IMG/VR virus record: IMGVR_UViG_3300020426_000002 | Location: 1-35,879 of that record | Strand: one strand, 5' to 3' | From: a virus | Length of the DNA stretch: 35,879 nucleotides | In this document: in pieces, positions 1-35,879 of the stretch | How positions within the stretch are numbered: the first letter of the stretch is position 1 | Layout: each line of letters begins with the position of its first letter | Position numbers and translations under genes: made by a program | Notes under the pieces: generated by a model | Databases searched by the model: none | What the model was told of the DNA's origin: nothing | The model's input: only the letters and a program-made list of their open reading frames with translations

Positions 1-46
1 CTGCCTTCTAAGCAGACGGTCACAGGTTCGAATCCTGTCGCGATCA
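1..46 (+). tRNA. 3' portion of tRNA-Arg (anticodon UCU), overlapping the attL core; the 5' part lies outside the window
   Basis: Anticodon stem CTGC/GCAG with 7-nt loop CTTCTAA (anticodon TCT at 7-9). T-arm is ACAGG-TTCGAAT-CCTGT, acceptor 3' strand CGCGATC, discriminator A46. A hairpin terminator follows at 54-85. Confidence 0.8.
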
Positions 47-47
47 C
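1..47 (+). repeat. attL core: left copy of the 47-bp direct repeat
   Basis: CTGCCTTCTAAGCAGACGGTCACAGGTTCGAATCCTGTCGCGATCAC is identical to 35833-35879. The window is cut at the outer edges, so the true extent is unknown. Confidence 0.9.
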
Positions 48-53
48 AACATG

Positions 54-85
54 AAACCCCGATAATAGTGGGGTTTTGTTGTTTT
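54..85 (+). terminator. Intrinsic terminator just after the tRNA 3' end
   Basis: Stem AAACCCC (54-60) / GGGGTTT (70-76) with a 9-nt loop, followed by TGTTGTTTT. Confidence 0.6.
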
Positions 86-138
86 AAGACTTTTCTGTTT
101 ATTATTTATTCAGATATTTTTGTGTAGTTTTTTATAGT

Positions 139-169
139 TTTTACGTAATTTGTTTACGAAAAGTTTACG
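139..169 (+). promoter_or_regulatory. Candidate integrase arm-type binding sites, three direct (G/T)TTTACG repeats
   Basis: TTTTACG at 139-145, GTTTACG at 152-158 and GTTTACG at 163-169, with 11-13 bp spacing, lying between the att core and int. Two more copies sit near attR (35766-35772, 35777-35783). Confidence 0.45.
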
Positions 170-178
170 GTAAATTAC

Positions 179-1378
179 ATGAAAGCATCTATTAAGCTAT
201 ATAAAAACGATGGGGCCAGCGAATATGGTTTTCCAGTAAAGTTAATTATTTCTCACAGTGGAAAAACCAGGCGTAAAACAATTGGATATGCGCAGGAAGA
301 TGATTGGGATCTTACTTCGCAGCTTCCGCTTCCTTCACATGATGATTTTGAAAATTTATATGGTACAATATTACTTATTAAGAAAAAAGCCGTTACAGCT
401 GAATTCAGGTCTTTAGAAAAACATGATAAAGCTTTTGACTTTCTTATGGGTGAAAAGCAAAAACCAGTTTCCGATTTCTATAAGTATGCAGATCAATTAA
501 TCGAACGCTTAAGAAAAAATGGGAATACCGGCAATGCGCGCGTTTATGAAATTGCAGCAACGCAACTTGAAAATTTTAGGCCGCAATTAAATCTAAAAGA
601 TATTACGCCACAATTAATGGTGCAATTTAAAGAATCGAAAAAGGCTGAAGGTTTAAAAAATTCTAGTATTAAGCATTATTTGCAAACTCTTAGAGCTATT
701 TATAACAATGCGGTAAAAAATGGAATGGTGGAAGATACCAATGCCTTCCAGAACTTATTTAAAGATATTCCTGTTAAAACCAGACGCGCACGAAATTATT
801 ACCTGGATGAAGAAAGAATCGCAATTATGGAAAATTGGGAATTCCCGGATAAACCAAATTATGAACTTGCACGGGATATGGTATTGCTTCAGTTTTATTT
901 ATGTGGTGCAGATTTTATGGATATTGCTTATTTAAAAAGGGACCAGATCCAAAACGGCCGAGTGTTTTTGAGCCGCGCAAAATTGGGAAAAAAAGCAGAT
1001 GAATTTGATATCCTGTTACCCGAAAAAGCAAAAACAATTATCGAAAGGTGGGAAACTAAAGATGATAAAATTTACTTTTTTGATTTTCCCCGTAAAGAAG
1101 TACAGTATCGTAATTTTAGGACCGCTCTTTATCGAGGGTTAAACCGAATGAAAAAATATAAGGGCTTAACATTACTACCTAAAGATGGGAATTTCACCTT
1201 TAAAGTGATGCGCCATAGCTTCGCAACTTTGGGAAAATTTAAACGTATAGAAGAAGATCTACTTCGGGAACTAATGGGGCATGAGCGCAGCGATATCGAT
1301 ACGATTTACAAAGATAAATATCCTGAACCTGAACGGGATGCTGCGCAATTGGAAATTATTAACCTTACCAATCGTTAG
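179..1378 (+). CDS. int: Tyrosine recombinase / phage integrase (Bacteroidota type with N-terminal arm-binding domain)
   Basis: 399 aa, adjacent to att. C-terminal motifs are MRHSFAT (HxxR) and GHERSDIDTIYKDKY (His ... catalytic Tyr). The N-terminus MKASIKLYK...FPVKLIISHSGKTRRK is typical of arm-binding domains. Confidence 0.88.
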   Translation: MKASIKLYKNDGASEYGFPVKLIISHSGKTRRKTIGYAQEDDWDLTSQLPLPSHDDFENLYGTILLIKKKAVTAEFRSLEKHDKAFDFLMGEKQKPVSDFYKYADQLIERLRKNGNTGNARVYEIAATQLENFRPQLNLKDITPQLMVQFKESKKAEGLKNSSIKHYLQTLRAIYNNAVKNGMVEDTNAFQNLFKDIPVKTRRARNYYLDEERIAIMENWEFPDKPNYELARDMVLLQFYLCGADFMDIAYLKRDQIQNGRVFLSRAKLGKKADEFDILLPEKAKTIIERWETKDDKIYFFDFPRKEVQYRNFRTALYRGLNRMKKYKGLTLLPKDGNFTFKVMRHSFATLGKFKRIEEDLLRELMGHERSDIDTIYKDKYPEPERDAAQLEIINLTNR

Positions 1379-1835
1379 AATTATCATTTTCAACGTAGTC
1401 AAGGTAAGAATCTATTAATAAATTGATTTGATTCCTGGCTATTTCTTCCGTGTATTGGTATTTTTGATCGATAAGTTCGCTTTTTACGGTGTTAAAGTTG
1501 TCTGGAGTGATCGTAATTTTTGTGGCTCCGTCTTTAACTTGTATTTTAATGACCGCAAAAATATCGAATTCAGTGGCGGTAAATCCTGAATAATTGTAAG
1601 TCGATTTTAATAGATATTTGCCTGTAACAATGCCTGCTTCTTTGTCTGAAAATTGAATAACACTCTTTGCGCTGTTAAAATTTTCAACCATCCAATTATT
1701 TGCTTTAATGTATAATTCGTCCTGTTTTTCATTTATTTCTATAGTGTCTGAAATTGGCCCGATATTAACCGGGGTGTTTTGCACTCCACAAGAGATAAAT
1801 AATAAAAAAAATGATGATAATAAAATTCGTTTCAT
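1365..1835 (-). CDS. Lipoprotein, DUF4468-like (accessory/moron gene)
   Basis: Signal peptide with lipobox MKRILLSSFFLLFISC. The body (ELYIKANNWMVENFNSAKSVIQFSDKEAGIVTGKY) resembles the DUF4468 family by eye. Convergent with int, with a 14-nt overlap. Confidence 0.6.
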   Translation of the reverse strand: MKRILLSSFFLLFISCGVQNTPVNIGPISDTIEINEKQDELYIKANNWMVENFNSAKSVIQFSDKEAGIVTGKYLLKSTYNYSGFTATEFDIFAVIKIQVKDGATKITITPDNFNTVKSELIDQKYQYTEEIARNQINLLIDSYLDYVENDNSNDW

Positions 1836-1877
1836 AATTAAGTTTTAGTTGGTTTAAATTTCTGTTTTATTTCCTAT

Positions 1878-1901
1878 ATAAAAAAGGGTGTTTTTCCCCT
1901 T
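1878..1901 (-). terminator. Hairpin plus T-run terminator downstream of the 73-aa HTH gene
   Basis: On the minus strand: AAGGG-8 nt-CCCTT followed by TTTTTT (the complement of the A-run at 1880-1885). Confidence 0.45.
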
Positions 1902-1922
1902 AGAATTATTGAAGGTAATTAA

Positions 1923-2144
1923 TTATCTTTCGTTCCCTTTTTTTTCAAGGTCGCGCAAAATGGGAAATTCTTTATACATATCGATGCCGGGAAATGCTTT
2001 TTTTAATTTAAGGTAAGCATCTAATCGAATGTTCTTTAGATTTCTCCCGTGTTGCAGCTTAGCGATAACGGTGTGATGAATGCCAGCTATCTTGCCTACG
2101 CCTTTTTGCCCGCCATATTCTTTTAAAACCTGGTTAAATGTCAT
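1923..2144 (-). CDS. Small stand-alone HTH DNA-binding protein, paralogous to the N-terminal domain of the repressor at 3398-3889
   Basis: 73 aa. GVGKIAGIHHTVIAKLQHG is HTH-like. The ...YLKLKKAFPGIDMY tail parallels AIKIVKAFPEYDINW in the 163-aa repressor. Confidence 0.65.
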   Translation of the reverse strand: MTFNQVLKEYGGQKGVGKIAGIHHTVIAKLQHGRNLKNIRLDAYLKLKKAFPGIDMYKEFPILRDLEKKGNER

Positions 2145-2163
2145 TATTTATAATTAAAATAAA

Positions 2164-2184
2164 TTAGTACGCAATATGTACTAA
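2164..2184. promoter_or_regulatory. Palindromic operator candidate TTAGTAC-N7-GTACTAA
   Basis: A perfect 7-bp inverted repeat 20-40 nt upstream of the ATG at 2144, in the divergent region shared with the 2308 operon. The same TAGTAC-N8-TACTAA occurs at 3917-3936. Confidence 0.5.
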
Positions 2185-2307
2185 TATAATATTATTTTAT
2201 TAATTTGCAGTTGTTTAAAAGATTTTAATAAATCCTGTTACGGGTTTAAAGATAATAGAATTGTAAGAAGTAGATTAGTGTTTTACTAATTATTAAAACC
2301 TTTTACA

Positions 2308-2499
2308 ATGCGAAAATTTTTAGCCTTAGGATTCTTTATTGCAGCAATGACCAGCTGTACGGTAGATGAATTGCCAACCAACCAAAACGCAGATGATATC
2401 GATAAAGATAAATACGAGATTCCGCCAAATGGCATTACAGATGATAAAGATCCTCAGGGGATCGATAAAGATAACTACGAGATTCCGCCAAACGGATAG
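2308..2499 (+). CDS. Small acidic lipoprotein with an internal tandem repeat (IDKDKYEIPPNG / IDKDNYEIPPNG)
   Basis: 63 aa. Lipobox is MRKFLALGFFIAAMTSC, followed by acidic residues (CTVDE), as in surface-exported Bacteroidota lipoproteins. Contains a 35-bp DNA repeat at 2398-2432 and 2461-2495. Confidence 0.65.
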   Translation: MRKFLALGFFIAAMTSCTVDELPTNQNADDIDKDKYEIPPNGITDDKDPQGIDKDNYEIPPNG

Positions 2500-2968
2500 G
2501 AAAATTAGATTTATAAAAGGGTGTGCAATAGCTTTGGTTTTGGCTATCACACCCTTTTTATTTTACTTGTATGAATACGCTCCTCAAAATACTGATGTTT
2601 GGAAAACTAGATTTTTCACGTTATCGGCCGGTGGTTTTAGTAGCGTGCAAGGTTTTACGCACGCACTTTTCACAAAAGTAACATTTCTTATTATTACTAC
2701 GCTATGGTTTTTCACTAGCAATCGATGGTGGCGATACGCCATTTTAATTCCGTTCACTATGTTTTTGTTTCAGTTAACAGGAGTTTTAAATTATAACGTG
2801 CAGTATGTAGATGAATATGATTTTTGGAAGGCTTTGCCGCTTATCTTGCCTATTTTGGTGTTTATGATATGTATATCGTTTAAGATGAATACTAAGATAA
2901 ATCAGCTAGATCTTGGTGAGGAATTAAATAGGGATATTGATAAATTCTTGGAAGAAGATGAATACTAA
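2441..2968 (+). CDS. Integral membrane protein (about 4 TM helices), function unknown
   Basis: The ORF is open from 2366. ATG 2441 is the last in-frame ATG before the first TM helix, and the next ATG is at 2759. The basic N-terminus is followed by the hydrophobic segments AIALVLAITPFLFYLY, VTFLIITTLWFF, YAILIPFTMFLFQL and LPLILPILVFMICISF. The start is uncertain and overlaps the lipoprotein gene. Confidence 0.55.
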   Translation: MIKILRGSIKITTRFRQTDRKIRFIKGCAIALVLAITPFLFYLYEYAPQNTDVWKTRFFTLSAGGFSSVQGFTHALFTKVTFLIITTLWFFTSNRWWRYAILIPFTMFLFQLTGVLNYNVQYVDEYDFWKALPLILPILVFMICISFKMNTKINQLDLGEELNRDIDKFLEEDEY

Positions 2969-3146
2969 AGAAATTTATATTGCCTGGGAGTGCTTAAAGC
3001 GGAATAAAAACAATTACACTAAAGAAGAACTGAAGCGCGAACAAAAGCGGCTTCGTTTGGCACTTAAAAAATCAATGCGTCCTAAATTTGAAGCAGAGCC
3101 TAAAGAGGTTGTGGTTATAAAAAACTTATTTGGTCTGGCAGAATAA
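2958..3146 (+). CDS. Small basic helical protein, paralog A
   Basis: MNTKEIYIAWECLKRNKNNYTKEELKREQKRLR aligns along its length with the product of 3230-3415. The first ATG is at 2958; the track start at 2937 is a TTG. Confidence 0.6.
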   Translation: MNTKEIYIAWECLKRNKNNYTKEELKREQKRLRLALKKSMRPKFEAEPKEVVVIKNLFGLAE

Positions 3147-3229
3147 GTATTTCGTCTAAAAAAAGTTTCGTTTCGTCTATCGTTAAAATTGATGAAAAAA
3201 ATTGATTTTTATTTTTATCAAAAAAAAAT

Positions 3230-3415
3230 ATGACGGTCAAGCAAATTTATATACAGTGGGAGCGATTGAAAAATAACAAAAATGATTACTCCAAAGAAGA
3301 TCTAAGTAAAGAGCAGAAACGGCTTCGTTCTGAAATGAAAAAAATAATGAAACTTAATTTTAGATTAGAATTAAGCGAAGAAAAAGCAATTAAAAAACTA
3401 TTCCGGTCTACTTAG
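3230..3415 (+). CDS. Small basic helical protein, paralog B
   Basis: MTVKQIYIQWERLKNNKNDYSKEDLSKEQKRLR is a tandem paralog of 2958-3146. The 3' end overlaps the convergent repressor gene by 18 nt. Confidence 0.6.
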   Translation: MTVKQIYIQWERLKNNKNDYSKEDLSKEQKRLRSEMKKIMKLNFRLELSEEKAIKKLFRST

Positions 3416-3889
3416 ATTTCGATCTTCTTTAAATTCTTCTTCGTCCTGGGTAAGATCATCTTTCATATCTTCCCAAAGTAATATTTGGTTAACCATTTCG
3501 TGAAGCTCTGTAAGCTGCTCTGCAATTAAATTTAAATGCTTGTCCTGTAAGTTGAGCTTCTTTAAAAGTCTTTGGTACACTGCTTCTGCGATTTGATCCT
3601 GTATCGATTCTTTTTTTGGGTAATCTTGGCGGTGCTCTCTTAGCACAGTATCTTGTGCGGCTTCTACAGTGTACTTTTTGTCTTTTTCTACTTTTCCCAT
3701 GATCCAGTTAATGTCATATTCTGGAAAAGCCTTGACTATTTTTATAGCGGTTTTATGACTTATGGATTTTGTTTCCCCTCGTAATATTTTATATAAGGGT
3801 TCTCGGTTCGCACTTATCTTATCAGCGAATTGGCTTACTTCGAGACCTTGCTCTAGTAAGATTTGATTTATGATGTTGGTCGGTTTCAT
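3398..3889 (-). CDS. CI-like prophage repressor (N-terminal HTH, C-terminal helical/acidic domain)
   Basis: 163 aa. HTH region is LEVSQFADKISANREPLYKILRGETK. It is divergently transcribed from the early operon across an AT-rich switch region. Confidence 0.7.
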   Translation of the reverse strand: MKPTNIINQILLEQGLEVSQFADKISANREPLYKILRGETKSISHKTAIKIVKAFPEYDINWIMGKVEKDKKYTVEAAQDTVLREHRQDYPKKESIQDQIAEAVYQRLLKKLNLQDKHLNLIAEQLTELHEMVNQILLWEDMKDDLTQDEEEFKEDRNLSRPE

Positions 3890-4038
3890 ACTTCAAAAAT
3901 ATAAATAATTGTTCAGTAGTACATTATATATACTAATTTATAATCGTTATAAATTAATTAATTTTTTGATCTAAATAGTTAACTAATTGATCTATTGTAA
4001 TATATTTGTCTTGTCAAACCTTTCTAAAAAAGGTAATT
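3890..4038. promoter_or_regulatory. Divergent lysis-lysogeny switch region
   Basis: Contains TAGTAC-N8-TACTAA at 3917-3936, the 10-bp perfect palindrome TAGTTAACTA at 3976-3985, and the rightward -7 box TATATTTG at 4001-4008, which matches the Bacteroidota TAnnTTTG consensus. Confidence 0.55.
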
Positions 4039-4326
4039 ATGTTACAAAACAACGCAAAAACAAAGTTAACCAAAAATACCAAGTGTATAACGCCTAAGGA
4101 CATTATTGTCGCTGAATGGTTAGAAGCTATTGATATTTTAAACGAGTTTAAAAAATTAGGTTTTGAAACCCGGGAAAGCTTTGTGAATGTAGTGCAGCAA
4201 TTAGATACTGAGTACTTAGGGTATAAAAAAGCAATGAAGCTCCAGCAGTTTTGGGCTTTTAGACTTCGTAACGAATACGTTAATCAGGATCTAAGGAAAA
4301 TTCTTGAACAATTAAAAGCCGAGTGA
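4039..4326 (+). CDS. First early-operon protein, hypothetical (Cro/antirepressor position)
   Basis: The first ATG after the -7 box is at 4039; the track start at 4006 is a TTG inside the promoter. 95 aa with no recognisable motif. Confidence 0.6.
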   Translation: MLQNNAKTKLTKNTKCITPKDIIVAEWLEAIDILNEFKKLGFETRESFVNVVQQLDTEYLGYKKAMKLQQFWAFRLRNEYVNQDLRKILEQLKAE

Positions 4327-4328
4327 TC

Positions 4329-4520
4329 ATGAAAGTAGAGCGCATTGTTATTTGTTTCTTGCCATACCTGTTTGCATTAATTGGCTATTTGCTAGCTTTA
4401 GAAAAGTGGTATTGGACCGCGTCTATAATGCTGGCCTTTGCAATAATCTTCGCCTTTATGGCGTGGTCTATAGTGGTAACGTTTTTTAAAAATCGTGAAG
4501 ATGGGCGCAGCAGAGACTAG
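4329..4520 (+). CDS. Small 2-TM membrane protein
   Basis: MKVERIVICFLPYLFALIGYLLAL ... ASIMLAFAIIFAFMAWSIVVTFF. The ATG is at 4329; the track start at 4323 is a GTG. Confidence 0.55.
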   Translation: MKVERIVICFLPYLFALIGYLLALEKWYWTASIMLAFAIIFAFMAWSIVVTFFKNREDGRSRD

Positions 4521-4524
4521 AAAA

Positions 4525-4884
4525 ATGGTGCAAGAATTCTTCCCTGCATTTATGGAAGAGCTTAAAGCAAACAACCTTGTGATTGTTCCGGCAGATTATG
4601 CAGAAGATCGCAGGCAGGAAATTAAGCTAAAAAAGTTGAAGCGCGCCACTTTGAAAAAAAATCTACTCACTTTCAAAGAGATAAGCGACGCGCAACTTTG
4701 GGGCGAAATTTCACCAAAAGCAGTACGTGATTATGCAATGGTTAAAGCTTCTGGTAAACGATATATCAAAAAAGGGGAGCTACTAAAGGTTCCTAAAGGT
4801 GAGCGCGAAATTTGGAAATTATCTATTGTAGCGGTAGAGCGTATCGCAAAAGCTAAAGGCACATGGAGCAGTATTGTAGAGTAG
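4525..4884 (+). CDS. Hypothetical early protein, possible excisionase-like DNA-binding protein
   Basis: ATG 4525 follows the stop at 4520. The C-terminal part, LLTFKEISDAQLWGEISPKAVRDY...WKLSIVAVERI, is reminiscent of excisionase-type winged helices. The functional call is weak. Confidence 0.5.
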   Translation: MVQEFFPAFMEELKANNLVIVPADYAEDRRQEIKLKKLKRATLKKNLLTFKEISDAQLWGEISPKAVRDYAMVKASGKRYIKKGELLKVPKGEREIWKLSIVAVERIAKAKGTWSSIVE

Positions 4885-4994
4885 GGAAAAGCTATCCTGT
4901 ACATCCAAAAGATTGCAATGAGATATGTAAACCCATTGCTCCCGCTTTTGGAACGCTGGAAAAAGAATGCGCCCATTGTGGCAAATGTGAATAG
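4863..4994 (+). CDS. Possible 43-aa cysteine-rich mini-protein, not in the ORF track
   Basis: Translation is MEQYCRVGKSYPVHPKDCNEICKPIAPAFGTLEKECAHCGKCE, with 6 Cys including CxxCxxC. It fills an otherwise non-coding 130-nt gap and overlaps the upstream gene by 22 nt. Confidence 0.3.
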   Translation: MEQYCRVGKSYPVHPKDCNEICKPIAPAFGTLEKECAHCGKCE

Positions 4995-5015
4995 CAACCA
5001 ATTAAATTTTTAGAT

Positions 5016-5333
5016 ATGAATAGAGCGGAATTATTAAAAGCAATTGAAAAGGAATTTGGTATTGGCTGTGCTGTAATATGTAAAGAACGGGCCAGGCAAA
5101 AGGAGGTAAAAGGTTACGATGTGGAAAGAGATCGTGATCAATACTATAAAAATGAAGAACTAGCTGAAGCTGCGGTTACTTATGCCATTTTTCCACGTAC
5201 TGATATTGATCGTACGGTTTTCTGGCCTTGGTCATTGGAGTGTTGGAATCCTACGCCAGATAATAGAGCGCGAGAGTTTGAAAAAGCGGGTGCTTTGCTT
5301 GCTGCTCAATTAGATGTGCTTAATCTCTCTTAG
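5016..5333 (+). CDS. Conserved phage early protein, function unknown
   Basis: 105 aa. The pattern KERARQ...KGYD...ELAEAAVTYA...WPW...KAGALLAAQLDVL recalls a widespread phage all-alpha family. I cannot name the family with certainty. Confidence 0.6.
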   Translation: MNRAELLKAIEKEFGIGCAVICKERARQKEVKGYDVERDRDQYYKNEELAEAAVTYAIFPRTDIDRTVFWPWSLECWNPTPDNRAREFEKAGALLAAQLDVLNLS

Positions 5334-5335
5334 TG

Positions 5336-5530
5336 ATGAAATTCTATACTGAAGAAAATATCGATGTTACTAAAAACATCGAAAAAGGCTTAACAGAAAC
5401 CTTTACAGGTCGTAAAGCAGCTGAAGATCATGCGCGGCAATTAAACTCGTATTACTACGAGCTTTTAACACCAGTGAAGAAAAACAATAAAGTAACACTT
5501 ACCCGCTACGGATGGGCGGTACCTAAATAA
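5336..5530 (+). CDS. Hypothetical protein
   Basis: 64 aa from ATG 5336 (a GTG lies at 5333). Tightly packed in the early operon. Confidence 0.55.
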   Translation: MKFYTEENIDVTKNIEKGLTETFTGRKAAEDHARQLNSYYYELLTPVKKNNKVTLTRYGWAVPK

Positions 5531-5537
5531 ATAGATT

Positions 5538-5798
5538 ATGGAAATTAGAAACTGGGCAGATTTAAAAGCATTTGCAAATCAATTAAACGAAGATCAATTA
5601 ACTAAACCTGTTAGATGGTGGGGTGATGAAAGAGGTGGTGAGATAGCATTCGCCAAAACCCTTGAAGAAGATTATGTAAATGAAACTGGTGATGGGGTCG
5701 AGCCTATTTCAGCTTATGAAGATGATCCTGATTATCAGGATTGTGAAATTGAAGTAGTTTTTGAAAAAGGCTATCCAATTCTTGTGGATAAAATTTAA
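5538..5798 (+). CDS. Hypothetical acidic protein
   Basis: 86 aa, in the co-directional early operon. Confidence 0.55.
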   Translation: MEIRNWADLKAFANQLNEDQLTKPVRWWGDERGGEIAFAKTLEEDYVNETGDGVEPISAYEDDPDYQDCEIEVVFEKGYPILVDKI

Positions 5799-5802
5799 AG
5801 CT

Positions 5803-6027
5803 ATGGAAATTTCATTCTTATGGTTTTTCGTGTATCTGTTTATAGCTACAGCCGTAGGTGCTGTACTTGGTTTAATAGCAGGGTTGAGTGCTGAAGATTA
5901 CAGTAATAAAAAAGAATATTACGAAAATCTTCCAGATGAATGTGCTTGTGATCTATGTGGTAAAAAGCATCCCAGAATCCCACAAATGGGGCAACGCTGC
6001 GGTAGCTGTTGGGAAAAAACAATCTAA
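5803..6027 (+). CDS. Membrane-anchored Cys-rich (zinc-ribbon-like) protein
   Basis: ATG at 5803 (the track start at 5761 is a TTG). TM segment is ISFLWFFVYLFIATAVGAVLGLIAGL, followed by CACDLCG ... CGSC. Confidence 0.55.
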   Translation: MEISFLWFFVYLFIATAVGAVLGLIAGLSAEDYSNKKEYYENLPDECACDLCGKKHPRIPQMGQRCGSCWEKTI

Positions 6028-6066
6028 TAGCGAATCGGTCTAACTTCTAACTTCTAAAATCTATTA

Positions 6067-6366
6067 ATGATGGACGAACTTTTTAAAATCACCATTCTTT
6101 TAAAACTGCTTTGCGGTTGTACAGATTATGATATTCGGGGTGTAAAAGATACCGATTATAAAATTTGGGCGTGTTACCTGGCAAAGAAGCTTACCAATTA
6201 TTCAGATAATCAATTAGCTAGTTTCTTTAAAATTCATCCCCATTACATGAATAATGGGATTGAAGATTTAAGGCTTCAATTATTGTTGCATGATAAGTAT
6301 AAGATTTTAATGAACCGGGTAGAAATCGCCTTTAACGAATTACAGGAAATAAATAAAGCGGCGTAG
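6067..6366 (+). CDS. Hypothetical protein, possible DnaA-C-terminal-like HTH
   Basis: IWACYLAKKLTNYSDNQLASFFKIHPHYMNNGIEDLRLQL loosely resembles the DnaA domain IV HTH. The assignment is weak. Confidence 0.5.
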   Translation: MMDELFKITILLKLLCGCTDYDIRGVKDTDYKIWACYLAKKLTNYSDNQLASFFKIHPHYMNNGIEDLRLQLLLHDKYKILMNRVEIAFNELQEINKAA

Positions 6367-6407
6367 CTGCCGATTTTAAATAAATGTTTAACCAAAAATT
6401 ATAAACT

Positions 6408-6833
6408 ATGGATAGTAAAATCCTGCAAACTGAATCTCTTGTTGAAAGGGAAAAAAGTTTAAAAGAAGTGTGCGTAAAAGCTGTAGAGTGGACGTACCCT
6501 AAGAATCTTAGTGAAGATGAACTTTCAAACCTTAAAGATGATCTCACTAAAGATTCTGTAGATCTCGCAAAGCTCGAAGAAGCTAGAAAAGAATTTTTAA
6601 CCGGCCACAAAGCAAAAGTAAAACCATTAAAGGTGAATGTGGCAACTACGCTAAATAAGCTACGTAGCCGTGTAGAAGAAGTTACCGAAGAAGTTTATAT
6701 GATCGATGATCAGGACGATGGTATGATGGGATATTATAACTCTCGTGGCGAATTGGTACACCAACGTAGGCTAAACCCTGAAGAACGGCAATTTAGTATT
6801 GTAGATCGAAGCAAATTAAACGGAACCAATTAA
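6408..6833 (+). CDS. Hypothetical coiled-coil protein
   Basis: 141 aa with a charged helical N-terminal half. In the early operon. Confidence 0.6.
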   Translation: MDSKILQTESLVEREKSLKEVCVKAVEWTYPKNLSEDELSNLKDDLTKDSVDLAKLEEARKEFLTGHKAKVKPLKVNVATTLNKLRSRVEEVTEEVYMIDDQDDGMMGYYNSRGELVHQRRLNPEERQFSIVDRSKLNGTN

Positions 6834-6844
6834 TAATTATAACA

Positions 6845-7606
6845 ATGGATAAAGTAAACTTACAAGTAAGTGAAAAAACGCAGGAGTTAATTGTACGCAC
6901 CGGAACTGCGGAACCAGTAGCTGAATTTAGAAAAGGGATTGAAATTAATGGTACACTATCAGTACCAAGAATTCATTTAGAAAATCCGCCAAAGTGGTTG
7001 ACGAATAAAAGTATTATTAGTGCTTCGATAAGTGAAGAAACTAATGCCGATAGTGTTTTAAGTTTTTCCTATCTAAAAGTAAACCGAGAAAACGGAACGA
7101 TTCTTTTTGTTGAAGATGCTGGGAACCAGTGGCAAAATAAATACCAGGGCAAATTGGAATTGCACCCCGACTTTGAAAAATTTGGGATTAACACTGGTAA
7201 ATCGTACACCACTTTTGAGCTTGCTTCAATTATCAAAATGAATAGAACCTTATTCGAGACTAAAGATAAGGCTATGATTCTGGTAAAAATATTACGGAAT
7301 TTTAAAGGTAAAGTCGATAAAGATTTAGAGAATGCAGATGATGGTCGTGGTAATCGTAAAATTTTGATTAACCAGATTGTAGAAAGCAATATTCCTGAAA
7401 GTTTTAATCTTCATCTACCCATTTTTAAAGGTTACGAGAAGCAAACTATTGAAATTGAAATCGAAATCGATGCCAATGATATGAGTTGCAGACTTATTTC
7501 TCCTGAAGCAAACGATTATGTAAGTGAAACTAAAGATGCGCTTATTGATGCTGAAATTGAGCAAATAAGAAGCCTTTTTTCAGCGCTTAGAATTTTTGAA
7601 GTATAG
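6845..7606 (+). CDS. Hypothetical protein (recombination/replication-associated by position only)
   Basis: 253 aa with no recognisable motif. Confidence 0.6.
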   Translation: MDKVNLQVSEKTQELIVRTGTAEPVAEFRKGIEINGTLSVPRIHLENPPKWLTNKSIISASISEETNADSVLSFSYLKVNRENGTILFVEDAGNQWQNKYQGKLELHPDFEKFGINTGKSYTTFELASIIKMNRTLFETKDKAMILVKILRNFKGKVDKDLENADDGRGNRKILINQIVESNIPESFNLHLPIFKGYEKQTIEIEIEIDANDMSCRLISPEANDYVSETKDALIDAEIEQIRSLFSALRIFEV

Positions 7607-7609
7607 GTT

Positions 7610-8047
7610 ATGGAAGTAACATTCGATTTAGAAAGCAATCCAGATGTAGGTTTTTATGCTTTGTACGCTGGTTTGAAAATGTTCAGTGATAAAAAAGCTG
7701 AAGAAACAAAGGGAACTGATAAAATGAACGTGGCAGGCGCTGAAGCGTATGCAATGCTTCAAGATCTTAAAGAGCAATTTCCAGAGAAGTTTAATGAAGC
7801 ACAAGAAGCATATATAAGATCTCAAGTTGATAAATGGCTTCTAACTGAAGATAAACTTTTAAAGGTTTTACGTGTTCAGTCAAATCTTAATCCAAATGAT
7901 TTCAGAGAATTGTTTGGTGATCGTGGTGATCATTTGTTTCAATTATTCGCCAGGGATAGTTGGAACTTAATTTCATTTCTATTCAACAAAGTGAATGGAG
8001 AAGAAAGAGAAAAGCTTATTGCATTTGTGAATAGCAAAATTGACTAG
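7610..8047 (+). CDS. Hypothetical acidic protein
   Basis: 145 aa. Confidence 0.6.
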   Translation: MEVTFDLESNPDVGFYALYAGLKMFSDKKAEETKGTDKMNVAGAEAYAMLQDLKEQFPEKFNEAQEAYIRSQVDKWLLTEDKLLKVLRVQSNLNPNDFRELFGDRGDHLFQLFARDSWNLISFLFNKVNGEEREKLIAFVNSKID

Positions 8048-8049
8048 TT

Positions 8050-8598
8050 ATGACACTATCATATAAAACACACTGGCCTCAATCTATGGGGCCAGAATAT
8101 TCGGGTAAACCAAATCACTTTGTTGAAAAGATATTATCCGGAATTAGCACAAAGCCAGGAATTGCTGGATGGATTTATGAATCAGGTGAAAAATTAGGAT
8201 ATGCGTATGCAGACGATATTTTAAATAAAGTAGATAATAGTATTCCAAAACTTCACACCATGCGCCACGATGCTAAAGATCGCTGGAAAGTTGGAATGAA
8301 AATTCACCCGGTAATTAATAACCGTACTAAAAATCGATTTCAGTTCGCGCCTGTTTTGGAAGTTAAAAGTATTCAGAAGGTTGAAATTGAACATTTCGAA
8401 GGGATGGTTCAGATACATATTGATGAAAAATATTTTGGTGAAGTTTACCATTATGGTTTAGATGATATATATCAGTTCACAACAGATTTAGAAACCTTAG
8501 CACTTAACGATGGTTTTCCGTCTGTAGAAGCATTCTTTGCGTGGTTTAATACCGATTTTACAGGTAAGATTATTCACTGGACAGATTTAAAATATTAA
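8050..8598 (+). CDS. Hypothetical protein
   Basis: 182 aa. The KLHTMRHDAKDRWKVGMKIHP pattern could indicate an ASCH/PUA-like fold, but this is unverified. Confidence 0.6.
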   Translation: MTLSYKTHWPQSMGPEYSGKPNHFVEKILSGISTKPGIAGWIYESGEKLGYAYADDILNKVDNSIPKLHTMRHDAKDRWKVGMKIHPVINNRTKNRFQFAPVLEVKSIQKVEIEHFEGMVQIHIDEKYFGEVYHYGLDDIYQFTTDLETLALNDGFPSVEAFFAWFNTDFTGKIIHWTDLKY

Positions 8599-9413
8599 TG
8601 GAATACTTTGTACCCATACATCAAGAACAGTGTAAAAAGCACGGTTTAAACGTTAATGAAGCTGCATTAATGTATTTGCTTACGCAGCTATCTAGCTGGG
8701 CAAATGATAAGCAAATTAATGGTAAGACCTATTATCATATTTCTCGCACAAAAGTGATCGAAGAAATTCCGCTTTTTTATAGTAAACCAGATACCGTTTA
8801 TCGTGCTTTTAAAAAACTTTCTGAAAAGAAATTGATTGATTATCAAAAGGAAAAAAGTTGCGATTTTGTATGCTTAACTGCGATTGGAAAACGATGGAAT
8901 AAAGTCGGAAATAGATCCGAAAAACAGTCGGAAATAGATCCGAGTTCGGAAATAGATCCGAGTAAATTCGGAAATAGATCCGAAAATCAAAACAGTGGTT
9001 CAAGTGCCGTAAATGCTGAAAAGTTAGGTTCAAACTCGGATTCATATCCGACATATCATAATCATAATACCAATAATCACTCTCTTAAAGAAGAAAAAGC
9101 GGTTTTTGAAATTATAAAAAATGAAAATCCTTTAGCCTTTGAAACGATCTTTAATAACTCAGGATTTCAGCATCAATTAAGCATCACTTTAAAATCTGAA
9201 AATCTTCCTTCAGATTTTCAAAAAGATGTTACCCCAATTTTAGAGAAGTGGATAAAAACAAGTTATGCAGCGGGTAATCTAAACGGCCCAACTTCTAAAC
9301 TTAGGCAAATGGCTTCAAGCTACGTAACCACTGTTTTAAAAAATGGCGGATTGAAGGAAAAGCAAGAGGACCAAAAAGAAGTTAAACCAGCTTACTTAAG
9401 AAAAATTAGCTAA
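8598..9413 (+). CDS. Replication initiator / replisome organiser (N-terminal winged helix) carrying the putative origin iterons
   Basis: 271 aa, immediately upstream of DnaB (TAATG overlap with the upstream gene). The wHTH-like N-terminus is LNVNEAALMYLLTQLSSWAN...YRAFKKLSEKKLIDYQK. Iterons lie inside the gene, as with lambda O. Confidence 0.6.
   Translation: MEYFVPIHQEQCKKHGLNVNEAALMYLLTQLSSWANDKQINGKTYYHISRTKVIEEIPLFYSKPDTVYRAFKKLSEKKLIDYQKEKSCDFVCLTAIGKRWNKVGNRSEKQSEIDPSSEIDPSKFGNRSENQNSGSSAVNAEKLGSNSDSYPTYHNHNTNNHSLKEEKAVFEIIKNENPLAFETIFNNSGFQHQLSITLKSENLPSDFQKDVTPILEKWIKTSYAAGNLNGPTSKLRQMASSYVTTVLKNGGLKEKQEDQKEVKPAYLRKIS
8905..9051 (+). repeat. Origin-like iteron array: 4 x TCGGAAATAGATCCGA plus 1 x TCGGATTCATATCCGA
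   Basis: Exact 16-mers at 8905-8920, 8928-8943, 8946-8961 and 8968-8983, plus a variant at 9036-9051. Each unit is itself TCGGA-N6-TCCGA (an inverted repeat). Confidence 0.7.
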
Positions 9414-9415
9414 CC

Positions 9416-10861
9416 ATGTCAGAAAAAGCATTAGTACCACCTCAGGCATTAGATTTAGAAGAAATTGTTCTAGGCGCAATGCTCGTAGATGAAAAAGGTG
9501 TATTAGAGGCCATGCCACTACTAAAAACTGATACGATGTTTTATAAACCAGAACATCAGGCAGTTTTTAATGCTATAGATTCTTTAAACAGTAAAAATGA
9601 AGCGATTGATTTAAGAACAGTATCGCAGGAACTTAAAAAACTTGGATTGTATGAAAAATCGGGCGGTGACTATGCGCTAGTAACATTAACTCAAAAAGTT
9701 TCTTCATCTGCTCACATAGAGCATCACTGTAGAATTTTACAGCAATATTGGATTAAGCGAGAACTAATAAAAAAATATCAAAGATTAGTTAGGGATGCTT
9801 ATAACGATGAAGTTGATGTATTTGATTTACTTAACGAAGATTCTTTGATTAATGATAATATTTCTGAAATCATTAGCGATGGAGCGAATGAAGAAAGCTA
9901 CTCTCAAACCTTAGATAAAGTTGGTGATCGAATTGGGCTGTTAAGTTCTCAGGGAGAAAACGAGTTTACTGGTGTGCCTACAGGATTTGCTAAGATCAAT
10001 AAGTTTACTGGTGGTTGGCAACCGGGTAATTTAGTAATAATTGCTGCTCGTCCTGGAATGGGTAAAACAGCATTGGCTTTGAAAAATGTAGTTGAATGTG
10101 GTTTAGCTAATATTCCATGCGGTTTCTTTTCTCTTGAAATGAGTAGAATGGAATTATCAGCAAGAACTGTAGCTATAAATTCTAACTTTCATTTGGCGCA
10201 GATCATAAGGGATGGTTTTAAGAAAGATAAATACTTCGAGCGGTTTAATCATCTAAAATCTGAAATGAAAAAGTTTCCTATTCACATTGATGATCGCCCA
10301 GGATTGGATATTAGAGATATAATTAATAAAGCGAGGATTTGGAAACGTAAACACGGTATTAAAATTCTATTTGTTGATTATCTGCAATTAGTGAATGACC
10401 GCACAAAAGGTAATAATCGTGAGCAGGAAATGGCATCGGTTAGTAGAAACTTAAAAGGATTAGCAAAAGAACTTGATCTTCCTGTTATCGCTTTGTCTCA
10501 GTTGTCTCGTGCCGTTGAAACACGTGGCGGTAGCAAACGTCCTAAGTTAAGTGATATTCGTGAAAGCGGTGCAATCGAACAAGATGCAAATATTGTAGCT
10601 TTTATTTACCGTGAACATTACTACGATCCAGATGCAGAGCTTCCAGATTATTTAACCAGTATTGGTGCTAATGCTGAATTTAGTTTTGCTAAATACAGGG
10701 ATGGAAGTTTAGAAACTAAAGGTTTGTATTTCGATGCAAACAAAGTGAAGTACATGGACCCTGAAGAATTGAATAATGAATTTGTAGAAAGTGATTCAGG
10801 TTTCAGTACAGCTGAACTACCTAAGCCAGATCCTAATAACCCAGATGATAATCCATTTTAA
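9416..10861 (+). CDS. dnaB: Replicative DNA helicase, DnaB family
   Basis: 481 aa. N-terminus is PPQALDLEEIVLGAML, Walker A is ARPGMGKTALAL, Walker B is ILFVDYLQL. The SQLSRAVE...RPKLSDIRESGAIEQDAN motifs are present. Confidence 0.93.
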   Translation: MSEKALVPPQALDLEEIVLGAMLVDEKGVLEAMPLLKTDTMFYKPEHQAVFNAIDSLNSKNEAIDLRTVSQELKKLGLYEKSGGDYALVTLTQKVSSSAHIEHHCRILQQYWIKRELIKKYQRLVRDAYNDEVDVFDLLNEDSLINDNISEIISDGANEESYSQTLDKVGDRIGLLSSQGENEFTGVPTGFAKINKFTGGWQPGNLVIIAARPGMGKTALALKNVVECGLANIPCGFFSLEMSRMELSARTVAINSNFHLAQIIRDGFKKDKYFERFNHLKSEMKKFPIHIDDRPGLDIRDIINKARIWKRKHGIKILFVDYLQLVNDRTKGNNREQEMASVSRNLKGLAKELDLPVIALSQLSRAVETRGGSKRPKLSDIRESGAIEQDANIVAFIYREHYYDPDAELPDYLTSIGANAEFSFAKYRDGSLETKGLYFDANKVKYMDPEELNNEFVESDSGFSTAELPKPDPNNPDDNPF

Positions 10862-10863
10862 TT

Positions 10864-11205
10864 ATGCCATACAGTAGAAAGCCAAAGAAGAAACCGTGGG
10901 TGCAAGAGCGAAAGCCTTTTTATAGAGCGCATAACAATAGTTGGTTTTATAATGATTATCGCTGGCGCAAGTTCACTAAAAGATATAAGCAACGTCACCC
11001 GCTTTGTAAAGATTGTAAAGAAAACAATCGAGTAACTGAAACTAAGGTTGTCGATCACAAAGTACAGTACAAGAAAGGCGCGCCCGGTTGGGATCTCGAT
11101 AACCTTAAGGATGAAGACTTTAATCCGATGTGTGCATCATGTCACAATAGTAAATCGAGCTATGAGGGAAAAGGAATGATAAAATTGAATAAAAATAGAA
11201 AATGA
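10864..11205 (+). CDS. HNH endonuclease (packaging-associated)
   Basis: CKDC...VDHKV...NPMCASCHNSK forms an HNH/zinc-finger pattern. The gene sits directly upstream of TerS/TerL, as in HK97-like cos phages. Confidence 0.8.
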   Translation: MPYSRKPKKKPWVQERKPFYRAHNNSWFYNDYRWRKFTKRYKQRHPLCKDCKENNRVTETKVVDHKVQYKKGAPGWDLDNLKDEDFNPMCASCHNSKSSYEGKGMIKLNKNRK

Positions 11206-11240
11206 AGGGGATACGGGTAAAAACACCTGGAAAGGAAAAA

Positions 11241-11302
11241 GACGATTAATCGTCATCCAGTCGATATTTTACTCGGTCTAATTTTTTGAGGGGGGGGTCT
11301 AA
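11241..11302. other. Candidate cos / terminase recognition region
   Basis: Contains the perfect 14-bp palindrome GACGATTAATCGTC (11241-11254), the direct repeats GGTCTAA (11275-11281 and 11296-11302) and a T6-GA-G8 tract (G run at 11290-11297). It lies between the HNH and TerS genes. Confidence 0.4.
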
Positions 11303-11306
11303 ACAA

Positions 11307-11750
11307 ATGATTATGATGGAAGTAGCACACAAAGGTAAAAGCAGTGATTTACTTAAGGAAATTCCTAAAGCTCCCGCGTATTTAGATACGAAAGCAAAAT
11401 CACATTTTAAAAAAATTGCAAAGTTGCTGATTGCGAGTGATTCCCTAAAAAGAATTCATGTTCCAGCGTTGGAAGTTTTAGCAGAAAACTTTTCGCAATG
11501 GGAATGGGCTGTTCGAGAAATGCGAAAAAAGAACAAAGAAAAATTAGGATCTGGCTATATCCAAAAGTTTAACAGCGGAGCAGAAAACATATCTGTTTAT
11601 CTCACCATTAAGCGGGATGCAGAAAAAGCCATTATGCAATGCTTTAAACAATTTGGTCTAGATCCTAAATCTGAAAAAGAACTAAAACGAGAAATTAATC
11701 CCGATCAGGGCGATTTATTTGAAGGATTTAAAAATCGAAAACAAGGGTAA
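11307..11750 (+). CDS. terS: Terminase small subunit (P27-like family)
   Basis: The first ATG is at 11307; the track start at 11286 is a TTG running through the G8 tract. PAYLDTKAKSHFKKIAKLLIASDSLKRIHVPALEVLAENFSQWEWA resembles P27-family TerS. Located upstream of TerL. Confidence 0.7.
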   Translation: MIMMEVAHKGKSSDLLKEIPKAPAYLDTKAKSHFKKIAKLLIASDSLKRIHVPALEVLAENFSQWEWAVREMRKKNKEKLGSGYIQKFNSGAENISVYLTIKRDAEKAIMQCFKQFGLDPKSEKELKREINPDQGDLFEGFKNRKQG

Positions 11751-11751
11751 A

Positions 11752-11946
11752 ATGGAGATTTCAGAATTAATAGAGTTTATTGAGCAACTTCCAAATAGAA
11801 AAGGAACTATTAGTATCTCAGAAGTAGAAGTTTCTGTTCAATTTTTAACGGATCATATTCCTAGAGAAATCTTGAAAAAAATCATTGAGGTGGTTCCTAA
11901 TGATTTTTACGTAATGGATGGAAAAATATATTTCAGTAGAAAATAA
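11752..11946 (+). CDS. Hypothetical small protein between TerS and TerL
   Basis: ATG at 11752, directly after the TerS stop (the track start at 11719 is a TTG). 64 aa. Confidence 0.5.
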   Translation: MEISELIEFIEQLPNRKGTISISEVEVSVQFLTDHIPREILKKIIEVVPNDFYVMDGKIYFSRK

Positions 11947-13722
11947 ATGAAACTCACCAAAGAAATACAAGACAGCATTCCGTTTCAGTACGCTAACGAT
12001 GTACGATCAGGAAAAATCACTACCGGAAAATATATAAAATTAGCCGTAGATCGATTTTTTCAATGGATAGATTCCGCAGAAAAAGACGGGTACCATATCG
12101 ATCACAATTCCGGGATGCACGTTATAGAATTCTTTGAGTTTTTTTTAAAGCACACCAAAGGACCACTGGCAAACGAGCCGGTAATATTAAGTCCTTACCA
12201 ACAATTTACGTTCTACAATATTTTTGCCTGGAAAGACGAAAACGGAAACCGTAGGATTAACCACGTTTACGAAAAAGTAGCGCGTAAAAACGGAAAAACC
12301 GCAGGATTAGCAGGTTTAGGATTATACTGCCAAAGTTTTGACGATGAAGAAGGTGCCGAAATTTATGCAGCTGCAACAAAAGAAATGCAAGCAAAAGTAT
12401 GCTGGGAGCAGGCACACGATTTTGTGTTTAAAGGCATAGGATTACGAAAAATAGGTTTCAAAAACACACAACGAGAAATCCGTTTCGAGCATCGCGAACG
12501 TAACGGAAATGTAAGAAAAGGAAATTTCCGTTTTTTAGGAGGTGACAGTAAAACGCAGGACGGCCTAAACCCTTCACTCGCTATTATCGACGAGTACCAC
12601 GCTCATAAAGACGATGGAGTAAAAGAAGTGCTAGAATCTGCGATGGGTGCGCGGCAAAATCCTATTACTTACGTGATTACTACCGCAGGATTTAACACAA
12701 CCTCAGTTTGTAAAGCAGCTGAAGATGTGTATAAAGATATTCTCGACGGTCATAAAATCGATAATCACACTTTTATAATGATCCACGATCTGGATGAAGG
12801 TGACGATTGGGAAGATCCGGCCAATTGGGTAAAAGCAAATCCTAACTTAAATGTTTCAGTTTCCATGAAATATTTAAAGCGCGAATACACCAAAGCCATA
12901 AATCAACCCTCTAAAATCCCTAATTTCAAGACCAAACATCTAAATATGTGGGTAGATGCGGCCGAAACTCGTATCGAAGACCATATCTGGATGAAAAGCG
13001 ACAAAAAAATAAAGCTCGCTAATTTCATTAAAAATGGTTGTGCCGGGGCTTTAGATATGTCGAGTACAACCGACCTTTCCAGTCTTGGATTAGTGAGTAA
13101 TCCAGATGAAAACGGAATTATCGATATTCTTCCACTCTTATTTTGCCCTTCAGATACCATCGATAAGCGAAGCAAAGAAGATAAAGTGCCTTATCGTTTT
13201 TGGAAGGATTTAAAACTTAAGGACTACATCGATTTTGAAGGGACGGATTTTTCAGAAGATAATTTCTGGGAAAAATTACCTGTGTTAATCGCTACGCATG
13301 GAAACCAGATTGATTATGCAACAATTGAAGATTATCTGCAAAAATTAGAAGCGATTTTTCTACCTAAATGGTGGGAGTATGACCGTTGGAGTGCTACACA
13401 ACTGGTGCAAAACATGACCGAAAAAGAAATCGAAATGCATCCTTTTTCGCAAACCATTAGTCATTTTTCTGAACCTACAAAGCAATTCGAAAAACACGCC
13501 TACGCAGCCGAATTTCGGCACGGTGGTCACCCTATTTTACGATGGATGATGAGCGGAGTGCAAGCCTATGAAGATCCAAACGAAAATATTCGATATGTAA
13601 AAAACAGAAGTACCAAACGTATCGACGGCATTATAATGACCATCATGGCATTAGCCGGAACCATTACACCAGAAGAAGATAATAACGAAAGCAAGTATAA
13701 CCACGAGGAATTTACATTATGA
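11947..13722 (+). CDS. terL: Terminase large subunit
   Basis: 591 aa. ATPase Walker A-like segment is VARKNGKTAGLAGLG and Walker B-like is LAIIDEYH. The C-terminal nuclease-type region contains RIDGIIM. Confidence 0.9.
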   Translation: MKLTKEIQDSIPFQYANDVRSGKITTGKYIKLAVDRFFQWIDSAEKDGYHIDHNSGMHVIEFFEFFLKHTKGPLANEPVILSPYQQFTFYNIFAWKDENGNRRINHVYEKVARKNGKTAGLAGLGLYCQSFDDEEGAEIYAAATKEMQAKVCWEQAHDFVFKGIGLRKIGFKNTQREIRFEHRERNGNVRKGNFRFLGGDSKTQDGLNPSLAIIDEYHAHKDDGVKEVLESAMGARQNPITYVITTAGFNTTSVCKAAEDVYKDILDGHKIDNHTFIMIHDLDEGDDWEDPANWVKANPNLNVSVSMKYLKREYTKAINQPSKIPNFKTKHLNMWVDAAETRIEDHIWMKSDKKIKLANFIKNGCAGALDMSSTTDLSSLGLVSNPDENGIIDILPLLFCPSDTIDKRSKEDKVPYRFWKDLKLKDYIDFEGTDFSEDNFWEKLPVLIATHGNQIDYATIEDYLQKLEAIFLPKWWEYDRWSATQLVQNMTEKEIEMHPFSQTISHFSEPTKQFEKHAYAAEFRHGGHPILRWMMSGVQAYEDPNENIRYVKNRSTKRIDGIIMTIMALAGTITPEEDNNESKYNHEEFTL

Positions 13723-13946
13723 AACGCTCACCGCAGGAAATCATGGCAGAAAATCAATTACTTAAAAAAATTGGTACTCGCACCGGTTTTATACAGTATT
13801 ACTTTTCGCAATTACCAAAATACAAAACTCAAAAAGAAACTTTCGAAGCGATAAACGAACAATATTTCGACCTATACGGCGAATATCGGTTTGAAAGTTA
13901 TAACAGTTTTCGAAATTCCTTATCACGAGAAATCACCAAAAAATGA
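13719..13946 (+). CDS. Hypothetical protein
   Basis: 75 aa, with an ATGA-type overlap with TerL. Confidence 0.55.
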   Translation: MKRSPQEIMAENQLLKKIGTRTGFIQYYFSQLPKYKTQKETFEAINEQYFDLYGEYRFESYNSFRNSLSREITKK

Positions 13947-14131
13947 AACAAACAATACAGCTTCTAATAGCCTTGCTTCTCACTTTTATAATACCAATGC
14001 TAACCAGTTGGTTGTTATCCTGGCAATGGATTAGCGAACAGTGGCCCAGATATACATTAACTGTCCTGTTGATGTTACTAGAATTCGCTTTAGGTCTTCT
14101 AATAATTAGAAGATTATTAAAACAAAATTAA
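13943..14131 (+). CDS. Small 2-TM membrane protein
   Basis: IQLLIALLLTFIIPMLTSWLL ... YTLTVLLMLLEFALGLLII. Confidence 0.5.
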   Translation: MKQTIQLLIALLLTFIIPMLTSWLLSWQWISEQWPRYTLTVLLMLLEFALGLLIIRRLLKQN

Positions 14132-14143
14132 AAAATAGAAATT

Positions 14144-15010
14144 ATGATTGTTGAAAGTTACTTTTCAGGCGGTGGTCTTTTTGATATAGGACTTACTGAA
14201 TCTGGTATTGAAATATCAGAATCTTACGAGATCGACAAAGATTGTTGCAAGGTTCAGCGCAAAAACTTTACTCATAAAGTTACGCGTTTAGATATAACAG
14301 AAAAATTAGTATTGGCTAAAAGAAAATCTGATGTAATGATATTTACATATCCTTGCACAAAGTACAGTACAATTGCTGATATACATAAAACACGGACCGG
14401 GGACGAATATTTTTTACATGCTTTCAGGCACATGGCAATTGGTTTACCTGAAGTTTTTGTTATAGAAAACGTTCCTGGTATGAGAGCATTCCCTATAGTA
14501 ATGGAAGCTATGACTAAATTACCAGGCTATTATGTTACTACATTTTGTCCTGTTAAAACTGAAAATTGGTTACCTCAAAAAAGAGATAGGTTAATAATTA
14601 TAGGTAGCAAGAAGTTATTCAATTGGCGTGAACCAGAAAAAAAACAAAGAATTAAATTAAAAGATATTATTGAAAAAGATCCGATAGTAACATTACCTAA
14701 AGCAATTGCTAATAGAATGAAAGGTATGTATCGAGATTTGCCTATAATATCAAATCCAGATAAGGATGATATTGCGCCTACGGCTGTAGCGCATTACGCC
14801 AAAGATAAATCTACCAGATTAGTTTATGATAAAAAATTCCCTTTAAAAGTTCGTCCTTATTCAGTTCGAGAATATGCAAGGCTTCAAGGTGTTCCAGATA
14901 GTTTTGAATTTAACTGCTCTCAAACATCGGCTTACAGAATGATTGGTAATGGTGTTTCTGTTCCGGTTGGCAGATGGGTTGGAAAAGAACTTAAAAGATA
15001 TTTCGAATGA
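14144..15010 (+). CDS. DNA (cytosine-5)-methyltransferase, apparently orphan
   Basis: Motif I is FSGGGLFDIG, motif IV is YPCTKYS (a PC dipeptide), motif VI is IENVPGM, motif VIII is QKRDRLIIIG, motif IX is REYARLQGVPDSF and motif X is IGNGVSVPV. No neighbouring ORF is large enough to be a restriction enzyme. Confidence 0.88.
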   Translation: MIVESYFSGGGLFDIGLTESGIEISESYEIDKDCCKVQRKNFTHKVTRLDITEKLVLAKRKSDVMIFTYPCTKYSTIADIHKTRTGDEYFLHAFRHMAIGLPEVFVIENVPGMRAFPIVMEAMTKLPGYYVTTFCPVKTENWLPQKRDRLIIIGSKKLFNWREPEKKQRIKLKDIIEKDPIVTLPKAIANRMKGMYRDLPIISNPDKDDIAPTAVAHYAKDKSTRLVYDKKFPLKVRPYSVREYARLQGVPDSFEFNCSQTSAYRMIGNGVSVPVGRWVGKELKRYFE

Positions 15011-15486
15011 AAAGCAAATCTCGCAGAATGACAGAAGCACAAAAGCAACACATTTTAGATCATTACCAATCTAAAAGTTATATGCAGATAGGTGCAGAAA
15101 TTGGTTTTACAGATACTGCGGTAATCAACTTTTTAAGGCGCAAAGGCTTATACGAGAAGAAAAAAGAAATCCGCAGAATGAGCCAGGAAGATATGCAGTT
15201 TATTATCGATAATCATAAATATCTATCCATACAAGAAATTGAAATCGCAATAGGATTTTCCTATCCTACAATTCGGAATTTTATTGATACTCAAATCCTA
15301 AAAAAGCGCAAACGAAAACGCAATTTGTATAAAAAACCACCAGTAATTATAAAAGGATCTAAAAACGATTTCTATACAAAATTGCTGCGGGCCGCCAAAA
15401 AGAAGAAATGCAAAAACGTCATGCAGGCTTTCGATAAATACGGTCGTAAAGAATTTATTAATCAAGTACGGCGTACAGGGATTTAA
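15007..15486 (+). CDS. Protein with two tandem HTH-like repeats and a basic tail, translationally coupled to the methyltransferase
   Basis: RRMTEAQKQHILDHYQSKSYMQIGAEIGFTDTAVINFLRRKG and RRMSQEDMQFIIDNHKYLSIQEIEIAIGFSYPTIRNFIDTQ form an internal duplication. ATGA overlap at 15007-15010. Confidence 0.6.
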   Translation: MKSKSRRMTEAQKQHILDHYQSKSYMQIGAEIGFTDTAVINFLRRKGLYEKKKEIRRMSQEDMQFIIDNHKYLSIQEIEIAIGFSYPTIRNFIDTQILKKRKRKRNLYKKPPVIIKGSKNDFYTKLLRAAKKKKCKNVMQAFDKYGRKEFINQVRRTGI

Positions 15487-15531
15487 TCCTCTCTTGTTAT
15501 ATTTTGTTTTAATTCGCTATAACCTACAGGT

Positions 15532-15726
15532 ATGACAGATTTAAGTAAAGAATATCCAGAACCAATTTGCCAAGATTGTGGTAAATATTGCGAAATAGGC
15601 GAAGAAATAAATACAGGCGGAGGTAATGAAGAAGGATGGAGCTATATAGAATTGTGGTGTTATTGCCCTGATTGTGATAGAGAAACAAACCATCCTATTC
15701 CTGCTGGTAAAAATTATCCCGAATAG
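15532..15726 (+). CDS. Small zinc-ribbon protein
   Basis: CQDCGKYC ... CYCPDCD; 64 aa. Confidence 0.5.
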   Translation: MTDLSKEYPEPICQDCGKYCEIGEEINTGGGNEEGWSYIELWCYCPDCDRETNHPIPAGKNYPE

Positions 15727-15805
15727 CCTTATTGTTGTTATATGGTGTTATCTACCATAGCACCGGAAAGCGAAGGCAAATTGCGCAGCAAAACAAACAG
15801 AGATT

Positions 15806-16033
15806 ATGGCGATTTCAAAAAAACAGGCAAAAATATTAGCATTAAGGTGGCAGTTAGAGAACCTTATTAATCTTCCCGATTTAGAAACTAAAGATTTTAG
15901 TCCTTATGAGTGCGAAAAGATATTTAGAGCTATGGAAGAATTAAAGATTTCTTTAGAAAATCGCCTAATAAAACTAGGAGATAATCCGTCCTTAATGCCT
16001 TGGAATTACAATTATTTAGAAAGGCAAAAATAA
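15806..16033 (+). CDS. Hypothetical protein
   Basis: 75 aa. Confidence 0.5.
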   Translation: MAISKKQAKILALRWQLENLINLPDLETKDFSPYECEKIFRAMEELKISLENRLIKLGDNPSLMPWNYNYLERQK

Positions 16034-16186
16034 AAAATTGTAAACTTTCAGGATAAGATCTTGGAAATACATAAAAAGATAAAAATTACAAAAAAAGCAC
16101 AAATGTTGCAATCTTAATAGGTACTACTCCTATACTTTTACCAAGAATAATAACATTCATAGTTTTAATTTTTTGGTTGGTTAGGT

Positions 16187-17395
16187 ATGGGAAACGTATT
16201 TACAGCTGCAATGTCAGATTTATTTACGGCTAAGAGGTCAGCATCAGATGGTGGTTGGCTGCCCTCTTTTTTCCCTTCACTTACAGAAGCCGGTAAAAAA
16301 GTAAACCAACACTCTTCTTTAAAAATATCCGCGTTTTATTGTGCAGTAAACACCTTAGCTAATTCCCTGGCAATCCTGCCTACCTCTGTTTACCAGAAAA
16401 AAGACAATAAACGCGAACCTGTTACCAGTCACCCAGCACACTATTTATTATATCGCGAGCCAAACCAATATATGACGGCCTTTATGTTCCGTTTTGTAAT
16501 GGCTGTTTCATTATTAATGCGTGGTAATGCCTATGCGATTATCGTTCGTAATAATGGCGGGGCTATCGTTGCGATGCAATATGTAGATCCAGATAAAGTA
16601 ACCGTACTTAAAAATAAAGATAAACTTTTCTACAGGATCGACGGCAAAACCTATAATGCAGATGAAATTTATCATGTAGTAGGCTTCAGCTTTAATGGCA
16701 TTACCGGAAAATCAATTTTGCAATTTGCCGCAGATAATTTAGGTGTTACGCTTACTACGCAACAATTTGCCAGTGATTCTTTAAGTGATCGCGGTATTGG
16801 TTATGGAGTTATTGAAACAGATAATTCTTTAAAACCTGAGATCAAAAATAAGATTTCAGATGCTTTTGAAGGGCGTATGGCTTCTAAAGGAAAATTTAAG
16901 ACTCCTGTTTTAGATGAAGGCTTTAAATACAAGAAAATCACGCTTAAGCCAGAAGAAGCAAAATTTATCGAGCAATATGCTGCCGGTGTAGAAGATATCG
17001 CCCGTTGGTTTAATATTCCTGCACACAAATTAGCCATTAAAGGTGAAGGTGGTTACAACTTCCTGGTGCAAATGGAAATCGACTATCTGCAACGTGGTGT
17101 AATGCCATTGGCGGAAAGATTTAAACAAGAATTAGATCGTAAAACCTTTACAGAATTCGAGCGTAATAACGGGTATTACATTCATCAAAACTACAAAAAA
17201 CTACTTCAGGTAGATCCTAAATCCCGTGCGCAATTCTATAAAGATATGTATTACATGGGTGCAATCAGTGCTAACGAGATCAGGGAATTAGAGGATATGA
17301 ATCCACGTAAAAACGGCGACGAATATATGCAGCTTCAAAACCTGCTAAGTGAAGATCAACTTAAAAAAGAACTTCAGAATAATGGAAACGAATAA
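16187..17395 (+). CDS. Portal protein, HK97 family
   Basis: 402 aa. SSLKISAFYCAVNTLANSLAILPTSVYQK is the typical portal N-terminal signature. Followed by protease and capsid genes. Confidence 0.88.
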   Translation: MGNVFTAAMSDLFTAKRSASDGGWLPSFFPSLTEAGKKVNQHSSLKISAFYCAVNTLANSLAILPTSVYQKKDNKREPVTSHPAHYLLYREPNQYMTAFMFRFVMAVSLLMRGNAYAIIVRNNGGAIVAMQYVDPDKVTVLKNKDKLFYRIDGKTYNADEIYHVVGFSFNGITGKSILQFAADNLGVTLTTQQFASDSLSDRGIGYGVIETDNSLKPEIKNKISDAFEGRMASKGKFKTPVLDEGFKYKKITLKPEEAKFIEQYAAGVEDIARWFNIPAHKLAIKGEGGYNFLVQMEIDYLQRGVMPLAERFKQELDRKTFTEFERNNGYYIHQNYKKLLQVDPKSRAQFYKDMYYMGAISANEIRELEDMNPRKNGDEYMQLQNLLSEDQLKKELQNNGNE

Positions 17396-18062
17396 AGACT
17401 ATATCGAAAACATTGAAGGTGCAGAGCGCCGATATTTCTTTACGCCTGTAACGGTAGAAAAAAGAGCTGAAGAAAATGCGGAACAGGAACTTTATACTAT
17501 AGAAGGCTATGCCGCTGTATTCAATAAGCGTGCAGATCTATTTTGGTTTGAAGAAGAAATATTGCCAGGTGCTTTTGATGAAGTATTGAATGATGATGTT
17601 CGTTGTTTATTTAATCATAATCCAAATTATATTTTGGCGCGTTCTGTAGATGGTAAAGGAACGCTTACGCTTTCTGTAGACAGTAAAGGATTAAAATATT
17701 CATATGTAACTCCTAAACGTGGTTATGCTATAGATCTTCAGGATGCGATAGAAACAGGAGACGTTTCTCAATCGTCTTTTGCTTTTCGAGCAAGTGAAGT
17801 TATTTGGAAAGATGCGCAAAACGATGATGAAAAGGACCTTCGCCAGATAAAGAAAATCGCTCAGATTTATGATGTATCACCGGTAACTTATCCGGCATAT
17901 CACGATGCAGAAGTAGGAAAAAGAAGCTACGATCAGCATAAAGAGCAAAGAAAAAAAGATGAAAATAAATCAGGTGATAATACATCTGATAAAGAAAAAA
18001 GAGCGTCAAGTCTTGATGTTTTTGAGGCTCAATATTTGTATAATCAAAACTCTAAGAGGTAA
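17382..18062 (+). CDS. Prohead maturation protease, HK97 family (S78/U35-like)
   Basis: The ATG at 17382 overlaps the portal end (the track start at 17349 is a GTG). Motifs are IEGYAAVFNKRADLFWFEEEILPGAFDEVL ... LFNHNPNYILAR. Confidence 0.85.
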   Translation: METNKDYIENIEGAERRYFFTPVTVEKRAEENAEQELYTIEGYAAVFNKRADLFWFEEEILPGAFDEVLNDDVRCLFNHNPNYILARSVDGKGTLTLSVDSKGLKYSYVTPKRGYAIDLQDAIETGDVSQSSFAFRASEVIWKDAQNDDEKDLRQIKKIAQIYDVSPVTYPAYHDAEVGKRSYDQHKEQRKKDENKSGDNTSDKEKRASSLDVFEAQYLYNQNSKR

Positions 18063-19453
18063 TGAAAAACAGAAACAAACCGTTTATTTTGCTTTTTGCT
18101 GCGACAGGAAACAAATTAGCGGAACTTAGACAAAAGAGAGCCGAAAAACTTAAGGCTCAAAAATCCCTTATCGATAAGCGTTCCGCTTCAGATGAAAAAC
18201 AGTTTACTGAAGAACAGTCGAAAGAATTTAGAGATCTAAATACCGAGATTTCAAATTTAGATAGTCAGATTGAAGAAGAAGAAGCTGTAGTTGAATCTGA
18301 AAAAAGAAATGCGGCTCTAAACGGTAAACCTGTAGATGGTCAAGAAGAAGATATTGATACTGATAAGCGTGGAGGGAAAGGCCCTAAAGGCGAAGAAGCT
18401 GAAAGAAGATCTATACTAAAACAATTCTCAATAAAAAGAGCAATTGAAATGCAGTTAGATCACCGTTCCTTAGATGGTGCTGAAAAGGAAACCGACGATA
18501 TTGCTAAAGAAGAATTAAGATCACAGGGATTAGCAGTACCAGGTAAAGGTTTTAATGTTCCTTCAGATCTTGCTTTTCGTGCAGATTCTCACACGGTAAC
18601 ACAAGATGGTGGTGATTATGGTGGTAATTTGGTAAGAGAAATGCAGGGCGAATTGTTGCCAACTTTTGTGGATCGTTTGTCTATAGAAGATCTTGGTGTA
18701 ACTATTAAACGTGGTCTTACTGGGGATTATCCGTTAAACCGTGGGTCTGAATTCGAATTTCAGAATTTAGGGGAAACCGATAAGGTGTCGCCTCAAAAAG
18801 CGAAATATGATAAGCGTGTGCTAAAGCCTAAGCGTACGGCTTTAAATACGGCTATTTCTTACCAGTTGTTAGCACAATCAGCCTTTAACGTTCAGCAGGA
18901 TATTAATCAGCGAATTGATACTGCGCTAGATAAGCGTTTAATGTTAGATATGCTTAATGGGTCTGGGGCTAACTTTGATCCGCTTGGACTGCTCAACGAT
19001 CCAGATATTGCATTCATCTTTAGTGGTGCTGAAGGACCTCTTACTTTGGATAAGATATTAGAAATGGAAGCCGCTGTAGATGATGAGAATGTACCAGGTG
19101 AAGCGATTTTTCTTATTCATAAGAAATTGGCTGCCATTGCAAAAGCAATTAGAGTAGATGCAGGATCTGGAATTATGCTTATGGATAAATCTAATGAGCT
19201 TTATGGTACTCAAACCAGAAAAACTTCATTGCTTCCAGTATTGTCTGGTACAGCAGATAACTACCCGTTAATTTACGGTGACTTTGCGAATGTATATGGC
19301 GGTTTTTGGGGAGGTCTAAACTTTACTTTCGATCCATATACTCAAGCAGATAGTAACGAAGTTAGAATGATCGTAAATGTTCATCGTGATATTATGGCTG
19401 CAAATCCAGAAGGTTTTGCAATCAATAAGAAGCTGACTTTATCGGCTTCATAA
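18062..19453 (+). CDS. Major capsid protein, HK97 fold, with an N-terminal coiled-coil delta/scaffold domain
   Basis: 463 aa directly after the protease (TAATG overlap). A charged coiled-coil N-terminus of about 120 aa precedes the capsid body. A strong terminator lies downstream. Confidence 0.85.
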   Translation: MKNRNKPFILLFAATGNKLAELRQKRAEKLKAQKSLIDKRSASDEKQFTEEQSKEFRDLNTEISNLDSQIEEEEAVVESEKRNAALNGKPVDGQEEDIDTDKRGGKGPKGEEAERRSILKQFSIKRAIEMQLDHRSLDGAEKETDDIAKEELRSQGLAVPGKGFNVPSDLAFRADSHTVTQDGGDYGGNLVREMQGELLPTFVDRLSIEDLGVTIKRGLTGDYPLNRGSEFEFQNLGETDKVSPQKAKYDKRVLKPKRTALNTAISYQLLAQSAFNVQQDINQRIDTALDKRLMLDMLNGSGANFDPLGLLNDPDIAFIFSGAEGPLTLDKILEMEAAVDDENVPGEAIFLIHKKLAAIAKAIRVDAGSGIMLMDKSNELYGTQTRKTSLLPVLSGTADNYPLIYGDFANVYGGFWGGLNFTFDPYTQADSNEVRMIVNVHRDIMAANPEGFAINKKLTLSAS

Positions 19454-19479
19454 AATTCCCTCCTCTTTTATAACTAAAA

Positions 19480-19512
19480 TTAGCCTTTGCAAATGGGTAA
19501 AGGCTAATTTTT
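19480..19512 (+). terminator. Intrinsic terminator after the capsid gene
   Basis: TTAGCCTTT (19480-19488) / AAAGGCTAA (19499-19507) with a 10-nt loop, followed by TTTTT. Confidence 0.75.
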
Positions 19513-19525
19513 AAAACGTAAAGTG

Positions 19526-19870
19526 ATGTCAAAAACAACAGAAAATAAAACTTCAAATGAAGTTAAAGATCAAAAAGTAGATACATCGAAAGAAGTAAAA
19601 CCTACAGAAAAGGAATCATCGGGAGAAACTAAAGACATTCAGTCTAAAACTTCTGTAAATCCGGAAGCCGATAAGCAAGAAACGAAACCTTCTGAAAAGA
19701 AGCCTGAAACAAAAAAATCTACTTCAAAATCTAATCAGAAAAAAGTAGAGATCCTTTGTTCTAATGCAGCGGGTAAATATAACCTTTCTTATAACAAAGG
19801 GGAAAAACCAAATTTAGATATAAAACAGGCAGATCTTATGATCGATGCTGGTGATGCAAAAGCAGTTTAA
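19526..19870 (+). CDS. Hypothetical protein with a K/E/T/S-rich low-complexity N-terminal half (possible head-associated protein)
   Basis: ATG at 19526 (a GTG lies at 19523). 114 aa, positioned between the capsid and connector genes. Confidence 0.55.
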   Translation: MSKTTENKTSNEVKDQKVDTSKEVKPTEKESSGETKDIQSKTSVNPEADKQETKPSEKKPETKKSTSKSNQKKVEILCSNAAGKYNLSYNKGEKPNLDIKQADLMIDAGDAKAV

Positions 19871-19890
19871 TTGCTCAAAACAATAATAAG

Positions 19891-20484
19891 ATGAAATCAA
19901 TTTTTAAAATATTCATTTTGGCAGTCGTATTAACGACTTCAGTAAACCTATCGGCTATGGAACTAAGTATCGACTATGGCAAACCTAAAGCAAATGCAGA
20001 AATCGTAGGATTCGAATACGCAAAACAAAATTCTGGTATCGATTTCGAAGAAGAAGATAACCTGCTTCGCGTAATGCTTTCAGGGGTAAATCGTGCAATC
20101 GAAAATTATATTGGCGCACCTATTCTAGAACGTGAAAAAGTAGTGATTCATACCAGGAACTTTCAAAATACAATCCCTTTTAAATTTCAGGTTAACGAGA
20201 TTACAAAGCTAAGTATTATCGATACCGAAAACGGAACTACGGAAATTAGCGAAGATGAATACGATTTCTTTATGAACCAGTTAAATATCGAAATTGATAA
20301 GCCTGATAATTTTAAAGCTTTAGAAATCGAATGTTCCGCAGGGTATACCAATGCAGATATGCCTGAAGATATTCAGAATGCAGCACTTTTAATGTTTTCC
20401 AAAAGGGAAACCTACAGGGAAGATACCAAATCGAATATGAATTCGGTTTCAAAAGATCTCTTGCGTTCCTATAAAATCTATTAG
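19891..20484 (+). CDS. Head-tail connector (gp6-like)
   Basis: EEEDNLLRVMLSGVNRAIENYIGAPILEREKVV matches the gp6-like connector signature. The start is ambiguous: ATG 19891 adds a hydrophobic 22-aa extension, and the alternative ATG is at 19957. Confidence 0.55.
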   Translation: MKSIFKIFILAVVLTTSVNLSAMELSIDYGKPKANAEIVGFEYAKQNSGIDFEEEDNLLRVMLSGVNRAIENYIGAPILEREKVVIHTRNFQNTIPFKFQVNEITKLSIIDTENGTTEISEDEYDFFMNQLNIEIDKPDNFKALEIECSAGYTNADMPEDIQNAALLMFSKRETYREDTKSNMNSVSKDLLRSYKIY

Positions 20485-20487
20485 AAA

Positions 20488-20832
20488 ATGGCTGAAGTAG
20501 TACACGCAGGCGACCTGGATAAATATGTAGAACGTTTTGGTAATGCTTATGCCGAATCTTCTACTGGCGAACGCGTGGAAACTGAAGTATCTAAAGGAAA
20601 AATAAAAGTAAAGCGTATCGATGGCAGCGGAAAGGAAGATGAAGAAGGGCGTTTAATTCCCTTAAAAGTTTGTCGCTTTATTTGTCGCTTTTCAATCGAG
20701 AGGTTGGAGAATATAAGGAAAGATTATTTAAGGGATATCGACGGTGATTACCATGTAATAGATGTCTCTATATACGGGCAGGGTCGCAATAGATTTTTAG
20801 AATTAAAAGCACGGCTACGTGGCGAAGATTGA
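20488..20832 (+). CDS. Head closure / head-tail adaptor protein (called by position)
   Basis: 114 aa. Synteny with HK97/SPP1-type head completion genes. Confidence 0.45.
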   Translation: MAEVVHAGDLDKYVERFGNAYAESSTGERVETEVSKGKIKVKRIDGSGKEDEEGRLIPLKVCRFICRFSIERLENIRKDYLRDIDGDYHVIDVSIYGQGRNRFLELKARLRGED

Positions 20833-21316
20833 TATTACAAAAGTAGAAGGTTTTGAAGAATTAAACCGAAAACTTAAAAAGCTCCCTGATAATATCAAGC
20901 GGCGTGAAGTTCTTAAAATCCAGAGAAGAGTAGCTAAGCCAATAATATCGAAATTTAGCGATGAATTACCTGAAGGGGAAACTGATAAAGTACGGTTTGG
21001 GAAACGATATCCCGCAGGAACTTTAGGGAAATCTGTAAAAGCCGATACGGTACCGGCAAGAAAATCAAAAGGTAATCCTGCAATAGCGATTCGCCCTGGT
21101 AAAAAAGGAAGGTTCGATGCTTTTTACCGATTTATGGTAGTTCCTAAAGGAACTAAACTAAGTGGTAACGGTCGCGGTAGTCGAAAAGGTAAAAATACAG
21201 TGGTCGAGAATGTTCGTGAAAAAGTAATTAATTCTTTAGGTGCGGAAGCAGTGAGAAGTTATGTGCAAGACACAAAAGACTATATCCAAAAACAAATTAA
21301 CAGGTTAAGCAAATGA
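20819..21316 (+). CDS. Tail-component protein, HK97 gp10-like (called by position)
   Basis: GTG start at 20819 with a 14-nt overlap. 165 aa and basic. Confidence 0.45.
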   Translation: MAKIDITKVEGFEELNRKLKKLPDNIKRREVLKIQRRVAKPIISKFSDELPEGETDKVRFGKRYPAGTLGKSVKADTVPARKSKGNPAIAIRPGKKGRFDAFYRFMVVPKGTKLSGNGRGSRKGKNTVVENVREKVINSLGAEAVRSYVQDTKDYIQKQINRLSK

Positions 21317-21660
21317 TTGATACAGCAGTAGAAATAAAATCAAAATTAAGTCATCCGGATATTAATTCTCTTTTTTCTGAACCTGTGTTTTGGGAACTGG
21401 CAGAAGAAAAAACAAAATATCCCTTCGGTACTTATTCATTTACCGACGGTCGACCATTAACCAAAGAAGGCTTAAGAGATACTGAAGTGAAGATTCGAAT
21501 CTTCGCTAATAACCTTACTGAAGCTTCTACGATTGCTAAAACCGTGCGTGATACGATAAGCGTAACAACCAACTGGAAAGACCGTGGCGGTCGATCTGGT
21601 TACACCAGTGACGAAGCAAAAGCAGCTTTCCTGGAATTAACATACGAGTTTAAATTTTAA
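21313..21660 (+). CDS. Tail completion protein (called by position)
   Basis: 115 aa, ATGA overlap, immediately upstream of the major tail protein. Confidence 0.4.
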   Translation: MIDTAVEIKSKLSHPDINSLFSEPVFWELAEEKTKYPFGTYSFTDGRPLTKEGLRDTEVKIRIFANNLTEASTIAKTVRDTISVTTNWKDRGGRSGYTSDEAKAAFLELTYEFKF

Positions 21661-21671
21661 AAATAAAGATC

Positions 21672-22100
21672 ATGGCAGGAGAAAAAGTAATGAGTGGTAA
21701 TGGCCGTTTTACCTTAGATGGTAAGACTATTTATCATGCTACAGAGTGTAGCTTATCGCTTTCCCGTGAAACCAAAGAGCGTTCTACAAAAGATACAGAC
21801 GGTAGAGAATTAGGAAAAGGGATTAAATCCTTCTCATTATCGACTTCAGCATTAGCGGTGTATGGTAGTGATGGTATGCAAACTCACGATTTTGGCGGTT
21901 TGTTTGATATGTATAACGATGATTCAGATACGCCTGTAACAGTAGAATTTGTGCCAGATGAAGCAGATGCGGCTTTTAAATTTACCGGGTCTGGGATTAT
22001 CACCAGCCTAGAAGGAAGCTTCACTAATGAAGAAGATGGTACATCTTCCTTAACCATCGAAGGTGGAGCAATGACGAAAGTGGCAATTCCAGAATCATAA
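21672..22100 (+). CDS. Major tail (tube) protein
   Basis: 142 aa, directly upstream of the G/GT chaperone pair and tape measure. The sequence is rich in beta-strand-forming residues. Confidence 0.65.
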   Translation: MAGEKVMSGNGRFTLDGKTIYHATECSLSLSRETKERSTKDTDGRELGKGIKSFSLSTSALAVYGSDGMQTHDFGGLFDMYNDDSDTPVTVEFVPDEADAAFKFTGSGIITSLEGSFTNEEDGTSSLTIEGGAMTKVAIPES

Positions 22101-22102
22101 TT

Positions 22103-22498
22103 ATGAAAAATCAATCAATCAAAATATCGGGCAGTGTTTACCCGTTAAAATTTGGCTATGGTGCTTTTCGACTTTTAGGGCGTAACTGGAATTGCCCTGG
22201 TATTGCTCAGGTATCAGAAAAAGTGCAACAAGCATTTCCGGAAGGTAGTAATAACGAGGTTTCTTTTGATCAAATAGATCTCATTGGTGATATTACTTAT
22301 GCAGGTATAAGTAATGCAGGTGTTAGCGACATTCCTGATCCAGAAGATATTATCCAAGCTATTGTTTTTGAAGATGCAAATCAGCTATCAATTGTAATGA
22401 ATGCGTTTTCAGAAAGTTTTCCAAAAGAGGGAAACGTGCAACCGCGCAGCAAAGCGCGGCAGAAAGCGACAAGCAGCAAGCCCAGGAAAAAGAATTAG
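22103..22498 (+). CDS. Tail assembly chaperone (G-like, frame-0 product)
   Basis: 131 aa between the tail tube and tape measure genes. Ends in a basic tail just after an AAAAAG run. Confidence 0.7.
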   Translation: MKNQSIKISGSVYPLKFGYGAFRLLGRNWNCPGIAQVSEKVQQAFPEGSNNEVSFDQIDLIGDITYAGISNAGVSDIPDPEDIIQAIVFEDANQLSIVMNAFSESFPKEGNVQPRSKARQKATSSKPRKKN

Positions 22499-22848
22499 AC
22501 TGGGATGGTCTGGAAGAATTAGCGCTGGGTGTTATAGGGCTTTCAGAAGATCAATTTTATAACACTACTCCGCGCACTTTTGCTAATATCGTTAAGGGGC
22601 GTTCTAGGGAATTAGAAAAAGAAGAGTTATTGTATAAAGAAGGTTTAGAGCGTCATCGGGAAATGATTATTACTATTCTTTCACCTCACATGGAAAAGAA
22701 AGATCGGAAAAAATCGATGTCTCAGCTTTATCCTTTACCCTGGGAACCGGAATATAAAAGATTGCAAAAACAAAAAACAAAACCAAAGCAATCACCACCT
22801 AAAACCAAAGAAGATCTTAATAAACTCTTTGGTGGTGAAATGAAGTAA
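22103..22848 (+). CDS. Tail assembly chaperone GT-like fusion made by a -1 programmed frameshift (join 22103..22492, 22492..22848)
   Basis: AAA-AAG sits in frame 0 at 22487-22492, 4 nt before the stop at TAG 22496. The -1 frame is open from 22372 and continues ELDWDGLEELALGVIGLSEDQFYNTTPRTF..., which is a typical T-segment sequence. Track ORF 22630-22848 lies in this same frame. Confidence 0.6.
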
Positions 22849-22851
22849 AAT

Positions 22852-22925
22852 CGCAACGTGGAGCAGTTGGTTAGCTCGCTTGGTTCCTTTCCAAGAGGTC
22901 ACAGGTTCGAATCCTGTCGTTGCTA
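22852..22925 (+). tRNA. Phage-encoded tRNA-Arg(CCU)-like gene with atypical features
   Basis: Cloverleaf: acceptor CGCAACG/CGTTGCT, D-arm GAGC-AGTTGGTTA-GCTC, anticodon arm CTTGG-TTCCTTT-CCAAG (CCT at 22886-22888), variable AGGTC, T-arm ACAGG-TTCGAAT-CCTGT, discriminator A. Atypical points are a C1:U72 mismatch and U at position 37. Confidence 0.7.
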
Positions 22926-23033
22926 CGAAATGCTTTAAATAAAATTAACGCTTAAAAACTATTTAGCTAAAGGGCAACATTTGGTACGATATCCATACGC
23001 TTTAACGCCGATCTGAATCAGTTTTCTACTGAA

Positions 23034-25568
23034 ATGCAGAACGCGCAACGCCAGATGAAAAAAGTTGGCAAGCAAATGCAGAGTGTAGGCAAGAAGTTAA
23101 CCAAGGGCTTAACTTTGCCTATCCTTGGTATTGGTGTTGCTGCTACAAAAACTTTTGCAGATTTCGAGCAGGAATTAGCTAAAGTTCGTGCGGTTTCTGG
23201 TGCTAGTGCTTCAGAGTTTAAAGCGCTTCGTAATAATGCCGAGGATCTTGGGGCTTCCACAAGATATGCCGCTACAGAGGTAGCGGGTCTGCAATTAAAT
23301 TTATCAAAACTAGGATTCAACCCAGGTGAAATTATATCGGCTACCGGGGGGATTCTTAATTTGGCATTGGCTACAGGGGAGGATTTGGCGCAGTCTGCGA
23401 CTGTTGCTGCTTCTACCCTTAGGGGTTTCCAGTTAGAAGCTACGCAAACCGAGCGTCTGGTAGATGTGATGGCGGATTCTTTTTCTAGCTCGGCATTAGA
23501 TTTGGCTAAATTTGAAACCGCCATGGCAATTGTTGCTCCGGTAGCTAATACCGCGAAGCAAAGCGTAGAGAGTACTACGGGAATGTTAGCGGTTTTGGTA
23601 AATGCGGGTATCGATGCTAGTACAGCGGGAACAGGACTACGAAATATTTTTCTTGATATAGCTGAATCTGGAATGAGTTTAGATGATGCGCTTAATGAGA
23701 TTTTAAACTCTTCGAATAAAAACGCTACCGCAATGAAGCTCTTTGGTAAGAGAGGAGCTACGGTGGCGACTGTTTTGGCAGAGAATGTAGATCAAGCCAA
23801 GTCCTTTGCGGTACAGTTTGAAAATTCTGCAGGGGCAGCGAAACGCATGGCGGGGATTATGGATAATACCCTTAATGGCTCGCTGTTAAAGCTAAAATCT
23901 GCAATGGAGAGCGCGGGTATAGCAATAGGTGAGATTTTAGCGCCATATATTGCGAAGCTTGCTGAAAATGCTAGTGCTTTAATCTCTCGATTTAAAGATC
24001 TGGATGCGGGGACTCAAAAAATGATTATTGTGATTAGTGGTTTGGTGGCTGCTGTAGGACCACTTTTAACTGCTCTGGGATATTTAATGACAAACATTAT
24101 ACCGGGGCTAATTCCGTTGTTTGCAAAATTAAATGCGGTTGTATTAGCGAATCCATGGACGGCAGCTGCGGTGGCCATAGGTATTGTTGTTGCGGCATTA
24201 ATTAATTTAAATAAATCGGCTAAAGAAACTGTTAAGTATCAAACTCAGCTTCAGGAGGTAACCGCTAAAGCAAAGAAAGCTGTAGCCGAAGAACGAGAAG
24301 AAGTTGAGAAGCTATTTTACATTGCTAGGGATGAAAATGTAAGTAAAGCGCAGCGCATAAAAGCTATTAAAGAATTAAATAAAATCTCTCCAAAATATCT
24401 TGGTAATCTCAATTTAGAAAAAATAAAGACCGATGAAGCTCGGGATGCGATAGATAAGTATAATGAAAGCTTATTAAAAACAGCTAAAGCGAAAGCGGCG
24501 CAAGAAAAATTACAAGAAATTCAGGCTAAAATTATTGATAAAGAGCTAGAATTATCAAGTCGCCGTAAAGCTATAGCTGAGCAAGAAGAAGCCTTGCGTA
24601 AAGGTGCCGCTGATAATGCATATCAGGCCGCAGTAATGGAGAAGCAGTTAGCGAATTCTAAAGCGGTTTTAGCTGTTGAAACAAAGAATGCAACTAAAGC
24701 TTTGCGAGAGCAGGAACAGGCATTACTGGCTATTATTCAAGCAAATGGTGGCTTAACTACAGGAGGGTCAGGTGGTGGAGTTACAGGTGATTTTACAGGC
24801 GGTATATCTAATAAGGAAGCAGAATTAAAAGCGTTAAATGCTGAGCTTCGTGAAGCTCAAAACATGGGTAAAGAACTTCAAAAAGTTTTTGCAGATACTG
24901 GCGCAAATGTAGATATCGCAAAACAAAATGCAGTATTAGAAAGTTTTAATAATACGCTTAACGATAATTATAATAAATGGTTAGAGATTGATGATAATCT
25001 AGATCCTGCAATTGAAAGTATGGCGCAAAAAATGGAACGAATTAAAGAAGTTTCCAAAGCTGTGGGGCAGGAGGTTCAAAGCGCTTTTAATAGCCTGGCA
25101 AATGGTGTTGTAGATAGTTTAGGATTAGCAAACGATGGTTTTCAGGGATTTGTAAAAGGTTTGGTAGGTACTATAGCAAAACTAATTTCTATGATGCTTG
25201 CGCAATCTATATCACAGGCCATTGCTGGGGCAACATCTTCAGGTTTAGCAACTGGTCCCGCTGCGGTGTTTACTACGCCTGGATTTATCGCAACTGCGGT
25301 AGGTGGAGTATTATCTGCATTTGCGGCTATACCAAAATTTGCAAATGGTGGTTTGGTAAGTGGTCCAACGCTTGGTTTAATGGGGGAATATTCAGGAGCT
25401 AGAAGTAATCCAGAGGTGATTGCTCCATTAGATAAGTTAAAAGGAATGATCTCTGATTCTGTAGGTGCTGGAAATGCAGGTGGTCGATTAACTGCTATGG
25501 TAAGAGGTAGAGATTTATTATTTGTTTTAGATAGGCAAAAGCAATATAACGGTAGGATAGGTAGCTAA
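23034..25568 (+). CDS. Tail tape measure protein
   Basis: 844 aa, Ala/Gly-rich and helical, with hydrophobic central segments and a coiled-coil region. Positioned after G/GT. The start is uncertain, because the in-frame sequence from 22971 also reads like a tape measure N-terminus. Confidence 0.85.
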   Translation: MQNAQRQMKKVGKQMQSVGKKLTKGLTLPILGIGVAATKTFADFEQELAKVRAVSGASASEFKALRNNAEDLGASTRYAATEVAGLQLNLSKLGFNPGEIISATGGILNLALATGEDLAQSATVAASTLRGFQLEATQTERLVDVMADSFSSSALDLAKFETAMAIVAPVANTAKQSVESTTGMLAVLVNAGIDASTAGTGLRNIFLDIAESGMSLDDALNEILNSSNKNATAMKLFGKRGATVATVLAENVDQAKSFAVQFENSAGAAKRMAGIMDNTLNGSLLKLKSAMESAGIAIGEILAPYIAKLAENASALISRFKDLDAGTQKMIIVISGLVAAVGPLLTALGYLMTNIIPGLIPLFAKLNAVVLANPWTAAAVAIGIVVAALINLNKSAKETVKYQTQLQEVTAKAKKAVAEEREEVEKLFYIARDENVSKAQRIKAIKELNKISPKYLGNLNLEKIKTDEARDAIDKYNESLLKTAKAKAAQEKLQEIQAKIIDKELELSSRRKAIAEQEEALRKGAADNAYQAAVMEKQLANSKAVLAVETKNATKALREQEQALLAIIQANGGLTTGGSGGGVTGDFTGGISNKEAELKALNAELREAQNMGKELQKVFADTGANVDIAKQNAVLESFNNTLNDNYNKWLEIDDNLDPAIESMAQKMERIKEVSKAVGQEVQSAFNSLANGVVDSLGLANDGFQGFVKGLVGTIAKLISMMLAQSISQAIAGATSSGLATGPAAVFTTPGFIATAVGGVLSAFAAIPKFANGGLVSGPTLGLMGEYSGARSNPEVIAPLDKLKGMISDSVGAGNAGGRLTAMVRGRDLLFVLDRQKQYNGRIGS

Positions 25569-28360
25569 TGGATTACAGGGTAGAAATAGAAGATATGCAA
25601 AACCTGGGCGATCCTTTAATCGTTCATTATGCTTCTCGTGATGCTATTAGTCATAGCTGGCTGGGCGGGGATGATAAAACAAAACCTATTGTTCCGTGCG
25701 AATTTGCTTTTGATTTAGAAGTTAGTGATGGGGCAGATGCTAAGTACATCGACTATTTCACCGAAGATGAAAAGCGGTGGCGGGTTACGGAGTATCTAAA
25801 TGATACAAACGAAATTATTTATCGTGGATTCTTATTACCTGAGACTTACGAAGAGCCTTATGAAAATCCTTTGTTTTATGTGAAATTCCAAGCGGTAGAC
25901 GGTTTAGGGTTGCTTAAAGGTAAAAAATTACCAGATAGTTATTACAAAGATTTTAAATCTCCAATACAGATTATTTGCGCGTGTTTAAAGCTTACTAATA
26001 TTGATTTTGATGTGTATTTCTCACCGGCCATTGAAAACTCGGTAGTTCCAGACTGGAACAAGATATGGCACGATACCCGTCCATATTTTGAGCAGGATGA
26101 AGACGAGCTTCCGTCTGCTTTTGAATTCTTAGAAGGCTTGGTAAAATCAATGCAGTGCCAGTTGTTTCAATGTGAAGGACGCTGGTATGTAGAAGGGATC
26201 AATAAGCGGCAGATTAAAAACGTAAATTTTGCAGTATATAGTATAAACGGAAATTTCAAAGGGAATCAAGAGGTTGAAAAAAACATTAAGGATCTTACTT
26301 TTTTCTATGGTGACGGAGTGGTAAGTATGGTTCCGGCACTTGGGGAGGTTTCGGTGTATTCAGAAATCGGTCAATTAGGTTTTTCAGAAGATCATTATCA
26401 GTATACAGATATTAATTGGATTGTTCAAAACGGAGTCGATGCGAATGTGATTCCAGAGAAATGGTTATTTGCTAATGGCTATAAGCCTATAATGCGAAAA
26501 CCTAATTACTATTTAAAATTGCCTGCTTCTAATCAGGAAGAACTGAATCTAAATCAATGGATTCGTTTAAGAGAGAAGCCTTTTGTTTTTAAGGGAACTG
26601 GTGTAAAATTCACAGCTGAATTTCAATTTGTAGGTGATTTTCCTGAAAGTTTGTTGTTAGATCCCTATAGTATAGAGGATGCTTTTGATGATGGAAAATT
26701 TGAGAATTGTTTAATTTACCAGATTTTAATAGATAGTCAGATAATTTACAGTAATGCGCCTTCAGAAAATACCGGAGATTTAATTAATCTTGATCAGAGC
26801 GGTAAAGGTGAGTTGAATTTGGAATTTATAGTTCCTGAAGATGGTTATCTGGATCTAAAGTTTTTTGCGCCTGTAGGCGATTTTTCAGCAATAGAAAATC
26901 CTGGAATAGAGGTTCGGAAAATAACTATTGAAGAAGTTGCTGGTAGAGAAAGTGATAAGGTGGTCATTGCTATTAATGAAAAAAGCACTAAAAAATTACC
27001 GATAGAACTTCCTGTAAGTACGGATAATTCTATGAAAACAAAATGTTTTTCACTGGATGATCTTCGGAAGATAGGAAATGAAACGATTGCAGAAGTAGAG
27101 ATTCCTATTCTTTATGGTTTTAGGCAAAATGAAAAAAGTTATAGTGCTGTTAGTTTAGAAGGGGCAAAGTTAATAGAAGCTTATGGCGATTCATTATTCT
27201 GGAAAAATTACTTCTTAACTATTCCTAATCCTGTGGTTCATTATAATTTTAACAAAGGTGAAGAATTTGTTGTGGAGACACCTTCTAACACTCCTTATGT
27301 TAGTGATAGTTTTTATGTCTCTATAAAACCGTTTGCTACACCTGAACATAATCGAGAAGATTATTTTAAATGGACGGAAAGTATTTATAAAACCGATTCG
27401 AAACCTTATAATCAGGTGGTTGCAGAGTTATATGAGAAACTGTACGCGAAGCCTCATATAAAAGTGTTAGGCTCTACCGGTGTGCCTATAAAGTTCAATG
27501 ATATTCTAAGGTTTTATTATAAAAATAAAAATTATTATCTGGTGCCTACAGATGTAAATAGAATGCCAGATGCAGGCATTGTTTCTAGTATAATTGCAGA
27601 AGAAGCATTTTTTAAAGGTTCTTTGAATACAACGCCGCCTTTAGTTGATGCAGGCCCAGATTTATATATAAAAAGTTCTGAAACTACCGCCCAGATCACA
27701 GAAGCTATAGTGCAGGCTGCCTATGGTGAGATAAGAGAAATACTTTGGGAGCAAATAGAAGGTCTTTCTAATTCTGATATTGTAAACCCTGATATTATTC
27801 ATCCGGAAATAACCAATATTACAACAGGTGAAAATAAGTTTAAGTTAACAGCTACTGATAGTTTTGGAAATTCGGCTAGTGACACCATGAGTATTTTTAA
27901 AATCATAGAATTCAATTTGTATTATGATTCTGTGATATTTGATAACTCCCAAAATTTAAGACTTCAAAAAGTTTTTACCGCATATGTGAATCCTGGTATA
28001 CCAGAAAACGAGCAAGTTGTTTTTAATTATACAGCTTTTATCGATTTAAATGCATCTGGCAGAGATCAGGCACCAGGTGAGATTGTTCTGAAAAAGAATG
28101 GAAGTGTAATTTTTACATTAGACGGCCGGGTGATTGGTGTTCCTATAGAGGATAATAACACCGTTCAAAAATCTGGTGTTATAAGTGTACGGAGTTCAGA
28201 TATTGTACAAATTCAATTTTATAGTGCGTATACACCTAGGGCAGAAGCAGATCCATATGAAGCCGATCAGTATATCACTTTTACGGATGCTGGTTTTCAA
28301 ATAAATAAAACGAATCAAATAGGGAATTTACCAGTTAAAATACATGTGACAGATGAGTAA
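25568..28360 (+). CDS. Large tail tip / baseplate protein (distal tail protein plus hub-like) with a C-terminal PKD/Ig-like domain
   Basis: 930 aa immediately after the tape measure (TAATG overlap). VDAGPDLYIKSSETT...FKLTATDSFGNSASDTMSI looks like a PKD-type Ig domain. Confidence 0.55.
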   Translation: MDYRVEIEDMQNLGDPLIVHYASRDAISHSWLGGDDKTKPIVPCEFAFDLEVSDGADAKYIDYFTEDEKRWRVTEYLNDTNEIIYRGFLLPETYEEPYENPLFYVKFQAVDGLGLLKGKKLPDSYYKDFKSPIQIICACLKLTNIDFDVYFSPAIENSVVPDWNKIWHDTRPYFEQDEDELPSAFEFLEGLVKSMQCQLFQCEGRWYVEGINKRQIKNVNFAVYSINGNFKGNQEVEKNIKDLTFFYGDGVVSMVPALGEVSVYSEIGQLGFSEDHYQYTDINWIVQNGVDANVIPEKWLFANGYKPIMRKPNYYLKLPASNQEELNLNQWIRLREKPFVFKGTGVKFTAEFQFVGDFPESLLLDPYSIEDAFDDGKFENCLIYQILIDSQIIYSNAPSENTGDLINLDQSGKGELNLEFIVPEDGYLDLKFFAPVGDFSAIENPGIEVRKITIEEVAGRESDKVVIAINEKSTKKLPIELPVSTDNSMKTKCFSLDDLRKIGNETIAEVEIPILYGFRQNEKSYSAVSLEGAKLIEAYGDSLFWKNYFLTIPNPVVHYNFNKGEEFVVETPSNTPYVSDSFYVSIKPFATPEHNREDYFKWTESIYKTDSKPYNQVVAELYEKLYAKPHIKVLGSTGVPIKFNDILRFYYKNKNYYLVPTDVNRMPDAGIVSSIIAEEAFFKGSLNTTPPLVDAGPDLYIKSSETTAQITEAIVQAAYGEIREILWEQIEGLSNSDIVNPDIIHPEITNITTGENKFKLTATDSFGNSASDTMSIFKIIEFNLYYDSVIFDNSQNLRLQKVFTAYVNPGIPENEQVVFNYTAFIDLNASGRDQAPGEIVLKKNGSVIFTLDGRVIGVPIEDNNTVQKSGVISVRSSDIVQIQFYSAYTPRAEADPYEADQYITFTDAGFQINKTNQIGNLPVKIHVTDE

Positions 28361-28526
28361 TAATAAAGTAATTCACTATGGTGATCGATATAACAAAAGT
28401 ATCAATGAGGATATATTAAAAGATCAGGTTACAGAACCCAATCCAGATCCGGAAGTGCCATTCACTTTTGATAGTTTGGATTTAACATTTGATAGTATGG
28501 AACGAACATTTGACGAGATATTATAA
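28353..28526 (+). CDS. 57-aa acidic protein with (T)FD repeats, not in the ORF track
   Basis: Translation is MSNNKVIHYGDRYNKSINEDILKDQVTEPNPDPEVPFTFDSLDLTFDSMERTFDEIL. It is overlap-coupled at both ends, with ATGAGTAA at 28353 and TAATG at 28524-28528. Confidence 0.5.
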   Translation: MSNNKVIHYGDRYNKSINEDILKDQVTEPNPDPEVPFTFDSLDLTFDSMERTFDEIL

Positions 28527-30358
28527 TGGGATATTTAGGAAGTATTTTAAAGAAAATTTTCCGAGGAACCGTACCGGGCGATAAAAGTGGTACACCGGCA
28601 AGAACCGCAGGGGAGTACATCAATGACAATTTTGATGCTGTAGATAATGCATTGCAGGAAATTAATACCAATGCAGAGCAAAAGTCTAATAAAGTAAATA
28701 ACTTTTCCTCTCCTAGCAGTTTGCATTATCCTACAACTCAGGCGGTAGATATTTTCACAAAAACTTTAATCGAAAGCAAAACCGATAAAGGCGGATATAC
28801 TGGAACTTCTCAGGATTTAAAAAACTTCGTAGATGGTTTACAAATTGCTTCTAATCAAACTTTACAAGAGCTATACTTAAAAGATACTGAAGGAAACACA
28901 CTTTCAACAATTTCGGTTGCCTTTTTAAACAATGAAGGCACCACCTTTTTCTACAATGAGACAACCGAAAAGTTAGAGCTTAGAAATGATCAAGGTGAAG
29001 TTTTAAGCGAGGTTCCGGTTAGTGCTTTTGTGGCGAATCTTGCGAATTCAATTGGTTTAACTGGTTCGACTTTAAGTTTGAAAGATACTGAAGGCAATGA
29101 TTTGGCTACGGTTACTTTCACTATCAATAATATTCAGGGCTTACAGCAGGCATTAAGCGACCTCCAACAAACAGACGTAGACCAACTTCTACGCATCGAA
29201 GACAACGAGGATAACATCGACAACCATGAGTTAAGGATATCGTATTTGGAAAACGAAAGCGGAGGAGACTTTAATAATGATAAAGGTGATTTCAATGGCA
29301 AATTAGATGTTTCCGGTGGTAACAATTTTTACAATGATTATTCAGGAAATGCATTAGATATATCTATCTCTAATAACAAAAGTTTAGGAAGTACGGCAAC
29401 CGTTAGAATTCAAGGTGGTAAAATTAATTCAATACCTCAATTTTGGAATTTTTCAGGTGAGCCTATTACGGATAATAATAATGAACTCAACGAGATTACG
29501 ATTATGTATGTTCGTGAAAATGATATAAGGATTATTAATAGGATTGTTAGCATACCAGATAATGAGTCACCGACTGCACCTACTAATATAACAGCAAGTA
29601 GTATAACGGCTTCATCATTTATTCTTGCATGGGATGAATCAACAGACAATTTAGGTATTGAAAAATACGAGGTATATATTGATCAAATTTTAAATATTGA
29701 ATCATTTACTAATTCAGCTCAGATTAATGGTTTAGACCCTGAAACTATTTATGAAGTATATGTTAGAGCAATTGATGTTTCAGGTAATTACACAGATAGT
29801 GTTTCAGTTAATATTGAAACCAATCAAGCTGATCCAGTTGATGTTCCATTCACATGGGTTGGTTTGGTCAATGCGTTTGACTTAGGTGACGGGACAATTC
29901 AATTCGATCTAGCTAATGGATTTGTCGGTAATCGTAATGGTGGTATAAGTGATAAATTAATAAACGGTGATGTTATTATTGACTTTTCACCACTAAAAAA
30001 CGCAGGTGTACAAATTTTCGGAATAGCAGCAAATGATTTCACAATAGTTAACGACTCAAATACAAATCTAGCAAATGTGGAGTTAGCTTTTGTTTCAAAG
30101 CCTGATGGGACTTTTCAAATTTTAGAAAATGGATCAAGTATTATCAATAACCAATCAGGGTTTGATTCGGCTGCAAAATGCCAATTAATAATCTCAGGAA
30201 ATTCAATGTCTTTTGCTTTAGATTCTGCTATTGTTTATACATCGCAAAAGTTACCCGATTTTCCAATGTCAATAGTTCAATTATTCAGTTCATCGCAAGG
30301 CGCAGGCGAAACGCAAGCTTTTTATAGAACAATAACTAACTTAATAGATAGACCGTAA
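28526..30358 (+). CDS. Tail fibre / receptor-binding protein with internal 67-aa repeat, FN3 domain and C-terminal beta-sandwich-like domain
   Basis: The N-terminus PGDKSGTPARTAGEYINDNFDAV resembles conserved fibre N-termini. LKDTEGN... repeats start at 28880 and 29081. The FN3-like segment is PTAPTNITASSITASSFILAWDESTDNLGIEKYEVY...YEVYVRAIDVSGN. Confidence 0.7.
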   Translation: MGYLGSILKKIFRGTVPGDKSGTPARTAGEYINDNFDAVDNALQEINTNAEQKSNKVNNFSSPSSLHYPTTQAVDIFTKTLIESKTDKGGYTGTSQDLKNFVDGLQIASNQTLQELYLKDTEGNTLSTISVAFLNNEGTTFFYNETTEKLELRNDQGEVLSEVPVSAFVANLANSIGLTGSTLSLKDTEGNDLATVTFTINNIQGLQQALSDLQQTDVDQLLRIEDNEDNIDNHELRISYLENESGGDFNNDKGDFNGKLDVSGGNNFYNDYSGNALDISISNNKSLGSTATVRIQGGKINSIPQFWNFSGEPITDNNNELNEITIMYVRENDIRIINRIVSIPDNESPTAPTNITASSITASSFILAWDESTDNLGIEKYEVYIDQILNIESFTNSAQINGLDPETIYEVYVRAIDVSGNYTDSVSVNIETNQADPVDVPFTWVGLVNAFDLGDGTIQFDLANGFVGNRNGGISDKLINGDVIIDFSPLKNAGVQIFGIAANDFTIVNDSNTNLANVELAFVSKPDGTFQILENGSSIINNQSGFDSAAKCQLIISGNSMSFALDSAIVYTSQKLPDFPMSIVQLFSSSQGAGETQAFYRTITNLIDRP

Positions 30359-31326
30359 TGAATCCATTTCATATTGCTTTATTAAATTATAACAGCATAT
30401 CTAAAGATATTCAAGATTATCAACTTAGAATTGAATTAGGGGTTAATACTGTTATTACGGATGGCATATTGTTTTTCAACGCTTATGAAAGTTCAGATTA
30501 TCCTGAGGTTGTTTGCAATAAAAAGTATTTTTTTATCTATTCAACCGATCATGCTGTCGGTTCGGGTGGTATATATTGGGGGAAAGGGAATGAATTAGAC
30601 TTGTCAGATTTTCAAGAAATTGCATTAATAACTTCTGGCTATCAATCAGAAACTCCGGTTCTCCTGCGTATTCCTTCCGAAGAGTTACCCGACAATGAAG
30701 TTTTACATCTATTCTACCATACAGTGGGTAATGAACCAGGAAACGATGGAAAACAACAAACACGTTTGATTACTTCTGAAGGTGGTAGCGAACTTCATAC
30801 GATGAACTGGACTGATCGTGGACGTCCATTAGGAATTTTATCCGGTGAAAATCATACAGGTTATTTTAGACCAAAAAGGATTGCACCCTATAATTATAGG
30901 GGAACCCATATAACAAAAGGCGGTTTGCCGCAACCTTGGTATTTCTCAACTTCTACGGATGGCAGAGTTTGGACGAGAGGGGACGAATATGATGCCCGTA
31001 GTTTTGTTCCTGAAGTTGGGGACTGGATAAAACCAAGTTACGGCGACTTCTTTGATTATTTAGGAAGAAAATGGTGGATCGGAACATTAGAGAAAGCTCA
31101 ATCTTCTGAAAACACAAACGGAGTACAAAAGCAATTGGTATTGTGTAAGTCGAATAATAATTTCCAGGTAACAGAAATAGTTCAAATTCTTAATAACGGT
31201 AATTACACTAGAAATCATGGAGTTAAAATTGATGGAGATTTGGCTTATATATATACAGAAAATCCAAGCCCTTCAAATATTTATAGTTCAAAATATGACC
31301 TGAGAAACTTAAAAAAGCATTTATAA
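30358..31326 (+). CDS. Tail-associated protein, possible beta-propeller / glycan-degrading or glycan-binding protein
   Basis: 322 aa, TAATG-coupled to the fibre gene. Contains an Asp-box-like STDGRVWT and repeated G/W/Y-rich beta motifs. The functional call is weak. Confidence 0.4.
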   Translation: MNPFHIALLNYNSISKDIQDYQLRIELGVNTVITDGILFFNAYESSDYPEVVCNKKYFFIYSTDHAVGSGGIYWGKGNELDLSDFQEIALITSGYQSETPVLLRIPSEELPDNEVLHLFYHTVGNEPGNDGKQQTRLITSEGGSELHTMNWTDRGRPLGILSGENHTGYFRPKRIAPYNYRGTHITKGGLPQPWYFSTSTDGRVWTRGDEYDARSFVPEVGDWIKPSYGDFFDYLGRKWWIGTLEKAQSSENTNGVQKQLVLCKSNNNFQVTEIVQILNNGNYTRNHGVKIDGDLAYIYTENPSPSNIYSSKYDLRNLKKHL

Positions 31327-31345
31327 TCATCAATCAAATATCATC

Positions 31346-31798
31346 ATGAAAAACATCATCAATCAAATTTTCAATCGAAAAGTTTTTAGGCAAATAGGGG
31401 ATGCAGTAATCTTTATCGATCTACTTTTTGCTTCTTTTCTACTTGCAATTGCAATAGCGGGAATAGGCTTATTTAATGCAGTAAATTATGGGTTTCAATA
31501 CTCTTTTTTCGAGTTTCTTTTCTTCATTCCTTTTATAGTCTTAGTGGCTCTATTTATCTCGAAATGGCACACTCCAAAATCAAATTGGGAAGATCTGGAT
31601 AGATGGTCAAAGCTAAATTATTTGAAAGGTTTGAAATCAATAAACGATACTCAACTTCGAATAATGGAAGAGCTATCAGAGGAGTTCATATTTGAGTATG
31701 GATTATCCATAGAACAGGTTAAAATGAAGTGGTATAATAGATTTCAGCCTTTTGTTCTATTAATTGGGGTGCTGATTCTATATTTTATTTTCACATGA
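31346..31798 (+). CDS. Membrane protein (about 3 TM helices) with a cytoplasmic helical insert
   Basis: VIFIDLLFASFLLAIAIAGIGLF, FEFLFFIPFIVLVALFI, FVLLIGVLILYFIF. Confidence 0.6.
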   Translation: MKNIINQIFNRKVFRQIGDAVIFIDLLFASFLLAIAIAGIGLFNAVNYGFQYSFFEFLFFIPFIVLVALFISKWHTPKSNWEDLDRWSKLNYLKGLKSINDTQLRIMEELSEEFIFEYGLSIEQVKMKWYNRFQPFVLLIGVLILYFIFT

Positions 31799-32184
31799 TC
31801 ATTCAATGGAAATGGCTTTTCGAAAAAGTCTTAACCAGGTTCGCTGGCATCATGCTATTTGGATTTTTGTTCGTGAAAGATCTTGAAGATAAAGAACTAA
31901 TTAATCATGAAAAAATACACGTGCGCCAGTTCCTAGAAATATCGCTGGTGGCTGGATTGGTTTTTGGTACCGTTGCCTGGTTTATATCTCTATGGTTTTT
32001 ACTTGGGATTCCGGTTGCATTTTATATCTGGTACGGAATCGAATTCTTAATACGGTTAATTAAGTATCGAGATCGGGAAAAATCGTATAAGAAAATAAGC
32101 TTTGAGCATGAAGCTTATGACAAAGAAGATGATTTTACTTACTTACAAAACCGCAGGTTTTGGCGGTTTTGGAAATATATATAA
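31795..32184 (+). CDS. Small membrane protein with an HExxH motif (putative minimal zinc metallopeptidase)
   Basis: HEKIH lies at residues about 38-42 and FEHEAY about 60 residues downstream (a possible third-ligand Glu). Two hydrophobic helices lie between them. ATGA overlap with the upstream gene. Confidence 0.5.
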   Translation: MIIQWKWLFEKVLTRFAGIMLFGFLFVKDLEDKELINHEKIHVRQFLEISLVAGLVFGTVAWFISLWFLLGIPVAFYIWYGIEFLIRLIKYRDREKSYKKISFEHEAYDKEDDFTYLQNRRFWRFWKYI

Positions 32185-32185
32185 T

Positions 32186-32578
32186 ATGGAATTCTGGAAA
32201 GACAACTGGCAGGCCGTAATCGGTACTCTAACGACAATCATTACAGGGTTAGCTGCGTGGTTTGGCGGTAGAAAAATAAAAAAGAGTAACGAGAAAACTG
32301 AAGAAGCTACTGCATTGAAAAATATGCAAGAGGTTTACGACACTCTTACAAAACAAATACAAAACGATTTTAACAATCTTAGGGAAGAAGTTAAGGATCT
32401 AAAGGCTGAAAATAGAGATCAACGAAAAGGTTTAATGGCTTTGCAAAAAGATAACTCTAAACTTCATCTTGAAGTATCTGGACTTATGCAGGAAAATAAT
32501 AAGCTTAAGATGCAAATAGCTGAACTTCGAAAAGAAAATCAGGAGTTGCGAGAAAGCAAAGCAAATAAGGTTATATAG
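32186..32578 (+). CDS. N-terminal TM plus long coiled-coil protein (holin/spanin-like lysis accessory)
   Basis: ATG at 32186, directly after the preceding stop. AVIGTLTTIITGLAAWFGG is followed by a heptad-rich segment LREEVKDLKAENRDQRKGLMALQKDNSKLHLEVSGLMQENNKLKMQIAELRKENQEL. Confidence 0.55.
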   Translation: MEFWKDNWQAVIGTLTTIITGLAAWFGGRKIKKSNEKTEEATALKNMQEVYDTLTKQIQNDFNNLREEVKDLKAENRDQRKGLMALQKDNSKLHLEVSGLMQENNKLKMQIAELRKENQELRESKANKVI

Positions 32579-32602
32579 TTCATCAATCAAAATCGAATAA
32601 TT

Positions 32603-32989
32603 ATGCAACTAACAAAGAATTTCAAATTAAGTGAATTCGCATCAAAAGATGGTGCGGAAACTCCAAAGGAATTAATACCAAACTTACAAGAGCTTGCGAA
32701 TAACTTACAAGCGCTAAGGGACGATCTCGGTGTGCCCATTCACATTAATAGCGGTTATCGGTCACCAGCACATAACAAAGCCGTTGGTGGTGCTCCAAAA
32801 TCACAACACAAAGAAGGAAAAGCAGGAGATATTACTGCAAAAGGTTTCACGCCAAAGCAGATCCAGGCGCGAATTGAAAAGCTAATCGCTGAAGGAAAAA
32901 TGAAAAACGGTGGCTTAGGTCTGTATAACACTTTCGTGCATTACGATGTGAGAAACTATGCGGCACGTTGGGATAATTCAAATATTTAA
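32603..32989 (+). CDS. Endolysin, peptidase M15 (D-Ala-D-Ala carboxypeptidase-like, M15A) family
   Basis: FKLSEFASKDG..., INSGYRSPAHNKAVGGAPKSQHKEGKAGDI and VHYDVR give the H-D-H zinc ligand pattern. Confidence 0.88.
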   Translation: MQLTKNFKLSEFASKDGAETPKELIPNLQELANNLQALRDDLGVPIHINSGYRSPAHNKAVGGAPKSQHKEGKAGDITAKGFTPKQIQARIEKLIAEGKMKNGGLGLYNTFVHYDVRNYAARWDNSNI

Positions 32990-33029
32990 CACAGAGGTAC
33001 ACGTATGTCCCTCTCTTAACACATCAATC

Positions 33030-33212
33030 ATGAAAACAACAGTTTTTAAATTCATCTTATTTTTTCTTGCCGGGGTGATCCTGATATCCTTTGGCGGTTT
33101 TATTTACATGCTATTTAACGACTACACCAACGGGAAGCGTATTGGAGCTATCGCCACAACGATAATAGCGGGCGGTGGGGTTTATTACATTCTGAAAAAT
33201 ATAAGGCTATGA
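33030..33212 (+). CDS. Small 2-TM protein, holin candidate
   Basis: ATG at 33030. 60 aa. FKFILFFLAGVILISFGGFIYMLF and IGAIATTIIAGGGVYYIL. Adjacent to the endolysin. Confidence 0.55.
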   Translation: MKTTVFKFILFFLAGVILISFGGFIYMLFNDYTNGKRIGAIATTIIAGGGVYYILKNIRL

Positions 33213-33568
33213 AACCAGTAATTGAATTACAAAAAAGCGATGAAGGTTTGCAAGCATTCTTTGAATGTCCTGGATGCGGAAATATGCACGGTTTAAATAT
33301 AAACGGTACTAAGCGACCAAATTGGAAGTATACCGGTACAGAATCAAAACCGACTTTTTCGCCGTCGATATTAACAAGATGGGTTTCTGTTCCAAGAAAT
33401 CCGGAAGAAGATGAAAACGGAAATTATATTCTAGGTTCAGACGGTAGAATCAAAGGAGCTAAAAACGAAGTTTGCCATTCATTTGTAACAAATGGTAAGA
33501 TTAGATTCTTAAATGACTGTACGCATGAACTTGCAGGTAAAACAGTCGACTTAAAACCAATAGAATGA
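33209..33568 (+). CDS. DUF6527-like zinc-ribbon protein
   Basis: FECPGCGNMHGL...KPTFSPSIL...CHSFVTNGKIRFLNDCTHELAGKTVDL matches the DUF6527-type pattern as I recall it. ATGA overlaps on both sides. Confidence 0.55.
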   Translation: MKPVIELQKSDEGLQAFFECPGCGNMHGLNINGTKRPNWKYTGTESKPTFSPSILTRWVSVPRNPEEDENGNYILGSDGRIKGAKNEVCHSFVTNGKIRFLNDCTHELAGKTVDLKPIE

Positions 33569-33912
33569 AACTATCGCAGCAAACATGGATCATTATTTTA
33601 GGAATCGGACTGGCCGCTTCGATCATTTTCATTATCGATCAAAACTCGCAGATCAATTCACTAGACAATCTAATCGAGAGCGAAAAAGAAAAGAAAGAAG
33701 CCGTAATCGAGCAAAACAGAAAACTAGACCTGGAGCTGAAGAATAAAAGCGATAAGCTAGATCAATCTGCAAACGAAGATGTACAGACCGCGAAGGATCT
33801 GGAAGAACAAAAAGACCAACTTAAAAATACTGATTATGAAAATGAGCCTTTTCGTGCTAATAATGCTGATTCCCTTCGCGATGTTATCGCAAGAAGATTC
33901 GACGAAAGTTAG
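33565..33912 (+). CDS. N-terminal TM plus coiled-coil protein (i-spanin-like topology)
   Basis: WIIILGIGLAASIIFII is followed by a charged coiled coil. 115 aa. Confidence 0.55.
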   Translation: MKLSQQTWIIILGIGLAASIIFIIDQNSQINSLDNLIESEKEKKEAVIEQNRKLDLELKNKSDKLDQSANEDVQTAKDLEEQKDQLKNTDYENEPFRANNADSLRDVIARRFDES

Positions 33913-34204
33913 TTTAAGTTTTCTTCAAAATGTAGAAAGCCAGCTTAGGGAACTTGACAGGCGTAGGCAGGAGAATATAGCAAATGATTTAATCATCGCC
34001 AAGTACAAATCTGCTAACCAAAAGTTAACCGAATCTAACCAGATCAAAGACCAGCGTATTAGCTTGCTTCAAAATTCCTTGGATCAGGCATTACAATTAT
34101 ACGAGATCGAGCAAAACGAAAAGCCAAAGAATACCTGGTTTATTGATCTTCTTAAGATATTGGGTGCGCTGGGTGTAGGTTTTACGATTGGAAGCGTTTT
34201 TTAA
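33836..34204 (+). CDS. Signal-peptide plus coiled-coil plus C-terminal TM protein, overlapping the previous gene out of frame
   Basis: MKMSLFVLIMLIPFAMLSQ (no Cys), a coiled coil, then C-terminal WFIDLLKILGALGVGFTIGSVF. It shares 77 nt with 33565-33912 in another frame. An alternative ATG lies at 33779. Confidence 0.5.
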   Translation: MKMSLFVLIMLIPFAMLSQEDSTKVSLSFLQNVESQLRELDRRRQENIANDLIIAKYKSANQKLTESNQIKDQRISLLQNSLDQALQLYEIEQNEKPKNTWFIDLLKILGALGVGFTIGSVF

Positions 34205-34233
34205 GTTGTCAAGTATTCATTTACAACTCAAAG

Positions 34234-34268
34234 AAAAACCCGGTTGTTATGCCGGGTTTAGTTTTTTT
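34234..34268. terminator. Bidirectional intrinsic terminator between the lysis operon and the reverse-strand right-arm genes
   Basis: The stem AACCCGG / CCGGGTT is flanked by an A-run upstream and a T-run downstream, so it reads as hairpin plus U-tract on both strands. Confidence 0.75.
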
Positions 34269-34350
34269 AATTATATTTGCCTTATACAAGTTGTATGCTA
34301 TGATTTCTATAAAGTTATCATAGTAAGGCTTAAAAGCCGAAGTTGAAAAA

Positions 34351-34695
34351 CTATATGCCCTGACTTTGTTGGGGCTTTTTTATTTCATAAATATTTCTGG
34401 TGTGAAAGTTTAAAGGATCAAAACCAGTTCCATTTCCAAAGTTGTTTGAAAATTGTTCTCTTGTGTATTCTGTTTTTTCAAGATTAACGATATTTACCTT
34501 TTTATAACCAAATCCTCTTGTACCCCTTCTTTTGCATTCCAATACAGGCCAATCTAATATTTTAAATTTATCTTCATGAGAAGAAACAGTTTCCATTTTT
34601 TCTGCTGTCCATATTGTACCATCTGAATTACTTATTACAACTTTTCCTCTAAAAATTTTAGAAGCTTCTTCGTTTGTGAATTTATTAGTTTTCAT
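34351..34695 (-). CDS. Hypothetical 114-aa protein (right-arm accessory gene)
   Basis: An intact ORF 20 nt downstream of the 126-aa gene on the same strand. No recognisable motif. Confidence 0.6.
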   Translation of the reverse strand: MKTNKFTNEEASKIFRGKVVISNSDGTIWTAEKMETVSSHEDKFKILDWPVLECKRRGTRGFGYKKVNIVNLEKTEYTREQFSNNFGNGTGFDPLNFHTRNIYEIKKPQQSQGI

Positions 34696-34715
34696 GATAT
34701 TTTATTTTTTTAATT

Positions 34716-35096
34716 TTATTGAGCAACTTTTAAAAATTCGAAAGCAACACACCAGGCTTGTTTATCTGAAATATTATTTCCTTCTAAAGCTCTATCTGCG
34801 ATATCTGCTTGAAACCCTAATGAATTTTCAGCAACAACATTTAAAATATGTTCTGCATTTTCTGTCCATTCAATTCTATTATTAAATTTACCACCATAAT
34901 TTTTAGCACAAATTGCATTGAAAACTTCTTTGGCACTCCATTTCGCCATATCTACTAATATAGTAGCAGCTTTTCTAGCACCTTTCCAAGCCATTTTCAA
35001 AGCTTCTTTTAATCTGGCAGAATAATTACCTTCAAGAGTTGAAGCTATTAAGTGAGCAGTTTTCATTAAAAGTGATTTGTTGATTGAAGCTTTCAT
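34716..35096 (-). CDS. Hypothetical 126-aa helical protein (right-arm accessory gene)
   Basis: KTAHLIASTLEGNYSARLKEALKMAWKG and ISDKQAWCVAFEF recall recurrent phage/plasmid helical modules that I cannot name. Preceded by promoter-operator copy 1. Confidence 0.6.
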   Translation of the reverse strand: MKASINKSLLMKTAHLIASTLEGNYSARLKEALKMAWKGARKAATILVDMAKWSAKEVFNAICAKNYGGKFNNRIEWTENAEHILNVVAENSLGFQADIADRALEGNNISDKQAWCVAFEFLKVAQ

Positions 35097-35122
35097 AATG
35101 TTTGTTTTAAATGTTATTACTT

Positions 35123-35187
35123 ATTGTTCTACGGTTCAAATATAACATAACTATTTAGTTATGCAATGGTAAATCTAAACTTTAACA
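35123..35187 (-). promoter_or_regulatory. Promoter-operator cassette, copy 1
   Basis: On the minus strand: TTG (35166-35164), a 19-nt spacer, then TATATTTG (35144-35137). The spacer is filled by the palindrome CATAACTA-TT-TAGTTATG (35146-35163). The ATG lies 40 nt downstream. The core is 41/44 identical to 35692-35735. Confidence 0.6.
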
Positions 35188-35382
35188 GTTTAATTTTTTA
35201 GCTTCTTCTTTGATGTAGTTAATCAGCTTTTCCAAATCTTGTTTAGTCCAGTTGTTTCTGGTAGCTTTTGGGGAGTTATTAAGTTTGACAACACCATAAC
35301 TTGTATTGGTAATTTCGGCCAACTTTCGGTTTCCCATGCCAAAAGTATCAGCTATCTTCTTGATTTCTGTAGGGATATCCAT
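35182..35382 (-). CDS. Small HTH-like DNA-binding protein (candidate regulator of the right-arm cassettes)
   Basis: 66 aa. IKKIADTFGMGNRKLAEITNTSYGVVKL is HTH-like. Confidence 0.55.
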   Translation of the reverse strand: MDIPTEIKKIADTFGMGNRKLAEITNTSYGVVKLNNSPKATRNNWTKQDLEKLINYIKEEAKKLNC

Positions 35383-35444
35383 AATAATTGTTATTTTTGA
35401 AGTTCATAATGTTTGAAACATTATTATTACTATTGTTCTAATTA

Positions 35445-35468
35445 GCCCCTCCAGTAGAGGGGCTTTTT
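35445..35468. terminator. GC hairpin (GCCCCTC-cagta-GAGGGGC) with a T5 run on the plus-strand side only
   Basis: Stem at 35445-35451 / 35457-35463, T-run at 35464-35468. It lies 9 nt below the stop of the 64-aa reverse gene. On the minus strand no U-tract follows it. Confidence 0.45.
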
Positions 35469-35471
35469 GAT

Positions 35472-35666
35472 TTACTTCAGAAAAATTACAGCCGTTTCAT
35501 TGCTATAGTCTATCTGTTCAATCGAATGAACCTCAAACCTCGATTCATTAATTTTAATAATCCACCCCTCCTTTGGGAATTCTGGAATTGTTAACTTGAA
35601 CTTAGCGATGTCATGACCGCCTTCTGAAACAAATTTTACGTCGAATACTAATAATTGGTAATTCAT
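35472..35666 (-). CDS. Hypothetical 64-aa protein (right-arm accessory gene)
   Basis: The start at 35666 is chosen by analogy with copy 1: the same AAACATT-ATG context, 40 nt from the -7 box. The longer track ORF (to 35735) would run through the promoter repeat. Confidence 0.55.
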   Translation of the reverse strand: MNYQLLVFDVKFVSEGGHDIAKFKLTIPEFPKEGWIIKINESRFEVHSIEQIDYSNETAVIFLK

Positions 35667-35691
35667 AATGTTTAAAAAATTTAAATTATAC

Positions 35692-35756
35692 ATTGTTCTA
35701 TGGTTCAAATATAACATAACTATTCGGTTATGCAAAGGGTTTTTTAAACTTTAACA
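35692..35756 (-). promoter_or_regulatory. Promoter-operator cassette, copy 2
   Basis: On the minus strand: TTG (35735-35733), a 19-nt spacer, then TATATTTG (35713-35706). The spacer palindrome is CATAAC-N6-GTTATG (35715-35732). The shared TAAACTTTAACA lies at 35745-35756. Confidence 0.6.
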
Positions 35757-35765
35757 TTTGAATTA

Positions 35766-35783
35766 GTTTACGATATATTTACG
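35766..35783 (+). promoter_or_regulatory. Candidate integrase arm-type sites near attR
   Basis: GTTTACG at 35766-35772 and ATTTACG at 35777-35783, 11 bp apart. Same motif and orientation as at 139-169. Confidence 0.4.
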
Positions 35784-35832
35784 GTCACTTTAAATTATTG
35801 TTATTAAGCCTTGTTATTGCAGAGTTTTAAAC

Positions 35833-35879
35833 CTGCCTTCTAAGCAGACGGTCACAGGTTCGAATCCTGTCGCGATCAC
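35833..35879 (+). repeat. attR core: right copy of the 47-bp direct repeat (a duplicate of the tRNA-Arg 3' part)
   Basis: Identical to 1-47. The sequence upstream of it (35790-35832) does not look like a tRNA 5' half, so this is probably the partial copy. Confidence 0.85.

Follow-up and report, generated by a model that had tools for sequence, protein, structure and literature searches.

The described systems closest to the locus analysed here are acr-aca operons, for which both inverted repeats inside core promoters and Aca proteins acting via additional operator copies as repressors of adjacent operons have been described (PMC9410906; PMC13551039). The locus is a module of four small genes next to one end of a complete Zunongwangia profunda prophage, which fills the whole stretch of 35,879 nucleotides under analysis (hereafter, the window). 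Like acr-aca operons, the module has an inverted repeat inside the core promoter, and this operator is repeated before a neighbouring operon without a regulator of its own. The evidence described in the following sections inclines us, if only slightly, to read the module as a self-contained, negatively autoregulated accessory-gene locus composed of cassettes, in which a promoter with its operator is followed by small orphan genes and a small helix-turn-helix (HTH) gene.

Organization and Conservation of the Module

The prophage is flanked by a 47-nt tRNA-Arg repeat, and the attR that had been assigned to its right end is borne out, as are the four minus-strand ORFs between the lysis genes and attR (Table 1). 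In the circularized phage, the module and int lie on either side of attP and point away from each other. It is also AT-richer, as had been remarked, with a GC content of 30.2% compared to 35.9% for the whole window. The differences between the window and sibling contigs are overwhelmingly synonymous or located at third codon positions, showing that the four module genes are real and under purifying selection. For instance, the 64-aa gene differs from its counterpart in contig L001 at 22 nucleotides (18 synonymous changes and 1 non-synonymous), and the HTH gene differs by 8 synonymous and 2 non-synonymous changes; between the 114-aa gene and its counterpart in contig L018 there are 17 synonymous and 14 non-synonymous changes, and 22 out of 36 differences fall at third codon positions. 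With some gene callers, the 64-aa gene becomes an 87-aa gene that starts at a TTG inside the promoter (35735).

Table 1. Features of the module and their coordinates in the window.
Feature	Coordinates	Strand	Remarks
Bidirectional terminator	34236..34259	.	Right-hand cassette boundary; common to the cassette and the late/lysis operon
Structured non-coding tail of the cargo cassette	34269..34375	.	Hairpin 34357-34375 and three small hairpins within 34285-34340
114-aa basic orphan protein, cargo gene 2	34351..34695	-	ORF; sibling version 106 aa
126-aa basic orphan protein, cargo gene 1	34716..35096	-	ORF; predicted all-helical
Promoter P1	35137..35166	-	-33 TTG 35164-35166; operator 35146-35163; -7 box TATATTTG 35137-35144
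66-aa basic four-helix XRE/Cro-type HTH protein, last gene of operon A	35182..35382	-	AF2, Foldseek; proposed repressor of P1 and P2
19-codon uORF	35348..35407	-	Contains AAACATTATGAA, the third copy of the shared leader; overlap with the HTH start codon
GC hairpin, 64-aa/HTH intergenic region	35444..35464	.	Region z-score -4.6
64-aa acidic soluble orphan protein (pI 5.2), operon A gene 1	35472..35666	-	ORF; no family match
Promoter P2	35706..35736	-	-33 TTTG 35733-35736; operator CATAAC-CGAATA-GTTATG 35715-35732; -7 box TATATTTG 35706-35713
Upstream AT palindrome TTAAACTTTAA	35744..35754	.	~10 nt before the P2 -33; sibling-conserved, 9-nt linker variable
attR core	35833..35879	.	47-nt direct repeat of window bases 1-47; 3' half of tRNA-Arg(TCT)

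Two Promoters with a Common Palindromic Operator

Promoter P2 precedes the 64-aa and HTH genes (operon A), and promoter P1 precedes the 126-aa and 114-aa genes (the cargo operon). The original prediction had pointed to two similar segments, 35123-35166 and 35692-35735; their identity at 41 of 44 positions was reproduced, the repeat was found to reach 80 nt at 83% identity, and the similarity indeed resumes with TAAACTTTAACA in both copies. On the minus strand, both copies read TTG-19 nt-TATATTTG, which marks them as sigma-A promoters of the Bacteroidota type, in agreement with the pattern ascribed to them, and in both an 18-bp palindrome, CATAAC-N6-GTTATG, fills the -33/-7 spacer, again as claimed; the P1 operator is a perfect 8-2-8 palindrome, CATAACTA-AA-TAGTTATG. 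The earlier view of two operons with one common operator is upheld by this shared element. A uniform distance of 40 nt to the start codon had also been reported, which is exact for P1 when counted from the -7 box to the ATG, whereas P2 has 39 nt. The predicted transcription start sites (TSS) are at approximately 35701 for P2 and 35132 for P1, with the placement of the -7 box relative to the TSS taken from PMC9723704.

The pattern TTG-N18-20-TAnnTTTG has four matches in the 35.9-kb prophage, two of them being P1 and P2, and P2 is the sole match in the window to the full pattern TTTG-N17-21-TAnnTTTG. The combination of operator and box, CATAAC-N6-GTTATGTTATATTTG, occurs twice in the window versus 0.01 expected occurrences. 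When the window is compared to L001, the -33 element, operator, -7 box, and early leader are nearly invariant; in the same comparison, changes affect 19 of 65 third codon positions in the adjacent 64-aa gene, and the 9 nt that link the -33 element to the upstream palindrome are scrambled. The palindrome upstream of P2 has a counterpart at P1 (35175-35185) that overlaps the stop codon of the HTH gene, and this upstream element, TGTTAAAGTTTAA, shows no enrichment in the rest of the window. The P2 copy is similar to the 3' terminus of an HTH gene (cf. P1).

The operator is absent from the CI/Cro-like immunity region of the prophage (3398-4326) and is private to the module. An 11-mer shared with the immunity region is marginal. 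Scans of viral, genome, and metagenome collections with the operator pattern matched the siblings and a single further contig, L006, a Bacteroidales-type phage in which the same palindrome lies beside DUF5053 genes. DUF5053 was ruled out by hhalign as kin of the HTH family, thus the L006 match may be due to chance or convergence.

The 66-aa HTH Protein and Its Relatives

The AF2 model of the 66-aa protein has a pLDDT of 89 and contains helices at residues 3-13, 18-25, 29-36, and 47-64, that is, an HTH domain followed by one long helix. Its top Foldseek matches in the PDB are HipB, C.Esp1396I, SinR, Aca1, and P2 C, all of which are small dimeric operator-binding autoregulators, and its named BFVD matches are Cro/C1/XRE proteins; nearly all top PDB and named BFVD matches belong to the XRE/Cro-C1 type (E 0.03-1, TM ~0.55-0.79). 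The model superposes on Aca1 (7vjn/7c0g) with a TM of 0.53-0.58. On the basis of this model, the protein is confidently predicted to be a lambda-repressor-like (XRE/Cro-C1) HTH protein, with the helix-turn-helix at helices 2-3. A structure search had been recommended for the module proteins; it yielded this fold for the HTH protein, whereas the single-sequence AF2 model of the 126-aa protein (pLDDT 42) is unusable.

The HTH family is unannotated and very rare, comprising about ten 90%-identity clusters among 5.8 billion, which makes generalization from it weak. It has no members in the GTDB representative genomes, a search with the HTH profile gave no new loci, and word-indexed homology searches with the 126-aa and HTH proteins returned their own clusters and one 41% homolog. 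Pfam, its HTH models included, matched none of the 10 family members, and the family profile matched none of the PDB chains, including those of solved Aca proteins. Among the described Aca families (Aca1-14), those with a solved structure or a Pfam model gave no match by sequence.

Relatives with approximately 40% identity to the HTH protein are found in short runs of unrelated small orphan genes, and their cassettes occupy different places in different phages. In four out of five contexts (L008, L009, L013, and L014/L015), the HTH gene is the last gene called on its strand; the exception is L010, where it is followed by an 87-aa gene. The L008 and L009 operons are counter-oriented between phage structural genes (portal, terminase, capsid), far from any integrase. 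The L009 operon encodes proteins of 77, 162, and 65 aa, the last of which is the 41%-identical HTH protein, and a perfect CATAAC-AAAAAT-GTTATG abuts a TACATTTG box 40 nt upstream of it. This operator is the sole match in 8.2 kb, and none of 200 shuffles gives one. Since its half-sites are identical to those of the module and are located at the -7 box of its own operon, the proposed pairing of the HTH protein with this operator and its autorepression are indirectly supported. The earlier assignment of the 66-aa protein as the likely operator binder gains from both its XRE fold and these half-sites. The co-conservation of the operator is observed in this one independent relative: in L008, the HTH operon is preceded by a consensus promoter whose spacer holds another palindrome, and the relatives other than L009 are truncated upstream or have a different or no obvious palindrome.

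Structured Leader of the HTH Gene and Exchange of the Cargo Operon

In operon A, the 64-aa and HTH genes are separated by a region for which a third leader copy and a GC hairpin had been proposed, and both are confirmed. The hairpin stem is conserved in L001 with an altered loop, and the AUG of the uORF is situated in hairpin UAAUGUUUCAAACAUUA. The hairpin at 35444-35464 indeed has no U-tract when read on the minus strand, where its role may thus be that of a partial attenuator or a stabilizer; read on the plus strand, however, it is a canonical terminator. An Rfam search of the module yielded nothing significant.

The cargo operon is a swappable cassette, which is exchanged between the P1 leader and the terminator. 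Four siblings (L001, L002, L005, and L007) retain the P2-64-HTH-P1 segment at 90-95% nucleotide identity and carry, as cargo, unrelated genes for a 114-aa (charge -18) and a 76-aa (charge -11) protein; in the window itself, both cargo proteins are basic rather than acidic. This wholesale replacement backs the earlier description of the 126/114-aa pair as regulated cargo. L018 contains the window's cargo together with a second HTH paralog (hhalign probability 95.5%, E 1.4e-8). The terminator, which was indeed found on both strands, keeps the last codons (EKLNPA*) of this second HTH gene, and the gene is intact in L018. The last nine codons of the 114-aa ORF cross the hairpin at 34357-34375, and the sibling ORF ends before it. 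The cassette tail is kept in L018 and missing from siblings with other cargo.

The C-terminal motif of the 126-aa protein, GFQADIA..AL...DKQAWCVAFEF, is also present in two other phage-like contigs. A tblastn search of GenBank phages produced one weak domain match for this protein and none for the 64-aa and 114-aa proteins. In contig L004, a homolog of the 126-aa protein is directly followed by an unrelated gene, which has no similarity to the 114-aa protein.

Predicted Mode of Regulation

The operators at P1 and P2, the HTH fold, the co-conservation of the operator, and the cargo exchange together support the regulatory reading. The 64-aa and HTH genes would be transcribed from P2, with the structured intergenic region and the uORF lowering the HTH output, and the two cargo genes from P1. 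A dimer of the HTH protein presumably binds the palindrome and occludes RNA polymerase at both promoters; a single palindrome that fills the promoter spacer suggests pure repression. If so, both operons would fire strongly when the HTH protein is absent, for example, upon entry into a new cell, and after this burst they would be throttled to a low steady level, the lysogen included. The window's cargo operon appears to have lost its own terminal HTH paralog and would rely in trans on the HTH protein of operon A.

Candidate Roles of the Orphan Proteins

None of the four proteins scored above threshold in Pfam, PHROGs, NCBIfam, or PADLOC, the one weak PADLOC match being that of the HTH protein to PDC-S19 (E 0.032, 11 bits). 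Pfam, NCBIfam, PADLOC, and PDB sequence searches recognized no toxin family or fold in the 64-, 126-, and 114-aa proteins; these orphan proteins have no homology to annotated PHROG anti-defence families, the PDB sequence search was empty for them, and the cargo proteins match no known anti-defence, defence, or toxin family. All four are 64-126 aa long, have no enzymatic or sensor domain, and contain no transmembrane segment (maximal 19-residue Kyte-Doolittle mean <=0.82). A check of partner genes for co-occurrence had been proposed, and it returned differing neighbors, as the partners of the HTH protein in L008, L009, L010, and L013 are unrelated to one another and the 126-aa homolog of L004 has its own downstream gene. 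A conserved partnership of the toxin-antitoxin (TA) type was not observed for either the HTH protein or the 126-aa homolog. With these results, the label of a defence, exclusion, or TA-like module, given in the original prediction, finds no support.

A counter-defence role of the orphan proteins, or another function in conflicts between genetic elements, as in acr-aca loci, is a serious possibility that we advance tentatively; it is suggested by the architecture of the locus and by small, often strongly acidic, non-conserved partners, and not by homology. We consider such an anti-defence role more likely than a defence one. A bolder version, which we regard as speculative and rather doubtful, would make the 66-aa protein the founder of the first family of Aca-like regulators in Bacteroidota phages, the cassettes a recombinase-free, stackable exchange platform, and the orphans (the 64-, 126-, and 114-aa proteins, as well as the siblings' acidic proteins of 114 and 76 aa) new inhibitors of flavobacterial defence. 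Because the cassette boundaries are 3' ends of HTH genes fused to the next promoter or terminator, homologous recombination at these points would swap anti-defence cargo. Candidate targets of such inhibitors would include type II-C Cas9, type VI-B Cas13b, and restriction systems.

Of the alternatives, a lysogen-expressed defence or superinfection-exclusion moron is unlikely but fares best. The 126/114-aa proteins, and perhaps the 64-aa protein, would protect the lysogen at a level set by the HTH protein. The att-adjacent position on the opposite strand, the promoters and terminator of its own, and the lower GC content are typical of morons, the slot varies among siblings, and autorepression would lead to a steady low expression compatible with lysogeny. 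A small membrane protein also accompanies the HTH protein in the L008/L011 subfamily, although this partner, a peptide of ~50 aa, is equally compatible with an exclusion, toxin, or anti-defence role. The absence of matches in PADLOC, Pfam, and NCBIfam and of any enzymatic, sensor, or transmembrane element in proteins of this size speaks against defence, as do the homologous HTH cassettes inside phage structural modules in L008 and L009 and the sibling cargo, as two highly acidic proteins of 76-114 aa resemble inhibitors or mimics more than effectors.

We find it still less probable that the module is a secondary developmental switch or an early host-takeover operon, with a Cro-like HTH protein setting the timing and orphans modulating host physiology, replication, or lysis timing. 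Its Cro/C1-like fold, strong promoters, orphan proteins, and an operator private to the module and absent from the immunity region are what such a switch would have. However, cargo is replaced wholesale in siblings that are otherwise 90-95% identical, and the window has lost the second HTH paralog, both of which argue against a core developmental role; the position of the cassette also differs between phages.

A TA system would consist of a 64-aa toxin and an HTH antitoxin, or would be tripartite, the HTH protein being a separate repressor of a TA pair formed by the 126/114-aa proteins. Toxin-first TA operons such as higBA and hicAB exist, the gene sizes are compatible, promoter palindromes are typical of TA autoregulation, and HipB and Xre-type antitoxins are among the best fold matches. 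We nevertheless deem this reading improbable, given that no toxin or antitoxin family was matched (the VapW match of the 64-aa protein has an E-value of 0.63), the HTH model leaves no room for a neutralizing domain, and the 64-aa protein is acidic, like both proteins of the sibling cargo. Moreover, the hairpin and uORF between the genes would leave less antitoxin than toxin, and partners are not conserved with the HTH protein, nor is the downstream neighbor of the 126-aa homolog in L004. The idea that the HTH protein is an excisionase (recombination directionality factor) beside attP, which draws on its small size, basic character, location ~450 nt from the att core, and the divergence of the module from int, was rejected on fold and context as very improbable, since the predicted fold is XRE/Cro and not of the winged-helix Xis type, the relatives are located among portal, terminase, and capsid genes, and siblings whose att site is another one (tRNA-Leu) have retained this HTH protein at 97% identity.

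Comparison with Known Systems

Returning to the autoregulated accessory locus that we favor, its likeness to prophage morons includes its own promoter and terminator, opposite strand, lower GC content, and presence/absence variation among related prophages. Classical morons, however, are usually single genes with constitutive promoters, whereas this module has tandem operator-controlled cassettes with a common dedicated repressor family and boundaries at the 3' ends of HTH genes. The sibling comparison captures the exchange of accessory cassettes at conserved regulatory junctions at nucleotide resolution. With Xre/HipB antitoxins, the module shares autorepression via promoter palindromes and two-gene operons, and HipB(Lp) is the top Foldseek match in the PDB; in contrast, the module has no recognizable toxin or neutralization domain, its partners are unconserved, and the putative toxin is acidic. 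C proteins such as C.Esp1396I (TM ~0.55-0.57, 25-27% identity over ~52 residues to the 66-aa protein) are likewise small dimeric XRE HTH proteins with palindromes in their own promoters, and they time downstream gene expression in a newly entered cell. Unlike C-protein loci, the module has no downstream methyltransferase or endonuclease, and the C-box is an activator and repressor site upstream of the promoter, whereas here the palindrome occupies the spacer. The compact candidate repressor/operator pair on unusual -33/-7 promoters might be developed into a flavobacterial genetic tool; its practical reach is limited by the rarity of the HTH family in current databases.

The likeness to acr-aca operons is one of layout: no cargo protein is a known Acr and the HTH protein has no sequence relation to the Aca proteins with a solved structure or Pfam model; moreover, the host phylum is Bacteroidota, with its -33/-7 promoters, a phylum unmentioned in the Aca surveys PMC9410906 and PMC13551039. 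In that layout, both are carried by a mobile element and have a consensus-strength promoter with the inverted repeat inside it, followed by at least one small, unrelated, often acidic orphan gene and then a distal small HTH gene. Further likenesses are the repeated operator before a regulator-less neighboring operon, cargo that is variable among close relatives, and the fold-level match of the HTH model to Aca1. If the HTH protein is an Aca-like autorepressor, it would provide an anchor for the guilt-by-association discovery of counter-defence proteins in Bacteroidota phages.

Genomic Setting of the Accessory Module

The window is a complete prophage: its final 47 bases match bases 1-47 exactly, and the repeated sequence corresponds to the 3' half of a tRNA-Arg gene. 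Besides the integrase, CI-like repressor and endolysin, PHROG profiles identified a DnaB-type helicase and tail proteins, and the NCBI entries for the exact window proteins are hypothetical proteins of Zunongwangia profunda (Flavobacteriaceae). The accessory module therefore lies between the lysis genes and attR, where the original prediction had placed it; its four minus-strand ORFs were recovered at the coordinates given there, and it is indeed AT-richer (GC 30.2% versus 35.9% for the window). Promoter P2 precedes the genes for a 64-aa protein and a 66-aa HTH protein, and promoter P1 precedes the cargo genes for 126-aa and 114-aa proteins.

Four sibling contigs with acidic cargo (L001, L002, L005, and L007) adjoin tRNA-Leu, not tRNA-Arg. 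An intact tRNA-Leu(GAG) borders the same module in L001 and L002, the window module abuts a tRNA-Arg(TCT) half-site, and the sibling prophages differ from the window in integration specificity while retaining the module. L002 is a mosaic, with a 64-aa gene identical to that of the window and an HTH gene identical to that of L001. The prophage also has a tRNA-Arg(CCT) of its own, intact and located midway through the late region, distinct from the tRNA-Arg(TCT) fragment of the att repeat.

Coordinates of features in the window and in related contigs
Feature	Sequence	Position	Strand	Remark
Integrase	window	179-1378		PHROG profiles
CI-like repressor	window	3398-3889	minus	PHROG profiles
CTAAATAGTTA, CI/Cro-like intergenic copy	window	3971-3981
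tRNA-Arg(CCT)	window	22852-22926
Endolysin	window	32603-32989		PHROG profiles
Bidirectional terminator	window	34236-34259
Remnant of HTH paralogue	window	about 34247-34266
Non-coding stretch with hairpins	window	34269-34392
TATATTTG box	window	34272-34279	plus
Additional hairpin	window	34357-34375	plus	canonical terminator, then T6
126-aa gene	window	34716-35096	minus
CTAAATAGTTA, centre of P1 operator	window	35148-35158
19-codon uORF (MNFKNNNYYGYPYRNQEDS)	window	35348-35407	minus	overlaps HTH start codon out of frame
GC hairpin	window	35444-35464	plus	canonical terminator
tRNA-Arg(TCT) half-site	window	35833-35879
tRNA-Leu(GAG) beside module	L001	5169-5457
tRNA-Leu(GAG) beside module	L002	187-271
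HTH paralogue, 66 aa	L018	1753-1953
~50-aa membrane protein and HTH	L008	3690-4001
~50-aa membrane protein and HTH	L011	3760-4070
Operator-like palindrome	L006 (IMGVR_UViG_3300029565_000245)	2948-2974
144-aa protein with 126-aa motif	L004	810-1244
263-aa protein with 126-aa motif	L016 (MT835674.1)	2956-3747

Module Genes and Regulatory DNA

Judging from codon-level comparisons, the module genes are real. Between the window and L001, the 64-aa gene has 22 nucleotide differences (18 synonymous codons and one non-synonymous) and the HTH gene has 11 (8 synonymous, 2 non-synonymous); for the 114-aa gene, the comparison is with another sibling, L018, from which the window differs by 17 synonymous and 14 non-synonymous codons, with 22 of 36 differences at third positions. 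A homologue of the 126-aa protein, 41% identical, lies on another contig. The C-terminal ~45 residues of the 126-aa protein form a conserved motif (VAENS.GFQADIA..AL....DKQAWCVAFEF.K) that also appears in a 144-aa protein on L004, whose genes are small and phage-like, and in the N-terminal part of a 263-aa protein from the faecal (human-gut) phage L016. The gene for the 263-aa protein runs divergently from a small-terminase-like one, and the motif represents a phage domain that has no name.

The noted near-identity of the P1 and P2 segments (41/44) was confirmed and spans 80 nt, and both segments carry on the minus strand TTG, 19 nt and TATATTTG, the Bacteroidota sigma-A -33/-7 pattern, for which a TAnnTTTG box at -12 to -5 is described in Flavobacterium psychrophilum (PMC9723704). 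Only four matches to TTG-N18-20-TAnnTTTG occur in 35.9 kb, two of them P1 and P2, and P2 is the only full TTTG match; the combination of the box with the operator, the 18-bp palindrome CATAAC-N6-GTTATG in the -33/-7 spacer, occurs twice against 0.01 expected. The proposed 40 nt between -7 box and ATG holds for P1 and is 39 nt for P2. The bidirectional terminator, the GC hairpin and the third leader copy were all found again, with two corrections: the GC hairpin qualifies as a canonical terminator when read on the plus strand, and the tail of the 114-aa ORF passes through an additional hairpin.

When the window is compared with L001, the 64-aa gene shows changes at 19 of 65 third codon positions, yet almost nothing changes in the -33 element, the palindrome, the -7 box or the initial ~12 transcribed bases. 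Upstream of the -33 element, a 9-nt linker has been scrambled, and beyond it the AT palindrome TTAAAGTTTAA is conserved again. The regulatory DNA is thus constrained. The P1 and P2 operators differ only in the central 6 bp; this difference is kept in L001 and L002 and is not kept in L018, in which both promoters carry the CCGAATAG version. Because the palindrome is absent from the CI/Cro-like immunity region of the window, the circuit would be private to the module. One further copy of the 11-mer CTAAATAGTTA, which forms the centre of the P1 operator, lies in the CI/Cro-like intergenic region, flanked by two TTGATCTA direct repeats; this sharing is of marginal statistical significance, and that intergenic region lacks the operator half-sites.

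The 66-aa HTH Protein and Its Relatives

Pfam, NCBIfam and PDB sequence searches gave no match for the 66-aa protein. A full-HMMER search of 1.84 billion representatives revealed four ~40%-identical relatives, raised to eight by profile search, and no member was found among GTDB representative genomes; the family is rare. The AlphaFold2 model (10-sequence alignment, pLDDT 89), the only usable model among the four window proteins, has four helices. Its Foldseek matches are almost only lambda-repressor-like HTH proteins, including HipB, C.Esp1396I, SinR, Aca1 and P2 C in PDB (TM 0.5-0.6, probability up to 0.97) and Cro/C1/XRE regulators in BFVD (TM up to 0.79), so the protein was rightly called HTH-like.

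In four of five contexts of relatives, small orphan genes form a short run on one strand, and the HTH gene is the last one called on that strand. For instance, L008 (50 aa, HTH) and L009 (77 aa, 162 aa, HTH) have counter-oriented operons flanked by portal/terminase genes and by a capsid module and portal gene, respectively, and L013 encodes 106 aa, 106 aa and HTH. L010 encodes 72 aa, HTH and, after it, 87 aa, with a partial 75-aa ORF upstream; on a second contig with the same HTH, a 133-aa gene occupies the position of the partial ORF and a relaxase gene lies downstream. The partner proteins are mutually unrelated, several are strongly acidic, and none has a Pfam domain. In L008 and L011, the ~50-aa partner has a transmembrane segment, overlaps the HTH gene stop to start, and is of a different kind from the soluble acidic partners elsewhere; further upstream lie a tiny ORF starting M(K)..KLEI and then a GC hairpin.

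In L009, which was found through protein homology alone, the operon is preceded at 40 nt by a perfect CATAAC-AAAAAT-GTTATG that directly adjoins a TACATTTG box; the site is unique in 8.2 kb, and none of 200 shuffles yields one. That regulator and half-sites are conserved together at 41% protein identity is the strongest evidence available that the HTH protein would bind the palindrome, L009 being the one independent relative with an informative promoter. L008 has a different palindrome within the spacer of a consensus promoter. In another case, L006, a Bacteroidales-type phage that is unrelated and higher in GC, carries CATAAC-N6-GTTATG fused to TTATATTTG. This palindrome lies between two DUF5053 genes, upstream of a 52-aa gene, and beside a HicA toxin gene and a 136-aa neighbour, which was read as HicB-like and has no Pfam hit. 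Since no relatedness of DUF5053 to the HTH family was detectable, the L006 palindrome reflects chance, convergence or an unrecognised link.

We propose that an HTH dimer on the palindrome between -33 and -7 would block RNA polymerase at both promoters, so that a burst of expression before repressor accumulates would give way to low steady expression. The 64aa-HTH intergenic region is structured (z-score -4.6), and a perfect 8-1-8 hairpin covers the AUG of a 19-codon uORF. With this hairpin and the uORF in place, less repressor would be made than product of the upstream gene; the uORF may act as a translational brake on the repressor. Its leader/start context, AAACATTATGAA, is that of the 64-aa and 126-aa genes.

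Cassette Structure and Cargo Exchange

The P2-64aa-HTH-P1 unit is kept at 90-95% identity in L001, L002, L005, and L007, and in these contigs the stretch that starts near +20 of the P1 leader and ends at the terminator is occupied by two unrelated genes for very acidic proteins (114 aa, charge -18; 76 aa, charge -11). L018 shares the cargo of the window (93% identity) and has, just before the terminator, an extra 66-aa gene for a divergent HTH-family paralogue (hhalign probability 95.5%, E 1.4e-8). The paralogue ends the cargo operon, its stop codon lying within the terminator loop. In the window, a 244-nt deletion bounded by AAAAACTAAA repeats left only the codons for EKLNPA and the stop, fused to the terminator. 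Because of the cargo swap, the paralogue with its remnant, and the resemblance of the sequence upstream of both P1 and P2 to the 3' end of an HTH gene, the locus appears to consist of [promoter-operator]-[orphan genes]-[HTH] cassettes arranged in tandem, with their junctions as recombination points. The second cassette of the window would then depend on the HTH protein of the first.

Downstream of the 114-aa gene, three small hairpins are formed by a ~85-nt non-coding stretch (z-score about -3.2 on either strand), which L018 conserves and the siblings with the other cargo lack. With its plus-strand TATATTTG box and terminator, it could encode an antisense RNA of ~100 nt directed at the 3' end of the 114-aa gene.

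Functional Assignment

No orphan protein could be linked to any known family. Counter-defence is tentatively ranked first among their functions, because of the acr-aca-like architecture and the small, acidic, rapidly exchanged partners, which fit inhibitors better than effectors. Lysogen defence or exclusion comes second and is unlikely; these labels and the TA label of the original prediction found no support, as there are no matches to toxin or defence models, no membrane segments and no conserved partnerships. A non-defence early function of the orphan genes is placed third. A TA module is fourth, the HTH protein having no room for a neutralising domain, and a role of this protein as an excisionase is ranked last.

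For counter-defence, the closest comparison is with acr-aca loci, which the architecture matches feature for feature, including an operator repeated before the neighbouring operon (PMC9410906; PMC13551039). Sequence comparison of the HTH family with Pfam models and with the solved structures among the 14 Aca families gave no match; the likeness proposed here is one of how the locus would work, and does not extend to membership of a named Aca family.
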